Origin: a virus
Lineage: Duplodnaviria; Caudoviricetes
Strand: one strand, 5' to 3'
Virus record (IMG/VR): IMGVR_UViG_3300010162_000373
Location: 68,865 to 132,864 of that record
Length of the DNA stretch: 64,000 nucleotides
The notes beneath the pieces were generated by a model, which had not been told where the DNA came from, did no database searches, and worked only from the letters and a program-made list of their open reading frames with translations. Shown piece by piece: positions 1 to 64,000 of the stretch. The position numbers were made by a program, and so were the translations under genes. Each line of letters begins with the position of its first letter. Within the stretch, counting starts at the first letter, position 1.

Positions 1-88
1 GCACACCAGATAATATCTTCTACTTTATCTTGAAGCTCAATAAGAATTTCTTCTATTGGCTTACTCAAATCAAATTTTAATTCGCTCA

Positions 89-934
89 TTAGTCTTTAAT
101 GTTAAACATGGGCATTACACCGCCCTCTCCGATAAGTAATGTTTGTGGTACGTCTCCATTCCAGCGATTAATAGCTTCCCACAGTGCCAGCTGAGGTTTA
201 GCATATTCGAGACGCATACGCATTGATTCAGCTTCCGCTTCAGCTTTAGCTAAAATCGCGCCCGCTTCTCCCTCCGCCTTAGCAATCGCCTGCTTAGCTT
301 CAACCTCGACTCGTAGAAGCTCATTTTCTGCACGCAAGAACGCCTGCTCAGCTACTACTTTTTGTTCAATTGCTGCATCAAACTCTCGACTGAAATTAAA
401 ACTCACCACGTTTACCTGAGTTACGATAATTCCGTAATCTGCCAATCGCGTCTCAAGAATTTCCCTCATTTGCTGTGAAACTTCTTGTCGCTGCGTAATA
501 AGTTCCTCAGCTGTAAATCTAGCAGTCACTGCTTTAAATACTTCAGCTGTGCCCGGCATAATTACAATTGATTCATAACGAATTCCAATATTTCGGAATA
601 AATCTACAACTTGTGTGCGCTCCAGGTGATAATTTATGATGATCGACGAAGTGACGGTTTGCAAATCTCTTGAAGCAGCTTCGTTACCAGTAACCTCAGC
701 TTTCTGAATTCGAGTATCAATACTATGCACTTGTGTCAAGAAGGGTGCTACAAAATGAATTCCTTCTGTTAACTCTGAATCACGCGCAGTGCCTAAAAAC
801 ACACTAACGCCTACATAACCGGGCTGTACAATACGGATAGACTTAAACGTTCCTATTACAATAAGCAGAATAAAAATAGTTAAAATTGTCCATTTAATAA
901 TAGGTTTTGCTTCCTCCCATTCACGTTGCGACAT
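89..934 (-). CDS. SPFH/prohibitin (band 7) family membrane protein
   Basis: N-terminal TM then IVQPGYVGV...EGIHFVAPF, ASRDLQTV, FTAEELITQR, FSREFDAAIEQKVVAEQ, AEGEA; start moved to MSQREW (GAGGAG SD upstream). Confidence 0.93.
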   Translation of the reverse strand: MSQREWEEAKPIIKWTILTIFILLIVIGTFKSIRIVQPGYVGVSVFLGTARDSELTEGIHFVAPFLTQVHSIDTRIQKAEVTGNEAASRDLQTVTSSIIINYHLERTQVVDLFRNIGIRYESIVIMPGTAEVFKAVTARFTAEELITQRQEVSQQMREILETRLADYGIIVTQVNVVSFNFSREFDAAIEQKVVAEQAFLRAENELLRVEVEAKQAIAKAEGEAGAILAKAEAEAESMRMRLEYAKPQLALWEAINRWNGDVPQTLLIGEGGVMPMFNIKD

Positions 935-990
935 TGCGATCTCCTCTAATTGTTTAAGGTTATTAAAAAATTCTATTTGTTTATTTTTTC

Positions 991-1374
991 TCATTTAGGG
1001 TCAGATAATTCGCAGCAAAAATATAACGGGATGCTGCCGTCCTCATTAGTAGTTACTGGATTGTGATGAGACGGCATATACATGTCCCACGTATAACCCC
1101 TAACTAACCATTCTTTAACGTGCTCAACTATGCGCACAGCATCTAGATCATCTTTTTCATATGCTTTCTTTAAACTACCATTAAAACTTTCACCACCATA
1201 TTCAAAAATAAATTTTATGACTGTATAAAGATGTGTTTCGCGCACTGCACGGTACGCTTCTTCTTGCGACGCATACCCGCCGGATTCCCAGCGCACAACA
1301 TTTTCTTCTTTTGGGCCAGGAATGCATAACTTAAAAGTATACTTAAGCGGCTTGTTAGGGCTTTTTAACGACAT
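991..1374 (-). CDS. Hypothetical protein
   Basis: 127 aa ORF overlapping the upstream gene in a co-oriented run. Confidence 0.65.
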   Translation of the reverse strand: MSLKSPNKPLKYTFKLCIPGPKEENVVRWESGGYASQEEAYRAVRETHLYTVIKFIFEYGGESFNGSLKKAYEKDDLDAVRIVEHVKEWLVRGYTWDMYMPSHHNPVTTNEDGSIPLYFCCELSDPK

Positions 1375-2107
1375 TAGCTAATCTCTCCTTGTTGCTCTCA
1401 AGAAATTGCATTATTTCCGCAAGTAACTGATCCTTCTTTGCTGCTGTGCGCGTCGTTTCCCAGCCGCCCTGGTTATGAACATAGTTAATGAGCCGATACA
1501 TAGACACAAACTTATCTATACCATTGACTATCCGTTCATTTTGACTGCGCAACTGTTCTTCAGCGACCGCTATCTCTTCAAGTTCAGATAAATTGACAAC
1601 AATTTTAAATTCCTTACAAAAAGCTTTAAGGTTATTTAATTGCTGATAATTTGAGAAAGTATATCCTTCACGCGGGCCTATAACAATGGTAGTATAAGGT
1701 TTTATATTTCCTCCCGAAGTATATATGTACCTAACGCGCAATATATTACCGCCCTCAAGAATTAAATCGTGCCCGTACAACGAAGATGGCATCACAGCTG
1801 ATGTCCGGTAATTTGTAAAATCATTTATATCAGGTGACATAAATTTTAATACAAATTTACCGCTATCTTTTTCCATAAAAACTGTGTGCGGTAAAGAGAG
1901 AACATAACGCAACAAAATTACTTTTATCTCGTCCTGTTCAACAAACTTATGCAACTCCTTATTTTTTGCAAAATATTCGGCAGCACTATTTTCATAATCA
2001 ACTTCAAGACGCGCTAGTTCAAAAGTTCTATCTATATATTTTCGAACAACAGCGTCAGCTTGTTTTCGAGCCCCATCGCATTGCAACCCAACTAAAAAAT
2101 CAGACAT
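1355..2107 (-). CDS. Hypothetical protein
   Basis: 250 aa ORF overlapping the terminase stop by 8 nt. Confidence 0.75.
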   Translation of the reverse strand: MSDFLVGLQCDGARKQADAVVRKYIDRTFELARLEVDYENSAAEYFAKNKELHKFVEQDEIKVILLRYVLSLPHTVFMEKDSGKFVLKFMSPDINDFTNYRTSAVMPSSLYGHDLILEGGNILRVRYIYTSGGNIKPYTTIVIGPREGYTFSNYQQLNNLKAFCKEFKIVVNLSELEEIAVAEEQLRSQNERIVNGIDKFVSMYRLINYVHNQGGWETTRTAAKKDQLLAEIMQFLESNKERLANVVKKP

Positions 2108-4067
2108 TTATTTCAGTTCCTTCAATTTGGTCAATAAGCTCTTGCTTAAGTTCCTTAATATTTGAATAAGATAAGTATTGTATTTCAGGGTACTTTCCCC
2201 TTAATACGTGAGTATAAAAGTAATGAACCCCGTAACAGCAGCAAGCAGTAAAGTCATCGGGCTGTTGAGAAGTGGCGCTACGAATAATAGTATATACATC
2301 AGAGGCGAAATTCGTACTATGCTTGTCCTCAACAAGCGACAAGAAATCATCCACCAATCCAAGCTTACCTCCTTCAACTGTGTCATACTGAAAAAACCTA
2401 ACATATCCTTGCTTTATGAAAGAAATCAACCACATCAAGCCCCTAGCTTTATCTAAATTATAGCCTGACCTGTCCCCCGTGCGCATGTCACCAGCTACCC
2501 ACTGGGCAATAGCTCCTCGACGTATTCGACAATAATATATACGACAAAAGACATCGTCTGGAACTCCGAGCATACGCAACTGTGTCTCACGAGCTGACCC
2601 GCTGCCCTGTCCGTCATGAACAATCTTAGTAGCTAAGAACATTTTTTTGATGTTCAAGATGGTACCTATTTCTTTTTCATGATCATGCGGAGTAAGAGAA
2701 CGATAACCAAAAGGAATATCAATCTTACCGTCATAACGCAAACAACAAACCGCAATAGTGGTGAAGGAAACTTCGTTAGCTCCTCCACCGCCCCAGTCTA
2801 CGCTAATTATTACATCTTGGTAAATACCGGTTTTAAATTGTTTCTTAACGTGCTCAGCTGCCTCTTGGATACGATTGACACTTGTGGGCAGCTTACACGC
2901 CTCCTTTAATTCAGTAAGTGTAATAAGTCGGGAACTGCCGTCATAAGATACGCCGCATATTTCGTTATAAAATTTAGCAGGAGTCGTATTATCCGCACCT
3001 TCCCGATAACCCAATAATTTATTCCAAGAAGCGCTGTCTTCACAGTGCTGAGGCAAGACTAGCTGAGGTACATGGTAGCCTACATTTTCCCATCTCTTTT
3101 CTGGGTGCGCATGTACCCACATACCTTGTCTAGTATCCAGCGGTTTACCGCATCTTTTCTTTTGCCCGGCCAGTAGGCCAGCACAGACAATACCAGGAGT
3201 TTCTCGACTTACTTTCCACCTAGGCACACGAGGCCCAATCATCGCATCCAAATCTGCATCAAGGCTAGGATTATTCCAATGACCGCAACTAGCGCAGCGA
3301 ATGCACCATTCAGCTTTGCTGCTAATAGCCCAGTATTGCTCCATAGTGTTGTCCATGGTTTTGGGTGTACCGAAACGTCGTATAAAACGTAAATGGCGAG
3401 GAGCAGAAGCTGCGCACTGATTAATAATAGGAGGATATTCAGGATCAAAGTCACCGATTTCGTCGTAGAAAATTGCGTATGTTGAAATACCTCGACATCT
3501 AGTTACAGAAGTAAAGGCGTATGAGAAATATAAAATTGATCGATTTATGAAATCGCGTTGAAGGATCGAATCAGAACATTGTGCATTTACCATGAGACCT
3601 CTAATCGGCGACTCATGAATAAAAGGCTTCACATAGTTCTGAGATAATCTTCGCACCTGCTCAAACAGCGGCGTCACTGTTAATATTCTCATGTGAGGTA
3701 TTAACATAGCTAGTCCCACCGCCGATGCCGCTATTGTCATGCTCTTTCCCACCTGACGGCCGGCACATATCACAGCATTGGACGCAATTTGGGTTGAGAA
3801 AATAGGCTCAAAGAAAAAATGGCGATCTAACGTGTAAGGCTTCTGGTCGAGATTAAACATCAATGGCAAAACATTTACCATCGATAAATTTACGCCCTCT
3901 AGAATATTAGAAATATTCTGTAAAATTGTTTTAGCGTTATCATAATTAACTTCACCAGTTTTTATGGCCTTAGCTAATGTACTGAGCTGCTTTCCTTCTA
4001 TTGAGCTGGTGCTTTCACCAGCTCGAACCGTCCTGACTTCAGGTGACGGTAATTTTATGCGCGTCAT
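2100..4067 (-). CDS. terL: Terminase large subunit (GpA-like)
   Basis: Walker A AGRQVGKS, Walker B AIFYDE, FGTPKT coupling motif, CxxC zinc ribbon, GYHVPQL, FYNEICG, nuclease VDWGGG and C-terminal PDD. Confidence 0.92.
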   Translation of the reverse strand: MTRIKLPSPEVRTVRAGESTSSIEGKQLSTLAKAIKTGEVNYDNAKTILQNISNILEGVNLSMVNVLPLMFNLDQKPYTLDRHFFFEPIFSTQIASNAVICAGRQVGKSMTIAASAVGLAMLIPHMRILTVTPLFEQVRRLSQNYVKPFIHESPIRGLMVNAQCSDSILQRDFINRSILYFSYAFTSVTRCRGISTYAIFYDEIGDFDPEYPPIINQCAASAPRHLRFIRRFGTPKTMDNTMEQYWAISSKAEWCIRCASCGHWNNPSLDADLDAMIGPRVPRWKVSRETPGIVCAGLLAGQKKRCGKPLDTRQGMWVHAHPEKRWENVGYHVPQLVLPQHCEDSASWNKLLGYREGADNTTPAKFYNEICGVSYDGSSRLITLTELKEACKLPTSVNRIQEAAEHVKKQFKTGIYQDVIISVDWGGGGANEVSFTTIAVCCLRYDGKIDIPFGYRSLTPHDHEKEIGTILNIKKMFLATKIVHDGQGSGSARETQLRMLGVPDDVFCRIYYCRIRRGAIAQWVAGDMRTGDRSGYNLDKARGLMWLISFIKQGYVRFFQYDTVEGGKLGLVDDFLSLVEDKHSTNFASDVYTIIRSATSQQPDDFTACCCYGVHYFYTHVLRGKYPEIQYLSYSNIKELKQELIDQIEGTEINV

Positions 4068-4082
4068 AGCCTATATTATAAG

Positions 4083-4328
4083 CTAATCCTCGTCCTTAGC
4101 TACTGGACTTATCGCAACTATCTTTTGCTCAGCTGTAGAATCAAAATCCCAGTAAAAGTTACCGACCTTTAATTCGTCTCTCGTCGGATCAACATGAAAT
4201 CCAGACGACGTATTCATATAAAAATAGTTTTTAACCAAGTCGGCAGCTTGTGCCCTGCCTTCTGCCTTAATATATACTTCGCCGCCAAATGTGAATTGAA
4301 CATCTAGCTTAAATGTCTGTGTACTCAT
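4083..4328 (-). CDS. Hypothetical protein
   Basis: ORF 4083..4346, likely ATG start MSTQTF at 4328. Confidence 0.65.
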   Translation of the reverse strand: MSTQTFKLDVQFTFGGEVYIKAEGRAQAADLVKNYFYMNTSSGFHVDPTRDELKVGNFYWDFDSTAEQKIVAISPVAKDED

Positions 4329-4350
4329 GTGTAAAAGAGAGGTCAATGGT

Positions 4351-4378
4351 AAAAAGGGGCTCCAAGTTCTTTGGAGCC
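4351..4378 (-). terminator. Intrinsic terminator
   Basis: GGCTCCAA-agaac-TTGGAGCC followed by ccTTTTT on the minus strand. Confidence 0.75.
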
Positions 4379-4384
4379 GTATAT

Positions 4385-4558
4385 TCAGAAGAAATCGCAG
4401 TATGCACAGCTAACTAGATGACTTACCGCAAGGAAAAAATTCTTGTTTTATATTCAAAAAGTTGTATCAGTTACCCAATACGCATAATCAAACTATAAAC
4501 AAGAAATCTTCCTTGCAGTAAAGTCACCTAGCTAGGCGCATACCGCGATTTCTTCTGA
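4385..4558 (-). repeat. Long imperfect inverted repeat / predicted RNA hairpin
   Basis: Arms 4385-4452 and 4494-4558 are near reverse complements (TCAGAAGAAATCGC ... GCGATTTCTTCTGA). Confidence 0.9.
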
Positions 4559-5884
4559 TGGGACGTTGACGGTTACTGTTTGACCGCCCAACGTTAAATC
4601 TTTTTCTCCTTTGAGAGCTTTTGCCGCTTCTTCATAGCTTTGAATCACCATGTCAGCGTCAATCCACTGTTGCCAGACTTCAAGCGTCTTTCCAATCTTG
4701 GAAAGATCTTTCCAACGCTTTGAACCTTCTTCCAGTGTATCCCGTTGAGTCATTAACTCATCATAAAGGGTTGGAGCATAAGAAAAGAATCGCTCCATGT
4801 CGTGACAGCGTAACGCGGCCTGTACTCCCTTTGGGATATGGTTATCGCCGGTTGGTTGATAACCTGTCAGGTAGCCTTTATCAAAAGCTTCCTGTAGTTC
4901 GCTCTCAGGTACGTATTGCCTGTACTTCTTCTGAAGAGTGACCCTTATGACACTGCCTATGAAAAGCGCACTGTCACGGGTTTCATCCACAAAGCCCAGG
5001 TATACATGCCTACCATCACTGATCTCTTGGCGAATGAAGCTGTACACCAGCCGAGTGATAACATTGTACAGCGCGGGCTTGAGAACCCCGCGAATGTTGT
5101 GCAAAGTTTCCCTTGCGACGTAAATGTTACATCCGGTAGAATCTTGGATGAATTGCAACATGGCGAGGTAAACCTCTTTCTTGGTATTCAAGAAATCCAA
5201 AATACATCGGCCTTGTATCCTGTTACCATCTTGATCCACACGGTAGTCGCAGAGAAGCTCACCATAGCGTGCTTCTATACCGTCTGTGAACTCCACCAAC
5301 TGTTCTTCAACGGAATTTACTCCGTCGGGATACCAGCATTCATTCAGCGATTCAAGCCCGTGCATCGACAAAAGTCGAATGGAATGCACGCCTTCGATGT
5401 ACGAAGGTCTGCCGTCTTTGTCCTTATCCTTGATCTCTCTGGTAGAGAAGATCACTGTCCTTTTACGGAACAGTTCGAACTGGCCGGCAAAGAGTTCCTG
5501 AAATCGCCCGATCTCATACACATCCCTGTCATAGCCGTTTCCAGCATGAGCCTGAACATGTGTATACCGTTTATCGTATGCGTATTTCTCAGAACGCATA
5601 GGAGAGCGTTGATAGCGCTTTTTCTCGTCAGCCACGGTTTTCGGCTGAGAGCTAGGTTGCCCTTTGGGGGGATTGGTGGGTGTCACCACAGCAGCCTGAA
5701 TCTCCTGTTCGCTACTGGTAATGGACTGACTCCCACTGTCGGGTAGTCCATTTGTGTTGGTCTCTGTATCACCCTCCTGGGCAATGACATCGGAGGAGAC
5801 CGATTGTTGTGTGTTGAGGTGTTCCTCATCATTATAAACTCCTTCTAAATAATTTACGTTAGTGGTTTCTGCTGATGTAATCAT
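4532..5884 (-). CDS. Hypothetical protein (accessory cassette gene)
   Basis: 450 aa ORF, disordered N-terminus, own upstream motif and downstream terminator, visibly more GC-rich than its neighbours. Confidence 0.85.
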   Translation of the reverse strand: MITSAETTNVNYLEGVYNDEEHLNTQQSVSSDVIAQEGDTETNTNGLPDSGSQSITSSEQEIQAAVVTPTNPPKGQPSSQPKTVADEKKRYQRSPMRSEKYAYDKRYTHVQAHAGNGYDRDVYEIGRFQELFAGQFELFRKRTVIFSTREIKDKDKDGRPSYIEGVHSIRLLSMHGLESLNECWYPDGVNSVEEQLVEFTDGIEARYGELLCDYRVDQDGNRIQGRCILDFLNTKKEVYLAMLQFIQDSTGCNIYVARETLHNIRGVLKPALYNVITRLVYSFIRQEISDGRHVYLGFVDETRDSALFIGSVIRVTLQKKYRQYVPESELQEAFDKGYLTGYQPTGDNHIPKGVQAALRCHDMERFFSYAPTLYDELMTQRDTLEEGSKRWKDLSKIGKTLEVWQQWIDADMVIQSYEEAAKALKGEKDLTLGGQTVTVNVPSEEIAVCA

Positions 5885-5988
5885 TCAGTATTCCAAGCTA
5901 ACTATTTGCCCTTTTTGCCCGCCAACCGTGACGCCACAAAAATCATAAAAAGCATCGTGCTTATATGAACTAAGAGAGCTTAACAACT

Positions 5989-6002
5989 ATATATGCCATA
6001 AA
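5989..6002 (-). promoter_or_regulatory. Class II promoter-like motif TTTATGGCATATAT
   Basis: Identical 14-mer at 46259-46272 (+); both lie upstream of stand-alone accessory genes. Confidence 0.6.
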
Positions 6003-6004
6003 CT

Positions 6005-6613
6005 CTAAGAAGATTTAAGAATCAGCTTATTTTTAGCTGCCTTTTTGCGAGACGCTTTTTTCACCGGTTTTGTGTCTGTTGACTTAATTACTGTCTTAAC
6101 TACACCCGCCTCCTCAGCTGCTTCCCTAGCTAACTTATTTTCAAAATGAGCTGGATTAATAAAGATTTGAGATTTCTTAGCCAATTCCTTTTGTTTTTCA
6201 GCCTCAATCGCCATTTCCTTACGCCACTCTTTTTTAGCTTCTTTTAATTCCTTATCCGTTTTGCGAATTAGTCCGCCACCCTGTTCGTCTTGTAAACAAG
6301 CTACGTCGTAAACTTTAGTGCGAAATTCATTAAGAAAATTCCAGATAACAGTTTTCGTAACGTGATAATCCTTAGGATTTTTCTCCATATCCCTAAGAAA
6401 TAGTTTTAAAGCTTGAGCTACCCTCAAGAGAACTTCCTGAGGATGACCGTAGCTAGGTTTACTGTCAGGCTTATTTGGATCGGCACACATTATCAGCCCG
6501 CCTTCGGCCCAATATTTTAGAGGTTTCTGCCCAGACTTAATCATAGCTGGAAATTCGACCGTATTATTTTGAGTATGATGCCGCTGACCAGCGTATGAAA
6601 TTATCTTTGACAT
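6005..6613 (-). CDS. Hypothetical protein with Lys-rich C-terminus
   Basis: 202 aa ORF, basic tail KPVKKASRKKAAKNK. Confidence 0.75.
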   Translation of the reverse strand: MSKIISYAGQRHHTQNNTVEFPAMIKSGQKPLKYWAEGGLIMCADPNKPDSKPSYGHPQEVLLRVAQALKLFLRDMEKNPKDYHVTKTVIWNFLNEFRTKVYDVACLQDEQGGGLIRKTDKELKEAKKEWRKEMAIEAEKQKELAKKSQIFINPAHFENKLAREAAEEAGVVKTVIKSTDTKPVKKASRKKAAKNKLILKSS

Positions 6614-6690
6614 ATTCTGTTTTTAAGGTTCTTTTCATCGATTATAATAGGAATAGTCATAGAAGCCAAGTCTCCGCGATAGAATTTTCG

Positions 6691-7734
6691 ATGAATTTCC
6701 CCACTTCTGAACTTATTTCATTTGGTAAGCAATTTGGCCTACCGTCTTACATTAAGGCAGCTTCCACAAAGAACTTTGAAGAAATAAGCGATCCGCAAAC
6801 CAAGGTCGGTTGCTATCTTGCAAAATTCGCTTCCCTCAACGGCACACAGCATATTTCTACTTCGGAGCTAAATAAAAGAGCACAAATCCTAAATATTTCT
6901 GAAGATATTGCACAATTAGATCACGATTACAGGGCATTTCAAAACCCAGCCCCTATAAAAACAGCAGCCCCAACCGAAAAGTATCCAATCAGAAACGCCA
7001 ATGAGTACATAGCGGCGCTTGAATGGCTAAAAAAGAATGCATATGCCATTCCTTTACCGGAGCGACGAGAACTGGCGGAAAACCTGCTCGAGAAAGCAGC
7101 TTCTTTTGATGTTGAAGCCGATGAATGTCTAACTATGTACGCCGGCCAGCGGATTGGAGATATAAAACAAATAATTCCTAATTTGTTGAAGAGAGCTGAA
7201 TTAATACGAAATAGCCGACTTCATCCAGTTAGCGTAAGGGAAAAAACGGCAAGTGAATTGGAAGCGGTAGCTGAGCTAGCTAACCTCCAGCCAAATAACA
7301 CTTTACAGCAAGACAATTTAGATAAAATTGCTGCCACTTTGCAATTTATCGACAATGAGTACGGACTACAAGGTCATTACTCTAATGGCTTCATCAATGA
7401 GCCTGACGCAGTTTTTGTTCACGGCACGAAAGTAGCTGAAGATATTCTCGAATATGGCTATCAGTATCACGATGCTGTATACGACATGCGAGACTTTGAG
7501 CAAATTAAAGTAGCTGCCATCATTGAAACTTTAGGAGAAGACTTCGCCAGTGTAATGACTGATGGATTGTCACTTGATCATCAAAAGATCGGAACAGTTC
7601 TTAGCGTAATGACTGACCTAGAAAAAACTATGTTTAATGACTTAATTAAAGAAGCGGGTATTAGACCAAAGTTTTATCATAGAGAAACAGTCAATCTTAA
7701 AGAGTTGGGCAAAGAGTTAGCTAATTTGGCATAA
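6691..7734 (+). CDS. K-x-A-rich putative head assembly/internal protein
   Basis: Long ORF, probable start MNFPTS at 6691; many KxA motifs (KAA, KFA, KRA, KTA, KNA, KIA, KVA, KEA). Confidence 0.75.
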   Translation: MNFPTSELISFGKQFGLPSYIKAASTKNFEEISDPQTKVGCYLAKFASLNGTQHISTSELNKRAQILNISEDIAQLDHDYRAFQNPAPIKTAAPTEKYPIRNANEYIAALEWLKKNAYAIPLPERRELAENLLEKAASFDVEADECLTMYAGQRIGDIKQIIPNLLKRAELIRNSRLHPVSVREKTASELEAVAELANLQPNNTLQQDNLDKIAATLQFIDNEYGLQGHYSNGFINEPDAVFVHGTKVAEDILEYGYQYHDAVYDMRDFEQIKVAAIIETLGEDFASVMTDGLSLDHQKIGTVLSVMTDLEKTMFNDLIKEAGIRPKFYHRETVNLKELGKELANLA

Positions 7735-7861
7735 CTTTTAAAATTTTTCTAGAAATTGCGTAAAGTGGCAACATAGCTAGCTACTTTGCGCTATAATTAC
7801 GTATAGTCAGGTTCACGACATTAACTGCCCGCGTGCCCCGCGTCAACATTGGGTTATGTAT

Positions 7862-7896
7862 TCGCCATGCTAGCCGGTAACTCATGGCGATTTTTT
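7862..7896 (+). terminator. Intrinsic terminator
   Basis: TCGCCATG...CATGGCGA followed by TTTTTT. Confidence 0.7.
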
Positions 7897-7902
7897 ACGT
7901 CT

Positions 7903-7939
7903 AAAAAAAACGGGAGCTAGTAGCTAGCTCCCTTCTTTT
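7903..7939. terminator. Bidirectional intrinsic terminator
   Basis: A8 - GGGAGCTAG tag CTAGCTCCC - TTCTTTT between convergent genes. Confidence 0.8.
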
Positions 7940-8133
7940 CAGTTCTCACCAGGCAGCTTCGGTACATTAATAGTTCCGATGTTGGTTAGATCTATAGTGT
8001 ACTGTCGTTTCTGACAAGTTCCGCACTCGTAGCATCCGCCCCCTGTTATGAAGGTATCGCACCGATGCTTATATGATGGCGGCTGAATAGATTTAGTCGG
8101 CTGCGTAGCCGGCTGTGTAATAACTGGAGACAT
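7939..8133 (-). CDS. Small Cys/His (putative zinc-binding) protein
   Basis: SD GAAAGGAA before ATG at 8133; HRC...CYECGTC motif; 64 aa. Confidence 0.7.
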   Translation of the reverse strand: MSPVITQPATQPTKSIQPPSYKHRCDTFITGGGCYECGTCQKRQYTIDLTNIGTINVPKLPGEN

Positions 8134-8513
8134 GATAATTTCCTTTCGGTCATGTAGTATCAAATAGGTGCCATAATTTTTGATACTGAATTATTACATA
8201 GGCTGCATTAGCGAACATAAAATAAATATTAGTTTCGGGAATCTATGATTCTGACGGCGATCAGTTCAGTGAACCTTGTGCCGCTCTAACCTACCTCTAA
8301 CACTATTAACTAATGCACAAAGCGTGTAACAGAAGATGCGTCCCGTCCGTAGACTAATTGGGTAAGCGCCATACTCCTAACAAGTTAAATAAACATAAGT
8401 AACCGTTACACACAAATTTATTTACCTTAACTGCCGCTCTTTTTAATAACTAAAAAAGACACTCAATGTGTCAACTAAAGATATATACCTTTTAAGTAAA
8501 AAAAATTAAAAAA

Positions 8514-8586
8514 TTGCGGAGGTTGGAAGCGAACCAACACCGTTCGGGCTTATGAGACCCGTGAGATACCACTTCTCGACTCCGCA
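8514..8586 (-). tRNA. tRNA-Met(CAT), initiator-like
   Basis: Acceptor TGCGGAG/CTCCGCA + discriminator A, D stem GAGA/TCTC, anticodon arm CGGGT-CTCATAA-GCCCG, T arm GTTGG-TTCGCTT-CCAAC; CCA not encoded. Confidence 0.9.
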
Positions 8587-8710
8587 TCCTATATTTTATC
8601 TACCGCTAGCTAGCTCACCCAAAATCCATTCGTGGCGTCAGTAGTTTAAAAAGAATAGATTATATCCTTAGATATAATCACACTTTTAATTACCTTAAAA
8701 ATCACTATTT

Positions 8711-10309
8711 TTAAGGTCTTGGACGAGAACCTATAAGCCAAGAATGTGAGCTACCGGATGGCTGAGGCGGCGGTGGCGGCGCAGGTATATTTATTGGAAA
8801 AGTTCTAGGCGGCGTTATTTGAATTGGCGGCCCAAAATGATCGATGTTGTCACAGCTCATTACAGAAGTACAACGAACTTCGTTATTATAGTGTTCACAC
8901 CACGGTAAATCTATATTAGAAAAAATAGCCTCAGCCGTATAGCCGCAATTATCCCAACAAAAACTTATTGCACCACTCCACGTGCTGTGTGCTGCTATCT
9001 CAGGTATTCTAAAATTAAATGAAGGATAGTCCCCTTCAATAATAGCGTCATATACCATTATTCTTTTAACCATCCCGCCAGTGCCATCACTTACAATTTT
9101 TAAATTAGGTGTTAGATCGTAAATACTTTGATTAGATGGGTTACTGATACTAAACCCAACAGTAGTCATAGTTTTACCCGGAATGCACCGTACTTTTACT
9201 AACGTTTTTAAACGTGCTGTAATCGTACTATTATAAAAATCATAAAGCTTGTAATAGAACTCCGTTAAATATTTTAAATATTCAACCTCGTAAGCATGAA
9301 TAATTCCCAATCTATTTATTTCATTTATCCAGAAAGCATATTCATCGCAGCCGCAGCAGGCGGCACAATCATTTCTTATTCCAATTTCATGAGTGCCTAG
9401 TACAGTATATGGTTCGCCGGGACTGCCTGAAAAACCTTCTTCTTCTGGAGGAAAAGATGTAACGGCAAGACAACCACCATCTCCCTCAATATAAAAATTA
9501 TTATTTGTGTCACCCTCTTGTTGATTTATTGTTCTTACCATAACACCATCTGCGGCAGCTATCTGCTCTCTAGTCGGATAGGTACTTAAAGTAATGGTCT
9601 TGTCTTCAACATTGGCGTATATCCTTCCATGCTGATTATTCTCGTCTGGAATAAGATTAAGAATCAAATCATTGCGGTGAGGTATATCAGCTGCCGGGCG
9701 ACCAGCGTCCACATGATAAATATTCTTAACTGCCGCAGCCCAACAACGAGAAACTAATTTAGTACGATTGCCGTTTTGTGGGAAAATAAGAGGTAAGGTT
9801 GTGTCATTTGCAGTAGTATACTCTGAATACCGGACTGTATTACGTCCTCGCATATCACTAAAGAACCAAAACCCTTCCCCTAATGGAGTTACGTTTAAAT
9901 CATCTGTATCTAGAATAATTTCATTAGCTTCATTTGTAAATACTAGCCTAGGAAATTCACGAGGAAGCTGAGTAGCAAAACCACTTAAATTAGAATCAAT
10001 AAACTGCTCCCATTCAACAAATGTCCAATTATGCCAGTCCGTAGCTAAGCTAGTGCCGCCTGTGCGTGTTATTTCGACAAAAACAGTTCCGGCAACAGGC
10101 TGTACAAATGTAACAAAAATATCTGAGACTATCCCAGCTAAATTACTGTGTCCGTCAAATGGGTAGACAGTCCCGCCCTGATTTTGATTTATATTTATTC
10201 CTTGCCGCCCTAGCTCGTTATAAACCGGTACGTTAAGATTTGACGCAAAAGGTAAACTTGCGCAACGTTGCTTAAAAGCTTCAAATCTTAAATGGATGTT
10301 ATTAATCAT
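8711..10309 (-). CDS. Putative virion/baseplate-associated protein with CxxCCGC motif
   Basis: 532 aa; TINQQEGD...NFYI...CL and CAACCGCDE motifs shared with the neighbouring gene; Pro-rich tail. Confidence 0.65.
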   Translation of the reverse strand: MINNIHLRFEAFKQRCASLPFASNLNVPVYNELGRQGININQNQGGTVYPFDGHSNLAGIVSDIFVTFVQPVAGTVFVEITRTGGTSLATDWHNWTFVEWEQFIDSNLSGFATQLPREFPRLVFTNEANEIILDTDDLNVTPLGEGFWFFSDMRGRNTVRYSEYTTANDTTLPLIFPQNGNRTKLVSRCWAAAVKNIYHVDAGRPAADIPHRNDLILNLIPDENNQHGRIYANVEDKTITLSTYPTREQIAAADGVMVRTINQQEGDTNNNFYIEGDGGCLAVTSFPPEEEGFSGSPGEPYTVLGTHEIGIRNDCAACCGCDEYAFWINEINRLGIIHAYEVEYLKYLTEFYYKLYDFYNSTITARLKTLVKVRCIPGKTMTTVGFSISNPSNQSIYDLTPNLKIVSDGTGGMVKRIMVYDAIIEGDYPSFNFRIPEIAAHSTWSGAISFCWDNCGYTAEAIFSNIDLPWCEHYNNEVRCTSVMSCDNIDHFGPPIQITPPRTFPINIPAPPPPPQPSGSSHSWLIGSRPRP

Positions 10310-11233
10310 CTATATTCCTGTGACACTGAATGTCGAAGCCAGCTGCACTAATTGTTGCTCTAATTTTTGCTGATATAGCCTCACCTCGTTATTAGCCTGC
10401 AGTAGATTTTGAATTCCCTGTTTTATAACGGATAACTCCTCGCAGCCACAACAAGGGTCACAGCAAGTTTCAGTTAATACTACTGTGGAAGCATTTACGT
10501 CATTCTCCACCTGTAAACACGGCGAATGCGACACTATCGCAATATTTCCGTCCACATCGGGCGGCACCATATTTATTGTCTGAATACATCTGCGCCGCTC
10601 AATAACGTCGTTAATAACACGACTAATACGCAACTCAGTGCTTTGTGTTTCATTATCATAGCTTTCGTCTATTTTTATATTTTCCCCAGCTACTATTTGA
10701 ATATCTCCGTATATAGGGGCATGAGCTGCGCCATTTTCAATTACGGTAATAGATGTAACTGCGGCAGAAGAAAAAGACACTACATCAACATCAAGCTGCG
10801 TTGCGGGTAAGTCAAAAGAATAATCCCCTAACATCGAGCGCACTTGCTCAAAAGTTCCGACTGTAACATGCCCCGACAAGCCTTTCCAATTATTCAATGC
10901 AATAATCGGAACAGTAATATTTAAATGATCATGCGTTCCTAGGTCTATGGCAGTCACTGTTCCAACTTTTATGTCGCCCTCATTTCCGCGATAATTAATA
11001 ATAAAATTAACTCCGCCGTGATAAACAGTAAGACGACTAATATAAAAATTAGCTACATTCACTTGCTCTGGAGTAGCATTAACCACTATTTTGGCTGCAA
11101 CAAGAAAATTATTTGGAACTGCCGCTTCCTGTGCGCCAATATTTGGTGTTTTTGTTGCTCGCTCGGCAAAAGGGTAGCTACGATTTGCATTATGATGCAA
11201 AAATTCTTGATTAATGACTCCAATTACTACCAT
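10310..11233 (-). CDS. Putative virion/baseplate-associated protein with CCxxCCGC motif
   Basis: 307 aa; TINMVPPDVDGNI...CL, CCDPCCGCEE then coiled coil. Confidence 0.65.
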   Translation of the reverse strand: MVVIGVINQEFLHHNANRSYPFAERATKTPNIGAQEAAVPNNFLVAAKIVVNATPEQVNVANFYISRLTVYHGGVNFIINYRGNEGDIKVGTVTAIDLGTHDHLNITVPIIALNNWKGLSGHVTVGTFEQVRSMLGDYSFDLPATQLDVDVVSFSSAAVTSITVIENGAAHAPIYGDIQIVAGENIKIDESYDNETQSTELRISRVINDVIERRRCIQTINMVPPDVDGNIAIVSHSPCLQVENDVNASTVVLTETCCDPCCGCEELSVIKQGIQNLLQANNEVRLYQQKLEQQLVQLASTFSVTGI

Positions 11234-11655
11234 TAGATTCTAATAATACGCTCGACCTCTACGGCGTTATTATGTATTAAGTATACGGATCGTAAAAGAC
11301 TTTGCAAAAGATCCTCCATTCGCAATAATACTCTGTTAGCTTCTTGCATCGTAGGGCGAATACCTCTCACTATTGACTTACGGAAAAACGGACGATCACA
11401 CGGCTCATTAGCTGGGTACTCGAATACGTCAGACAATGTGCATACAGTTATAAAGTGATCTCGTGTAGAAGCCTCTCTATTAATTCTTGAGCTTGGTCGC
11501 CGCTTAAATAAAAATAATTCTTTTGGAAAGCCCTCAATTCCAGATTCGAGAATTTCATATGTGACAAGATACCCAGTCTCATTAAGAATATCATCCTCAT
11601 GGACAGTTATTGAGTGCCTGACTTTTAATTCGTATTTTGGTGCTTCTTGTTCCAT
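11233..11655 (-). CDS. Hypothetical protein
   Basis: 140 aa, TAATG-coupled on both sides. Confidence 0.75.
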   Translation of the reverse strand: MEQEAPKYELKVRHSITVHEDDILNETGYLVTYEILESGIEGFPKELFLFKRRPSSRINREASTRDHFITVCTLSDVFEYPANEPCDRPFFRKSIVRGIRPTMQEANRVLLRMEDLLQSLLRSVYLIHNNAVEVERIIRI

Positions 11656-11948
11656 TACAATATCTCTTGAAAATTATTACCCACCAACGCGCCGTTTATT
11701 ATTGGCCTGCTTAAAGGATCTAGCTCCTGCCCGCCTGTTTTTACCTCTACCGCAGCTCCATCTCTATTTATTTTAAACAAATCCGCCTCATTTGCACTTT
11801 CAGTTGGAAACACTGCGATTACTTGTCCAGGATAGGACGGCCCTGTCGCTACGTATTGGTCAAACGCAGTTTTAGCCGGAGACACACTAGAAGCATCTAT
11901 TGCCCTTCTGGTTGTTCTTTGAAACTGTGTTATAAAAGGTGTTGCCAT
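11655..11948 (-). CDS. Small fibre adaptor-like protein
   Basis: Aligns by eye with the N-termini of 41913, 42309 and 43205 ORFs (PGQVIAVF...DLFKINRD). Confidence 0.65.
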   Translation of the reverse strand: MATPFITQFQRTTRRAIDASSVSPAKTAFDQYVATGPSYPGQVIAVFPTESANEADLFKINRDGAAVEVKTGGQELDPLSRPIINGALVGNNFQEIL

Positions 11949-11949
11949 A

Positions 11950-13428
11950 TTAAACCGTTAAAGTGAAACGATCACTGCTTTCAAACGCAAATTCATTAAA
12001 ATTAAAATACACTCGATAATCAACCGGTGAGAAATTGTTTAAGCCCGCCACCGGTACAATAATTTGAGTAAATTCGTGCATAACATTAGACCCCAACCCT
12101 GCTTGCACTATTGATTGAGCAGCTCTTACAGAAGCTGGGTAGGCGAAAGCACAACCCCGTGCGCCCGCCGGCACATCCACAAACATAGTGTTACCGGCAA
12201 CAATGTTTAACGCCCCTTCATTAAGTAAAGTACGCAGCTGATCACTAGACATTCCTACAAATGGAGCTGCGGAAGTTAACGGCCCTAAAAATCCTCTGCG
12301 TTGCGCAAGGTATGTTACATTTACTGTCCGAGGCGTAGTGCCAGCTAAAATCCTGCCAGCAGGGCTTGGATTGCCTGCTGTATCATTTTTAATCGGCCCC
12401 TCAGCATACTGTACTTCAGCATTAAATGAAGTGTTACTAGTTAGCTGAAAACTTGGCACAGTAAAATTGCCAACCGCATTACTCGTATGGATTGGATTTG
12501 GGCTGCCAGTATTAAATAGTCTGAAAGCTATAACCGCGCCAGCATCATTTTGATTCCAGATAGGCTGTAACACAGGAGAAATATTACTACCTATTTCCCT
12601 AGCTAATGGCGTAGTGCCAGTGAGCGTTAATGTAGGCATAACATAAATAGCCGGTAAAACAGGGTCTAATAAACGTCGTACAAAATCTTCTAATGAAATG
12701 CCAATAGGCACTGTGTTCCCGACTAGCCAGCCGCCAGCTTGTTGTGTGACATTTATATTGTTAGCTGAATGTAGTATTGGCCATTCTAAATCATCTAAAT
12801 TTGCATCCTCCCCGGCAGGCCCTTGTGGCCCAGTTTCGCCTCGTTCTCCGGGATCACCTTGATCGCCTTTATCCCCCTTTTCCCCAGGAAACCCTCTTTC
12901 TCCTCTATCTCCTTGATCACCTCTTTCACCCCTATCTCCTTGATCGCCTTTGTCTCCTTTTTCACCAGGGTTTCCTTGATCGCCTTTATCTCCTTGCTCA
13001 CCTTTGTCTCCTTTTTCACCGGGCACGCCTCGAGGAATACCAAAAACTATAAAAGGATTTTCATTAGTTCCAGTTCTCGTTGCCGTAGCTGCAGCTGATG
13101 GAGCTAATGTAATTGCGCTTACAGATATATTAGGCGCGGCACCAGGTACGCCCTGTGCGCCCGGAGTTCCTGGAGGGCCAGGATTACCAATACCACCTCT
13201 TGGCCCCGGCGGCCCAGCAGGGCCTGGGGCTCCTGCGCGACCAGGTGGGCCGGGGTATCCAGGCGGCCCAGGGCCGCCAGGCGGCCCCTGTAAGCCTACA
13301 ATCCAAATACCCTCAGAATTAACAGGTACGCGTAACTGATCCAACGTCCTCAACTCTGTTCCATTAGGGTCAAATACGCCATGACAATTAGTCCGAATTA
13401 AAGCTTGTGATACAGGTACTGTTCGCAT
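11950..13428 (-). CDS. Collagen-like fibre protein
   Basis: Two Gly-X-Y runs (GPP-rich, then [12 protein letters not shown]-rich) and a beta-rich C-terminal domain. Confidence 0.88.
12805..13290 (-). repeat. Collagen Gly-X-Y coding repeats
   Basis: Degenerate 9-nt periodic repeats at about 12805-13035 and 13135-13290. Confidence 0.85.
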
Positions 13429-13913
13429 TATCTTTTTCTAAATCTACGAATTGCCACCACAACAGAAGCAATATTTGAAATGGCAGTTACAACTGTCAGC
13501 ACAGCTGTAATAGACTCCGGTTTAGTAGCTTCAATATCTTCAGTTATCGTAAAACTGCCAACTTTTCTTCTTGCTCTAATACGGTCTTGTATTCTGTCAA
13601 GTAATCGCTGCCTAATTACTGGATCATTATCAATAACTTTATTTGGCTCAATAATACTGTTAGGGTCTAGCCAGATCTTAGCTGCCGTAACGTAAAATAA
13701 ATCAAACAATACGGCATTATTCAATATCTGAGAATATAATTCAGCAAATTGAGCTACGATATTTACCTGTGTTTTATCTACTAGCCAGGTAATAATACCC
13801 TTATTACGAAGTAAGAATTGACGAACCTCTTCTTTAGAGCGCCAATCTGGCTGTCGCCCAAACACAATTCGCAAACCTAAATTAATTACAACTTGCTGTA
13901 ACAGCTGAGTCAT
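13428..13913 (-). CDS. Hypothetical protein with C-terminal hydrophobic helix
   Basis: Start MTQLL coupled by TAATG with GAGGAG SD; ends [27 protein letters not shown]. Confidence 0.7.
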
Positions 13914-14626
13914 TACTCCTCCTCCCACTTTGCATATAGCACAATATCTTCTTCTACTCGTATTGGAAAAGATGCAGGCTCAAAGAAATCTGCGTCCAAA
14001 AACCACCCGATAAATACATATCCATCTTTTGTAATAACTGGAAGAAAACTATCGCTAAACTCCTCGCCATACTCAACAAAAAGCGGATCAATGTCTGGAA
14101 TGCCACCATTTGTCTCAATAGTTATTAGGTATTCTTCAGGATAATCATCATCATCATCATCATCATCATCAAGATCACAGTCGCAATCATCATCAAGATC
14201 ACAGTCGCAATCATCGTCAAGATCACAGTCGCAATCATCAGGGTCGCAATCATCCGGTTCGTCTGGCGGCCCAGGCGGTTCAGGCAGCGCAAAAGCTAGC
14301 TCGCCTGCCTCTATGCGAAGAATTACCTGTTTTGACCAATTAGGGAAGTGCTGCATTAAAAAGCCCACACGATCCGCTGGCACATGCCCCTCATGTCGCC
14401 CAAAAAACCTAGAAGTCATAACCCTAAAACGAGCTATGTAGTCTCGCGCGAGAGAATTTACAATAACGATCTCATTTCTGGGATACACTTTACTAAGTTC
14501 CGTTAAAGTTTCTTCAAGTGCATCCGCAGCATCATTAAGGTTGTCGTAAACAGTGATGGCGCGATGAGTTAGGTTATTAATCCTGTCATCAGTGTCTATA
14601 ATAAATAAGAAGGCTTCGTTAGACAT
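13913..14626 (-). CDS. InlB B-repeat (Listeria-Bacteroides repeat) domain protein with Asp/Cys repeat linker
   Basis: C-terminal ITIETNGG...VEYGE...PVITKDGYVFIGWF...EDIVLYAKW. Confidence 0.8.
   Translation of the reverse strand: MSNEAFLFIIDTDDRINNLTHRAITVYDNLNDAADALEETLTELSKVYPRNEIVIVNSLARDYIARFRVMTSRFFGRHEGHVPADRVGFLMQHFPNWSKQVILRIEAGELAFALPEPPGPPDEPDDCDPDDCDCDLDDDCDCDLDDDCDCDLDDDDDDDDDYPEEYLITIETNGGIPDIDPLFVEYGEEFSDSFLPVITKDGYVFIGWFLDADFFEPASFPIRVEEDIVLYAKWEEE
14145..14250. repeat. (TCA)n microsatellite plus 3 x 24-bp tandem repeat
   Basis: Unit CATCATCAAGATCACAGTCGCAAT at 14164, 14188, 14212 encoding DDDCDCDL. Confidence 0.9.
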
Positions 14627-14681
14627 AGGCTTGAAACGGGTTCAGGGTACAATTAAATTATACCTTACAAAAACGGCACTC

Positions 14682-14903
14682 ATGTTGATAAGAGCAACAG
14701 ATAATAAGGGAAAAACACATACCGGACGCAACATTAAAAACATTTTAATTTGCGAAGAAAACGGGTGCCCAATTGCTGTTCTAAAAGAATCAATTATTGG
14801 TGAAATGACTAATTATCGAATGTTAGTCCCTGGCGACCCGGATTTTCATAAATTTACAAAATCGTTAGGTTATGATGTTGAGTTAATTAAACCTAATTTG
14901 TAA
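14682..14903 (+). CDS. Hypothetical protein
   Basis: Fills the gap between minus-strand genes; probable start MLIRAT. Confidence 0.6.
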   Translation: MLIRATDNKGKTHTGRNIKNILICEENGCPIAVLKESIIGEMTNYRMLVPGDPDFHKFTKSLGYDVELIKPNL

Positions 14904-16572
14904 AGCGAGCTACTGACCTGTACTCTTTGAACGTAACATTCACACTATTTGTATCTGTAAAAAAGCAAATAGTATTCACAGTTGCGTGCGGCGGTAACTC
15001 GAAGGCCAGCTCCTCTTTAGCCGAGCTGGCCGTTCTTTTTAGATTTGTAACAGAATAAGTCTGATTATCCTGAATAGGCAGTAATAAGCTGCCTGCCATA
15101 TAAAAATCACTAACAAACATACCAGCAGGCAATAAACGCTGTACTGCCTCAATAATAATCGAAGCTGGCAATACGTTCATAAATCCCGTGTTAGCTACAG
15201 CATTTACGGCAGCTGACTTAATTGCGCTTAGTTCCGGCAGTGTTTGGCCTTGCTGAATAGCTATAGAAAAATCAATTAAAGTTTTACACGGGATGGCAGC
15301 TTTTACTAAAAGGTCTCCCATTACAGCAATATTATCTCGCTGAAGGACAAAATCCTGCAATTCAGGAATATAAGGGAGATAATCATAAAAAATAGTATAA
15401 TCCCCGAATTCTGGGATAGTCCCGCAAGTAGGATCAATACTATGGTCTACAAACTCTAATACAATAGTTTGAAATGCAGTAAATGCACCTTCACGATAAT
15501 TAATTACATCCGGCGCATAATTAATTCCAGTAAGGTCAATTCCTCGTGTTTCATTTGTAACTTCTAATGCAGTCGAGCTAGTTTGACTATATACTCCTAA
15601 AATTGAATAAGCTGCCGGTGCATCATCCCTACCTAATTCAATACGATAAGTCAAAGTTCCTTCATCAACTAATACGCCGCGCACTTGAATTGCTTTAGTT
15701 AACAGCGAATCAGCTGTTCTGACATAAATATCTCCGGCGCCTCCCTGAGATAAATTAAATAGTCCGTGTTTATCTCTAATTGATTCAATGTCCCCGGCTC
15801 CGATTACACTAGCTTCCTTAACTACAGTATTAGGTACAGTTTTAATCCAGGCCCCAATATTAGCCCGACTGGTTAACACAGGCGAAGTAATTCCATTGAC
15901 TAGCTGAGGCACTAACATTTCAACAGTATCTTCTTGAATACCACCTACAAATGTTTCAATAACTTCTACCTCAAGCAGCGAGCTAGGCTGTGACCCCTGT
16001 GGAATTAATTTTGTACCAACCGGCAGGTTAGCTGCAATATCTACCTGACTACTTCGCAATTCAATAACTGCACTAAATAATCCATTATCTAGCTGCTGCA
16101 GTGGCTGTGAGTTAGACGCATGCGCTGACTGCCCAGCAGGATATATTGTAAAAATAGCGGTAGGATGAAAAGTCTGGCCGTTAGCTAAAAATGTATCCAT
16201 TCCGCCGAAAGAATACATTGTGTTCGCATTAAATAATAACCTAACTAGCCCAACACTGTTCTCGCCAGATAATCTACGAATACGATAATTAGCAAGGAAT
16301 AAATCTAAATATTGCGTATTAATCTCCGGATCATTTCTTACGTTTTCAACGAGCGACTGTATCTGTGAATGCTCTCGCCATTTATCAATACTGTCTATAA
16401 TGGCTTGACTAAAGATAGCTGTCGGAGCTGCAACCGTACTGTTATATACGCCATACTGCAGCTCCAGCTCTGGCGCGATAGCTTCCCACAAATTACGCAA
16501 AAAAGCTTTACGAGCTGAAACAACTGATGGATTTACACCTAGATAATCCGAATTAATAAATGGAGTAAGCAT
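14893..16572 (-). CDS. Baseplate wedge protein (J / T4 gp6-like)
   Basis: LDLFLANYRIRRLSGENSVG, AANLPVG, FVGGIQEDT, VIGAGD, GDIYV; follows a gp25-like gene. Confidence 0.82.
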   Translation of the reverse strand: MLTPFINSDYLGVNPSVVSARKAFLRNLWEAIAPELELQYGVYNSTVAAPTAIFSQAIIDSIDKWREHSQIQSLVENVRNDPEINTQYLDLFLANYRIRRLSGENSVGLVRLLFNANTMYSFGGMDTFLANGQTFHPTAIFTIYPAGQSAHASNSQPLQQLDNGLFSAVIELRSSQVDIAANLPVGTKLIPQGSQPSSLLEVEVIETFVGGIQEDTVEMLVPQLVNGITSPVLTSRANIGAWIKTVPNTVVKEASVIGAGDIESIRDKHGLFNLSQGGAGDIYVRTADSLLTKAIQVRGVLVDEGTLTYRIELGRDDAPAAYSILGVYSQTSSTALEVTNETRGIDLTGINYAPDVINYREGAFTAFQTIVLEFVDHSIDPTCGTIPEFGDYTIFYDYLPYIPELQDFVLQRDNIAVMGDLLVKAAIPCKTLIDFSIAIQQGQTLPELSAIKSAAVNAVANTGFMNVLPASIIIEAVQRLLPAGMFVSDFYMAGSLLLPIQDNQTYSVTNLKRTASSAKEELAFELPPHATVNTICFFTDTNSVNVTFKEYRSVARFTN

Positions 16573-17009
16573 TATACTGGAACCGGTAATTTAAACTGAA
16601 GCATCTCTTGCGCTTCAGAAATAATAATAAAATAAAGTAATACAGTTGTGCCGTCTATAACTATGTCTTCAACTTTGGCTGATAGAAATCTAGCTTCAGG
16701 TTCAACTCTAGGATCGTTAGAGGACATCATTTGGAAAGATACGTCAGCTAGTATTTGATTTACCTCAGTAACCAAATAACTTTTTTCTGAAGTATGAAAT
16801 CGCGCGATCATTGGAACTAACGTACAGCCAGCTGCCGGGTCGGTGATATCTGACCCCTTTACAGTTAATAATAATTGCGCAAACCTAGCTACTAGCTTAG
16901 CGCCTCCAAAATTTAATTGCGGCGAAGCATTAAACCCTGGCTCTAGAGCATAATTCGTAGTTTGAAAAGCTGCATTATGGGCAGCTAAGTTAAATGTAGT
17001 TAAAGTCAT
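16572..17009 (-). CDS. Baseplate wedge / sheath initiator (gp25-like)
   Basis: GGAKLVARFAQLLLTVKGSD...P..GCTL motif, size and position. Confidence 0.75.
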   Translation of the reverse strand: MTLTTFNLAAHNAAFQTTNYALEPGFNASPQLNFGGAKLVARFAQLLLTVKGSDITDPAAGCTLVPMIARFHTSEKSYLVTEVNQILADVSFQMMSSNDPRVEPEARFLSAKVEDIVIDGTTVLLYFIIISEAQEMLQFKLPVPV

Positions 17010-17509
17010 GCTTCTCTGTAAGTCATGCCGTCTTGTAAAAAACGATAAGTGTATTCTTGAAGAATTGAATCACCTTCATTATCTCCCTTAGCTCCCTTCC
17101 CTAGGAAATCAACCAAATTATATTTAGCTTTAGCAAAATGATGTGAAACTTTTAATCTCCTAAAATTAGTGACCATCTCTAGCTGAGCGACTAAATCATT
17201 AGCTGTACAGATAATAGCGCCGTCTAAGCCTGTACCGGCCGTAGCTGGGTCGCCACTTTTAACCTGATCAACCGCCTCTTTTAATTTATCAGTATATTCC
17301 TTTCGGTCTAAAAGAAAATTCTTAAACGCCGACTGCCCGCCACTTCTTGTATTAATACTAAACCAATTTAATAAACTTGTCGGAGATACGTCCCTAGGAT
17401 GCTCGCTGGTCAAATAATTTTTAACTATTTGATCAATCGGCTTTTCTAACGTCTCCAGCTGAAAGCTGATTTTTTTTATTCCATTATGATTTATTGATTG
17501 ATTTGACAT
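17006..17509 (-). CDS. Hypothetical baseplate-region protein
   Basis: 167 aa coupled ORF. Confidence 0.7.
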   Translation of the reverse strand: MSNQSINHNGIKKISFQLETLEKPIDQIVKNYLTSEHPRDVSPTSLLNWFSINTRSGGQSAFKNFLLDRKEYTDKLKEAVDQVKSGDPATAGTGLDGAIICTANDLVAQLEMVTNFRRLKVSHHFAKAKYNLVDFLGKGAKGDNEGDSILQEYTYRFLQDGMTYREA

Positions 17510-19552
17510 TTAAGTATAAATAGGCCTACCTACGAAAGCAGGAGATTGAGGAAACATTGGGTTTTCATTGTCCTGCTCATTTCCCTCTGATAATGGATTT
17601 TCTTTCGGCTCCTGATCAGGAGGTATTTGATTTTTCATCCAATGATATTCTGCCCCGCCCCTAGCATAGACTCGATCATATTCCGAATTAATATCGTGTC
17701 TAAACGTATCCGTGTAAGCTAGCGTTATATTTGTTTGGGCTACCAGCGCAGCTTGATTCAAAGTGTGCGTAAAGTTAGCTATAATACCGCTGTGATAAAT
17801 ACCAGTTGTTGAGTCTTTTACACAGACTGGCATGCCTGTCATAACATTAATATTAAAAGGCATTACCGCAATAACATTTTTCCCTAATGTTTTTGCGTGA
17901 TAATGATACATTTTAGCTAAGCCCGCTAATGTTTTTTCCAACTCTGAAGTTATTATTTCTAATTCTTTTTCGCCGTTATCACTATTGCCGTCACTTGTGT
18001 CCGCGATCACTTCATTAAGCTGCCCTGCCGGCTGCAGCCATCGTCGTAAAGTATTTGCATCATAGACGTTAGAGTACCATTTAGGTGCGGTTACAATGCC
18101 AATTGTGCCCAAGCTATGTTTATCTTGAGGTTTTACTTGCGGATCAACATAAGCAGCTGCCCAACCAATGGCGCCGCTCGCATTTGGGTCACGCTTAAAA
18201 TACTCAAATGAATCTCCTTGTTTTCTATGAGAATACTCCGTAGCAACCACAGTTACAGCCGGCGTCCTAGCATAAGTAGTTGTGTTATACACGGCAGTAC
18301 AGAAATCAATGGGCGGTAATGCCCAATTTCTTGTTCGACAGCGTATAGCTTCTAAGCCTATAGAGTTAGTAGTGCATACGAGCCTTAATTCAAATTGACG
18401 AGCTAAGTGAGATAATGCCTGAAAATATGTAATTCCATTTATGTCGCCAGCTTCCATCTCGTAGAGCGCTGTATAAAACGCAATAGCTGGGTGATTGGCT
18501 GTTAAACAATTTACTCCGCCCTCTAAAGTGGGTTCAGATGTGCGCTTAGCGCCAGTTAAATTTAATTCCGGTTTATTTTGAGCATACTGTTCCTGCCTAT
18601 TTTTTTCATAACGCTCTAAAACATACCTGAATAGGTTATGAACTAAATTCTGATTATTCTCGACAATAGTTTGTAATGCCTCTCCGGTACTGCCGCTAGC
18701 CTCTAGCTCAGTAAACATCCGGCTATAGCCTTTAAAAGACAGCTCTACTTCGGAAATAAAATATTTATAAATTTCTTCCTGTAGATCTATTGTCCTTTCT
18801 GGCTGCGCCAGTAGCTCTAACAGAAACTGAGAGTGAGATTGTGAATTGGCTCCTTCTGATTGCCCTGACATTGAAGGGTCTCTTTGTCGCAACCAAGGAG
18901 TATATGTGGAATACATTGATTGAGTGCTCATAAACGTATTCCGCATAATCATGGTGTCTAATAGATAAATCCAATGATTTATTTTTACCTCTACATTTTC
19001 CTGCTGATGTGCTACACGAGTAAAAACATCAGCTGAGATAACGCCTTTAAACACTGGCTTAAATGCGTTTCTAGCGTCATCCTCAATATCCGTATCAACA
19101 AATCGCTCTCTATACCAAACTATACAAGCCCTATACCGCTGCTCAAGACTTTCACCATTTCCGCTCCCATCCATAAGCACATCTTCATATGTTTTTTTAT
19201 CCAATATAGGTTCGTGCCTATATTCTCCTTGTTTCACAAACGTAGTGCCTTCAAGAGCCAGGTCAGCAATTAGCTTACCTGCGGGCAGCGCTACGCTGCA
19301 AGACGGAATGCCGTCTAGGGTGGAATTTATTTTAAAACCTAAAATATCTAATCTATAAGGTTTCCCTCTATTATTTTTAAACTGGCTGTCAGCTTCATCA
19401 GGGTGATTGATGTGGACAGGCTCAGTGTACTCAAATAATGGATTTAAATTTTCGCATAATTCTAAGTACGCATCAAAATAACGTATCTTGACTGCATTAT
19501 CAAGATACACATCTTTAATATTGTCTGCACGTACTTCAAATTGATTAGACAT
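17510..19552 (-). CDS. Putative baseplate hub protein
   Basis: Position after the tape measure gene; PVFKGVI and C-terminal GIIANFTHTL...TNITL typical of hub proteins. Confidence 0.6.
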   Translation of the reverse strand: MSNQFEVRADNIKDVYLDNAVKIRYFDAYLELCENLNPLFEYTEPVHINHPDEADSQFKNNRGKPYRLDILGFKINSTLDGIPSCSVALPAGKLIADLALEGTTFVKQGEYRHEPILDKKTYEDVLMDGSGNGESLEQRYRACIVWYRERFVDTDIEDDARNAFKPVFKGVISADVFTRVAHQQENVEVKINHWIYLLDTMIMRNTFMSTQSMYSTYTPWLRQRDPSMSGQSEGANSQSHSQFLLELLAQPERTIDLQEEIYKYFISEVELSFKGYSRMFTELEASGSTGEALQTIVENNQNLVHNLFRYVLERYEKNRQEQYAQNKPELNLTGAKRTSEPTLEGGVNCLTANHPAIAFYTALYEMEAGDINGITYFQALSHLARQFELRLVCTTNSIGLEAIRCRTRNWALPPIDFCTAVYNTTTYARTPAVTVVATEYSHRKQGDSFEYFKRDPNASGAIGWAAAYVDPQVKPQDKHSLGTIGIVTAPKWYSNVYDANTLRRWLQPAGQLNEVIADTSDGNSDNGEKELEIITSELEKTLAGLAKMYHYHAKTLGKNVIAVMPFNINVMTGMPVCVKDSTTGIYHSGIIANFTHTLNQAALVAQTNITLAYTDTFRHDINSEYDRVYARGGAEYHWMKNQIPPDQEPKENPLSEGNEQDNENPMFPQSPAFVGRPIYT

Positions 19553-20304
19553 TACCGAATAGAAATAAATGTATAGGTAAAATCGTGCTGCCTAACTCCT
19601 TGTGTGGTAGTTGAGGTGACTAAGTTCATACGAATAAGTACGCCAACATATGTTATACTGCCGCCCCACAAAGTGTCATAAGTGGTTAATGTGATTTGCT
19701 CCCGTGCTCGTTGATTCTTGCCGGCTTCTCGCAATTCCTTAAGTTTATACATTTCATAAAATTCAACAAGACTGTGTACCGGGTTTACCAGTTCATTTTC
19801 CCCTCCGCCTATGCCGCCTGGACTTCCACGATGACACGGAGAATAATCAAAGGCCACTCCAGAAACAATATACGACATTGGCTTATCGCCAAAAAAGCTT
19901 AAATATAGGTGTCCGTTAAGCACCGGCTCAGGCTGACAAGCTACCTCTCGGGCATACTGGATGTTATTAACAATACAGTGCGCTAGAAAATCGTGTTCTT
20001 CGCTACGATACTGCGACAAATTTAAATAACCTCCTAGCTGTCTAGACCCGTCGCCGGCAAAAGGACTGTTTTCGCCTTTTAATTGCTTACCTATCCCTTC
20101 TTCAGCTTTTTTTATGCGTAAGCTACCTAATCGCTTATTTGGGTCAACATCTACAAAGCGAGAAAGCGTGGGCATACCTACAGCAGTCACTCCTTCTCCC
20201 TCGCCGCCCCATGTGGGACGACCAGCGGTAAATAAATTAAATCCGCCTCGATTATCCAACCCAGCTGTAGAAGTACTTATCCTATTTAAATCTACTGATG
20301 ACAT
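19552..20304 (-). CDS. Putative tail tube initiator-like protein
   Basis: Directly after the tape measure gene; YLSFFGDKPMSYIVSG tube-like motif. Confidence 0.5.
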   Translation of the reverse strand: MSSVDLNRISTSTAGLDNRGGFNLFTAGRPTWGGEGEGVTAVGMPTLSRFVDVDPNKRLGSLRIKKAEEGIGKQLKGENSPFAGDGSRQLGGYLNLSQYRSEEHDFLAHCIVNNIQYAREVACQPEPVLNGHLYLSFFGDKPMSYIVSGVAFDYSPCHRGSPGGIGGGENELVNPVHSLVEFYEMYKLKELREAGKNQRAREQITLTTYDTLWGGSITYVGVLIRMNLVTSTTTQGVRQHDFTYTFISIR

Positions 20305-20315
20305 AACAATTTATA

Positions 20316-23300
20316 CTAAGCTTGACCGCTTGATGGCAAAACTCTTGCTGCCGTCTCATTTACACAAACATCACCATTAATTATCAACGATCCTGCCGTA
20401 ACCCGCATTTCAGCTACGCTCTGCTCCTGTGACCCTCCTCGGCCGTCAGCATAACCTACTTGACTATCTCTTGACAGGATAATAGGAATATGCTCCCTAT
20501 CAATTTCTGACAAAGTTTTCTCAGGGGTAAGGAAGCTTTCGTCTAGCTTACTAATACTATTTACTAAATTATCCATGCTCTTAGCTAGCTCCTCAGCGCC
20601 TACAAGTTTTATTTCACTTGGAACGCCGCTCACAGTTTTCTCATCTGCCGGCGTAGTTGTTTGCGTTGCTTTTCTTTGCTCCTCAATAGTTGCTATAGTA
20701 GCATCTGCTCTTTTTTGACTTTCGGCGACTTTAGCTTCAAGATACTTTTTTTCAGCCTCCTCTTCTTCAACAGTGACGGCTAAATGCGCGTCGCGCGCTT
20801 CTTGGTCTCGTGTTAGCTGCCTGCTTGCCTCTCTAATGCTCGCATTTAATGTATTGGCCTCACGACGTAAATTTCCATCATTACTCCAACGTTTTTGCAT
20901 GTCGGCCAATTCTGCTTCTGCCCCAATTTTAGCACGGTCAGCAGCCCCCATACCAATTAATTCTCGCCTTCTCTCGGCATTGCCTGCGATGTCTTCACGC
21001 TCTGATGTAATTTCCGCCAGTCTCGCCCTTTGTGCATCAATAGCCTTGGTGCGCTTTGCTACGTGTTCCGCCCATTTTTCTGGATCATTTCTAGCGAACT
21101 CTTCAAAATGTGCATCTCTTATGGCTTTATCGCCTTTAAAAACCGATAGCTCCATTTCAGCACTTTCTTTAAATCGCTGGTGTACAACCTGCCTTGCGTC
21201 AGCACGCACATTTCCATCTCGATCAAAATTACTATCTTGGCTTAACAGCTCAGACATACGGGCTATAAGATCTAAATTAGCCGCAGATACATCACTGCCA
21301 TCATCGAGATCATAAACAGCTCTAGCTAATGTTAAGTTTTCAGTGCGTCGCGTCTCATTAACTTCTTGCTGTCGAATTTGCTCTATTTGCTGTAAATCAG
21401 TTGTTAATTGACTTTCTCTAGATTCACCTGATCTAGCAATTTCACCACGACCTATACTTCTAAATTGCTGCACCAAAGCTTCTTCCGAGCTAGTATTTAA
21501 ATTAAGCCCAAAAGCCTGACCCAGTCGTATTTCTCTTTGAGAAAATCCTTTAAAAGTTTCTAAAGCTTGGACGCGCTCTGTATGTGTCAATTGACTCATA
21601 GCTCCAATCACTTTAGTCTGTAATTCTTGAGGAATATGCGTTAATGCACTAGTCAACCCTGTAAGGGCTTCAAGATCGCCACCGCCTGTAGCTTCTTGCA
21701 GCATTTTAATAGCGGTAGCACGTGCCTGCGACGGCACTGCATTTAATAGTCTCGTAACGTTACGTGCTATCTCACCGTCTTTATCAGCTACGGCCAGTTT
21801 TGCTATTGTATTAATTAGTTCGTCCTGTCCGTCCGGGACTTGTGCCAGCATTTTCTCAGCTTGCTCTTCAGTAAGCCCCATATCACCCAGCATTTGCTGT
21901 ACTTGTGCCTCAATGCCCGCTCTCGCTGTCTTTTGAACTGTGTCTGTAGACGCAATTTCAACTGACCAAGAACCCCAGCCCAATCTTTGCCCTTCACCGT
22001 CACCGTAAGCTGCTCGTTCCACATCACTTCCGTGCCGAGCTATCAGCCGATCTGTTGCAGCTTTAGCTTCTTCCTCGCTGCCTTCGCGCATTAACTTAAG
22101 ATCAGCAAAACTCTCTCTCTTATCTGCAATAAAGCCCGTAACATCACCATCACCGGCTGCTCGCTGGACTTGCGCCAATGCATCCCATTGCTCTTTAAAT
22201 TGCTGCGGGGTTAAATTAATTAAATACTTAAGCGCTTCTTCATTTAAAGCACCTTCGCCGCCCATTAAGCCAGCCTCTTGCAAGCTTGTAAACGCATTAA
22301 TGGTTTTTTCATTAACGTTATTTAAGGCGCCCAGCATTGCACGCTGTTCTTCTCTAGTCGCATTAAACAGCGGGTTAAGCGCCGTTAATGTCCTTTCTAC
22401 GTCTATATCTTGTAAAGCTGCGTGCATTTGCAGCATCGGATCATTATCAGTCCTTTGTCTTAATCGTTGCTCAACAAACCGCTGCTGTACTTCTACGTCC
22501 CTACCCATCATTTGAAAAATGGAAGAATCTGGCTTACGTGATAAGGCCGTAGCAGTTCTAACAGTTCCAGTCTCAAAACCGCCTTCTCTTGCCCACAAAT
22601 TGTAATTAGTGACAAATGACCTGGTGTTATCCACTAATTGTTTTCGTTCCTCAGGAGAAAGAGACTTAGCGTCACGACCTACAAAATCCTCAAAACCCCA
22701 AGACTCTAGAATGCGCATCCCTTCAGGGCCCATACTATGTAGCTGAGATAAAATTCCAGTTTCCTCATCTAATAATAACTCTAAATTATTATTTGGATCC
22801 TCTGTTAACTCATGTAGCCCGCCATCTAGCCGCGTAAATATATCGTGCAGCTGCCTAGCTTTTTCTCTATTGTTTTCATCCGTGCTAGAGCCTAGTGTTC
22901 GTATAGTCTCATCAAATGTCTTTAATCTATCTTGATCACCTCGAAGTCTACTAAGCATTAGCTGCTCTCTTGTGTCCATAAGATTGCCTCTACGCGTAAA
23001 TACGTCATCCATTCGAGCTTTATCAGAAAGAGTGTGGATTAAATCTATTGCTCCGTCGGTATTATACGTAGCTATACGCACTCCGCGCCTGTCCTGAGAT
23101 ATTTGATCATAGCCCGGTACCATAGCTAAGTCAGCTTGGCGTACAATCTCCCCATTCAGCATCCTCTGCAATAAACTACGTGCAGCGGGCCTATTTTCTA
23201 ATCGCGCTAAAACTTCATCCTGCCTACCTTCATTAAGAGCAGTAATATCTTGCTGAGTTAAATCACCAGCTCGAAGCATTGTCCCAAGCACATTAGCCAT

Positions 23301-24920
23301 GTCCGAATCTAAGTGCTGTAAGGACGTAGCTAAACTAACGCCATATATCTCAGCTAAATCTGCCTGCCCTAGTACATTACTTTGAGTAATCCAGCTAGCT
23401 CCTTGATGTGTTAACCCTACAAGCTGTTTTACTGTATCTAGTTGAATCTTTCCTTCAAACCTCTCTAAACCCGTCCCCTGTAATCCCGCTGACACTCTTT
23501 GAGCTAACATAAAACGATCTCGCTCATCCATGCCTTGTGTATGATCAGTTAACAGCGATAAATACTGAGCAACATCTTCCATTGTTCGAGTGCGCAAGTT
23601 AATATTAGCTTGAGCGCCTTTACCGCCAAAAAACGTCTCCATATATTGCTGCATCCCTTGAGAGGTTAGCATATCAGCTGGCGCACCAAGTCTTTGTAAT
23701 TTAGACATAATCGGGCGCTCTAGCTCATCCATTCGCTGAATTAGTGCTGTTGTTCTTGCTACATTTGCTCCACCAAGCATTTCTTCATCCATTAGGTTTT
23801 TAAGTAGCTCAGCATGATCACTTCCGTTACTTACTATTTTCTTTTGCTCAGCTAGCTGCTCACGATTTAGCTTAGCTATTTCATCTAACTTACTCGCCAA
23901 TAAAGATTCTCTTTCATCTTCTGAGTCAGCTTGTGCAATTAACGCATCAAAACTACTAGTTAAGTCTTGCTGCCGTTTTGCAAAGTCATCTAAGGTAGTA
24001 GCTAACTCAGTAAACAGTTGATCAAAATCACCGTCTCTATCGTGGGCTACGCCAGCATCAGCTAGTCGTTCCATTAATGCGTCGCTGAGAAGCAATCTAC
24101 CATCGTCATCGCGCCTAAACTGAAGATTTCCCTCCGCATCTCGCTCTTGTGTAAAATGTCGCGCAAGCCCGCCCTGTGCAGCGCTTGCCATAGCCATACG
24201 CATTCTCTGTACTTCGCCTGAATCAGAATCAGCTAGCTGTATATCCTGCGCATTAATTATGCGACCATCTTCATCTCGTATAATTCCAAAAGCAGCATCG
24301 GTTAGCTGGGCAGCTTGTGTAATTTCCGCCGTATCTCTATGATCAAATAACCCCGTGTGTCTAAGTGCGTGCGTAATCTGAGAAACTCTTGCAAAATTAG
24401 GCGTTTCTAAGCCCATATCCCGCATATTCGCCATACTAGATTGAAATTGATTAGCGAAGGCAGTTGTATACGCCTGGTTCATTCCTAGCTGATTACCCTG
24501 CGCATCCCGCTGCCCAGCTACGACGTTTTCCATAAGGTTTCTTAGCGCAATACGCGGATTACCCTCTGGCCCAGAAAGAGCATGTAAAACATGCTCAGGT
24601 AAGATGCCGCCTAACATTGGCTCAATAGCATTAGCTACGCTCTCAATAGTTCCAGTTACTTGAGAGCTAATACCAAGATTTTGCTGAAGAAAGTTTGTAA
24701 AGGCCTCAAAGGGCCTCAGGTTAGCTCGATTAATACCTCCTTGTGTAGCTTCCTGTATTGCGGTCAATCGCGCAAAATCGCCACGATCCAACATGCCACG
24801 ATTGGCAAAGAAAGCTTGCTCTGGGTTATCCGACCCCAGATTAGACATCCATGTAAAAATTTGTGTCAATATATCGGTATTGGGCAGCCGATACATGACA
24901 TTGTTGCTCATCTGAACCAT
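20316..24920 (-). CDS. Tail tape measure protein
   Basis: 1534 aa helical Ala/Gln/Glu/Arg-rich protein after the frameshifted chaperone pair. Confidence 0.82.
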   Translation of the reverse strand: MVQMSNNVMYRLPNTDILTQIFTWMSNLGSDNPEQAFFANRGMLDRGDFARLTAIQEATQGGINRANLRPFEAFTNFLQQNLGISSQVTGTIESVANAIEPMLGGILPEHVLHALSGPEGNPRIALRNLMENVVAGQRDAQGNQLGMNQAYTTAFANQFQSSMANMRDMGLETPNFARVSQITHALRHTGLFDHRDTAEITQAAQLTDAAFGIIRDEDGRIINAQDIQLADSDSGEVQRMRMAMASAAQGGLARHFTQERDAEGNLQFRRDDDGRLLLSDALMERLADAGVAHDRDGDFDQLFTELATTLDDFAKRQQDLTSSFDALIAQADSEDERESLLASKLDEIAKLNREQLAEQKKIVSNGSDHAELLKNLMDEEMLGGANVARTTALIQRMDELERPIMSKLQRLGAPADMLTSQGMQQYMETFFGGKGAQANINLRTRTMEDVAQYLSLLTDHTQGMDERDRFMLAQRVSAGLQGTGLERFEGKIQLDTVKQLVGLTHQGASWITQSNVLGQADLAEIYGVSLATSLQHLDSDMANVLGTMLRAGDLTQQDITALNEGRQDEVLARLENRPAARSLLQRMLNGEIVRQADLAMVPGYDQISQDRRGVRIATYNTDGAIDLIHTLSDKARMDDVFTRRGNLMDTREQLMLSRLRGDQDRLKTFDETIRTLGSSTDENNREKARQLHDIFTRLDGGLHELTEDPNNNLELLLDEETGILSQLHSMGPEGMRILESWGFEDFVGRDAKSLSPEERKQLVDNTRSFVTNYNLWAREGGFETGTVRTATALSRKPDSSIFQMMGRDVEVQQRFVEQRLRQRTDNDPMLQMHAALQDIDVERTLTALNPLFNATREEQRAMLGALNNVNEKTINAFTSLQEAGLMGGEGALNEEALKYLINLTPQQFKEQWDALAQVQRAAGDGDVTGFIADKRESFADLKLMREGSEEEAKAATDRLIARHGSDVERAAYGDGEGQRLGWGSWSVEIASTDTVQKTARAGIEAQVQQMLGDMGLTEEQAEKMLAQVPDGQDELINTIAKLAVADKDGEIARNVTRLLNAVPSQARATAIKMLQEATGGGDLEALTGLTSALTHIPQELQTKVIGAMSQLTHTERVQALETFKGFSQREIRLGQAFGLNLNTSSEEALVQQFRSIGRGEIARSGESRESQLTTDLQQIEQIRQQEVNETRRTENLTLARAVYDLDDGSDVSAANLDLIARMSELLSQDSNFDRDGNVRADARQVVHQRFKESAEMELSVFKGDKAIRDAHFEEFARNDPEKWAEHVAKRTKAIDAQRARLAEITSEREDIAGNAERRRELIGMGAADRAKIGAEAELADMQKRWSNDGNLRREANTLNASIREASRQLTRDQEARDAHLAVTVEEEEAEKKYLEAKVAESQKRADATIATIEEQRKATQTTTPADEKTVSGVPSEIKLVGAEELAKSMDNLVNSISKLDESFLTPEKTLSEIDREHIPIILSRDSQVGYADGRGGSQEQSVAEMRVTAGSLIINGDVCVNETAARVLPSSGQA

Positions 24921-24923
24921 AGG

Positions 24924-25319
24924 TTACTTCATAAATAAATAGTCAAACACTTCACGCATATCAGAAAACTCTGATGAAGCAGCTGGAACTGCTACACCGT
25001 CTTTTGTTCTTTTTACTGGCTTACCCGCAAATACTCCAAAAACTTGCTGATATTGTGCATAGAAGTCTTTATTATGTTTATCTATGCTGCTTTGCTCATA
25101 GCGACCGCTACCTACGGTAATTAAATAAATTGCGTTATATGCAAAATTTAATAAAGCTAAATCTTTTTCAACTTTTTCAGCATAAAATTTAGTGCCAAGC
25201 CTTACTCTAATTTTAGCCGCCGCCTCAGGACTTAAAAGGTCTTTTTTACTAATAAAGCCGGCCGATACAGCATTAAATATGTTGCGAGCATATTTAATTA
25301 TTGCTGTATCGGCTTCCAA
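24924..25319 (-). CDS. Tail assembly chaperone, -1 frameshift extension (T-like)
   Basis: No ATG start; overlaps the upstream gene in the -1 frame at G GAT TTT. Confidence 0.7.
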   Translation of the reverse strand: MEADTAIIKYARNIFNAVSAGFISKKDLLSPEAAAKIRVRLGTKFYAEKVEKDLALLNFAYNAIYLITVGSGRYEQSSIDKHNKDFYAQYQQVFGVFAGKPVKRTKDGVAVPAASSEFSDMREVFDYLFMK

Positions 25320-26470
25320 AAATCCGCATCTAACCCTAATGCCACTAACCTCTTATGCCTAAACTGCATTTTTGTTGTCTCGGAGCACAATAGCTTAAGC
25401 AATTCTGCATTTTCAACCGCCTCCACTAGCGCTTGACAACGAGCAACCACAAGATCTACGGCCTCATCGACCGTACCATTTAAATTTAAAGGACTGTAAC
25501 TATACTGCCGTTTGCCAATATCTAAATTTATAATTGAAAAAGCTAAATACGCCCTCAAATAGAAATCAAACTTCTCTTTTGTCGATAACTCCGGTCTAAG
25601 ACTTACTTTATCAATTACAGCCTCTAAATAGTCAGCTTCAGCCGTATTCAACGCCCTAACCTTTAATTTAACGGCATCATTAAATAAATAAATGGTTTCC
25701 TCATACGGCTGTCCGTGAATAACAGAATAAAGGAATTGCTTTTTGTGCTCAGCCGTGACCTCAGCTGGATCCACACTTAATGGAATATTACAATGAGGAC
25801 AATTTCCAAATTTAGCAAAAGGCGCTAATTCCGAAGGAGGCGCACTAGGCGGCTCTCCAGCGCTCGCAATAACCGGCTGCGACTTAGCGGTCACCTGAGG
25901 CGCAACGGCCGCCACAGTCGCTGTTTCAGCTCCTGTGGTGTGCTCTATCTTCACCGCGTTTTCAGCTTCATTTTTGATAGCTTGGGGAGCATTAGCTGCG
26001 TGCAATTTTTGCCCTACGTGCTTAAATAACTCAGCTGGCGAATCAAAACTCATCGTAGGCTCATTTTCACGCCGCTGCGCTTCTTGATTAGCTTCATATT
26101 TTAATTTTTGCTCACCTAAAAACGAAGCTAATAACTTACGGTCTTCAACAGATAATTCAGCTAGGCTATTAATTTTCTTAACCGGAATAGCCTCCATGTC
26201 AATTTCCTTAGTTGCAATATTAGCAAGGATTTCTTTTTGTATTTCCTCGATAACTTTGCCATAATTATCGTTCAAAACAAGCTTGGAAGTATCTAGCTTT
26301 TGAACTAATTCTCTTACATCATCAGAGAACGTCTCTACAGCATATACGCCCGATTGAATAATTCCAGTACCAGAATAAGTAAAACCTTCGGGCTCTTCAA
26401 CGGCAGCAGCTGGCGGCAAGGTAGCTGGCAATTCAACGGGCTGTGGCTTGTTTTTTTGATGTAAAAGCAT
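25298..26470 (-). CDS. Tail assembly chaperone (G-like) with CxxC
   Basis: Upstream of the tape measure gene; YEETIYLFNDAVKLKVRALNTAE; CPHC; ends DFW at the slippery site. Confidence 0.68.
   Translation of the reverse strand: MLLHQKNKPQPVELPATLPPAAAVEEPEGFTYSGTGIIQSGVYAVETFSDDVRELVQKLDTSKLVLNDNYGKVIEEIQKEILANIATKEIDMEAIPVKKINSLAELSVEDRKLLASFLGEQKLKYEANQEAQRRENEPTMSFDSPAELFKHVGQKLHAANAPQAIKNEAENAVKIEHTTGAETATVAAVAPQVTAKSQPVIASAGEPPSAPPSELAPFAKFGNCPHCNIPLSVDPAEVTAEHKKQFLYSVIHGQPYEETIYLFNDAVKLKVRALNTAEADYLEAVIDKVSLRPELSTKEKFDFYLRAYLAFSIINLDIGKRQYSYSPLNLNGTVDEAVDLVVARCQALVEAVENAELLKLLCSETTKMQFRHKRLVALGLDADFWKPIQQ
25319..25325 (-). other. Putative -1 ribosomal slippery site G GAT TTT
   Basis: In-frame GCG GAT TTT TGG; the -1 frame continues for 131 codons. 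Confidence 0.7.
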
Positions 26471-26518
26471 AATTAAATTATTAAAACGTTTTTATTTAGT
26501 ATAATAAAAAGCCACTAT

Positions 26519-29350
26519 TTAGCTAATTACGGTAGCCGAGAAGACTTCTACCGGTTCTTTTAGCTCCGGCGTCTCATAATTCTCCACCTCGTTCTGATTA
26601 TCAATAGCGTATTCATCCTCTGGCGTATTTTCTTTAATATCTTTATCGTTGTTGCCGTCAGGGTCATTTGGATCAAGCTCATACCCTTTATTTTTGACAT
26701 CCGCATATACACTCTTAGGCACTACGCAACAAGCTTGATCCCAGCGAGTCTTACCTGGCCACGCACTTTCAGCTTCATTATTGGGCACTTTACTCCTAAA
26801 CTTCTCGTGAAACTGTTTTAATTTAAACTCATCTATCTTACCGCCAAACTCCTCAATATATTGAGGCATTACAAAGACATACTCTTCCGTGCCGTATTGG
26901 TCTTGATCCCTACTTTTAAAGGCCTTATATTGAAACGTCGTCTCGTGCCCAACTTCTTGCATCTGATATAGTGGCTGCACTTTTGGATGCAATAAATCCG
27001 AATTAAATAACTGCCTATCAGCATTAGCTGCAATATTGGCGGTAATTGATGCCTTAGCTGCCCTGCAGCAAGCTTGTCCCGCAAAACAAGGTAAAAAACT
27101 AAAACCACCCGTAGCGCAGCCGCTTCCTTGAATACAAATGTTTCCGCAGCCAGTTATTCCTCCTTCATATTTAATCCCTTGTTTTACATCTATAGATTTG
27201 TGTACTATAAAATCATCCTTAATGTGTGTCTTTTTAAGGTTGGTAATGCGACCACCTTCTTTATTGGCCTCAACAACCACACCACTCGTCGCTGCCTGCG
27301 ACTGCTTAGAGTGCGGCCCAGTAATAAGCAGTGATTCCATCATCGCCTTTATTTCATACGTCTGCCCAGCCCAACACCAACAGCTTGTGCCGTAATCATA
27401 AAAACCTTCGTCTAAGCACTTTGTATAAATATCCTTGGTGTAATGAATAGTAGAAGTATCTTTTGCAACTAAATAAAGTCCATCTTTTTTAATGTCTTCG
27501 CCAAATTCCTCCTTCTCAACATACGCATCAAATTTCTGCATACCCCTATTCTCAATAAGTGTACGACCAGAACTGCTGACAGCACCTACAATTTCCATAT
27601 TATGATAGGCAGCTAACCTCATGTCATTTTGAACTGCAGTCAAATCCATCGATTTATTAGCAGTAATAACAGTATCGTCACCAGACATACTAACAACTCG
27701 TCGCTGAGCCTTGAAAGTAATATCGCCAATAGAGTCTATTTCAATCCCATTAACACCTGTTCTTATTTCATTACCGTACGCATCCCTAATTAAAAAACCC
27801 CCGTCCTGCGTAGCATAAATACCTGATTTACGAATCGTATAGTCTACGTCTTTCCAAAAAATCTCCGCATTAGCTGTCGTAGTATTAAGCTTAGGCATAA
27901 GCTGCTTATTTTTTAGCTGCTGTGCGTAAGGTTTTAACTGGTCAATAGTTAGCTGCGGCTCAACTCTTTGATAGTCTTTCTTATGGTGTGCAAACGCATA
28001 CAAACTTTTATATTTTTCCCTAATATAATAATCATCTACGCCCACTGCTCGGACAAGCGGATCAGTAATAGGGTCGTTTGCATTTTGCACTTTTAATGTT
28101 TCAGTTTTATCTCCCTCTTTACCGGTATATTCATAGCCGTTATCGCCGCTATCACCTTCATCCTCAAACTGCTCACAGCAGTTCTGATAACACGGTACAA
28201 CAATTGTTCGCTCAAGAGAGAACCCGCCAGCAGCTTGTAGAGAAAAGGCACCACTTACATTTAATGACTGCCTATAGAGCTGAGAGGTTTCTCGTTCTCG
28301 ATGCATTTCATATAGCTCATTTGGCTGTTTAGGGTATGATCTTACAGAAGTCATACCGCCATGCCCTAACCACCCGCCAAACTGTTCAAACCTGAAGAAC
28401 GGAGATAGCTTTTCTTTAATATCGTCACCTTCGCCACATTCAGCTGCCGTATAGAGTTTTTGCGTATCCATCGTTCTATCGGTATCTACGCTAATCCACT
28501 CTTCCCCCTTTCGTCCAGGCTTTCTAAGAACACCTAATCCTTCCCAGTCATATAATGCTTGCCCGCCGTAGTTTAATGTTTCTCCGCAAGCAGTGTATTT
28601 ATTGAAATGCCCGGCTGGTGTCCAAACTTGCCAGTTTTTAGCTACTTGGCGCATCAACTCATCAATTAGATTTTGCCAGATACCGCAGCCGTTAGATACT
28701 TTTAAGACCTGCTGCCACATATTCATGTGAATTAACCCGCCAGTAAAATTACTATAAGTAAGGTCACCTAAACCGGTAGAATCAATAGGTCTTGCGTCTC
28801 CATAATGCCTGAACGGAAATTCTAAGGTATAGGTCTTTGGGTAATCATCTTTTCGTACGCCAATTCTCGCCCATAAATGATTAATATTGGCATACCGAGG
28901 CTTAGCTGAGAAGAGTCTCGCGCGAGAAGCTAAATCAGGAATAGTTCCTAAAATAATCCCCATTCCACCAGGAGCTTGATTTAAATAGTAGACGACTACT
29001 CGCGCATTAGGCGGATAAGGAGCTGCCTTACTTGTTGAGAACGGTAGCCCTCTACCCGTATTGTCTGTACAGATTGTTTCTCCCGTATGGTTATCTAATA
29101 AAACAATATATTGACCGCTATAAACATTTGCATATTTAACAGTACCAGTACAAAGACTAGCCAGCGCATTAGTATTATTTTGATCGCTATCTGGCATAAT
29201 CAGCTCCGTACCTCCTTGTAAAAGTCGTTGCGACGCCGAAGCGTTCTCGTTAGTGCGCATCAGTGCGGCAAGAACGTTTGATACAACTGTTTGCTGATTA
29301 TAGTTTTGGTTATTAGCTGGGCGCGTGTTACCATTATGACGTGTTTGCAT
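26519..29350 (-). CDS. Baseplate central spike (gp5/gpV/VgrG-like)
   Basis: OB-fold-like N region (YPPNARVVV...GIILGTIP) and beta-helix repeats (IRDAYGNEIRTGVNGIEIDSIGDITFKA...). Confidence 0.68.
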   Translation of the reverse strand: MQTRHNGNTRPANNQNYNQQTVVSNVLAALMRTNENASASQRLLQGGTELIMPDSDQNNTNALASLCTGTVKYANVYSGQYIVLLDNHTGETICTDNTGRGLPFSTSKAAPYPPNARVVVYYLNQAPGGMGIILGTIPDLASRARLFSAKPRYANINHLWARIGVRKDDYPKTYTLEFPFRHYGDARPIDSTGLGDLTYSNFTGGLIHMNMWQQVLKVSNGCGIWQNLIDELMRQVAKNWQVWTPAGHFNKYTACGETLNYGGQALYDWEGLGVLRKPGRKGEEWISVDTDRTMDTQKLYTAAECGEGDDIKEKLSPFFRFEQFGGWLGHGGMTSVRSYPKQPNELYEMHRERETSQLYRQSLNVSGAFSLQAAGGFSLERTIVVPCYQNCCEQFEDEGDSGDNGYEYTGKEGDKTETLKVQNANDPITDPLVRAVGVDDYYIREKYKSLYAFAHHKKDYQRVEPQLTIDQLKPYAQQLKNKQLMPKLNTTTANAEIFWKDVDYTIRKSGIYATQDGGFLIRDAYGNEIRTGVNGIEIDSIGDITFKAQRRVVSMSGDDTVITANKSMDLTAVQNDMRLAAYHNMEIVGAVSSSGRTLIENRGMQKFDAYVEKEEFGEDIKKDGLYLVAKDTSTIHYTKDIYTKCLDEGFYDYGTSCWCWAGQTYEIKAMMESLLITGPHSKQSQAATSGVVVEANKEGGRITNLKKTHIKDDFIVHKSIDVKQGIKYEGGITGCGNICIQGSGCATGGFSFLPCFAGQACCRAAKASITANIAANADRQLFNSDLLHPKVQPLYQMQEVGHETTFQYKAFKSRDQDQYGTEEYVFVMPQYIEEFGGKIDEFKLKQFHEKFRSKVPNNEAESAWPGKTRWDQACCVVPKSVYADVKNKGYELDPNDPDGNNDKDIKENTPEDEYAIDNQNEVENYETPELKEPVEVFSATVIS

Positions 29351-29372
29351 ATTAAAATTATAGTCGGTACGT

Positions 29373-29407
29373 AAAAAAAGGCTAATGCAATATACATTAG
29401 CCTTTTT
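29373..29407. terminator. Intrinsic terminator after the tail tube gene
   Basis: AAAAAGGCTAATG-caatata-CATTAGCCTTTTT. Confidence 0.85.
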
Positions 29408-29426
29408 ATTCTACTAAATAGGGCGA

Positions 29427-30167
29427 TTAGGTTCGCGCTGCCGCTGCCAAACTTGTGCCGAATCCTGAGGGCCCAGCTGCCTGACCTGCCGTATCTACCG
29501 CTCTCATGAGGCCACTTGTTTGGCCCTGGAATGCCGGATCATTGGTTAATGTTTGTCCGTGTGCATCAAGCGCAACAAATTCCATCATAAGCTGCGAAGT
29601 CATAACAAGGTTCTCAATATTTTGTGCAATCTGTACCTGACTAACCAAACACCCTTTTAGCGTCAGTTCGGGCAGATTCGCGCCCATGTCATTTTTGTCC
29701 TCCATTAACTGAGCACGAGTGACTGTATTAGTAGTTTGCGTTGCTTGACCACTATTTTCTAAGCCACAAATACCGCTATTCAAGCCGCTAATTTGGATAT
29801 GATTCCGTTGCGTATTACATGCGTTACCGTATTCCCGACAGAAACGATAGTATCCTAGCGCACCAGTTAAAGCTGAATTAAAGACAGCTGACCCAGTTGG
29901 CGGCGCGATGACAGTAAACACGTCGCTAGTATTTAACCCTCGTAGTTTAGTTACTGTTTGCTGGTATTGAACCTGGTAATTTTGAATGATCATTCCAGCA
30001 TAGGAACGACCATCTTTAAATGCCATGACTGCCTTACCATTAAACTTTAAACCGCCAACTATAGTTGGGTAATTTTCATGACTATTACCGAAGAGGTCAA
30101 CCTGGGCGGTAGCGTTATCGAAAAACCCATCGGTAGAAGTCGAAATTTGATTTAGATCCTGAGACAT
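29427..30167 (-). CDS. Tail tube protein
   Basis: Directly downstream of the sheath gene; IQNYQVQYQQTVTKL, TLKGCLVSQVQI. Confidence 0.72.
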   Translation of the reverse strand: MSQDLNQISTSTDGFFDNATAQVDLFGNSHENYPTIVGGLKFNGKAVMAFKDGRSYAGMIIQNYQVQYQQTVTKLRGLNTSDVFTVIAPPTGSAVFNSALTGALGYYRFCREYGNACNTQRNHIQISGLNSGICGLENSGQATQTTNTVTRAQLMEDKNDMGANLPELTLKGCLVSQVQIAQNIENLVMTSQLMMEFVALDAHGQTLTNDPAFQGQTSGLMRAVDTAGQAAGPSGFGTSLAAAART

Positions 30168-30232
30168 ATTATCTATTTATAACGTAAAGTTATTTTGTTA
30201 AAGTTAAAATTAAAGGTTTGACCGCCAAGTCA

Positions 30233-32935
30233 TTAAGCAGAGCCGAGGTTAACACCAATTGCAGAGTTATCTGAGATAACTTGCAAATGTAGTTCAATTC
30301 GGTTAGCCATAAGTGGCAATTCAAGCAACACGTCCACGTTAATTACATCACGGAAGACCGGGTCAATACTAACGCTACGAATGTTATATCCTACAACTTG
30401 CCCGCTGCGTCCGCCTTCTCGGAACCGCAACATAAGTGCATCACTTGTCTTTTGAATAGTGTCGAAAACAGCCGTCAAACCTTCAACAGTTGCCGTCAGT
30501 CTTCCCCTCAGCTGCATCAACGCAGCCGTGTAGTAATTACTGACACTATCAAAGTTACGCGTTGTCATTTCTTCACGCTCGTGAAGAATATCAAAGGTAC
30601 CAGTTGTAATTGTATGTCGAATAAAGATGTTTTCATCATGATCTTTAGTCAGCATCGTAATACCTGCCTGAGCTAGCGCGTTCAAATTTTGCTCAGAAAG
30701 CTCTTCCATCCCAGAAACATCGGCAACTCCTCGTAGCGAAAACAATGTTGATGCCTGGTTAGGTGGAAGCCCCATTGTTCGTGCGGCAATCATTACTGCG
30801 CCAATGTAGCCAGGTAATGCCCTATAGCCATCAGCTGCAACTGTGAACGGATGTACTGCAATAACTCGACGATTATCCCAGGTATTCAAAGCGGTTACGT
30901 TCTCATTAAAATTCTGAGTCGTAATTGGCCGCCAAATTTCATATCGCTGTGGAACATCAATAGAGTTGTTGAACGGACGATCAAGCACCAACATGTTACC
31001 GTTGACTACTCTAGCTACCGTTCGAGATGAATATCTTAAATCACCATTGGCGTCAGTATAAAATTCAATTCTAAATTCGTCACCAGGTCGAACGCCAGCT
31101 GCTACAAAATCACTATGCTCCGAAAGAACAGTGTTAAAGTCAACCACTTGCGTATCTGGATTATCAATTACCGTGCCCCACGTTGGTCTAGCTGGATCCC
31201 ACACAACAACTGGAACTTGAACATCAAGCGGCTGATAAAGCCAAGCTTGTTTTCGTCGATTAATTTCATCAGAACTTTCGCCTAAGACAAAATTAACAGT
31301 GAGTCGTTGGATTATAGGATCAGTGGTAAGCGGTACGATTGCATATGCGTCTCGATTTTTACTCACCCGATTAAAGGCAGCTGTCCAAGAATCCACATCA
31401 GCAGGATTATGTACAACACCATAAATAACTGGCCGACCAGCGCTGTTTTGTAACGCCTTAAATATGGCATACTTCAGCGGGTTAGCTGGGTGTGTTTGTC
31501 CAGGGAACACCGACTCAAGATCCAAACCATTTTCAATAGTTCCTGCGCCCGCACTTACGCCTACTGCGGTATTCCAAATACGGCTCTCGATATAAACATC
31601 AGCTTTGACTATCGGCAAGGATTTAATACCGAATTCAAAATCAAGCGAGGAAATAAATGCCTCTAGAGTCACATTGTTTTGATTTTGACCCCAGAAAGCT
31701 GCGCCGACTGAAAGGTTCCGCAATACTTGAAGCGTAGCAGAGGTAGGTGCTGCTGTAAATGCTGGAATATTTTGTTGTAAAGTAATTTTTCGTACTGTTG
31801 ATACTGCTACGGCCGTAGTTGTGTAGAAGAAAGACTCTCCTTGAATCATTCCAGCGCCGCCAGTAACAGAGAATGTTAGGCCTTGAGTTCCAAGCGCATA
31901 GGTTGCACCCTGTACGACCTCAAATTCAGCTGCTGTATCAAGACCGGAGGCTGTTCGCACTCGAACAACAGGTCTTACGCCAGTACCGTCTAACCTGCCG
32001 GTCCGCTGAACGTCAACAATGTAAGTAACATCTTCGAGTCCTCGAAACTGACCGTTTGCAACAATTGTTGGTCGAGTGTATGGGAACAACATAGAAATTG
32101 TCCACACTTGCGCCTGCGTAAAGACTGCACTGCCTAGCCCTGTAAACGTCAATTCCAGCCCTAATACTGGATCATTTCCGCCACTTGTTACGGCCTTACC
32201 AGTAGCATCGAGCGTAAACTCGACTGCCTCACCACCATCGCCGGTTAAGAAGAAAATCGCATCTGCGCGTTCTCCGCCCTGCACTACATTAACGACATAT
32301 TGTTTATCAAATCTGTTTGTAGGTACAACATAGTCACTACCGCTAACTGCTGGCGTAATATTTACACCGGAATTTTCTGCGCTTGAATTGCGACTGACAG
32401 TCGCCGTAGTAGTAGCAATTGTTGCCCTATTACCCGACGCACCAGCTACAGGCTCGTTAGTTGTAACATGTCCATCAAGAACTGGCTCGATAGCGTGAAT
32501 AGCGCTAAAGAATTGCTCTCCTTCGATAACCATGCCAACTACGTCGCCAATGCGAACGCCCCTAACAGCGCCCGTACTCTCAACAATTACTTCCGCAATA
32601 TCGGTTACATCAACAGTAATTTGATTTAAACTGTTCGGAATAATCGTAACAGGGACATTGTCTTCATAGCGAAGTAACGCATTGCGGAAAAATACTTTTG
32701 TGAAGTCGAGGTCAACATTTGCGTCACCTATTCCTCTCTCCCAGTCAAAAACTGGGCGAGTACCTGTTAAATATTCCCCAACATAAGCCCTTGCGCGTTC
32801 TGCAGGAGGAGCATCATAGAGGCGAAGTGTTGCACTACCACCAACTACGGCAATGTCCTGATCAGGAATAAAAGTAAGAGCGTTTTGCTGAATTGTTTGA
32901 TAAACTGCAATTCCCGGTGCTTTGTAGCGTGCCAT
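30233..32935 (-). CDS. Tail sheath protein
   Basis: N-terminal YKAPGIAVYQ, YAIVPLT, LNALAQAGI, IRHTITT, RNFDSV, C-terminal INVDVLLELPLMANRIEL. Confidence 0.9.
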   Translation of the reverse strand: MARYKAPGIAVYQTIQQNALTFIPDQDIAVVGGSATLRLYDAPPAERARAYVGEYLTGTRPVFDWERGIGDANVDLDFTKVFFRNALLRYEDNVPVTIIPNSLNQITVDVTDIAEVIVESTGAVRGVRIGDVVGMVIEGEQFFSAIHAIEPVLDGHVTTNEPVAGASGNRATIATTTATVSRNSSAENSGVNITPAVSGSDYVVPTNRFDKQYVVNVVQGGERADAIFFLTGDGGEAVEFTLDATGKAVTSGGNDPVLGLELTFTGLGSAVFTQAQVWTISMLFPYTRPTIVANGQFRGLEDVTYIVDVQRTGRLDGTGVRPVVRVRTASGLDTAAEFEVVQGATYALGTQGLTFSVTGGAGMIQGESFFYTTTAVAVSTVRKITLQQNIPAFTAAPTSATLQVLRNLSVGAAFWGQNQNNVTLEAFISSLDFEFGIKSLPIVKADVYIESRIWNTAVGVSAGAGTIENGLDLESVFPGQTHPANPLKYAIFKALQNSAGRPVIYGVVHNPADVDSWTAAFNRVSKNRDAYAIVPLTTDPIIQRLTVNFVLGESSDEINRRKQAWLYQPLDVQVPVVVWDPARPTWGTVIDNPDTQVVDFNTVLSEHSDFVAAGVRPGDEFRIEFYTDANGDLRYSSRTVARVVNGNMLVLDRPFNNSIDVPQRYEIWRPITTQNFNENVTALNTWDNRRVIAVHPFTVAADGYRALPGYIGAVMIAARTMGLPPNQASTLFSLRGVADVSGMEELSEQNLNALAQAGITMLTKDHDENIFIRHTITTGTFDILHEREEMTTRNFDSVSNYYTAALMQLRGRLTATVEGLTAVFDTIQKTSDALMLRFREGGRSGQVVGYNIRSVSIDPVFRDVINVDVLLELPLMANRIELHLQVISDNSAIGVNLGSA

Positions 32936-32962
32936 AGTATTTATTTATCTTTGTAAGATTTG

Positions 32963-33649
32963 TTATTGGTTTATCGTATAATCAATGTCGATTAAACTAG
33001 TTTTTGGTTCCCATTTACCGTCAAAGTCTTTAACTGTAATTAACGGCCTAATGTGTCTTATTTTTGGAGCTGACTCAGCTAGCGACCAGCGATTATGATG
33101 AACATATCTAACTTTTACTATTACTGAATAAGTCTCATTATCCTCCATAATTAATCGCGGCTCTGACAACCCAACAACTTGGATGTCATTCATGCAAATT
33201 TGCATAGCTAGAAGCTGCCCATATATCTCAAAAAAAGTCGCAACCTCATGAGCTAATATCTCAACCGTTGCATAGGACTTTGCCAAACAATTAAATGTGT
33301 GGTGGCCTATCCACTTATCAATTTTATCACCGTATATTGGGTCACCCAGGCCATCTCTATCATACTGCCCAATCTTTTCCCTAGTCCAATCTTTTCTATC
33401 TATCAGAATCGCTGGCCTGAAGTTGGATTGAAGAGGCTTAGGCTTAAGCGTAAGATCAATATAGATTTTAGTATCAGTAGTTCCTTGAGGAACATCATCA
33501 GCTGCCCAAAGGACATCTTTTAAAGCGTCGTCAAAAATGCCCGCAGGATTAAAAAAATGCTGCCTTAATACGGACACAAAGAAACCGTTTAATAATAAGG
33601 GGCCTTTGAACCCTTTATTCGCTATATTTATTTCCTTAATTGTCGACAT
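32963..33649 (-). CDS. Putative tail terminator/completion protein
   Basis: Immediately upstream of the sheath gene; RPAILIDR, FNCLAKS..VEILA. Confidence 0.6.
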   Translation of the reverse strand: MSTIKEINIANKGFKGPLLLNGFFVSVLRQHFFNPAGIFDDALKDVLWAADDVPQGTTDTKIYIDLTLKPKPLQSNFRPAILIDRKDWTREKIGQYDRDGLGDPIYGDKIDKWIGHHTFNCLAKSYATVEILAHEVATFFEIYGQLLAMQICMNDIQVVGLSEPRLIMEDNETYSVIVKVRYVHHNRWSLAESAPKIRHIRPLITVKDFDGKWEPKTSLIDIDYTINQ

Positions 33650-33650
33650 A

Positions 33651-33902
33651 TTATCCTTCGTTAATTAAATAAAGCAGCTGCCGTAAAATATCATCATCTA
33701 GCTGGTCAATCGCCGGCACATAGGTTTCAATAGTTTGCGAGTTATTTGCACTGCTTGTACTGTCATATCCATCATACGCACAACAAGGCGGACAGGTACC
33801 TTCATATACTGGGGCAGGGTTTGTGCCTAAATATATGGCAGTTACGAGCTGCCCTCCAATATAAATACATGGAACCGGTGCATTTCCAACAAATATCGGC
33901 AT
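33651..33902 (-). CDS. Small fibre-associated protein
   Basis: IFVG..V..IYIG..V.AIYLG repeat motif. Confidence 0.6.
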   Translation of the reverse strand: MPIFVGNAPVPCIYIGGQLVTAIYLGTNPAPVYEGTCPPCCAYDGYDSTSSANNSQTIETYVPAIDQLDDDILRQLLYLINEG

Positions 33903-33927
33903 AACATTTAATCATATTACTTTACGC

Positions 33928-35412
33928 TTAAAGTGGAAAACCGTAATTTGTAAGTAACGTTTGAACCGTAGCTAACGGAATGGGTTGCGGGATGCCAGCT
34001 GCGGCCAAAGTTGCCCAGCCTATGGCTGAAGTAGATGTTGAGCAAAGTATCATACCTGCCGCAGTTGGAGCTGCCAACCAGGCAGTAGTATTTGCCCCTG
34101 AGCGCCAGAAAATACCTCCAGCTGCTCCACCGGTTGACCAGGCAACATCAGTTGCCGCAGTAGCGGTGCTACCTGAAGTAAGAACCTGCCCTCCAGCTAC
34201 GTTAGCTAACCACCCTAAAGCTGTTGCGGACGTAGCTCGCCAAAGCGCCCCCACTGTTGGTGCGGCTGACCACGTATTAGCTGAAGTCGCCGCCGCACCA
34301 GTTACCAGCATCCGCCCAGCAGCACCTGGGTGCGCTGGAATTAAATTAGTATGTACGTTTACAGTACGAGTATCAGCTGCCCCGGTAACATCTATACGGT
34401 TAGCAGTACCTAGAACATCCGTCAATGTTCCTTGAGGTATCGATGGCATTTCCGACACAGACCAAGCCGTTTCACTAGCTCCCCGTGAAAGAACGTAGCT
34501 AGTGTTGTTGTTAGTAGTCTGTCCGCTAGCGATTAAACGCATTACATTCGCGGCAGTTAAAGCCGTTGGCACCGCTGCGCCAGTAGTTGCGTTTCCAATA
34601 ATCGTCCAAGCTGCAATGGCAGATAATCCGACAGTTGGCGTAGTCGTTGCTGTCCCGCCAATAGTGATAAGGCCATTAGTTGTTGCGCCTACACTAGTTA
34701 CTGTCCCTTCGTTAGCTGTTGCGCCGTCTGCGATGTTAAGAATCGTTCGAGCAGCTGCCGGCGTTAAATCCTGAGGCGGCCCCGCCGTACTTTGCGATCG
34801 ACCCATAATACGACCACCACCAACAACGTTAGTTGAGGCCATATTAGCCATTTTTACCAACGTAACCTGACTATTCTGTATATGCGCCGTTCTAACCGCA
34901 TCTGCAATTAAAAGACCGCTAAATACATTACCCGTTAATGCAATAGTTACTCCGCCAGCTGTGCCTGCCGCTGCGACAGAACCAACATACACGTCAACAA
35001 GGTCTCCAACATCTACCCTAAAGGAAGTACCGTCTTGACGAGTAAATACAACTTCTTTTGTGACTGCGTCGTAAGTTACATTACTAATAAGCGTGGATAC
35101 AGACGGAATATTAATATTAATATTCGCCCCGCCTTGCTGAGTAATTATTAAATCACCGGTGGCAGGATTCCAAGTGGCATTACGCAGCTGATTGTCAGCT
35201 AGATTTATAGTACGATTAAAAGCTGTCCCGCCAATCGTGAGTGTGTCGGAGGTAATGCCAGTGGGCGTTGCTCCTAGCTCAAGAATAGCCTCAAGAGCCT
35301 CGATAGTTGCAAAGGTATTATTAATCTGCGTAGCAGTTAAATAATTACCAAACCTGGCGCTAATTGACTTTAAAATTTGGTCAAGGCCGTCAAAATTCAA
35401 ATAATCACTCAT
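33928..35412 (-). CDS. Tail fibre-like protein
   Basis: Ala/Thr/Gly-rich; YLNFDGL N-terminal motif, GTVTSVG, repeated G.vL.s...W units. Confidence 0.75.
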   Translation of the reverse strand: MSDYLNFDGLDQILKSISARFGNYLTATQINNTFATIEALEAILELGATPTGITSDTLTIGGTAFNRTINLADNQLRNATWNPATGDLIITQQGGANININIPSVSTLISNVTYDAVTKEVVFTRQDGTSFRVDVGDLVDVYVGSVAAAGTAGGVTIALTGNVFSGLLIADAVRTAHIQNSQVTLVKMANMASTNVVGGGRIMGRSQSTAGPPQDLTPAAARTILNIADGATANEGTVTSVGATTNGLITIGGTATTTPTVGLSAIAAWTIIGNATTGAAVPTALTAANVMRLIASGQTTNNNTSYVLSRGASETAWSVSEMPSIPQGTLTDVLGTANRIDVTGAADTRTVNVHTNLIPAHPGAAGRMLVTGAAATSANTWSAAPTVGALWRATSATALGWLANVAGGQVLTSGSTATAATDVAWSTGGAAGGIFWRSGANTTAWLAAPTAAGMILCSTSTSAIGWATLAAAGIPQPIPLATVQTLLTNYGFPL

Positions 35413-35430
35413 AGCTTAATTTTACCTTTA

Positions 35431-38304
35431 TTATTGAGTGCAAATGTACACTGTCCTAGAATCTCGGCTTCCTATCGGCGGCGCCTGCGCCATAGATCCC
35501 ACCCAAAACCTTATATGCTGAATGTGCGCGTCCGTAGGCGCTGTTGTTGCATTTGCTCGATTTGCGCCACCAAATTGTGTTGTTACACTGTCATCTATCC
35601 GCTGCCACTGCGAAAATGCAGCTGCTCCGTTGAAATGCCGCACCCAAGTTTCTACGGGCATTATCCTAGCTGTCGAGAATGCCGTCGTAACTCTATCTCG
35701 TCGCCGCAATATTTGCGTACCGTGAGTTTCACCAGTATATTTAATTACAGTTAAATGGCAGCCATTATTCCAGTCAGCTAATGCGGTTGTTGGAAAGCCC
35801 ACAGGCGTTCCCGTAATATTTACGAAAGTCCACTCACCGTGCCTACGATAATTATTCAGATTAGGGCCAGCAATTTCCGCTAGTTGCTCGTATGCAACAG
35901 CTGCAGCGCGTAACTGAGGACTTGTACTTAAATTTCCTGTTGCTCCATCACCGTAATTACTGCTTAATCTAACATGTCCCGCAAGTAAGCTAGTGGCTAG
36001 TCCATGAGTATTTGTAACTGCTGTTACACCTGGATTCCACGCATGATTCATTGGCGCAGCATTAAGCGCATCCCGTAACCGCGTCTGCATATCTGCGGTA
36101 AACACAGTATCTGTACCAATGGCAGCGGCAGTAGCCATGTTTGCTAATAGCCTACGCGCCTGCGCTGTCGTAAGTACAGCAGCTGCGTCCATACGAGGAT
36201 ACCGAGTATCATGATTATGGTCAGAAGCAGCAGCGCCCAAATCAGCTAATGACGGACGAGCGTGTACGTGATCTCTTCGTGCCGGAACTGTTTGTGTGCC
36301 CGCTGCAGCCGCCGCCCCTAGCGCAGCTGGCGCGACACTATCAAACAACAGTGCGTGCCTATGATCACTTAAAGCAAGCGTAACAGCTGTTCCTTGATGA
36401 TTTGTATTATTTGCCGCAGTAGCTTGCCCAACATTAACTGGCGCAGCTACCGAATAACCATGCGAGTGATCTCTTCTAGCCGGAAATTGAGCGACCCCTT
36501 CTGAAAAGCCTTCACTAGGTAACGGGCCGCCTAACGTAACAGATGGCCCAGCTGGCCCAAAATTAATGCCGTGTGTGTGATCAGCTCTTGCAGCGGTTAA
36601 GCTTACGCCTAATACTGAAGTGCCGGTAATTGTAGTAAGCGGCGGTGCGGAAGTAGCTAGCTCTAAGCTCTCTCCGCCCCCTAGCGCAATTTCCCAAGGC
36701 CCCCATTCCGTAGCTGAAGTTGATATTCGTTTCCAAAATGTAAATGTTCCTTGTTTCCAAAGTATTTGCGTAATATGCGTAGCACCAGAAAACCTAAGAA
36801 CTTTTAAATAACAAGCATTAACAGGTTCTTCAATAGCTGTAGCTGCGCCCGTCAAGCCGTAATCATCCGGGAACTGGTCAGCATTGGCGTTATTTACTAA
36901 AGACCACACCCATTCTCCAGACGACCTGAACGTATTTAATGCAACTGAAACCGGCCCGACAACGTGACAGTATGAGACAGCTCCTGAACTCCTAGCGGTA
37001 TTATCGACAATAGACGCTCCAGTTGCTGTACCTGTACTACTTAAAATTACACCGCCGCGACTGCTTACAGTAGCAGTATGCACCGGGTGTACATGATCTC
37101 GCCTAGCTGCAATATTTGCAACTCCTGGGTTTACTGTGCCAGTAGAGAGCGGATTTGTAAAATCAAATATTGGATGTGTGTGATCTGCCCTAGCTGCACA
37201 ATTATTGTTACCTAGCCCTGAGAAACCACCATCAAAAATAGTATTACCCCAAAGACGACCAGTTGAACTAACTTTTATATTAGACCCATGAAAAGGTGCA
37301 GTAGATAAAGCTGCGACTACACTTAAATGATCTATCCAACATCCAGCCCTAAAAGTAGATGATGCGTTAGCTAATCTAACTGTTGACCAAGTTTCTCCGC
37401 CATTGTCAGAAATTAGCTGAAGTCCCGTAGCGTTTGAGCCTGAAGAAAAGGCAATAAATAAATCTAATTCTTCAACCCTTATTACTCGTTGTAAGGTAAA
37501 GTTATTGGCGGCAAGAATCGAAGGCCCGTAACGTATAGTCCAGGTTACGCCGTTATCATCACTGGTTCTTATATCTGACGTGCCTACAGCTACCCAGCGG
37601 CCATTTGGCCCGCCATAATTCGGTGTCCACGCTAGACCAGTAGTAGGGTTTACTAAAGTAGCAGCAGTTGACCAACTGGCACCCAATTGTTGTCTTCTCC
37701 GACAGCCAGTATTTGCACCAGCTGTCATAATCCAGTCATCATTTAACCAAATAACATTATTAGCTGCTTGATTAGTTGCAACTCCGTTTGTCCATACTGC
37801 ACCAGTAGAACTCATCATATTAAACGGAGTAGTCGTACCAACAGCAATAAACATCTTTTCAATGTGATTCCAGATAACATCAGTCCATGTTCTAGCTGTA
37901 GTGTCAGGAAAAGTAGCTGGTGTCCAGACAATTCCGTCCTCAGACCAAGAAGCGCCAGAGCCGGCAGCTGAAGTTCTGCCGCCTACTGCAACAAAACGCT
38001 CTAATTCGGGCGACCAGCAGACGCTATTCCAGATAAACTGGCCTATTGTAGTTCTATTCCAAGTAATTAGGTCATCACTCCAAAGAGCGAGGCCGTCATT
38101 TAATACACCGCCAACAATAACAGCTCTTTTTAATGTTGGAGAATAAGCTATTCTATTTGTAACGGGCGTAGCTGGAATGCCGGTAACTGGCGAAGGTACA
38201 GCAGGTACAAGATTATCACAAAATTTAAGACGATTTAAATCTAATCGTTTTAAAATTTCTTCAAGACCAATTACATCTAAATATTCCGGAAGAGGTGTAC
38301 TCAT
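35431..38304 (-). CDS. Tail fibre / receptor-binding protein with beta-propeller and DHxH repeats
   Basis: WSDDLITW/WSEDGIVW/SDDNGVTW/SDNGGETW BNR-like boxes; seven A.xDHxH repeats; start reassigned to MSTPLP. Confidence 0.8.
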   Translation of the reverse strand: MSTPLPEYLDVIGLEEILKRLDLNRLKFCDNLVPAVPSPVTGIPATPVTNRIAYSPTLKRAVIVGGVLNDGLALWSDDLITWNRTTIGQFIWNSVCWSPELERFVAVGGRTSAAGSGASWSEDGIVWTPATFPDTTARTWTDVIWNHIEKMFIAVGTTTPFNMMSSTGAVWTNGVATNQAANNVIWLNDDWIMTAGANTGCRRRQQLGASWSTAATLVNPTTGLAWTPNYGGPNGRWVAVGTSDIRTSDDNGVTWTIRYGPSILAANNFTLQRVIRVEELDLFIAFSSGSNATGLQLISDNGGETWSTVRLANASSTFRAGCWIDHLSVVAALSTAPFHGSNIKVSSTGRLWGNTIFDGGFSGLGNNNCAARADHTHPIFDFTNPLSTGTVNPGVANIAARRDHVHPVHTATVSSRGGVILSSTGTATGASIVDNTARSSGAVSYCHVVGPVSVALNTFRSSGEWVWSLVNNANADQFPDDYGLTGAATAIEEPVNACYLKVLRFSGATHITQILWKQGTFTFWKRISTSATEWGPWEIALGGGESLELATSAPPLTTITGTSVLGVSLTAARADHTHGINFGPAGPSVTLGGPLPSEGFSEGVAQFPARRDHSHGYSVAAPVNVGQATAANNTNHQGTAVTLALSDHRHALLFDSVAPAALGAAAAAGTQTVPARRDHVHARPSLADLGAAASDHNHDTRYPRMDAAAVLTTAQARRLLANMATAAAIGTDTVFTADMQTRLRDALNAAPMNHAWNPGVTAVTNTHGLATSLLAGHVRLSSNYGDGATGNLSTSPQLRAAAVAYEQLAEIAGPNLNNYRRHGEWTFVNITGTPVGFPTTALADWNNGCHLTVIKYTGETHGTQILRRRDRVTTAFSTARIMPVETWVRHFNGAAAFSQWQRIDDSVTTQFGGANRANATTAPTDAHIQHIRFWVGSMAQAPPIGSRDSRTVYICTQ

Positions 38305-38354
38305 GCACTTTATTTTACCGCGCAAAGCTCCTTGCGCAGAATTAAACCGAAATA

Positions 38355-38681
38355 TTATTCTTCAGCGGCCTCTTTAGCCTTCTTAGCTGCTTTAATTTTA
38401 GATCCCTTTGGTGCCGGAAGATCACGAAGCTTACAATAGTCAGTGATTAGCCCAAGAAATGGCTGCTCTTCTGGGAAAAGAGCTACGACCGTAATCAAGT
38501 CATTGGCATCCGGGCCAACATAGCTTTCAATAACTATTTCATCCTCTGGTAAGAATAAAATCGCTTTTAACGTACGCATATTAAGCGTAGCGCTATCCGC
38601 CTCTTGATCATAGCCTTTTTGTACTGCGTATTCTTGAGTGCAATCATCAACTCGTAATACAAATTCAATTTTATATTTCAT
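38355..38681 (-). CDS. Hypothetical protein
   Basis: 108 aa ORF in the fibre operon. Confidence 0.7.
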   Translation of the reverse strand: MKYKIEFVLRVDDCTQEYAVQKGYDQEADSATLNMRTLKAILFLPEDEIVIESYVGPDANDLITVVALFPEEQPFLGLITDYCKLRDLPAPKGSKIKAAKKAKEAAEE

Positions 38682-38686
38682 TTTAT

Positions 38687-40144
38687 TTAGTTCATTGAGT
38701 AACGATAAATTAACTCCAACACAGTATTTTCATCCTTGATGAATGGCTCACTGAAGTTAGCTCCAGAAATTACACCTGTGCCTTGGAAATAATACATTGT
38801 GGTAGTATTCACCCGATTATATAGTACGCCCGCATCAGTCATTACAGGCGCATTAAAATTACCGTCAGTTCGACAAAGATAATGCCTCAACCCTTGCAAC
38901 TGCATTGTATCATCTACAATAACGCCAGGATGATAATTAGCATCACTAACAGGTGCCAGAGTATTATCGCCTAATACTAGCTGCCTATAAGGAAAATAAT
39001 ACCGCTGAGCTTCAACGTGGAAATAACCAGTTACTTGCCTGGCCGCCGTAACGGCATCATCTGCACCAATTACATATTGCGAAACAGCAAAATTTTGAAT
39101 TGGCCCTACAGTAGCTGAATCAATGCCCCCTTGGAAATTGGTAATAACAGCTCGCTGAATTTGTACCTGTCCGTTTGAAATGTTCATTGGTACGAATACT
39201 TCAAAAGCGTTCATGTCAGGGCGCGCAACAAGTATTGGTCGCACTATTCGCGCTGTATTTAAATCTGTCCCAGGGAACGCTACATCAAGAAAACTCGTAT
39301 TTGTTACTTGAGTAAAGTTACTACAACCAGTTAGTCGAATAACTACCGATCCCGCAGTGCTAGATTGCGTAGTAGCTTTAACAACCGTATTTCCAATCAC
39401 TAATCCGCCAGTTAACGCTACGTTAGCAATGTTAGTGTTAAGCTCAGCAGAGGTGAATTGCACCATTTGTTTAGACCGGAGATCAAAAGAAAATTGATTT
39501 GCAGCTGAAACAGTTTTCCAAACAATGGAGCGATCTTCTCTGTGCTCTAAAAAATAATTAGTAGTACCAACTGTGCTGGTAGTAGGTGCGTATTCTCCTA
39601 AAAGAATACCTGTATGCGCCGAAGGATTAGCCCAATCCCTACCAAAACATAATCCAGTTATAGTAGCCGCACCGATATTTTTAACATAGCGCACCTCAAA
39701 AAATGGATCAGCTGCATTGTAGCTATATCGAGAACGATTATCTACCGAAATGAGTGTGTTTGCGTCTTCAACTAGCTGGTTATTTACATTGCGGTACACA
39801 ACGTTAGCGGCTAGTTCGTTTTGGCGCGCAGTCACAAAAGGAGGGATTACATCATTGCTGCCGACAGTAATGTTGGCTCCCATAACATAAATTCCCCAGT
39901 TGCCAGTGCCGATAAGCGCAGCGTATTGTCCAGTTGCTGGACGAGAATCACTTCTCAGCGCTGTTGCGGGGTTGCCCGCCATTTTAGCCCCCATTAAGGC
40001 CCGCAACTTCCAAATATTTGTAATATTGTTTTGAGTCCACGGACTTTCTTTAATAATTCTCCCAGTAGGGTTACGAGGATCATCTCCTACTACTTTTTCC
40101 CTAAGGATTGCCTTAAAATGTCCGCCAAGTTGTATTTTTTCCAC
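38687..40144 (-). CDS. Putative virion structural protein
   Basis: 485 aa beta-rich; AGGAG SD before GTG; N-terminal GHF...ESPWTQNNIT. Confidence 0.7.
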   Translation of the reverse strand: MEKIQLGGHFKAILREKVVGDDPRNPTGRIIKESPWTQNNITNIWKLRALMGAKMAGNPATALRSDSRPATGQYAALIGTGNWGIYVMGANITVGSNDVIPPFVTARQNELAANVVYRNVNNQLVEDANTLISVDNRSRYSYNAADPFFEVRYVKNIGAATITGLCFGRDWANPSAHTGILLGEYAPTTSTVGTTNYFLEHREDRSIVWKTVSAANQFSFDLRSKQMVQFTSAELNTNIANVALTGGLVIGNTVVKATTQSSTAGSVVIRLTGCSNFTQVTNTSFLDVAFPGTDLNTARIVRPILVARPDMNAFEVFVPMNISNGQVQIQRAVITNFQGGIDSATVGPIQNFAVSQYVIGADDAVTAARQVTGYFHVEAQRYYFPYRQLVLGDNTLAPVSDANYHPGVIVDDTMQLQGLRHYLCRTDGNFNAPVMTDAGVLYNRVNTTTMYYFQGTGVISGANFSEPFIKDENTVLELIYRYSMN

Positions 40145-40187
40145 TGTATTTTCTCCTAGTAGTTATATTTATTATAAATTAAGGCAA

Positions 40188-41111
40188 TTAGCCTACCTCG
40201 CCTCCGCCTCCACCCGGCGAATAATAAGGACAATCTATGCCGTATAAATAGCACAATAATTCCCGATGATGTACGCAAGTATTTGAATTTGCCGTACACT
40301 CTGAATGATCTGCAATAAACGGACAATCTCGCCCATGTACCATACACATTGCGCTGTTTTTATATAGCTGCTCACAAGTAAGCGGGTCTTGACTGCACTC
40401 TAGCTCTAATTGTTCTCGGCTTACAGCCCTATCAGTTAAGTCAAATGACTCAACTAATGTTAAACGTCTCAGACTATTATCCGGCTTAAACTTACAGGTT
40501 AAGAAGATACCGCTTAAAGTTTCATTAATAGTTAGCGTTGCAGAAATACCCGCATCTGACTGCGGCAACGCAATATCAGGTAAATCGCTAGTCGGATTAA
40601 ATCTTTGCGCCTGGGTAGCGTCAGTAAACGTGATTGTATCAACAAGCTCTAAACGAACTAAGCTACGCTCTGCCCTTGGCTCCTTGCGTAAAACTCTAGC
40701 TACTGTTGACGTAAAGTAAAATTTAGCCTCAGTAACTGTGGCCGGGCGAATTTCTTCCGGCGGCGTATAAAGTATATTTTTTTCAAACTCTTGCGCCGTT
40801 ATACTGGCAGAAAGAGCTAGGCTGCTGCGGATTTCCAGTCTTTGATAGCTTTTATCGCCTTTAGGTTCTCTTAGTGGAACGCGACGAGCTAATCCCCGGA
40901 ACTCTATTACTTCATGAATTCGTGGCAAATAGTCATCGCCGCCACCAATCATTGCAATCTTCTGCATAATGAGCATAATTGAGTCTTGACTCGTTGCACC
41001 TATGCCGTGATCAAGAAGATTACGCACCCCAACAGTCTTAGCAGCTCGAAGCTCAGCTTGATACTGCTTAACTAAAATAATCTGAGATTCTAGTTGCTGT
41101 TGAATATTCAT
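40188..41111 (-). CDS. Putative fibre-associated protein with internal repeats and Cys-rich tail
   Basis: Three ~50-aa repeats and C-terminal C..HG.DCP / CYLYGIDCP. Confidence 0.7.
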   Translation of the reverse strand: MNIQQQLESQIILVKQYQAELRAAKTVGVRNLLDHGIGATSQDSIMLIMQKIAMIGGGDDYLPRIHEVIEFRGLARRVPLREPKGDKSYQRLEIRSSLALSASITAQEFEKNILYTPPEEIRPATVTEAKFYFTSTVARVLRKEPRAERSLVRLELVDTITFTDATQAQRFNPTSDLPDIALPQSDAGISATLTINETLSGIFLTCKFKPDNSLRRLTLVESFDLTDRAVSREQLELECSQDPLTCEQLYKNSAMCMVHGRDCPFIADHSECTANSNTCVHHRELLCYLYGIDCPYYSPGGGGGEVG

Positions 41112-41116
41112 TTAGT

Positions 41117-41902
41117 TTAGTGTGAAAATAATACGGCAGGATTAGCAGCGATACCTTGCCAGCTGATATTAGTGCCTAGCGCAGATGCTGGCTGACTTAA
41201 AAACTGATTAACAGCGCCACTGCCGCCGCCAGGATTAAAAGTAAGGCGTAATGTGTTGCCTCCCTCTCGCATCAATTTTGGCCAAAGAGTACGGCCCTGT
41301 ACAGAGCCCCCTAACGGCGAATGAAACACCCCTCGCATCTGTACACCGGCAGCGCCAGCCGCAGCCGCAACATGATTTCGTAACTCGCTTAAAATCATAA
41401 AATGATTGGGCACAAGATCTGCCGCATTTTGAATATTGGTATAAGCTGAAGTTTGAAAACACATTACATTAATGGGAGAGTTAGTTAGGGTCGTTAGTGC
41501 GGTGTTGGCCGCAGCTAAATTGATAGTCGCAATAAATCCTCGAATAATTGTGCCTGGCGGACTAGCGACAGTTACTTCTACCTCTTGACCTGACGAACAT
41601 ACAAAATTTATATTAGGGGCCGTTATATTTGTAGAAGTTCCCGTGCCCCAGAACGTCATTTGAGTAGTAAGTTTGGTAACTAAGCTACCCAGATGATCTT
41701 CTTTCTGTACTCCCATTGCTAATGCCGCTGGTCTTTGAGCTATACTCCAGCCAATTTCATTTCCTTTTTCAATTAACTTAGCAAAACTATCTTCAACGTC
41801 GGCACTAACTCCGCGCTCTTGAAGTACTGACACCATTCGATCTTTCATACGAAATACATCCAATTCTTCTGCGGTCATCTTTGAGGTGTCGATCATGCTC
41901 AT
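41117..41902 (-). CDS. Putative fibre-associated protein
   Basis: AGGAG SD; N-terminal LQERGVSA...DSF..L..K motif resembling that of the neighbouring gene. Confidence 0.7.
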   Translation of the reverse strand: MSMIDTSKMTAEELDVFRMKDRMVSVLQERGVSADVEDSFAKLIEKGNEIGWSIAQRPAALAMGVQKEDHLGSLVTKLTTQMTFWGTGTSTNITAPNINFVCSSGQEVEVTVASPPGTIIRGFIATINLAAANTALTTLTNSPINVMCFQTSAYTNIQNAADLVPNHFMILSELRNHVAAAAGAAGVQMRGVFHSPLGGSVQGRTLWPKLMREGGNTLRLTFNPGGGSGAVNQFLSQPASALGTNISWQGIAANPAVLFSH

Positions 41903-41912
41903 ATTTATTCTC

Positions 41913-42299
41913 CTATAGTGTTATTCCAATAATGGAACCTAATATTTCTAATTCTTGCCCTAACTCATCAACAACAGGAACATGTTCAGGAATTAGCCCT
42001 GTTACTCTATTTTCAATTCGCGTTAGCTGAGCTAACATATCGGTAATTACCCCGGCCTCCCAATTACATGCTCCACCTAAACTATTGCCAGAACCTAAAA
42101 GGGAAATTGAGAGATCTTGATTTATTTTAAAAACATCATATTCATTGTTACCCGTAAACACCGAAACTATTCGTCCTGGCGTTGCTGTCGGCCCAGTTAA
42201 GTACGCATTAAATACCTGCTCATTAGCAAACACTTGATCAACATCAAGCGTCCCCTTATTTAACAGCTTTAGCGGTAATGGTGTCTGTACTGCTGACAT
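41913..42299 (-). CDS. Fibre adaptor-domain protein
   Basis: PGRIVSVF...YDVFKINQD paralogous to 11655..11948. Confidence 0.68.
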   Translation of the reverse strand: MSAVQTPLPLKLLNKGTLDVDQVFANEQVFNAYLTGPTATPGRIVSVFTGNNEYDVFKINQDLSISLLGSGNSLGGACNWEAGVITDMLAQLTRIENRVTGLIPEHVPVVDELGQELEILGSIIGITL

Positions 42300-42308
42300 A
42301 ATTAAAGG

Positions 42309-43205
42309 TTACTTCAAATAACGTATCCAAAACCAAACAGCCCGATTATTACGAACCTGCGGTGACACTGTTTGCACATAACTCTCATCCGGGTTCATGG
42401 ACATCAATGACCTGACTGTGTCATTAAGATTATTGTTTCTACCAATAATCGCTCGCTCATTACCAAACCCGGTAAACCACCAACCGCCACAATCTATAAC
42501 ACCAGCTAATCCCATAGTAGGAAACGGAATCGTATGAATGGTGTTGACTGCGGCTGTAACATTTACATTGTTGGCATAGCCAAAACTTCCATCACCTAAA
42601 TCAATTTCTTTATTTAACTCCCACTTATGTGGCTCATTCGATAAATTCGAGGTTGCAAGCTGAACCTCCCTAGGCGGCACATAAAAACAAGTTCGACCTG
42701 AAGGTATCGACCCTCCGTGCCCAGTTGATACAATATCTCCTTTATACACGGCTAACATTTGGTCAGCCCTAAACCCAAAACCGTTCACGGGACATATTGC
42801 GCTAAAAGCTCTTTCTCCATTTATATCGCACCAATAAAATCCAGTTGAATTTGTTGTGAAACTTACAAGTACAAAACCTGTCCTATCTGCTGTCCAGGAA
42901 TCCCCCATAAAAAAGTTAGTACCTGTCCAGCGATTAATTGTTTCAATGGCAGAATAATCAGGGATATAAGGAATAGCTCCAGCTGCTCCGGCGCCATTTG
43001 TTATTTTTCTATATGTTCGATCCGCAGCTGTAAGATAAACATCAAATTCACCTGCCCCGTCATTTACGCTGACTAGCTTACCCGCTGTAAACGTACCGCC
43101 AGCTAACCACTCATAAAAGCGCTGAATACTTTCAAAAGACATATCAGTTTCAATATGCCCTGAAATAAGCAATCTAAAATTAACAGGTAGCTCAACAAGC
43201 GTCAT
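42309..43205 (-). CDS. Adaptor domain + putative receptor-binding domains
   Basis: AGKLVSV..FDVY N-domain; WTADRTGFV...AVYKGDIV and W..NKEIDLGDGSFG...W.RY C-domains typical of fibre tips. Confidence 0.68.
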   Translation of the reverse strand: MTLVELPVNFRLLISGHIETDMSFESIQRFYEWLAGGTFTAGKLVSVNDGAGEFDVYLTAADRTYRKITNGAGAAGAIPYIPDYSAIETINRWTGTNFFMGDSWTADRTGFVLVSFTTNSTGFYWCDINGERAFSAICPVNGFGFRADQMLAVYKGDIVSTGHGGSIPSGRTCFYVPPREVQLATSNLSNEPHKWELNKEIDLGDGSFGYANNVNVTAAVNTIHTIPFPTMGLAGVIDCGGWWFTGFGNERAIIGRNNNLNDTVRSLMSMNPDESYVQTVSPQVRNNRAVWFWIRYLK

Positions 43206-44323
43206 TAGGTAAATCTCAAAACAATTGGTACATTGGCCGTATATGGTGCATCATTTATCATTACAAGGCATTTGTAAGGAGCAGTGGCCGACCCTGCAGC
43301 CCCTTCAACATTGACCATCCCCTGCGCAAATGCGCCAAGAATAGGCAGCGCCATTCCACCCTCTTGTGTGATCGTAGCGGGCCAAGGTAACGTATCTGGG
43401 TAGCAGAAAACACAGCCGTAGTCGCCGTCTTGAACTGTCACGGTTATCGACTGGCTGATGTTTGGATTTAGCACCCCGTGTGTCAGGTTACGAATCATAG
43501 CGGATGTAGCATCGTCAAGCCACTCTGCAGCACTTTTATGAGGGTTGCCAGCAATGCGCCCGCTGAACGCTCTTCGCTGCGGGGTATAAGATACCCAGCC
43601 AGTAAAGGCAGTGGTACCCGCTTCAATTCGACCAGCTGGCGATGGATTACCGTTACTATCCACAAGTACCTGGCCTTGCGCAAAATCAGCTTGTGCTCTA
43701 AAACGTGTTTGTGCAAGTAAAGCAAATCCAGGACTTACAATATGTCCTTGTGCATTATTATTTGTAAAGATTGGTGGAGTTTCACCTTCTCGATAAAGTC
43801 GGTACTGTACCATTTCTCCTCCATCGCCCTGCACCCATGTGGGATTCAATGTCGGAGAGATGACAGTTCCAAACTCAAGATTTCCAGCGGTTGGAGTGCT
43901 ACCTGCCAACGCTAAGCTAGGCATTAAATAGGTGGGAGGAATAACTGGGCCAAATGCTCGCTGTAATAAGCTAAAGACATCATCATTAGCTGTAATAATT
44001 ACGTCCTGTAATAACCCACCGTGCGGAGCTGTTACCCTAAACGAACGCCCCATTGGTAGCTCAGTCGCATCTTCTGCGCCGCCACCTTCACCACTGCCAA
44101 TCAATTTTAATGTACGATCAAATTGAATTTCATACGTAGCTATAAATTGACCTTTATCTACATCATTCTGAACAAGGCGTAAATGATCCCCGATAACTGC
44201 GGTCGGATCATTAGTGGCATAATCGTGCATATCATACATGCTCGCAAAATGCCTTTTAGTTTGTAAGGTATGGCGATTTAGTGTTTGAAACTGTACCGGA
44301 ATCTCTACAATTGGTGCTGACAT
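43205..44323 (-). CDS. Adaptor domain + beta-rich fibre domain
   Basis: C-terminal region paralogous to 11950..13428 ([12 protein letters not shown]). Confidence 0.72.
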   Translation of the reverse strand: MSAPIVEIPVQFQTLNRHTLQTKRHFASMYDMHDYATNDPTAVIGDHLRLVQNDVDKGQFIATYEIQFDRTLKLIGSGEGGGAEDATELPMGRSFRVTAPHGGLLQDVIITANDDVFSLLQRAFGPVIPPTYLMPSLALAGSTPTAGNLEFGTVISPTLNPTWVQGDGGEMVQYRLYREGETPPIFTNNNAQGHIVSPGFALLAQTRFRAQADFAQGQVLVDSNGNPSPAGRIEAGTTAFTGWVSYTPQRRAFSGRIAGNPHKSAAEWLDDATSAMIRNLTHGVLNPNISQSITVTVQDGDYGCVFCYPDTLPWPATITQEGGMALPILGAFAQGMVNVEGAAGSATAPYKCLVMINDAPYTANVPIVLRFT

Positions 44324-44335
44324 ATTTCCCCCTCT

Positions 44336-45337
44336 TTATCCTATGGTAAATCTATATTGTGTGGCGATAGTTGTATTAGCATCAAAAGATGCCCTATAAA
44401 CATCATACGGCGCGGCAGCATAGCCATTAGCTCCTTCTACATTTACAGCTGCCGCACTGGGTACAAAAGCTGCCGTAATTGGGAGTCCGGGCATTGCCAT
44501 ATTAACTGCCTCAATTAAAATTCCCTGATCTTTTGGAATAGCAATCACGATTGTTCTAGTGCCAACCGGGATACTTACTAAAAATTGTCTTGTAGTTGTT
44601 GTATTCGTTCGACCAGCTAATGCCCTTACGCCAGCAGAAGTTGTAGGGTTTGCCTGAACGCTATTGTATGTTTCAAAGAATGTGTTTCTAAAACTGGTAA
44701 GCGTAACTGCGTTACTTGTTCGGACACCAGCTGGGATTGAGCCTGCTGGAAATGGCTGATTATTGCTGTCGTTTTTAATTACGCCAGCTATGTGTGATAC
44801 TTGTGCTGTAATACTTTGCTGCGTAGCGCCAAATTGGTGCGCAGTTAAAACCCTTGCAGCAACCGTCAGATTAGACCAGATATTAATGCCATTATTGAAA
44901 ATTGAATATAAGGCCACTGCTCCGGCATCATTTTGCTGCCAATTTGGCGTTATTGTAATATTGGCGGTCGAACCTATCTCTCCAGAAGTAGCATTGGCAC
45001 TGATGGATAAGGTAGGCGCAGTGTAGCTAGGTGTTTGCAATGGCGTAAGTAACTGTCTAAGGATAACTGCTAGCTGAGTTCCAGCAGGATATTGTGTTCC
45101 AGCGGGTATTCCTTGAAAGTTGGAAGCAGTTGTTGTTATCGGCCAAGGTAAAACTGGATTACCGTCCGCATCTGCCGCCCCGGTTCCGCCAAAGCTCGGA
45201 TCCCAAATATAGTCTTTATCAACCATAACCCTAGCGTTATCCCATTTGGTCACTAGGGGGCCATTTGGGTCTAAGATAAATTGGTCATTAGTCCTTACTC
45301 TCGCTAAAGATATATGAACCGGCTGGAGATCTGACAT
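44336..45337 (-). CDS. Fibre-like protein, collagen-less paralogue of 11950..13428
   Basis: Shared N-terminus (RTN...DPNG...RV.V....IW) and C-domain ([21 protein letters not shown]). Confidence 0.72.
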   Translation of the reverse strand: MSDLQPVHISLARVRTNDQFILDPNGPLVTKWDNARVMVDKDYIWDPSFGGTGAADADGNPVLPWPITTTASNFQGIPAGTQYPAGTQLAVILRQLLTPLQTPSYTAPTLSISANATSGEIGSTANITITPNWQQNDAGAVALYSIFNNGINIWSNLTVAARVLTAHQFGATQQSITAQVSHIAGVIKNDSNNQPFPAGSIPAGVRTSNAVTLTSFRNTFFETYNSVQANPTTSAGVRALAGRTNTTTTRQFLVSIPVGTRTIVIAIPKDQGILIEAVNMAMPGLPITAAFVPSAAAVNVEGANGYAAAPYDVYRASFDANTTIATQYRFTIG

Positions 45338-45351
45338 ACCCTAATTTTAAC

Positions 45352-46239
45352 TTATGAAAAGGCTCGTAAGTAGCTTTCATATTCTTCGGGAGTCATTTGC
45401 TTTTGCTCATAAGATTGTGCTGGGGTACATAAAGCACATTCATCAAATGGCGCATCCGTTACATATTTAAGAATATCTTCCATAGGGGCAGTATAAAAAT
45501 CAATACCGTCGCTAGCTAACACCGCCTCAGCCCACTCTTTATTAATAATTTGCTTATTACTGAGACCGTATTTCACCAAATTACAGCGAAAGCCATGACA
45601 AGCACATCTAAATAATTTGCTTCCAGTAACGCTGTAATTTTCCCTTACGTACATATTGCATACCGGATTTGCGTTTTCCGTCTGGACAGAATGCTGCATA
45701 ACAATATTTTTGTCCCTAGTATTAAATACCAGTTCCTTATCTTGCCCCAGCACCCCTATGTCAATAGTATGAAAAGTATCCCTAACGTACTTAAGCCCAA
45801 TTTTTAACCGATCTTTATGCTCTTCTGTCCATTTAATTAAAGGTGTTTCAATTATGTGCTTACTAATAATTATTGCAAAATTTTTATATCGCGCAGAAAG
45901 ATCTATTAAATCTTGCAAACGTGCATACCCTTTTACCAGTAATTCCCCATTAGTTCGTAAAAGTACATCACTACCCTCGGAAAAATGCTCACAGGCGCAA
46001 TTAAGTATGTCGATAATACCTTCGTGCAATAAAGGCTCGCCGCCTAAGATACTAACCATTTTAGGTTTAAAGCGAGCGGCCAGAATTGGAATAGACTCAA
46101 GTACCGTAGCAGTAGGAACTCTATAATCAACTGCCGGACTGAAGCTGCAGCAGTTCTTACAGCGTAAATTGCACGCCCCAATTATTGCAACATCTAATCT
46201 TTTAAACTCTAGCTTACCGGCAGCATTTATATTTGGCAT
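45352..46239 (-). CDS. Radical SAM protein
   Basis: CNLRCKNC (CxxxCxxC), GGEPLLH, TNG, further C-terminal Cys; start reassigned to MPNINA. Confidence 0.9.
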   Translation of the reverse strand: MPNINAAGKLEFKRLDVAIIGACNLRCKNCCSFSPAVDYRVPTATVLESIPILAARFKPKMVSILGGEPLLHEGIIDILNCACEHFSEGSDVLLRTNGELLVKGYARLQDLIDLSARYKNFAIIISKHIIETPLIKWTEEHKDRLKIGLKYVRDTFHTIDIGVLGQDKELVFNTRDKNIVMQHSVQTENANPVCNMYVRENYSVTGSKLFRCACHGFRCNLVKYGLSNKQIINKEWAEAVLASDGIDFYTAPMEDILKYVTDAPFDECALCTPAQSYEQKQMTPEEYESYLRAFS

Positions 46240-46358
46240 ATCCACATTTTACCGTAAATTTATGGCATATATCACTGAGAAGATTTTAAATATTATTTTT
46301 ATTTATGCTGACTAAAACTAATGATTTTTTTGTGGACTGGAAAGAAAGTGCAAAAATA

Positions 46359-46544
46359 ATGAATATCTTTGCAGTAATTTTTCTAGGCATACTGTACTGT
46401 CTCTGGGCTTTAAACTTACCAGGGCACACAACATTTTATGAAGCGCACCTTCTTGGATTAGCGGAGCCATCTAACTACCTACAAATAGTGGCTCTTTTTG
46501 GATTGGCTAATTTAGTTGCGCCAGCCCTGCATATAACAGGCTAA
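46359..46544 (+). CDS. Small membrane protein (accessory cassette)
   Basis: Two hydrophobic segments; promoter motif at 46259 and terminator directly after the stop; start may be 46305. Confidence 0.65.
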   Translation: MNIFAVIFLGILYCLWALNLPGHTTFYEAHLLGLAEPSNYLQIVALFGLANLVAPALHITG

Positions 46545-46580
46545 AGAAGAAAGACAGCTGCATATAGCTGTCTTTTTTTT
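46543..46580. terminator. Bidirectional intrinsic terminator
   Basis: AAAGACAGCTG-cata-TAGCTGTCTTTTTTTT between convergent genes. Confidence 0.85.
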
Positions 46581-47784
46581 AATTAAATACATCGTCGTAA
46601 AGAGCTAACCCGCCCCCCACTATCATACCGCCCAAACCTAAGCGACTTAAACGATTTGTATTTCGTGGACTCCCTAATGTTCTAATAGCAGCCCTTCTGC
46701 CCTGATTTGGATCCGCTAAAGCTGCATCCCTAATAGCTTTTTGATTTGACGTAAAATTAGCTAAATCAGCAGTATGTTGATTTTGTCTCGCAGGAAAAGA
46801 GGCTACGTCCGCATTGTGCGTCTTAAGGGCATCTTGAAAAGTTTTCATAGCATTTTCATGCGCTTTCATCCCAGCATCAAATCGCTGCCGGAGAGCCTGA
46901 TACCTATCCATATTTAATCTATCTTGATTAATGTTGCCCGTCCTAGCAGGTAGTCGAGGCTCTCGCCTAGTTGGCGCAATTGGCGCTGTAGGTGCCGCCC
47001 CAGGCGCTACTGGCGCAGCTCCTGGATTCGCGATTGCAGCTGGCGCAGCTGCGACATTTTTGTTGCCAAACCACCCACCGCGATTTAATAATGGACTATG
47101 ACTTAAACCCCAAGTACCCGCGCCACCGACACCGGCTGTTGTACTTGCCGCGCTAAGCCAACTTTTAAACAGCGGGTCAGAAATATTGGCTAGCCGATCT
47201 ATCTCACCTTGTTTCCCTTTAGCCGCAGCTAATAAGGCATTAATTTGTTGTGCATCAGCGTCAGGATTTTGTTTTATTAATCGCTCTTTAGCGCGTTCAA
47301 GTAACTGCTCGGGCGTTAATTTATTTAAAGCGCCGTAGATCTGCCATTTGTTTGCATTAGGATTAGCTTTTAATAACTCATCTACAGCTGCATCATTAGT
47401 TCCGGAATTAAACATGCCAAGCCAACCTAACCGATCTGCATGCCGTGAAACCTCAGTATCGCCGCTGGCACCACCTAACAGTGATGACCCTAGCAACCCT
47501 GCACCCGCGCCTAAACCGCCACCAATAACTCCGCCAGTTAAAGCTGAAGATAATCTACGCCTACGCCGCTGCTCTTTAGCTAGCTCTTCATCCGGCTCGT
47601 ATTTATCGCCCACAAATTCCGAACCCAGAAACCCTAAGCCCGCACCAATACCAGCACCGCCAAGCCCGTATACGGCAGTCGTCAGTAATTTATTAAGTGC
47701 GGCCTTACGCGCAGCGGCCTCAGGAGTTTCAGCTATTTTCTCCTCAGCGGCCTTAATCAATTTTTTAGCTTCACGAATTTGCAT
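46579..47784 (-). CDS. Glycine-zipper putative internal head protein
   Basis: Leader ending EEKIA; GLGGAGIGAGLG - acidic/RRRRR - GGVIGGGLGAGAG. Confidence 0.75.
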   Translation of the reverse strand: MQIREAKKLIKAAEEKIAETPEAAARKAALNKLLTTAVYGLGGAGIGAGLGFLGSEFVGDKYEPDEELAKEQRRRRRLSSALTGGVIGGGLGAGAGLLGSSLLGGASGDTEVSRHADRLGWLGMFNSGTNDAAVDELLKANPNANKWQIYGALNKLTPEQLLERAKERLIKQNPDADAQQINALLAAAKGKQGEIDRLANISDPLFKSWLSAASTTAGVGGAGTWGLSHSPLLNRGGWFGNKNVAAAPAAIANPGAAPVAPGAAPTAPIAPTRREPRLPARTGNINQDRLNMDRYQALRQRFDAGMKAHENAMKTFQDALKTHNADVASFPARQNQHTADLANFTSNQKAIRDAALADPNQGRRAAIRTLGSPRNTNRLSRLGLGGMIVGGGLALYDDVFN

Positions 47785-47789
47785 AATAG

Positions 47790-49130
47790 TTATCTTCTAG
47801 TCGTAGCCTGCTGTGTTAATATCCCGGAATTATCCGCGCCCCCTGCTCTCGCCTCAGAAGTCCCAATATCTTTATCGTAGCTCATAAGCGGCGTAATGTC
47901 ATAGGTACCAAGCACCCCGCCTTTAGCTAGCGCCTCACGCATAAAAGACCGAGCCACCATTGGACGCCTCATTGCCCCTGGCGCAGTAGCCATCAATAAG
48001 TTATAGGTATTAAACACCTGCTCAGGCGTATACTGACTTATAATCTCATCATTTGATAGCATATCATTGATGATGGATTTAGTCCTCAGCCCAGTTAATG
48101 TTTTTTGGTGAGCTGGCGTTTTGATACCATAATGTATATGCCTGGCCGGCACAGATGTCTGCGTTGGGGCTAAACGACTTCTTTCTACTGGAGCTACCTC
48201 GTAGCCTAATGCGCCACCAGCATCATTTAGGGCGCTGGCAAATATATTACCTGTAAGAGCTGACGGATTGGCTACTTTAACTCCAGCCTTTTTTTTTAAG
48301 GCCGACTCAATAATATTACGCGCTTGTCCGCATTTATTAAGTCCTTCGATAGCTTGCTGAATTTCCTCAACAAGTTTATCAATGCCCCCGCATCTTTCAA
48401 GAAGAGCAGGATCCGCCCCTGTTATTTTAGTACTTGTAATAGTTACTTCAAAAGCTTCATCAGAATTAGCTATGGTATTCTTTCCATATTTATGAATAGC
48501 TGCAATCTTAGTAGCCACTAATTTTTCTGGAGGAAGTGTTGCAGCATATTTTCTAGTGACAAATAATGAAGCCTCTAGCTGATCCTTCAAGTATTCACAG
48601 CGACCAGCTAACTTCTTGATCTCTCCGTCAATAAAATTCTTATCCGAAAGCAACTTATCAACTGAGGTTTTTGCAGCCTCACAGCTTAAACAAGCTCCAG
48701 CTGTTTTTAGCAAAGCCTTCTTTTCCTCAAATTGCGCCCTAAAATCCTGCAAGTCTAGCTCCTCAGCAATTTTTACCGCAAGACCCCGAAACAACCTATG
48801 ATCAATATCCTTTTTATAAATATCCGCTACTTCCTCAGCGGCAGCTACTTTTATATTTTCTAATTTAGCTACAGCAGCTTCACAGTCAGCAATTGGCGTA
48901 GTTTCTAATTTCTCCAAAATACCCGCACCTTTTTCTCGAACATCCGCTGTATGCGCCGTATTGTATGCACGACCAACCAGCCTAGTATGGTCAGGTGTTA
49001 GCTCATAAGTTTTAGCTACTTTAACTAAAGCGGTCGTAGGGTGCATTCCATCATCCGTTAAGATAGCCATGTCATGAACTGCTTCTTTTAGCAATTCTTT
49101 GGTGTTATTAGAAATTTGCTTCGTAGCCAT
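47790..49130 (-). CDS. K-x-A-rich putative head protein
   Basis: 446 aa, repeated KEA/KVA/KIA/KTA/KLA/KYA. Confidence 0.75.
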   Translation of the reverse strand: MATKQISNNTKELLKEAVHDMAILTDDGMHPTTALVKVAKTYELTPDHTRLVGRAYNTAHTADVREKGAGILEKLETTPIADCEAAVAKLENIKVAAAEEVADIYKKDIDHRLFRGLAVKIAEELDLQDFRAQFEEKKALLKTAGACLSCEAAKTSVDKLLSDKNFIDGEIKKLAGRCEYLKDQLEASLFVTRKYAATLPPEKLVATKIAAIHKYGKNTIANSDEAFEVTITSTKITGADPALLERCGGIDKLVEEIQQAIEGLNKCGQARNIIESALKKKAGVKVANPSALTGNIFASALNDAGGALGYEVAPVERSRLAPTQTSVPARHIHYGIKTPAHQKTLTGLRTKSIINDMLSNDEIISQYTPEQVFNTYNLLMATAPGAMRRPMVARSFMREALAKGGVLGTYDITPLMSYDKDIGTSEARAGGADNSGILTQQATTRR

Positions 49131-49169
49131 AGTATTATTTTACTTTGATAGCCTGTATTTTAAGGGCCA

Positions 49170-50171
49170 TTACTGATTAACCACCTGATGATAGGGCGAG
49201 GAAACAATGCCTGTAAATTGCGCAAGGTTTAATTCTCTTTTTTTAATTTTCATCCACTCCTTCCATTGCATATCAAATTGTTGTGCAATAGCTTGATAAG
49301 CTTGTTCTCGCGCGAGATCATCTCCTTGCACGCCACCATGATTAACCATTAGCTTATTTCTTGTATATCTGAAAGCTGCCTTTTGATATAACGACGCAAT
49401 TATTTTATTTAACCAAGGTTCAATCCACGGGAAATTAAAACAAGTAAATGTGTAATTAGCTAAATGCGGAGTAGTTCCATTCCACTCACGAACTGCGCTA
49501 ATGACACTGTCCAAGATGTCAGCTGTCGTAAATTCAACATAACCTTGTAATAGATTTTCTACGTCAGTATCCATAATGCGCATACGCACATCAGAAATAG
49601 TAGGCGTTTTAGTGTCAACATGGGCTGGACGGAAGGCGCTGCGCTCTACATTAAGAAGTGTTCGATGGATATAAAGTGCTCTTCGATCTGAGCTACGACA
49701 TAGCCCAATAGAAATAACAAAAATACCACCAAGCATGCTCGGCTTATCCGGTACTTCAAATTGCAAAATACCTAGCTTTGGATTAACTACTTTAACTGGA
49801 ACAGCCCATAACGGCCTTCTAGGTTCGTCAGCTGGCTGTATCCTAGCTTCAAAAAAATAAGTATCTTCTAAATCGCCTAATTCTCCGCCACCATAATATT
49901 CTGGATTTAAGGCAGCTAATATCCCCCAAACAGTGTCGCACTTACTTATCTTAGACGTATCAAACGGAGGAATTTCACCAATGTCGGGCTTAAAAAAAAG
50001 ACCACTTAAATCAATAGGCGTACCGGTAGAATCTCGAAAATTATACTGAACCGTCGCCACCGTACCTTGCTGAATAGTCACAGCTTCTACCTTTGTAAGA
50101 ACCGGACAATTTTCATAAATATTTGGATCCGGCGCAACAACTAATGTTCGTGGAGTAGGAGATAATTTCAT
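49170..50171 (-). CDS. Putative neck / head-tail adaptor
   Basis: N-terminal Ig/BppU-like region (RDSTGTPIDLSG) and helical adaptor-like C region (FTTADI...AVREWNGTTP). Confidence 0.6.
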   Translation of the reverse strand: MKLSPTPRTLVVAPDPNIYENCPVLTKVEAVTIQQGTVATVQYNFRDSTGTPIDLSGLFFKPDIGEIPPFDTSKISKCDTVWGILAALNPEYYGGGELGDLEDTYFFEARIQPADEPRRPLWAVPVKVVNPKLGILQFEVPDKPSMLGGIFVISIGLCRSSDRRALYIHRTLLNVERSAFRPAHVDTKTPTISDVRMRIMDTDVENLLQGYVEFTTADILDSVISAVREWNGTTPHLANYTFTCFNFPWIEPWLNKIIASLYQKAAFRYTRNKLMVNHGGVQGDDLAREQAYQAIAQQFDMQWKEWMKIKKRELNLAQFTGIVSSPYHQVVNQ

Positions 50172-50172
50172 C

Positions 50173-50541
50173 TTAATTTTTAGCTAGTGTTGCGAGAGTC
50201 CCTAAACCGTAACCGGTGGCACCGCCGCCTAATGCACCGAGCCCACCGCCAACACCTAAACCTCTAAGCAGATTGTTTATGCGTCTTCGATGAAAAGACT
50301 CATTAGTTTCATCGTTTTTTTGACCAGTACCAATATAACCAATCCCTGCGCCAAGACCTCCGCCTAAAAGACCACCACGTATTCCACCGGCAGTCGCAGC
50401 GCCTGCTCTAATCAGCCTATTTTTTAGTTGATTTGGCTCAACAGCTAATCTCCCTGACAGAAGAGGCGACGACCTTAAACTAGCGCTAAGATCAGGCAAG
50501 TTTGCTAATTTCTCTAAATATTTCTCAGCTAATATTTTCAT
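50173..50541 (-). CDS. Glycine-zipper putative internal head protein
   Basis: Leader MKILAEKYLEKLA; two Gly zippers around HRRR. Confidence 0.75.
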   Translation of the reverse strand: MKILAEKYLEKLANLPDLSASLRSSPLLSGRLAVEPNQLKNRLIRAGAATAGGIRGGLLGGGLGAGIGYIGTGQKNDETNESFHRRRINNLLRGLGVGGGLGALGGGATGYGLGTLATLAKN

Positions 50542-50569
50542 AGTTTAATTTTACCTCATGCTCAGACCT

Positions 50570-50593
50570 AAAAAAGAGAGGCAGCTGCCTCTC
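50570..50593 (-). terminator. Intrinsic terminator
   Basis: GAGAGGC-agct-GCCTCTC + T6 on the minus strand. Confidence 0.8.
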
Positions 50594-50598
50594 GTGAA

Positions 50599-51279
50599 TC
50601 ATTTGATGCTATTAAATAGCTCTACAAATATTGAGCCTAACTCCCTGCCCAATTCTTGATGCGCCTCCCCTGTAGCTGACATAATGGCGCCTTCAATAGC
50701 GCCGTATAGGGCTGCTTCAGGTAGCGTCACTAATCTACCGTCCACCAGTCTTCGTTCCGTAAGCCACCAGAATAAGTTTCCCTCACGCTTTTCCGCGTTT
50801 AGGTTTTTTAATTCCTCTAGTAGCTGATGGCGTAACTTTTGGCACTCTAGCAGAATTTCAATTAATTCTTCATTGTCGGTGCGTTCTTGCGCAAGTGCCG
50901 TGCGTAACTCTTCCATCTCACGTAAGAGCGTAACTCGCTCAAGACGTAGCTGCTCTTCAGCGGTCGCATACCAATCACGCTCATTTCTTAAACGGGCGAT
51001 GTGCTCTCTTTGATTGGGAATAACGCGATGAGCTGCAGCCCAATCGATGGTGTTTTCGCCGAAGCTTAATACACCCATTTTCTGGGCTAGCAGCAGCGTG
51101 TCACGCCGGAAACCGGCAGCTAGATACTGCTGCGTTGCAGCTTCTTCCCGTGCTTCAATCGCAGCTTGTTGCCAGCCTTTTCGGTTGTTTTCTGTAACGT
51201 ACAATGAAAGAACCAGGACAGCAGTAAAGCCTACCAGCACCCAAATAATTGGGTTTGTGTTTGTGATAAAGTTTTTCAT
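50599..51279 (-). CDS. Membrane-anchored coiled-coil protein (accessory cassette)
   Basis: N-terminal TM IIWVLVGFTAVLVLSLYV, heptad region, GAAAGGAA SD. Confidence 0.8.
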   Translation of the reverse strand: MKNFITNTNPIIWVLVGFTAVLVLSLYVTENNRKGWQQAAIEAREEAATQQYLAAGFRRDTLLLAQKMGVLSFGENTIDWAAAHRVIPNQREHIARLRNERDWYATAEEQLRLERVTLLREMEELRTALAQERTDNEELIEILLECQKLRHQLLEELKNLNAEKREGNLFWWLTERRLVDGRLVTLPEAALYGAIEGAIMSATGEAHQELGRELGSIFVELFNSIK

Positions 51280-51331
51280 GATAGTTCCTTTCGTGTTAGA
51301 GGTTAAACATTATCACGTTTTAATACCAGCT
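51280..51331 (-). promoter_or_regulatory. Promoter-leader cassette copy A
   Basis: AGCTGGTATTAAAA.GTG.TAAT...CTCTAACA..GAAAGGAAC shared with 61188-61242. Confidence 0.75.
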
Positions 51332-51404
51332 TATTAGCTAATTTTTAACTATATTTATGGTAGTTAAACTTGATAAACTTTACCCCCTTTAAAGGAGACT
51401 AATC

Positions 51405-51494
51405 ATGTCAAAATTACTAGAGACCATTTTTGTTGCAGGGCCATTTGTAGGAATACTGCTCGGCATACTTTTTAAATTCTGGGCAACAAACTAA
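51405..51494 (+). CDS. 29-aa hydrophobic peptide (not in ORF track)
   Basis: AAAGGAG SD, MSKLLETIFVAGPFVGILLGILFKFWATN, terminator directly after the stop. Confidence 0.7.
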   Translation: MSKLLETIFVAGPFVGILLGILFKFWATN

Positions 51495-51530
51495 AAAAAA
51501 ATGACCCTCATTATAGGGGGTCATTTTTTT
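51493..51530. terminator. Bidirectional intrinsic terminator
   Basis: A-run ATGACCCTC-attata-GGGGGTCAT T-run. Confidence 0.85.
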
Positions 51531-51539
51531 AGCATTGTT

Positions 51540-53528
51540 TTATAAAATAGAAGATCCTGGAGTAGCGTTTATCATGTGAGGCGGTAAAAATCTTTGATTT
51601 TCCCGCTGCACTCGCTGCATCCCTTCATTTAATTGCTGCTGCCGACGCTGCCCTTCTGGTGTTTGCTGAAAGTCTTGTAAAATACGATAGGCCTCAGCCG
51701 CAGTAGCTGCAGGCGCTTGTAATCTTACACCCGTCGCAAGATTCTTACCGTTATGCGCCTCCCATAATTCCCTAAAACGCCTATAGTCTTCAACATTCAT
51801 GGAATTAACGTAGTCGTTAACACTTTGAGACGTTCCGGGCATCCAATAATTTCGCGAAATTAATGTATTTAAAAACCCTCTTATACCATTCGCATTTACG
51901 TGTGGATTATAATTTTGCACAGCATAGGTCAAAGCATCATTCGCAAAAGCCTCCTCACCTTTCATATCCGCAACAAAGCTTCCAACGTCCGCACCTAATA
52001 ACGCCCAACCAACACCAGGTATAAAACGAGTACCCACTTTACCTGCTAGGGTTTTGGGCGTCATGCTAGCTGTCATGCTAGCGGCCCTATCCGCCATAGC
52101 TTGTGTTGCTCTTGGTGCCACCAAATTACCCACCGGCCTCACTCCATAGTTACCTATTGCTTTTATTGTTGACGGAGCAGTCATGGCTGTTTGAGTAGCA
52201 TTGTACACATTTCCATAAGTACCATGAGCTAATATATCTAACGCGCGATCTGGCCCCATTCCAATACCCAGCCCAGTACTAACCCGCGAAGGATCTACAG
52301 TTAAATTATCTCCAGTAAATGCTTGTCCAATAGGTCTTTCATGCCAATAAACTCCATTAATCCCGCGCTCGTCATGATCAAAACCTCTATACCTCAGACT
52401 GTCAGACACAGTAGAAGGGGCAATTACTGGATTTTTTCCGGCTTCAATATCGCCCAGCACAGAATGAACCCTTCGCCAAGGAGAATTTGGATTATCAATA
52501 TGGTGCTGCCGCCACTGCGCCGGCGACGCATCATAATCAAACCCTTCCGGTAACGATAGGTTATCTAGATAATGCGACTGCGCTGCAGCTAAATCATGCC
52601 CTTGCCAGCCAGGATTTTGGCTTACATGATTATTCCAATCCTCATCAGTCCAATTAAAACTAAAGTCTTCGGGTAAAGCTGCATTCTCTGGAACCTGCGG
52701 AGCTTTCGGCGGCGTAGGCGCTTGAGGTTGCTGTGTACTACCTAATAAATGACCACCTAAGACACCTAGCCCGGCACCAGCTACTCCGCCCAACATCGCA
52801 CGTCTTCGCCGCTCTCGCTCTTTTTCAACTTCACTCTCACTATTACCGCCACCACTAAAATAACCTGCTGCACCACCAGCTAAACCACCAAGACCGGCAC
52901 CTATTGCATAATTCTGCCAGTTAGCTCGCTTCATGCCCATCAAACCACGAAGATTATTCCTAGTTGCCGCTGTAGCTCTTCTAAGTCTACGAGATTTATA
53001 CTCTTCATCACTTTCTCTCTTACCTTGAGTAGACTCTCCACCAGTAATGTCAGAACTATAAATATCAGCTACGTCACCTAGTAACCTGCCCAACGTTCTA
53101 GCTGTTTTTATGCCACCTTGCTTCATATTACTTAATCCGTGCCCAATCCCGACGCCAATGCCCATACCACCAATTGCACCAATAGCTGACGGCAAAATCA
53201 TGCGACTATTCTGTTCTCGCTGAATATCCCCCCATTCAGGCGTAGCTGCAACTTCTTCCACTGTTATATTAGGATTCCGCCTACGATGTTGCTGCATTAA
53301 AGCAGCACGACGAGCATCAAGATCACCGCTATTCATATAACGATATAACCCGTAGCCTTTACCCGCTAGGCCGCCAATCGTTCCAAGAGTAGCTAAGCCA
53401 GTAGCTGCGCCTCGGCCTAGCGTATTTTTAGCTACAGACGTTGCCCCTATGCCGGTTCCAATAAGAGCTGCCGGCGTTATCACTTGAGACAACGGAATAC
53501 TTGGAAGACCAGATAAAGATGGTTGCAT
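51540..53528 (-). CDS. Large multi-glycine-zipper putative internal head/ejection protein
   Basis: Several Gly-zipper pairs with Arg-run linkers, internal KTA and KRA motifs. Confidence 0.75.
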   Translation of the reverse strand: MQPSLSGLPSIPLSQVITPAALIGTGIGATSVAKNTLGRGAATGLATLGTIGGLAGKGYGLYRYMNSGDLDARRAALMQQHRRRNPNITVEEVAATPEWGDIQREQNSRMILPSAIGAIGGMGIGVGIGHGLSNMKQGGIKTARTLGRLLGDVADIYSSDITGGESTQGKRESDEEYKSRRLRRATAATRNNLRGLMGMKRANWQNYAIGAGLGGLAGGAAGYFSGGGNSESEVEKERERRRRAMLGGVAGAGLGVLGGHLLGSTQQPQAPTPPKAPQVPENAALPEDFSFNWTDEDWNNHVSQNPGWQGHDLAAAQSHYLDNLSLPEGFDYDASPAQWRQHHIDNPNSPWRRVHSVLGDIEAGKNPVIAPSTVSDSLRYRGFDHDERGINGVYWHERPIGQAFTGDNLTVDPSRVSTGLGIGMGPDRALDILAHGTYGNVYNATQTAMTAPSTIKAIGNYGVRPVGNLVAPRATQAMADRAASMTASMTPKTLAGKVGTRFIPGVGWALLGADVGSFVADMKGEEAFANDALTYAVQNYNPHVNANGIRGFLNTLISRNYWMPGTSQSVNDYVNSMNVEDYRRFRELWEAHNGKNLATGVRLQAPAATAAEAYRILQDFQQTPEGQRRQQQLNEGMQRVQRENQRFLPPHMINATPGSSIL

Positions 53529-54160
53529 TAGGCAAAGGCAGTTGCATTGGGACTAAATCTAGGATTTGATACTGGGCGAGTATTTAACGCCCACGGCTGG
53601 TCAGCCTGAGACGCTTGCTGCGGGTTAGCTAAATTATTGAATTGCTGCCCAAGCCATCCGCCAACATTCCTAGGAGCATTTAAGGTATTAGAGATTCCTT
53701 CTCCCATTTGCTCTGGTGACCAACCAGTTAAACGAGAAGCATTATCAATCATACCGCGGGCTCTAGCTATGTCTGGATCGTTGTGTAGCTGCCCGTAAGC
53801 TGTTGCTTTATCCATAAACCCTGGTTGCCAAGCTTCACCACCAGTGCCCGCTTCATTACTTCTGGGCGAATACTGGTTACCAAAACCTAACCAATTGCCC
53901 CAGCCATTTTGACCTTCACCGCCACCAAAAGTATAGCCGCCTAAACCACCAACACCAGCACCAGCTAATGCGCCCATCAAAGGATTCATTCCAGCCATAC
54001 CAGCACCTAAGCCACCTATACCTGCGCCTATGCCGCCACCAATTACAGCCCGCCGACCATCATCGCCAAGACCTTCCCATAGCTGGCCCAGTTGATCCAT
54101 AATAGCAACCTTTTCCGCAGCTTCTTTAAGCAAGCTATATTGAAATGATTTATATCGCAT
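53528..54160 (-). CDS. Glycine-zipper putative internal head protein
   Basis: Leader ending KEAAEKVA; GGGIGAGIGGLG...GALAGAGVGGLGG. Confidence 0.75.
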   Translation of the reverse strand: MRYKSFQYSLLKEAAEKVAIMDQLGQLWEGLGDDGRRAVIGGGIGAGIGGLGAGMAGMNPLMGALAGAGVGGLGGYTFGGGEGQNGWGNWLGFGNQYSPRSNEAGTGGEAWQPGFMDKATAYGQLHNDPDIARARGMIDNASRLTGWSPEQMGEGISNTLNAPRNVGGWLGQQFNNLANPQQASQADQPWALNTRPVSNPRFSPNATAFA

Positions 54161-54174
54161 AGTAATTATTTATT

Positions 54175-54209
54175 AAAAAAAGGCGCCGTCACGTAATACG
54201 ACGTCGCCT
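54175..54209 (-). terminator. Intrinsic terminator ending the capsid operon
   Basis: AGGCG...CGCCT imperfect stem followed by a T-run on the minus strand. Confidence 0.6.
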
Positions 54210-54238
54210 CATAACAATCAAAATTTAATTTTTAGTTT

Positions 54239-54661
54239 TTATTTTTTTGTTGCCGCATCGCCGTCTGCCTTTTTTTTAGCTGCAGCTTGCTTATATGCCT
54301 GGAAAGCTTGGAACTCAGCCCATTGCTCAGGCGTTACCTGCGGTGCAGCAGTTTTAACCTCCTCAGCTTTCTTAGCTTCAGCTTGTTTCTCGCGCGAGGC
54401 TCTTAGATATTCTATGGCCGCAGCTTGCTTTTCTCGTGCAACGGTACTCGGCTGTGCAACAATGTCATCAATTATCTTAGCAACCTTCTCGTGAGCTTCT
54501 TTAGCAAAGAAAGTCTCCATAACCTGTTTAGGCTCATGACCAAGCGCAAGCGCATCGGCCACCTTAACAAGAGCTTGTCCGCCAGCAATATCGCCAGATT
54601 CGGCAAGTTTAATGCCCGCTCGCGCGATTCTCAAGCATGCAGTTTTTAGTTCAGTATTCAT
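54239..54661 (-). CDS. K-x-A-rich small head protein
   Basis: 140 aa with about ten KxA motifs. Confidence 0.75.
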   Translation of the reverse strand: MNTELKTACLRIARAGIKLAESGDIAGGQALVKVADALALGHEPKQVMETFFAKEAHEKVAKIIDDIVAQPSTVAREKQAAAIEYLRASREKQAEAKKAEEVKTAAPQVTPEQWAEFQAFQAYKQAAAKKKADGDAATKK

Positions 54662-54707
54662 GATATATTCGTGTGGGACTAAGCCCAGTAAAAGTTAAGT
54701 TTATTCT

Positions 54708-55040
54708 TTATAGTACCACAAGCCGACAATTCGGAAGCATGTTACCGTTAGTATCTACAACTGGGACAGTTGTGTTAGTTCCTTCGTTAGGCCCGTTTGG
54801 TCTGCTTAGGACTTCTAGTTGACCTCGTGCAATAGTTTTAGCTAGGTTAATGATACTCTTTCTACCATCATACCTGCCCATGTGATTAGCTACAAGTAGC
54901 GGGTCACCGATAAACACCATTGTTTCATTAGGTTTAAAAAGCAAACCATGACGTCCCAACCAAGGTACATCTAGCGGAGTATTCGCCGTGTTCCGTATAA
55001 TTGTCGCATAGCTATGCGGCCAGTTCATTGTAATAGCCAT
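54708..55040 (-). CDS. Hypothetical head-associated protein
   Basis: Directly downstream of the capsid gene. Confidence 0.7.
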   Translation of the reverse strand: MAITMNWPHSYATIIRNTANTPLDVPWLGRHGLLFKPNETMVFIGDPLLVANHMGRYDGRKSIINLAKTIARGQLEVLSRPNGPNEGTNTTVPVVDTNGNMLPNCRLVVL

Positions 55041-55088
55041 AGTTCTATGTGTTAGCCCGGTGATTAGCCGGGCGGTTAATGTTTAAAT

Positions 55089-56057
55089 TTATGGGTTGAG
55101 TCCGAGCAAGTCAGTTCGGATAACATTACGTTGGTTAACAATCAACATACCGTAATTAGCAAGCGCAACAAACTCGATCATATTGAGCTTGGACTCGATG
55201 TACATGGTAAGTTCTTGCAAATGGCTGCAACGAATGTAGTATTTCTCGTCGGTGAAGCCCCAGATAGTTCCAGTGGGAACCATGAGAGTATTCATCGTGA
55301 TATACCATCTCATTCCACCCCATCCATCTTCTGTAACCCCTTCTTTCAACATCGACTGTGCGATGTCACCGCCAGATTCCTCACGACCAAACTTAGCTGG
55401 CTCAAGAGCGGTAATGACGTTAGTGAGAAGTTGCTTAACTTCAAACCCTCTATCCCCTTGAACTCGAAGCATTTGAGCTTTGATGTTCGGAATAGTTTCT
55501 CGGCCGAGACCACCAGTTGACTGCACCCACTGAGGAGCATTTGCCCAAACAGGAGTAGAGTTAGGCGCGCCCAAACAAAGTTGGTTAGCATTAAGCCAAT
55601 CCATGTTCAGAGTAAGTGCCATATCTCTTACAATGTTATCCGCAAACAATTTACGAATATCGTAGGAGTAGGTTCTCATTTCGTTCGTATCTTTGAGCAT
55701 ACGAGGAGTGAAGATCTGGTAGAACTTCATCGCACCTCGCCTACCGGCAAAGATGTAGTTGTGCGGGTTCGCATAAAGTCCAACATTGATAGATGCTGGG
55801 CTGTCAACTTCATAATCGAAGTAGCGAATGTTTTCTTCAGTTTCAAGCTGCGGAATCAGCTGGTCATTCGTAGTCGTCGTCCACGTAAACATGGACAAGG
55901 GCATTGCTTTTTCCCTAATACGCTCTTTAATGACTTCATTACCAATCTCAGCAGCCTTTTCCCTATCTTCATGCGAAGACGAGGTGGCAAGTTTTACAAA
56001 ATTTTGAGAAGCAATTTTGTCCTGCTCTAGTTCTTGTTCGTATGATGTAATACTCAT
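55089..56057 (-). CDS. Major capsid protein (probable HK97 fold)
   Basis: 322 aa after protease/scaffold/decoration; helix YDIRKLFADNIVRDM, TLMVPTGTIWGF, NYGMLIVN..V.R end. Confidence 0.78.
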   Translation of the reverse strand: MSITSYEQELEQDKIASQNFVKLATSSSHEDREKAAEIGNEVIKERIREKAMPLSMFTWTTTTNDQLIPQLETEENIRYFDYEVDSPASINVGLYANPHNYIFAGRRGAMKFYQIFTPRMLKDTNEMRTYSYDIRKLFADNIVRDMALTLNMDWLNANQLCLGAPNSTPVWANAPQWVQSTGGLGRETIPNIKAQMLRVQGDRGFEVKQLLTNVITALEPAKFGREESGGDIAQSMLKEGVTEDGWGGMRWYITMNTLMVPTGTIWGFTDEKYYIRCSHLQELTMYIESKLNMIEFVALANYGMLIVNQRNVIRTDLLGLNP

Positions 56058-56096
56058 ATTTATTGTTCGTTGGCATTGAGCCAGTAAAGGTTAAAG

Positions 56097-56792
56097 TTAG
56101 TTACTCACAGCACCACAAGGAAGTGGACAGCCCCAGAAAGATACTGCTGGCTGATTCTTACCTGTTACCGAAACCATTGGGTTCGGAGTAGGTTTTTGCA
56201 TCGTGGTTGGGTAGTTAGTGTCAGCGAACTGATTATAGCCCCATTGACGGCCTCGACCCCAAGGACGAGAAACAAAACCAATGCACATTTCAGTGTCTTC
56301 GGTAAGCGGCACGATCATACCAACTTCATCGCTTGCAGCAAATGCAGCTGTCGCCTTACTGGTCAAAGCTGTGTTATACGGATATTCCTCTTCTGGGTCG
56401 CATTCCGTTGACATAAACTCATAACCTGTGCACATTGGAATGGCCATCAAGTTCGGAGCTGGTTGCGGAATCGCACTCATATAAGGCGCTTCAGAAAGCG
56501 GTGTTCCAGAATTTGCCGCGTAAGTAATTGGAACGGTTGCGATATTTGCACCGCCCTCATTCAAGAGCAATGGCATTGCAAACTTACCAACTGCGTTTAC
56601 TGGGCAGACAGGATCGTACACGCCATCTTCAGTGAGATAAACAATACGACCATTTGGAATACCGGCGTAAATATTTTTGATAGGAGCGTGATACTGCGTT
56701 TGGTAAGTTGAAGTAGGTGTTAAACCACTAATAACTGTACCCTGGCAGCCTTTGATCCCTTTGTAGTGACTAGCAAAATTAATAGCACTCAT
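56097..56792 (-). CDS. Putative capsid decoration/cement protein
   Basis: Immediately upstream of the capsid gene; GYEFMSTE....YPYNTALT, IGFVS. Confidence 0.6.
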   Translation of the reverse strand: MSAINFASHYKGIKGCQGTVISGLTPTSTYQTQYHAPIKNIYAGIPNGRIVYLTEDGVYDPVCPVNAVGKFAMPLLLNEGGANIATVPITYAANSGTPLSEAPYMSAIPQPAPNLMAIPMCTGYEFMSTECDPEEEYPYNTALTSKATAAFAASDEVGMIVPLTEDTEMCIGFVSRPWGRGRQWGYNQFADTNYPTTMQKPTPNPMVSVTGKNQPAVSFWGCPLPCGAVSN

Positions 56793-56843
56793 AGTTTTAT
56801 GTAATTTAGTGAGCGTTACTCACGGGTTAAAGTTAATTGTTAA

Positions 56844-57275
56844 TTAGACGTTAAGAAGACGTTCAGTAAATTTACGCATCGCGGCGGAACCTTCAGCCCC
56901 ATCACTTCTACTACCATTTTGAACTGTTGCCGTTTTCTCAGCAACACCTAATGTACCAATTGTTGGCGTAAGCTTGTCGTGCGCAGTCTTCAGTGCCACA
57001 TACTCATTCAATACGTTATTGAGCAACGTAATTGTCTTTTCGTGATCACTTAAAAACTCAGCAGCATGTTTACTAAAACCATCTGGTACAAATGGCTGCC
57101 CATTTACCTTTTCAAGCGACTCAAGCCTGGTCACCATACTAGGAACTAGGCTCGCACATTTCTGCTGCCTAGCGTTCATATCATTTACGATGCCGTAAGC
57201 CTGTCTGACAATGTCACTTGTCTCTTTACTATACTCAGCAGCGTCTTTAACAAATTGAGTTAATTCAGTTTTCAT
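56844..57275 (-). CDS. K-x-A-rich scaffold-like protein
   Basis: Helical 143 aa, KDA/KCA/KHA/KTA. Confidence 0.68.
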   Translation of the reverse strand: MKTELTQFVKDAAEYSKETSDIVRQAYGIVNDMNARQQKCASLVPSMVTRLESLEKVNGQPFVPDGFSKHAAEFLSDHEKTITLLNNVLNEYVALKTAHDKLTPTIGTLGVAEKTATVQNGSRSDGAEGSAAMRKFTERLLNV

Positions 57276-57280
57276 AATTA

Positions 57281-57775
57281 TTATCTAATTAGACTATCGA
57301 TTGATTGACCGTACCGCTTTGCTTTTTTGCCCTGTTCCGCGTTTTTAGCTTGCAACATTGCTTGTTTAAGTTCACCTGTCTCGTCTTTAGCTAATCGATA
57401 CTCGGGAATACTCATGCCGTAATAGGCGGCTTCTTTATATTCATCCTCATTTGCGGCCTGGGCAAGTAGCATCATTGCAGCTAGCTCGTCCTCACCAAAA
57501 TCGGGTTCATATGTTTCACCACATAACCCTAAATCAACATCCCCACCATATTCATCACTTAATGACTGTTCAACCCCACAGCAACCTGGCTGGGCGCCAA
57601 TATCATCACTGATTATGGCTTCCATTAAAATAGCGGCCTCTTCATCACTAAGTGATTCAATAATTGCTGCTAACTCAGCTAACTCGTTACTCCCTGAATT
57701 ATCGCTGCACCCACTTAAGCTCATCCCAAAAGAATCACCTGGGGGCGGATCATTCATATTAGCCTCTTTCGCCAT
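57281..57775 (-). CDS. Acidic scaffold-like protein
   Basis: Asp/Glu-rich, KEA/KQA motifs. Confidence 0.65.
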   Translation of the reverse strand: MAKEANMNDPPPGDSFGMSLSGCSDNSGSNELAELAAIIESLSDEEAAILMEAIISDDIGAQPGCCGVEQSLSDEYGGDVDLGLCGETYEPDFGEDELAAMMLLAQAANEDEYKEAAYYGMSIPEYRLAKDETGELKQAMLQAKNAEQGKKAKRYGQSIDSLIR

Positions 57776-57792
57776 TTGTTTGGCGAGCTTCT

Positions 57793-58890
57793 TTATTTTT
57801 TTTTTTCGCTACCAGTAGCCAATTCAGCCAACTTGGTCAACTTCTCAATTTGCTCAGCAGAGAAAGATGCTAGCTTATTAAGAAGTGCGTCCTTATGTTC
57901 GCGATCATTAGTTACTTCTTGCGCTTCTTTAGTTAAATCTTTTTCAAGCAATGCTTGCGCCATTTTCATTTCTTCCGGCGCGAGTGGTGGTTCAAGGGCC
58001 ATTGCTGGATCCATCATAGCTGCTTCTTCAGCCATCGCTGCTTCAAGCATAGGATCGCCAACACCCATTGCAGGGTCACCTAACATCGGATCAGCAGCTA
58101 AACCAGGGTCGCCTAGAAGAGCTTCCTCTTCAGGACTTGCACCAAGAATTGCTTGTATTTGAGCAACTTCTTCAGGCGAAAGCGGATCTTCACTTAACTG
58201 TGTTTCAATAATGGCTTCAACCAGTGCTGCATCTTCTGGAGCTAGCTCGCCTTCTGGTGACCCGCCAGCAGCTAATTCTTCTTCTGCTATAGGTTGACCA
58301 GGCGCTGCCATTGCCGCCATCGCAGCTTCAGGCTCCATAACGGGTGCATCTGCAGCAACTGCGGCCTCATCAACAACACCTTCCGCAAACTTTGCCATCG
58401 CAGCAATTTTGGTTACAAAAGATTTTTGTGTTGCAGCAAATTTCTTTGCCTGTGCAATAAATGCTGCGCCTTGTTTATAATCGGTCGATCCGGTAATGCT
58501 CAAATCTGAATCAGGAGTAGCTCCGTCAGAATAACCTGGCTCATCTTGTGTCATAGATGCGTCTTCAGTTCCCCAACCCTTTTCACCCAATAAAGCATTT
58601 TCAAACGTCGGAGATTCACCAGAAGGAGTAGTGGCATCTGGAAGCATACCGTCTGCAATAGGATTTCCGCCCTCACTTGGAACCATTTGCTTATCTTGAC
58701 CTAGGCCGGGAACAGACTCTTCATTAAAGAGAGCTTCTGCGTCAGTATCAATACCGTCCGTTTCGTTTTGCAATTTAGAATCTACACCTTCCTGCGCTTC
58801 ATTAGCTTTTTTCTTACGTGTAGATGCAACTTTGACACCATAACCCTCTAAGATGCGAGTAAGTGTCGGAGAAAGAATACTTGTGCTCAT
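57793..58890 (-). CDS. Putative capsid scaffolding protein
   Basis: Acidic low-complexity protein after the protease gene, with acidic blocks bounded by KxA clusters. Confidence 0.68.
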   Translation of the reverse strand: MSTSILSPTLTRILEGYGVKVASTRKKKANEAQEGVDSKLQNETDGIDTDAEALFNEESVPGLGQDKQMVPSEGGNPIADGMLPDATTPSGESPTFENALLGEKGWGTEDASMTQDEPGYSDGATPDSDLSITGSTDYKQGAAFIAQAKKFAATQKSFVTKIAAMAKFAEGVVDEAAVAADAPVMEPEAAMAAMAAPGQPIAEEELAAGGSPEGELAPEDAALVEAIIETQLSEDPLSPEEVAQIQAILGASPEEEALLGDPGLAADPMLGDPAMGVGDPMLEAAMAEEAAMMDPAMALEPPLAPEEMKMAQALLEKDLTKEAQEVTNDREHKDALLNKLASFSAEQIEKLTKLAELATGSEKKK

Positions 58891-58942
58891 AGTTTACTTG
58901 GGCTTTTACGCCTTTGAATTTAAATATAACATACTAAAAAGT

Positions 58943-60406
58943 TTAAACAAAGCCAGCTGCCATGTTCTGAATTACGGCTGTGACATAATGCTCATCTTCT
59001 TTTAAACGCGTCATAGCAGCTACCTTGTATAAACAATATTCAACAGCTGCCTTATAGTCTTCTTCAGTAATTGCTACCCCTGCTATTTTAGCGCGCTTTA
59101 CATCAGCCACCAAACCATCCACTGCTCTTTTTTGCTCAGCTACTTTATTGTAAAGATTGCCATAAGTGAACAAATGATAATGCGCTGGCATAGAACGCTG
59201 CCTACTGCACGCATATTTATTACACTCATGTAGCAGCTGATCTCTACTATCAACAGCTTGATTTAATAAACCAAACATATTTTCTAGGGCGCGACCATAT
59301 GCGACTGAGACCTTATACCCAGCATACTTAGCAAACTGCTTGGGAGATAAAACCATATTAAAATCAGCTAGATGCATTAAATGCGCACACTTTGTTTTAT
59401 CATCAGATAAGCGGGCAAATTTCTCTAGAGCTGGACTCAAGCTATCATTCGCAATAAATCCATTTACCTTAATTAATAAATCTAGATTATTGCCTGACCG
59501 AGCCGGAGCCAAACTGCTTTCGATAGACGCTAGCTTTAATAATGCCCATGAATATTTCTTTAATTCAGCTACTTTAATAATGAATTCATCTGGATTATCA
59601 TATAATCCTCGCGCGAGAGCTAGCTGTGCGCCGCCTAAAACTGTACCCGCTGCAGTCGCATATTTAGCTATAGCTCCGTAAGCTGTTCTATCAGCTGGAG
59701 TACTAACTCTAGAAATATCAATAAATCTACCACTTGGATTATCTACATACTGTACAAAGCCGTCCTCTGCTGTTTTACATAAGCCAGATTTACAGCCAAA
59801 TCGTTGTTTACCGTTTTTATCTATACATTCATGTTCTTCACAATATTGAGCTGCTGTCTTAGCCTTATTTCCACAAGACGAACAAACATCAATAGGAACT
59901 GAGCTACCCATGCTCCACGGCAACTCTTTTCCAGAATAAAGAGCGTCAATATCTTCTTTAGGTGCAATTTTACCGCCATTTTTATCAGCTGCCTCTTTGC
60001 TACCGTTTAATAGTACAAGAAGCTCAACTCTGGACATTTCATCATTCCATATAGACGCAGCTACTTTGCCGAAAGCTTTTTTAGGATCTTTATTCTCGTG
60101 GTGATAAAAGACCTTAGCTGACTTTACAAAAGAAGGGTGATCACGTTTCAACATCTCCTCTGTCCAGCCGTCACCGTTCCTGTTACATCCGTAGTTTTCT
60201 GTGCTGCCCATAGCTATAAGATGAATTGGAATTTCATCCTTTGCCAGTTTAATGCCGTCAAGAATATGCTTAAAACGATGCTCACCTGCCCGTTTAGTAA
60301 AAAAAGAATTACTATCGGACTGAGTAAGGCCTCTAGAAGAAACTGGAATTATTTCAGCTGTTTTTACGCCAAAATCCCAGCCACCAACGTCGATACATTT
60401 ATACAT
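58943..60406 (-). CDS. Prohead maturation protease
   Basis: NRNGDGW, FYHHENKDP..FG (His), WSMG (Ser) followed by CSSC, FIDISRV..PAD. Confidence 0.8.
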   Translation of the reverse strand: MYKCIDVGGWDFGVKTAEIIPVSSRGLTQSDSNSFFTKRAGEHRFKHILDGIKLAKDEIPIHLIAMGSTENYGCNRNGDGWTEEMLKRDHPSFVKSAKVFYHHENKDPKKAFGKVAASIWNDEMSRVELLVLLNGSKEAADKNGGKIAPKEDIDALYSGKELPWSMGSSVPIDVCSSCGNKAKTAAQYCEEHECIDKNGKQRFGCKSGLCKTAEDGFVQYVDNPSGRFIDISRVSTPADRTAYGAIAKYATAAGTVLGGAQLALARGLYDNPDEFIIKVAELKKYSWALLKLASIESSLAPARSGNNLDLLIKVNGFIANDSLSPALEKFARLSDDKTKCAHLMHLADFNMVLSPKQFAKYAGYKVSVAYGRALENMFGLLNQAVDSRDQLLHECNKYACSRQRSMPAHYHLFTYGNLYNKVAEQKRAVDGLVADVKRAKIAGVAITEEDYKAAVEYCLYKVAAMTRLKEDEHYVTAVIQNMAAGFV

Positions 60407-60420
60407 AACTTAATTGTAAC

Positions 60421-60666
60421 TTACTGAATAGGTCGCCCCGTAACGGCGCCGCGCATTGCCTGAAACGGGTGTCGATACGCCTGCCCCATAGATGCTCTCA
60501 GGCCATTAAGAAAAGTAGGGCTTTGAGCTGCGGCAGGAGCCGGTGCCGCTGGCATTTGTTGTAGCGTAGGTGCCGACCTATGTGCAGGTAAGGTTCTAAG
60601 CTCCCGCTGTAAGTCTCGCTGTGTAGTGGTAGCTAATTTAGCTAAATAAGCTTGCCCGATGGTCAT
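60421..60666 (-). CDS. Small protein with K-x-A leader
   Basis: MTIGQAYLAKLA resembles MKIIGEAYLEKVA. Confidence 0.65.
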   Translation of the reverse strand: MTIGQAYLAKLATTTQRDLQRELRTLPAHRSAPTLQQMPAAPAPAAAQSPTFLNGLRASMGQAYRHPFQAMRGAVTGRPIQ

Positions 60667-60720
60667 ATTAGTTATAGTTGAAAAACTTTTTCTTTTTATT
60701 ATACGCTACAACTTAGACCT

Positions 60721-60757
60721 AAAAAAAAGGAAGTGGCTACTAAACCGGCTTCCTTTT
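60721..60757 (-). terminator. Intrinsic terminator
   Basis: AAAAGGAAG...CTTCCTTTTTTTT on the minus strand. Confidence 0.7.
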
Positions 60758-60886
60758 CCAGTACGCAGCTACCGCAAAATAGTAAAGCTCCGCGCCTGGT
60801 TCCGTGCATACCAGAATACACACGATTGAAACTATTACGAAAAGTAACAGCCAAATCAAACATTTTGTAAACTTGGAGAACTTCAT
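60740..60886 (-). CDS. 48-aa membrane peptide (not in ORF track)
   Basis: GGAGGTG SD, MKFSKFTKCLIWLLLFVIVSIVCILVCTEPGAELYYFAVAAYWKRKPV, stop inside the terminator loop. Confidence 0.72.
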   Translation of the reverse strand: MKFSKFTKCLIWLLLFVIVSIVCILVCTEPGAELYYFAVAAYWKRKPV

Positions 60887-60955
60887 TTGACACCTCCATC
60901 AATAAAGGGTTTTCCTTCAACTTTTTATACCCCAAAACATAACATGTTTTTACGT

Positions 60956-60980
60956 AAAAAAAAGAGGAGCCGAAGCTCCT
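60956..60980 (-). terminator. Intrinsic terminator (cUUCGg loop)
   Basis: AGGAGC-TTCG-GCTCCT-cTTTTTTTT. Confidence 0.88.
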
Positions 60981-60986
60981 TGATGA

Positions 60987-61187
60987 CTAAAATGTTAGTG
61001 GTGTTAGTAGTTTTACTACTTCAGACATTCTAATCGCTTTGCCGTCAAAAACTTTGCGACCGTCTTCCGTGAGCCTCTCAGCCTCCTGACGAAGTTCCCT
61101 CTCTGCGGCAGCCTCACTATCAAAAGCTGCCAAGTACCAACTGACGCCATGACCGTCATCCAATTTGTGCATCATTAAGTAATCCAT
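60987..61187 (-). CDS. Hypothetical protein (accessory cassette)
   Basis: Start reassigned to MDYLMM after GAAAGGAA SD; 66 aa. Confidence 0.72.
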   Translation of the reverse strand: MDYLMMHKLDDGHGVSWYLAAFDSEAAAERELRQEAERLTEDGRKVFDGKAIRMSEVVKLLTPLTF

Positions 61188-61242
61188 GGTAATGTTCCTT
61201 TCCATTGTTAGAGCTAATGATTACCACTTTTTAATACCAGCT
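61188..61242 (-). promoter_or_regulatory. Promoter-leader cassette copy B
   Basis: Homologous to 51280-51331. Confidence 0.75.
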
Positions 61243-61255
61243 AAACTGCTGCTTT

Positions 61256-62059
61256 TTAACACCGACATATTTCCCTATCAATCCAAGCATCCCATTTCTC
61301 TTGATTTTGGGAATGAGTATGAGAGTGCAAAATCCCAGCCGTACCTATAGCACTCTCACTGTTGGTTCTCACATTAGAAATCCGCCTGGGATTTAACGCG
61401 GGAAAATTATGATTCCCAAAAAAAGAAAATAACCTACGAGCATAATCAATCCTTATATTTGAGCTAGCGTCTAGCTGAAGTGCCTGTATCAAGAATTGAT
61501 CATCCACAATATACTGTTGCATATTCTCCCTAAATTGCGGTCTTTTATTAAAGAACCTTACTATCGGATGATCGGCATTATTTCTGAACGCCTCATTTAA
61601 TTTGAAGGTCTCTTGCAGAAGATGAATTACTTCGTTTATCTCTCCGGCATACGTCCCAGTATTTGCATAGCCCTCGGAACCGTAGCCAGCCTCAATAAGA
61701 TACGCAAACTCTGGGTCGCTATATGGATGCAAATTAGCCGCAACCGCTGGTGCAAAGATTACACCGCCCTGATACGCAAGATTGAAGTCGTCTAGGATGT
61801 CTTGATGATTTTTGACAAAGACAACATCGCGGACATCGACAAAAAAAGCATATTTGAAGGTCGTGAGATTAGCTACAAGGTAATTATGTAGCTTGATGTA
61901 TTTCTGTAAGAAATTAATCCAAGGTTCTCCGTAAGAGATATATGTGAGCGGGATTTGAAAGTAGTCAGCTGTTCGTTGAATAGAGGCTGACATTTCTTGG
62001 GGATTGGGGTAATCACAGACAGTAGCAAATACTGTATTGTCCTTTGTTGCATAATGCAT
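61256..62059 (-). CDS. PLOD/procollagen GT-like glycosyltransferase domain protein
   Basis: FFVDVRDVVF (DxxD), YANTGTYAG, DDQ, IRIDY...F, ILH motifs; start reassigned to MHYATK. Confidence 0.72.
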   Translation of the reverse strand: MHYATKDNTVFATVCDYPNPQEMSASIQRTADYFQIPLTYISYGEPWINFLQKYIKLHNYLVANLTTFKYAFFVDVRDVVFVKNHQDILDDFNLAYQGGVIFAPAVAANLHPYSDPEFAYLIEAGYGSEGYANTGTYAGEINEVIHLLQETFKLNEAFRNNADHPIVRFFNKRPQFRENMQQYIVDDQFLIQALQLDASSNIRIDYARRLFSFFGNHNFPALNPRRISNVRTNSESAIGTAGILHSHTHSQNQEKWDAWIDREICRC

Positions 62060-62072
62060 CCAAGTATTATAG

Positions 62073-62705
62073 CTAACTTCTCGCCCACGAGCCAGCGAAG
62101 TGATGGATCGCGTAAGTATTGTCAGTAAAAGCCGCCATTTTATGTGTTCCCCAATCCATCGGACAAAAATACTCGCGAGGGAAGAGCGTAAAACCACAAA
62201 TAGTTTGCTTTTGACCGTTCAAAACAAGTCCGTGAGAAAGGCAAGCGGCGGTTATATCGGTAACATTTGTAGTTAAATCTAATGACCCATCTTCATTAAC
62301 AAACCGACGACTGGCATATCTTTCAAGTAGTTCTACAAAAAGAGGATGCCCTTTTTGACAACCCATAATTGCCGTAGGTATCTGCTTGTCGGACTCGAAA
62401 CCAGACACTGCTTCAAGATCCAAAAATACATCAATCGGTTTTATAAGTTCACAATCTGCATCCAGATAAATACCGCCATAATTGACAAGCGCCCAAAGGC
62501 GAACATAATCCGACACAAAAGCCCACATTTTTGACTCGTAGGCTTCTTTCGTGTACGCACTCAGATTTATATCAAAATTACTTTCATTCCACTCCTTGAT
62601 TTCGTAATCAGGACAAAACCTTTGCCAACTCTCAATACATCTCAGAGCCAAAGGAGGTAACGGGTTGCCGCCGAACCAACAATAATGGATTAATTTCGGG
62701 ATCAT
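62073..62705 (-). CDS. GT32 family (DxD) glycosyltransferase
   Basis: MIPKLIHYCWFGG, WAFVSDYVRL, GGIYLDAD, YAIHHFAGSW. Confidence 0.92.
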   Translation of the reverse strand: MIPKLIHYCWFGGNPLPPLALRCIESWQRFCPDYEIKEWNESNFDINLSAYTKEAYESKMWAFVSDYVRLWALVNYGGIYLDADCELIKPIDVFLDLEAVSGFESDKQIPTAIMGCQKGHPLFVELLERYASRRFVNEDGSLDLTTNVTDITAACLSHGLVLNGQKQTICGFTLFPREYFCPMDWGTHKMAAFTDNTYAIHHFAGSWARS

Positions 62706-62719
62706 ACTGTATCGACATT

Positions 62720-62857
62720 TTAACAAAAAGGAGGCGGTAACTGTACAACCCGACCTTCCGTCTGCTCTACATAAGCTGTGGATGCCGCATTAGACGTTGC
62801 TGTCGTTTCCGTAGCTAACTTCAAAATACCAGCTGGTACTTTACTTATTATTTTCAT
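62720..62857 (-). CDS. 45-aa peptide with K-x-A leader
   Basis: GGAG SD; MKIISKVPAGILKLA + Thr/Ser/Ala-rich core. Confidence 0.45.
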   Translation of the reverse strand: MKIISKVPAGILKLATETTATSNAASTAYVEQTEGRVVQLPPPFC

Positions 62858-63206
62858 AGCTCTCCGCCTCCGACTGATAACTACCTGCTTCACCGCCCGA
62901 CGAATTTCGACGACGATGGTGCTTCTCTGCGAGTGCGAGTAAAGACACCGCACCTCCTAATAATGCTGCGGATCGGAAGTTAGCTCCCTGATCCTGATTT
63001 GGCGGCGCATTAGACATAAACCCTAACCCAGCGCCTGCGCCGCCTCCAAGTAACCCGCCAAGAAGAATATTCCTACGTTTGTCGGTAAAAGAACCAGCAA
63101 CACCCCCGATTAACGCGCCAACACCACCACCAATAAGAGGACTCTGTAAATATAAATTTCGATCAAATGCTACCTTCTCTAAATACGCTTCACCGATTAT
63201 TTTCAT
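62841..63206 (-). CDS. Glycine-zipper putative internal head protein
   Basis: Leader MKIIGEAYLEKVA; GGGVGALIGG-DKRRN-GGLLGGGAGAGLG. Confidence 0.75.
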   Translation of the reverse strand: MKIIGEAYLEKVAFDRNLYLQSPLIGGGVGALIGGVAGSFTDKRRNILLGGLLGGGAGAGLGFMSNAPPNQDQGANFRSAALLGGAVSLLALAEKHHRRRNSSGGEAGSYQSEAESYENNK

Positions 63207-63234
63207 ACCGTAATTTTACTTCACCACTTTGACC

Positions 63235-63257
63235 AAAAAAAGGAGCCGTAAGGCTCC
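63235..63257 (-). terminator. Intrinsic terminator
   Basis: GGAGCC-ttac-GGCTCC + T7. Confidence 0.8.
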
Positions 63258-63299
63258 CTATGTTTCTTGTGCTACCTAACTGGCAAAGATCAATTAGTT

Positions 63300-63758
63300 T
63301 TAGTTTGCAAAGTTGCGCATGACATTTGCGGCTTCGGTGTCTCGCTTCAAGAGTGCCTGAATATACGCATCCCTCAATACGGAATTGTTGTTAGTTTTAC
63401 GTGCGTTACGTAAAATATCTGGTTCGATACTGCCAAAAGCATCTCGTAATTCCATATCGCCTAAATGATGTTGAAATTGTGGCCCATTTAATAAACCGTG
63501 TTCACTGGATGCCCAGCCTATACCGCCGCCCGCTAAACCGCCCAAGCCAGCACCTATTAATGCATTACGTCTTTTCTTTTTAGGATCTTCGGTCAAAAAA
63601 TATCCGCCTAACCCTGAACCTAATGCGCCGATTCCAGCACCTAAGCCAGCAGCTATTTCAGGCCGCTCTGTCCTAAAAATATCTCGCAAGCCAGCTGACG
63701 GTTTACTATTATTCAGCTGAAAAGTTAATCGTGTAGTTCTATCGGGAATATTTGACAT
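63300..63758 (-). CDS. Glycine-zipper putative internal head protein
   Basis: GLGAGIGALGSGLGG-EDPKKKRRN-GAGLGGLAGGGIG. Confidence 0.75.
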   Translation of the reverse strand: MSNIPDRTTRLTFQLNNSKPSAGLRDIFRTERPEIAAGLGAGIGALGSGLGGYFLTEDPKKKRRNALIGAGLGGLAGGGIGWASSEHGLLNGPQFQHHLGDMELRDAFGSIEPDILRNARKTNNNSVLRDAYIQALLKRDTEAANVMRNFAN

Positions 63759-63760
63759 CT

Positions 63761-64000
63761 CTATTTCATATTCCGTAGGATTGCTGCTAATTTTAGCTGG
63801 GCATCTTTAGTCTCTTCGTCAAATTGCCCTATTTTCATGTCCATTGGCGGAATAGGCATAACATTAGTTCCTGGAATACCAACTTCTTCTTCAAGTTGCT
63901 GCTTTTCAGAATCTCGCTTCTGCTGCTCAACAATCGCTCGGCTCATTTCAGCAGCATCTACAACACTTGGAGGAATTGGTATGTCGAGATGATTAAATAA
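63761..64000 (-). CDS. 3' part of a hypothetical protein truncated by the window edge
   Basis: Frame stays open upstream of the ATG at 63946 to the window end. Confidence 0.65.
   Translation of the reverse strand, partial: LFNHLDIPIPPSVVDAAEMSRAIVEQQKRDSEKQQLEEEVGIPGTNVMPIPPMDMKIGQFDEETKDAQLKLAAILRNMK

Follow-up and report, generated by a model that had tools for sequence, protein, structure and literature searches.

The stretch of DNA analysed here, hereafter the window (64,000 nt), is the last 64 kb of a 132,864-nt IMG/VR record that is rated 56% complete, and proteins of the window are also recorded on a 225-kb contig. The source is an uncultured large termite-gut phage with a genome of probably about 225 kb. 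DNA of this phage was present in five DNA sequencing runs from termite gut metagenomes of three studies, three of which runs may be its source, and a search for RNA runs that contain it found none. Most long genes of the record are encoded on the minus strand (48 of the 49 ORFs of at least 250 aa), which carries, in this order, a 202-aa gene, a promoter-like site, ORF450, a long hairpin, a terminator, ORF87 and terL.

The terL gene (2100..4067, minus strand) was assigned to the gpA type of large terminase subunits by family matches. It is separated from the hairpin by ORF87 (4083..4346, minus strand), a small orphan gene whose likely start is the ATG at 4328. The conserved 202-aa gene (6005..6613, minus strand) forms the upstream edge of a spacer of variable content. 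Its homologue is fused in frame to TerL in one related locus (L027), because of which the 202-aa gene is probably packaging-associated. The 202-aa protein matched no Pfam or PHROG family, and its AlphaFold model (pLDDT 63.4) gave 0 BFVD matches at E <= 0.001. A PADLOC match of this protein to GajA (E 0.002, 14.8 bits) was disregarded as weak.

In the window, the spacer holds ORF450 (4532..5884, minus strand), an orphan accessory gene that runs with its 3' end into the hairpin and is preceded by a sigma-70-like promoter match (TTCATA-16-TATGAT; 5942..5969, minus strand) that is a match to the consensus only. ORF450 matched no family in Pfam, PHROG or PADLOC, and a search of 5.8 billion proteins at near lengths gave no homologue. 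Its Atlas model, with a pLDDT of 0.33, is of poor quality and yielded no feature match that could be used. The codon usage of ORF450 is phage-like, being the best of the six frames and close to that of TerL.

Two further features of this end of the window are the sole tRNA gene in the 64 kb, a tRNA-Met with a CAT anticodon (8514-8586, minus strand), and a gene for an SPFH/Band 7 protein (89-994, minus strand; PF01145, E 1.1e-27; phrog_200), which lies three genes downstream of terL and is an unusual neighbour for packaging genes.

Structure of the hairpin at 4385-4558

A first-pass annotation of this DNA had described an inverted repeat at 4385-4558. The repeat is indeed present, with arms that are 95% complementary at 4385-4405/4538-4558 and 72% complementary at 4410-4448/4497-4535. 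Folded as RNA, the minus strand of this segment has a minimum free energy (MFE) of -96.9 kcal/mol (z -15.95; none of 200 shuffles folded as well) versus -66.7 kcal/mol for the plus strand (z -11.28), which bears out the strand difference proposed by the annotation. The lowest MFE found in 380 control windows of 174 nt, taken from either strand of the same genome, was -68.9 kcal/mol, and an ungapped stem scan allowing G-U pairs over all 132,864 nt reached a score of at least 18 at the hairpin locus only.

The whole hairpin (4385..4558, minus strand; 174 nt) contains 73 bp, comprising a 60-bp main stem and a 13-bp apical extension. The main stem is formed in the RNA fold by a 5' arm (4497..4558) and a 3' arm (4385..4448), and consists of four helices (23 + 15 + 13 + 9 bp), whose sole interruptions are two bulges of 2 nt and 1 nt and a 1x2 loop. 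The 48 nt that separate the two arms (4449..4496) pair as further helices of 6 and 7 bp with 3x3 and 6x6 internal loops, and are capped by a GUAA tetraloop (4474-4471). There are exactly six G-U pairs in the main stem and five more in the apical part (11 in total). The number in the main stem agrees with the six transition differences between the arms that had been reported to give G-U pairs on the minus strand, and in the plus-strand fold the G-U positions become A-C or C-A mismatches or internal loops. In addition, the 5' arm contains the last eight codons and the TAG (4534-4532) of ORF450, as the annotation had read it. The Rfam comparison that the annotation had suggested gave no family at the gathering threshold; the best of the covariance models was mir-7, whose score of 32.3 bits against a threshold of 51.8 is a generic hairpin match.

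Six nucleotides after the long hairpin lies an intrinsic-terminator-like hairpin (4348..4378, minus strand; stem 4378-4358) with 8 bp (5 GC) and a U-run, and this structure with its T-run at 4378-4348 is the separate terminator that the annotation had placed behind the hairpin. It is overlapped and followed by a conserved block (4329..4356, minus strand) composed of CTTTTTACC (4356-4348) and the variant CTTTTACAC (4337-4329), the latter abutting the ATG at 4328. This block, whose motif can be written CTTTT(T)ACC, is treated below together with its counterparts in related phages.

Hairpins and variable spacers in related phages

TerL relatives with 54-71% identity were found on metagenome contigs, and the closest TerL proteins were P0003 (75% identity) and P0005-P0010 (63-69%). 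Four close relatives (TerL 68-69% identical; L027, L029, L030 and L031) have at least 1 kb of sequence upstream of terL. L028 has 148 nt upstream of terL, with no hairpin in those 148 nt, and L032 and L034 are cut within terL. In L028, the end of a gene (1-148) whose C-terminus resembles a KTSC domain directly precedes terL. Scans of IMG/VR with the single proteins ORF450 and TerL and with alignments of the 202-aa and 379-aa families gave no match, an IMG/VR scan with a TerL alignment found relatives at <=41% identity only, megablast of positions 3000-7000 against cultured phages gave no match, and tblastn of TerL gave 25.6% identity at best.

A long hairpin on the gene strand was found upstream of terL in three of the four close relatives, and the stems range from 57 to 81 bp across the hairpins. 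The hairpin of L031 (5777-5947) has an MFE of -93.3 kcal/mol on the sense and -66.3 kcal/mol on the antisense strand (z with flanks -14.95), that of L030 (738-925) -106.0 and -80.5 kcal/mol (z with flanks -14.47), and that of L029 (4756-4893) -62.6 and -44.4 kcal/mol (z with flanks -7.33). L027, whose upstream sequence was scanned as well, has no hairpin, and among the more distant TerL relatives (<=54% identity; L033 and nine further loci) an outlier hairpin was found in 0 of 10. Rfam gave 0 matches at E <= 0.01 in L027, L029, L030 and L031.

The four hairpins cannot be aligned with one another (12 invariant columns only), and each matches only itself in the 514 kb of sequence compared. What they have in common is their position. 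All four have their start close to the stop codon of the upstream ORF, in the range from 24 nt before it to 10 nt after it. In the window, 24 nt of the 5' arm precede the TAG, in L031 the stem takes in the stop codon alone at its base, and in L030 and L029 the stop codon is 4 and 10 nt upstream of the hairpin, respectively. A U-rich tract follows the stem directly in L031 and L030, U7 follows 5 nt off in L029, and the separate 8-bp terminator follows 6 nt off in the window; the terminator scan cannot score stems with large loops. What we observe at these loci is a strand-specific fold that is conserved in shape, position and genomic context without conservation of sequence.

The CTTTT(T)ACC motif occurs 11-34 nt downstream of the hairpin at all four loci, at 5962-5970 in L031, at 936-943 and 953-960 in L030 and at 4927-4934 in L029. 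The block often has two copies about 17 nt apart. In the window and in L030, one copy is immediately adjacent to the start codon that follows. In L031 the motif supplies the -35 half for a TTTACC-16-TATAAT match, whose end is 8 nt from the ATG of terL. Across the genome the motif occurs 12 times, on both strands and near chance, and a role as a genome-wide promoter motif was rejected (2 and 1 occurrences in the window against 2.92 and 0.95 expected). The block could be a promoter specific to this locus, with TTTACC resembling a -35 element; alternatively, it could provide the context of a translation start or be a repeat bound by a protein, for example a recognition site of the terminase.

The genes in front of the hairpin differ as well. 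L029, L031 and L027 have conserved counterparts of the 202-aa gene and of a 379-aa gene in divergent orientation, and the content of the spacer between the 202-aa gene and terL is different in every phage, the ORFs that flank the hairpins being non-homologous. The spacer consists of ORF450 in the window, a 348-aa ORF unrelated to ORF450 in L031, and several small ORFs in L030. In L029, ORFs of 295 aa and 90 aa precede the hairpin and a 345-aa ORF (4924-5961) directly follows it. The latter carries a Tad2-like (Thoeris anti-defence 2) domain (PF11195, E 2.5e-8). The other spacer ORFs matched no Pfam, PHROG or PADLOC family. The Tad2-like ORF suggests that the spacer before terL is an anti-defence or accessory island in this phage group.

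In L027, the homologue of the 202-aa protein and TerL form a single ORF of 785 aa (3141-5498), with neither spacer nor hairpin. The 202-aa gene and terL are separate in the window and in three other relatives, with variable orphan genes between them. The two arrangements may have arisen either by the splitting of one gene ("genes in pieces") or by a later fusion of two. A group I or group II intron splitting the terminase gene was rejected, as no intron family matched in positions 1-12000 of the window or in the four relatives and the N-terminus of the split TerL is itself conserved. Since L027 is devoid of both spacer and hairpin and the spacer content is variable, the hairpin seems to belong to an accessory spacer that divides two functionally linked packaging genes.

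Several TerL relatives (L031 6001-8406; P0007, P0009 and others) reach lengths of 800-1,084 aa and contain domains of inteins and homing endonucleases (PF14890, PF14528). Because of these domains, the terminase locus can be considered a hotspot of mobile insertion.

Selection on the fold and possible functions of the hairpin

The excess of G-U pairs on one strand has to be read against the composition of the genome. In the control windows, the minus strand folds better in general, with a mean advantage of 5.4 kcal/mol (sd 7.7), and the G-U share in MFE folds of the genome is 15.1% on the minus strand versus 10.6% on the plus strand. Under this background, the probability for the window alone is 0.05 for six of six G-U pairs and 0.022 for 11 of 12. 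Because of the general bias of the minus strand in folding and G-U content, the G-U asymmetry of the window's own hairpin is weak evidence. The same correction for one-strand folding and G-U bias is needed for wobble-asymmetry arguments anywhere in the record.

The relatives supply stronger evidence. Summed over the four hairpins, the sense folds contain 41 G-U pairs (11, 9, 11 and 10) and the antisense folds four (one each), and only nine 1x1 mismatches occur in the four hairpins, one A-C and eight other. The probability of 41 of 45 G-U pairs falling on the sense strand is 5.8e-6 under the G-U bias of the genome, the null rate being that of the window's genome and not of the relatives' contigs. 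Neutral decay of a palindrome should give about equal numbers of A-C and G-U together with many transversion mismatches; the observed pattern indicates that selection maintained pairing on the sense strand through a complete turnover of the sequence. Selection appears to act on the fold as such, as the same shape occurs in the same region in unrelated sequences among the relatives.

The first-pass annotation had argued from the window for selection on RNA structure rather than on DNA symmetry. Selection on a single-stranded fold of the gene strand is upheld by the 41 versus 4 G-U pairs of the four hairpins, and the window alone is suggestive and insufficient. Of its claim of covariation, the strand-specific G-U pattern holds across the four hairpins. 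For strict covariation the sequences give no support, as the homologous hairpins cannot be aligned and near-identical strains are invariant: contigs of four DNA runs showed no variant, indel or joint across 3600-6000, and so there is no population-level covariation to read.

The reading that we favour, with about even confidence, is that the hairpin is an RNA element at the 3' end, or boundary, of a transcript, which would terminate and stabilise the upstream message and is probably a substrate of RNase III. The hairpin would form the 3' end of the ORF450 message read from the minus strand, and together with the U-rich tract or terminator behind it would end the transcript of the accessory gene. 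The transcript ended there would be kept out of the packaging operon, whose expression would restart at the conserved block downstream. The duplex of 60-80 bp would also block 3' exonucleases and so protect the 3' end of the message. Where a message reads through, host RNase III might cut it at the hairpin, after which the two units would decay independently. An RNase III site requires that the transcribed strand form double-stranded RNA over about two helical turns or more, and the 60-bp main stem is located on the strand of 48 of the 49 long ORFs.

From these features we infer transcription, termination, cleavage by RNase III and an effect on message stability. The processing site and the stability element proposed by the first-pass annotation are the readings that best fit the context of a stop codon followed by a U-tract or terminator. 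Neither an RNase III domain (PF14622) nor a dsRNA-binding domain (PF00035) was found in the 132-kb record, which is about 56% of the genome, and so any cleavage would depend on the host. Long hairpin RNAs expressed in E. coli and Sinorhizobium were processed into shorter dsRNA fragments, and in E. coli HT115 this processing persisted despite the loss of RNase III, according to the accessible text of that report (PMC6627737).

Several observations speak against the boundary element. The window already has a separate ordinary terminator after the hairpin, L027 manages without a hairpin, and G-T pairs would favour the same strand as single-stranded DNA too. Its main weakness is that the length of the stem is unexplained: 60-80 bp far exceeds the needs of termination, exonuclease blocking and RNase III recognition, which hints at a further function.

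Such a function could be that of a double-stranded RNA in its own right, either a position-conserved structured RNA resembling the cabRNAs or a dsRNA decoy or anti-defence RNA of an accessory island, which would bind a host or phage protein and do more than end a message. We consider this reading unlikely; the released dsRNA decoy or sRNA that the first-pass annotation had proposed may apply. A dsRNA with its own function would account for stems of 57-81 bp, beyond the needs of a terminator or of RNase III, and for the retention of shape and place without conservation of sequence. The surroundings are also suggestive, as the hairpin is located between terL and the 202-aa gene whose homologue is fused to TerL in L027, and a Tad2-like anti-defence gene immediately follows it in L029. 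In staphylococcal phages, cabRNAs are structured transcripts of the terS-terL region, and CBASS cyclases sense them; as far as the accessible part of the source describes them, they form hairpins without shared sequence, and recoding them costs fitness (PMC10686824). The same part of the source describes cabRNAs of about 400 nt with several hairpins within the terS and terL coding sequence, in contrast to the one intergenic duplex of 60-80 bp found here. Moreover, the 202-aa gene has no family or fold match that would make it terS, and L027 has no hairpin. A long perfect duplex is also expected to be degraded in bacteria, judging from the available text of PMC6627737. Somewhat less likely again is the more specific proposal, made by analogy, of a dedicated phage dsRNA at the terminase junction, which would be either a counterpart of cabRNA in an unrelated lineage of large phages or a decoy in a Tad2-adjacent anti-defence island. 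On that proposal, the 60-80 bp and the abundance of wobble pairs would serve the binding of a protein and at the same time keep the DNA from being a perfect palindrome.

The fold might instead act as DNA, as a packaging site associated with pac or cos, as an attC-like recombination site at cassette boundaries, or as a priming or replication signal, to which we assign a similarly low probability. The element adjoins the terminase genes and a conserved short repeat block, and its strand asymmetry fits G-T pairs in single-stranded DNA, since folds computed with DNA parameters reach -47.5 kcal/mol on the minus versus -37.1 kcal/mol on the plus strand (z -12.5). It also lies at the 3' end of variable gene cassettes and has kept its structure and not its sequence, as do the attC sites of integrons, which are found at the 3' end of cassettes and have a conserved structure without a conserved sequence. 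However, attC sites fold from the bottom strand, whereas the sense strand folds here, and the hairpin lacks their R/L-box layout with an unpaired central spacer near the base, its basal helix of 23 bp being unbroken. Neither a tyrosine recombinase (PF00589) nor a reverse transcriptase (PF00078) was found in the 132-kb partial record. That the hairpins are so closely tied to stop codons and to a U-tract or terminator is a feature of transcription, and a packaging site would be expected to keep its sequence, of which the four hairpins share none. A retron msr/msd was also rejected, as PF00078 is absent from the record and the neighbours are ORF87 and terL.

Distinctly improbable is a selfish or accidental palindrome, that is, a MITE-like insertion or an inverted duplication that arose with the acquisition of accessory genes and is only tolerated. 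Such an origin would suit a recombination-prone spacer whose gene content is different in every relative, the different sequence of every hairpin, and the overlap of one arm with the end of an orphan ORF. On the other hand, the hairpin is single-copy in the 132-kb record, the pattern of its ends has 0 matches in IMG/VR and one non-folding chance match in 185,579 species genomes, and its flanks contain no target-site duplication. Four independent insertions of unrelated palindromes at one locus in the same orientation would be unparsimonious, and the observed 41 G-U pairs against one A-C and eight other 1x1 mismatches run counter to the expectation of neutral decay. A MITE- or REP-like repeat was rejected on its single copy, the lack of further copies and of a duplication, and the selection pattern.

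A recoding signal, in which the stem that encloses the TAG (preceded by 24 nt of the 5' arm; the stop codon of L031 is in the basal helix) would drive readthrough or frameshifting at the end of ORF450, as the first-pass annotation had also proposed, is very improbable, because readthrough would add only 12 codons before the next in-frame UAG, the hairpins of two of the three relatives (L030 and L029) lie wholly after the stop codon, that of L031 takes in nothing but the stop codon at its base, and known recoding stimulators lie a few nucleotides downstream of the recoded codon and do not enclose it.

Comparison with known systems

Structured elements of phage messages are known mostly from a few model phages and were usually found through sequence conservation. 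Between phages with TerL proteins about 68% identical, the sequence of the present element has been completely replaced, and what is kept is a duplex of 57-81 bp on the same strand, positioned after a stop codon and followed by a short motif. The comparison gives strong evidence for an RNA element conserved in shape only, at the border of the packaging operon with an accessory spacer that changes fast and is partly anti-defence. A boundary or insulator module, if the hairpin is one, would show how foreign genes can be taken up by large uncultured phages beside essential late genes without disturbing the expression of the latter. Should the long duplex have its own function, it may provide a link to the question of why phages make structured RNAs from terminase genes that immune sensors can detect. 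As a simple and portable structure, it is also a candidate part for use as a strong terminator, a stabiliser or an RNase III target. No description of such a hairpin was found in the literature searched.

The R sites of T7 and T3 and the sib retroregulator of lambda are RNase III processing hairpins of phage messages. They resemble the present hairpin in being an intergenic duplex of the sense strand, longer than two helical turns and located at a gene boundary, where cleavage would uncouple the messages. In contrast, the stem here is two to three times longer, nearly uninterrupted and then followed by a terminator, and it is a predicted substrate. It also has no sequence or Rfam similarity to them and occurs once per genome rather than between many genes. 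Indeed, a T7-type recurrence between cistrons is without support, with one such hairpin in 132,864 nt.

Positive retroregulators and the REP, ERIC and Correia/NEMIS elements are imperfect palindromes in 3' untranslated regions that protect from exonucleases or attract RNase III. With these the hairpin shares a long imperfect palindrome in the 3' untranslated region that folds in the message. REP, ERIC and Correia/NEMIS are multi-copy elements with a conserved sequence and terminal repeats, whereas the hairpin here is single-copy and of unique sequence. Compared with integron attC sites, the likeness consists of an imperfect hairpin at the 3' end of variable cassettes, conserved in structure only and specific to one strand. 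The hairpin differs from them in having no R/L boxes or central spacer and in the folding of the sense strand, and no integrase was found in the 132-kb partial record.

The cabRNAs of staphylococcal phages are likewise hairpin-forming RNAs of the terminase region whose location is conserved without sequence homology (PMC10686824). In the portion of that paper available, they are about 400 nt long, derive from terS and terL coding sequence and are defined by activation of the CdnE cyclase, as opposed to the single intergenic hairpin of an unrelated phage lineage described here (PMC10686824).

The closest described logic is, by analogy, that of the PeSL cassettes of T4-type phages, which combine a stem-loop with a promoter and were proposed to stop early transcription of ORFans from spilling into late virion genes, as set out in the accessible text of the report (PMC2839356). 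Both systems would place a stem-loop terminator or attenuator and a promoter-like block beside ORFans in plastic regions, and G-T pairs are described in PeSL stems too in that part of the text (PMC2839356). According to the same text, PeSLs are short, conserved in sequence and present at about 50 per genome, in contrast to one copy here with a stem of 57-81 bp and no conservation of the stem sequence (PMC2839356). The sequence-conserved, many-copy repeat that defines PeSLs was not found in the present record, where the hairpin is single-copy and CTTTT(T)ACC occurs near chance. The function of the hairpin is most likely conventional. We regard it as a variant of the intergenic terminator or processing hairpins of phages, notable for its size, for conservation in shape and position only, and for lying where an accessory spacer within the packaging gene pair has its edge.
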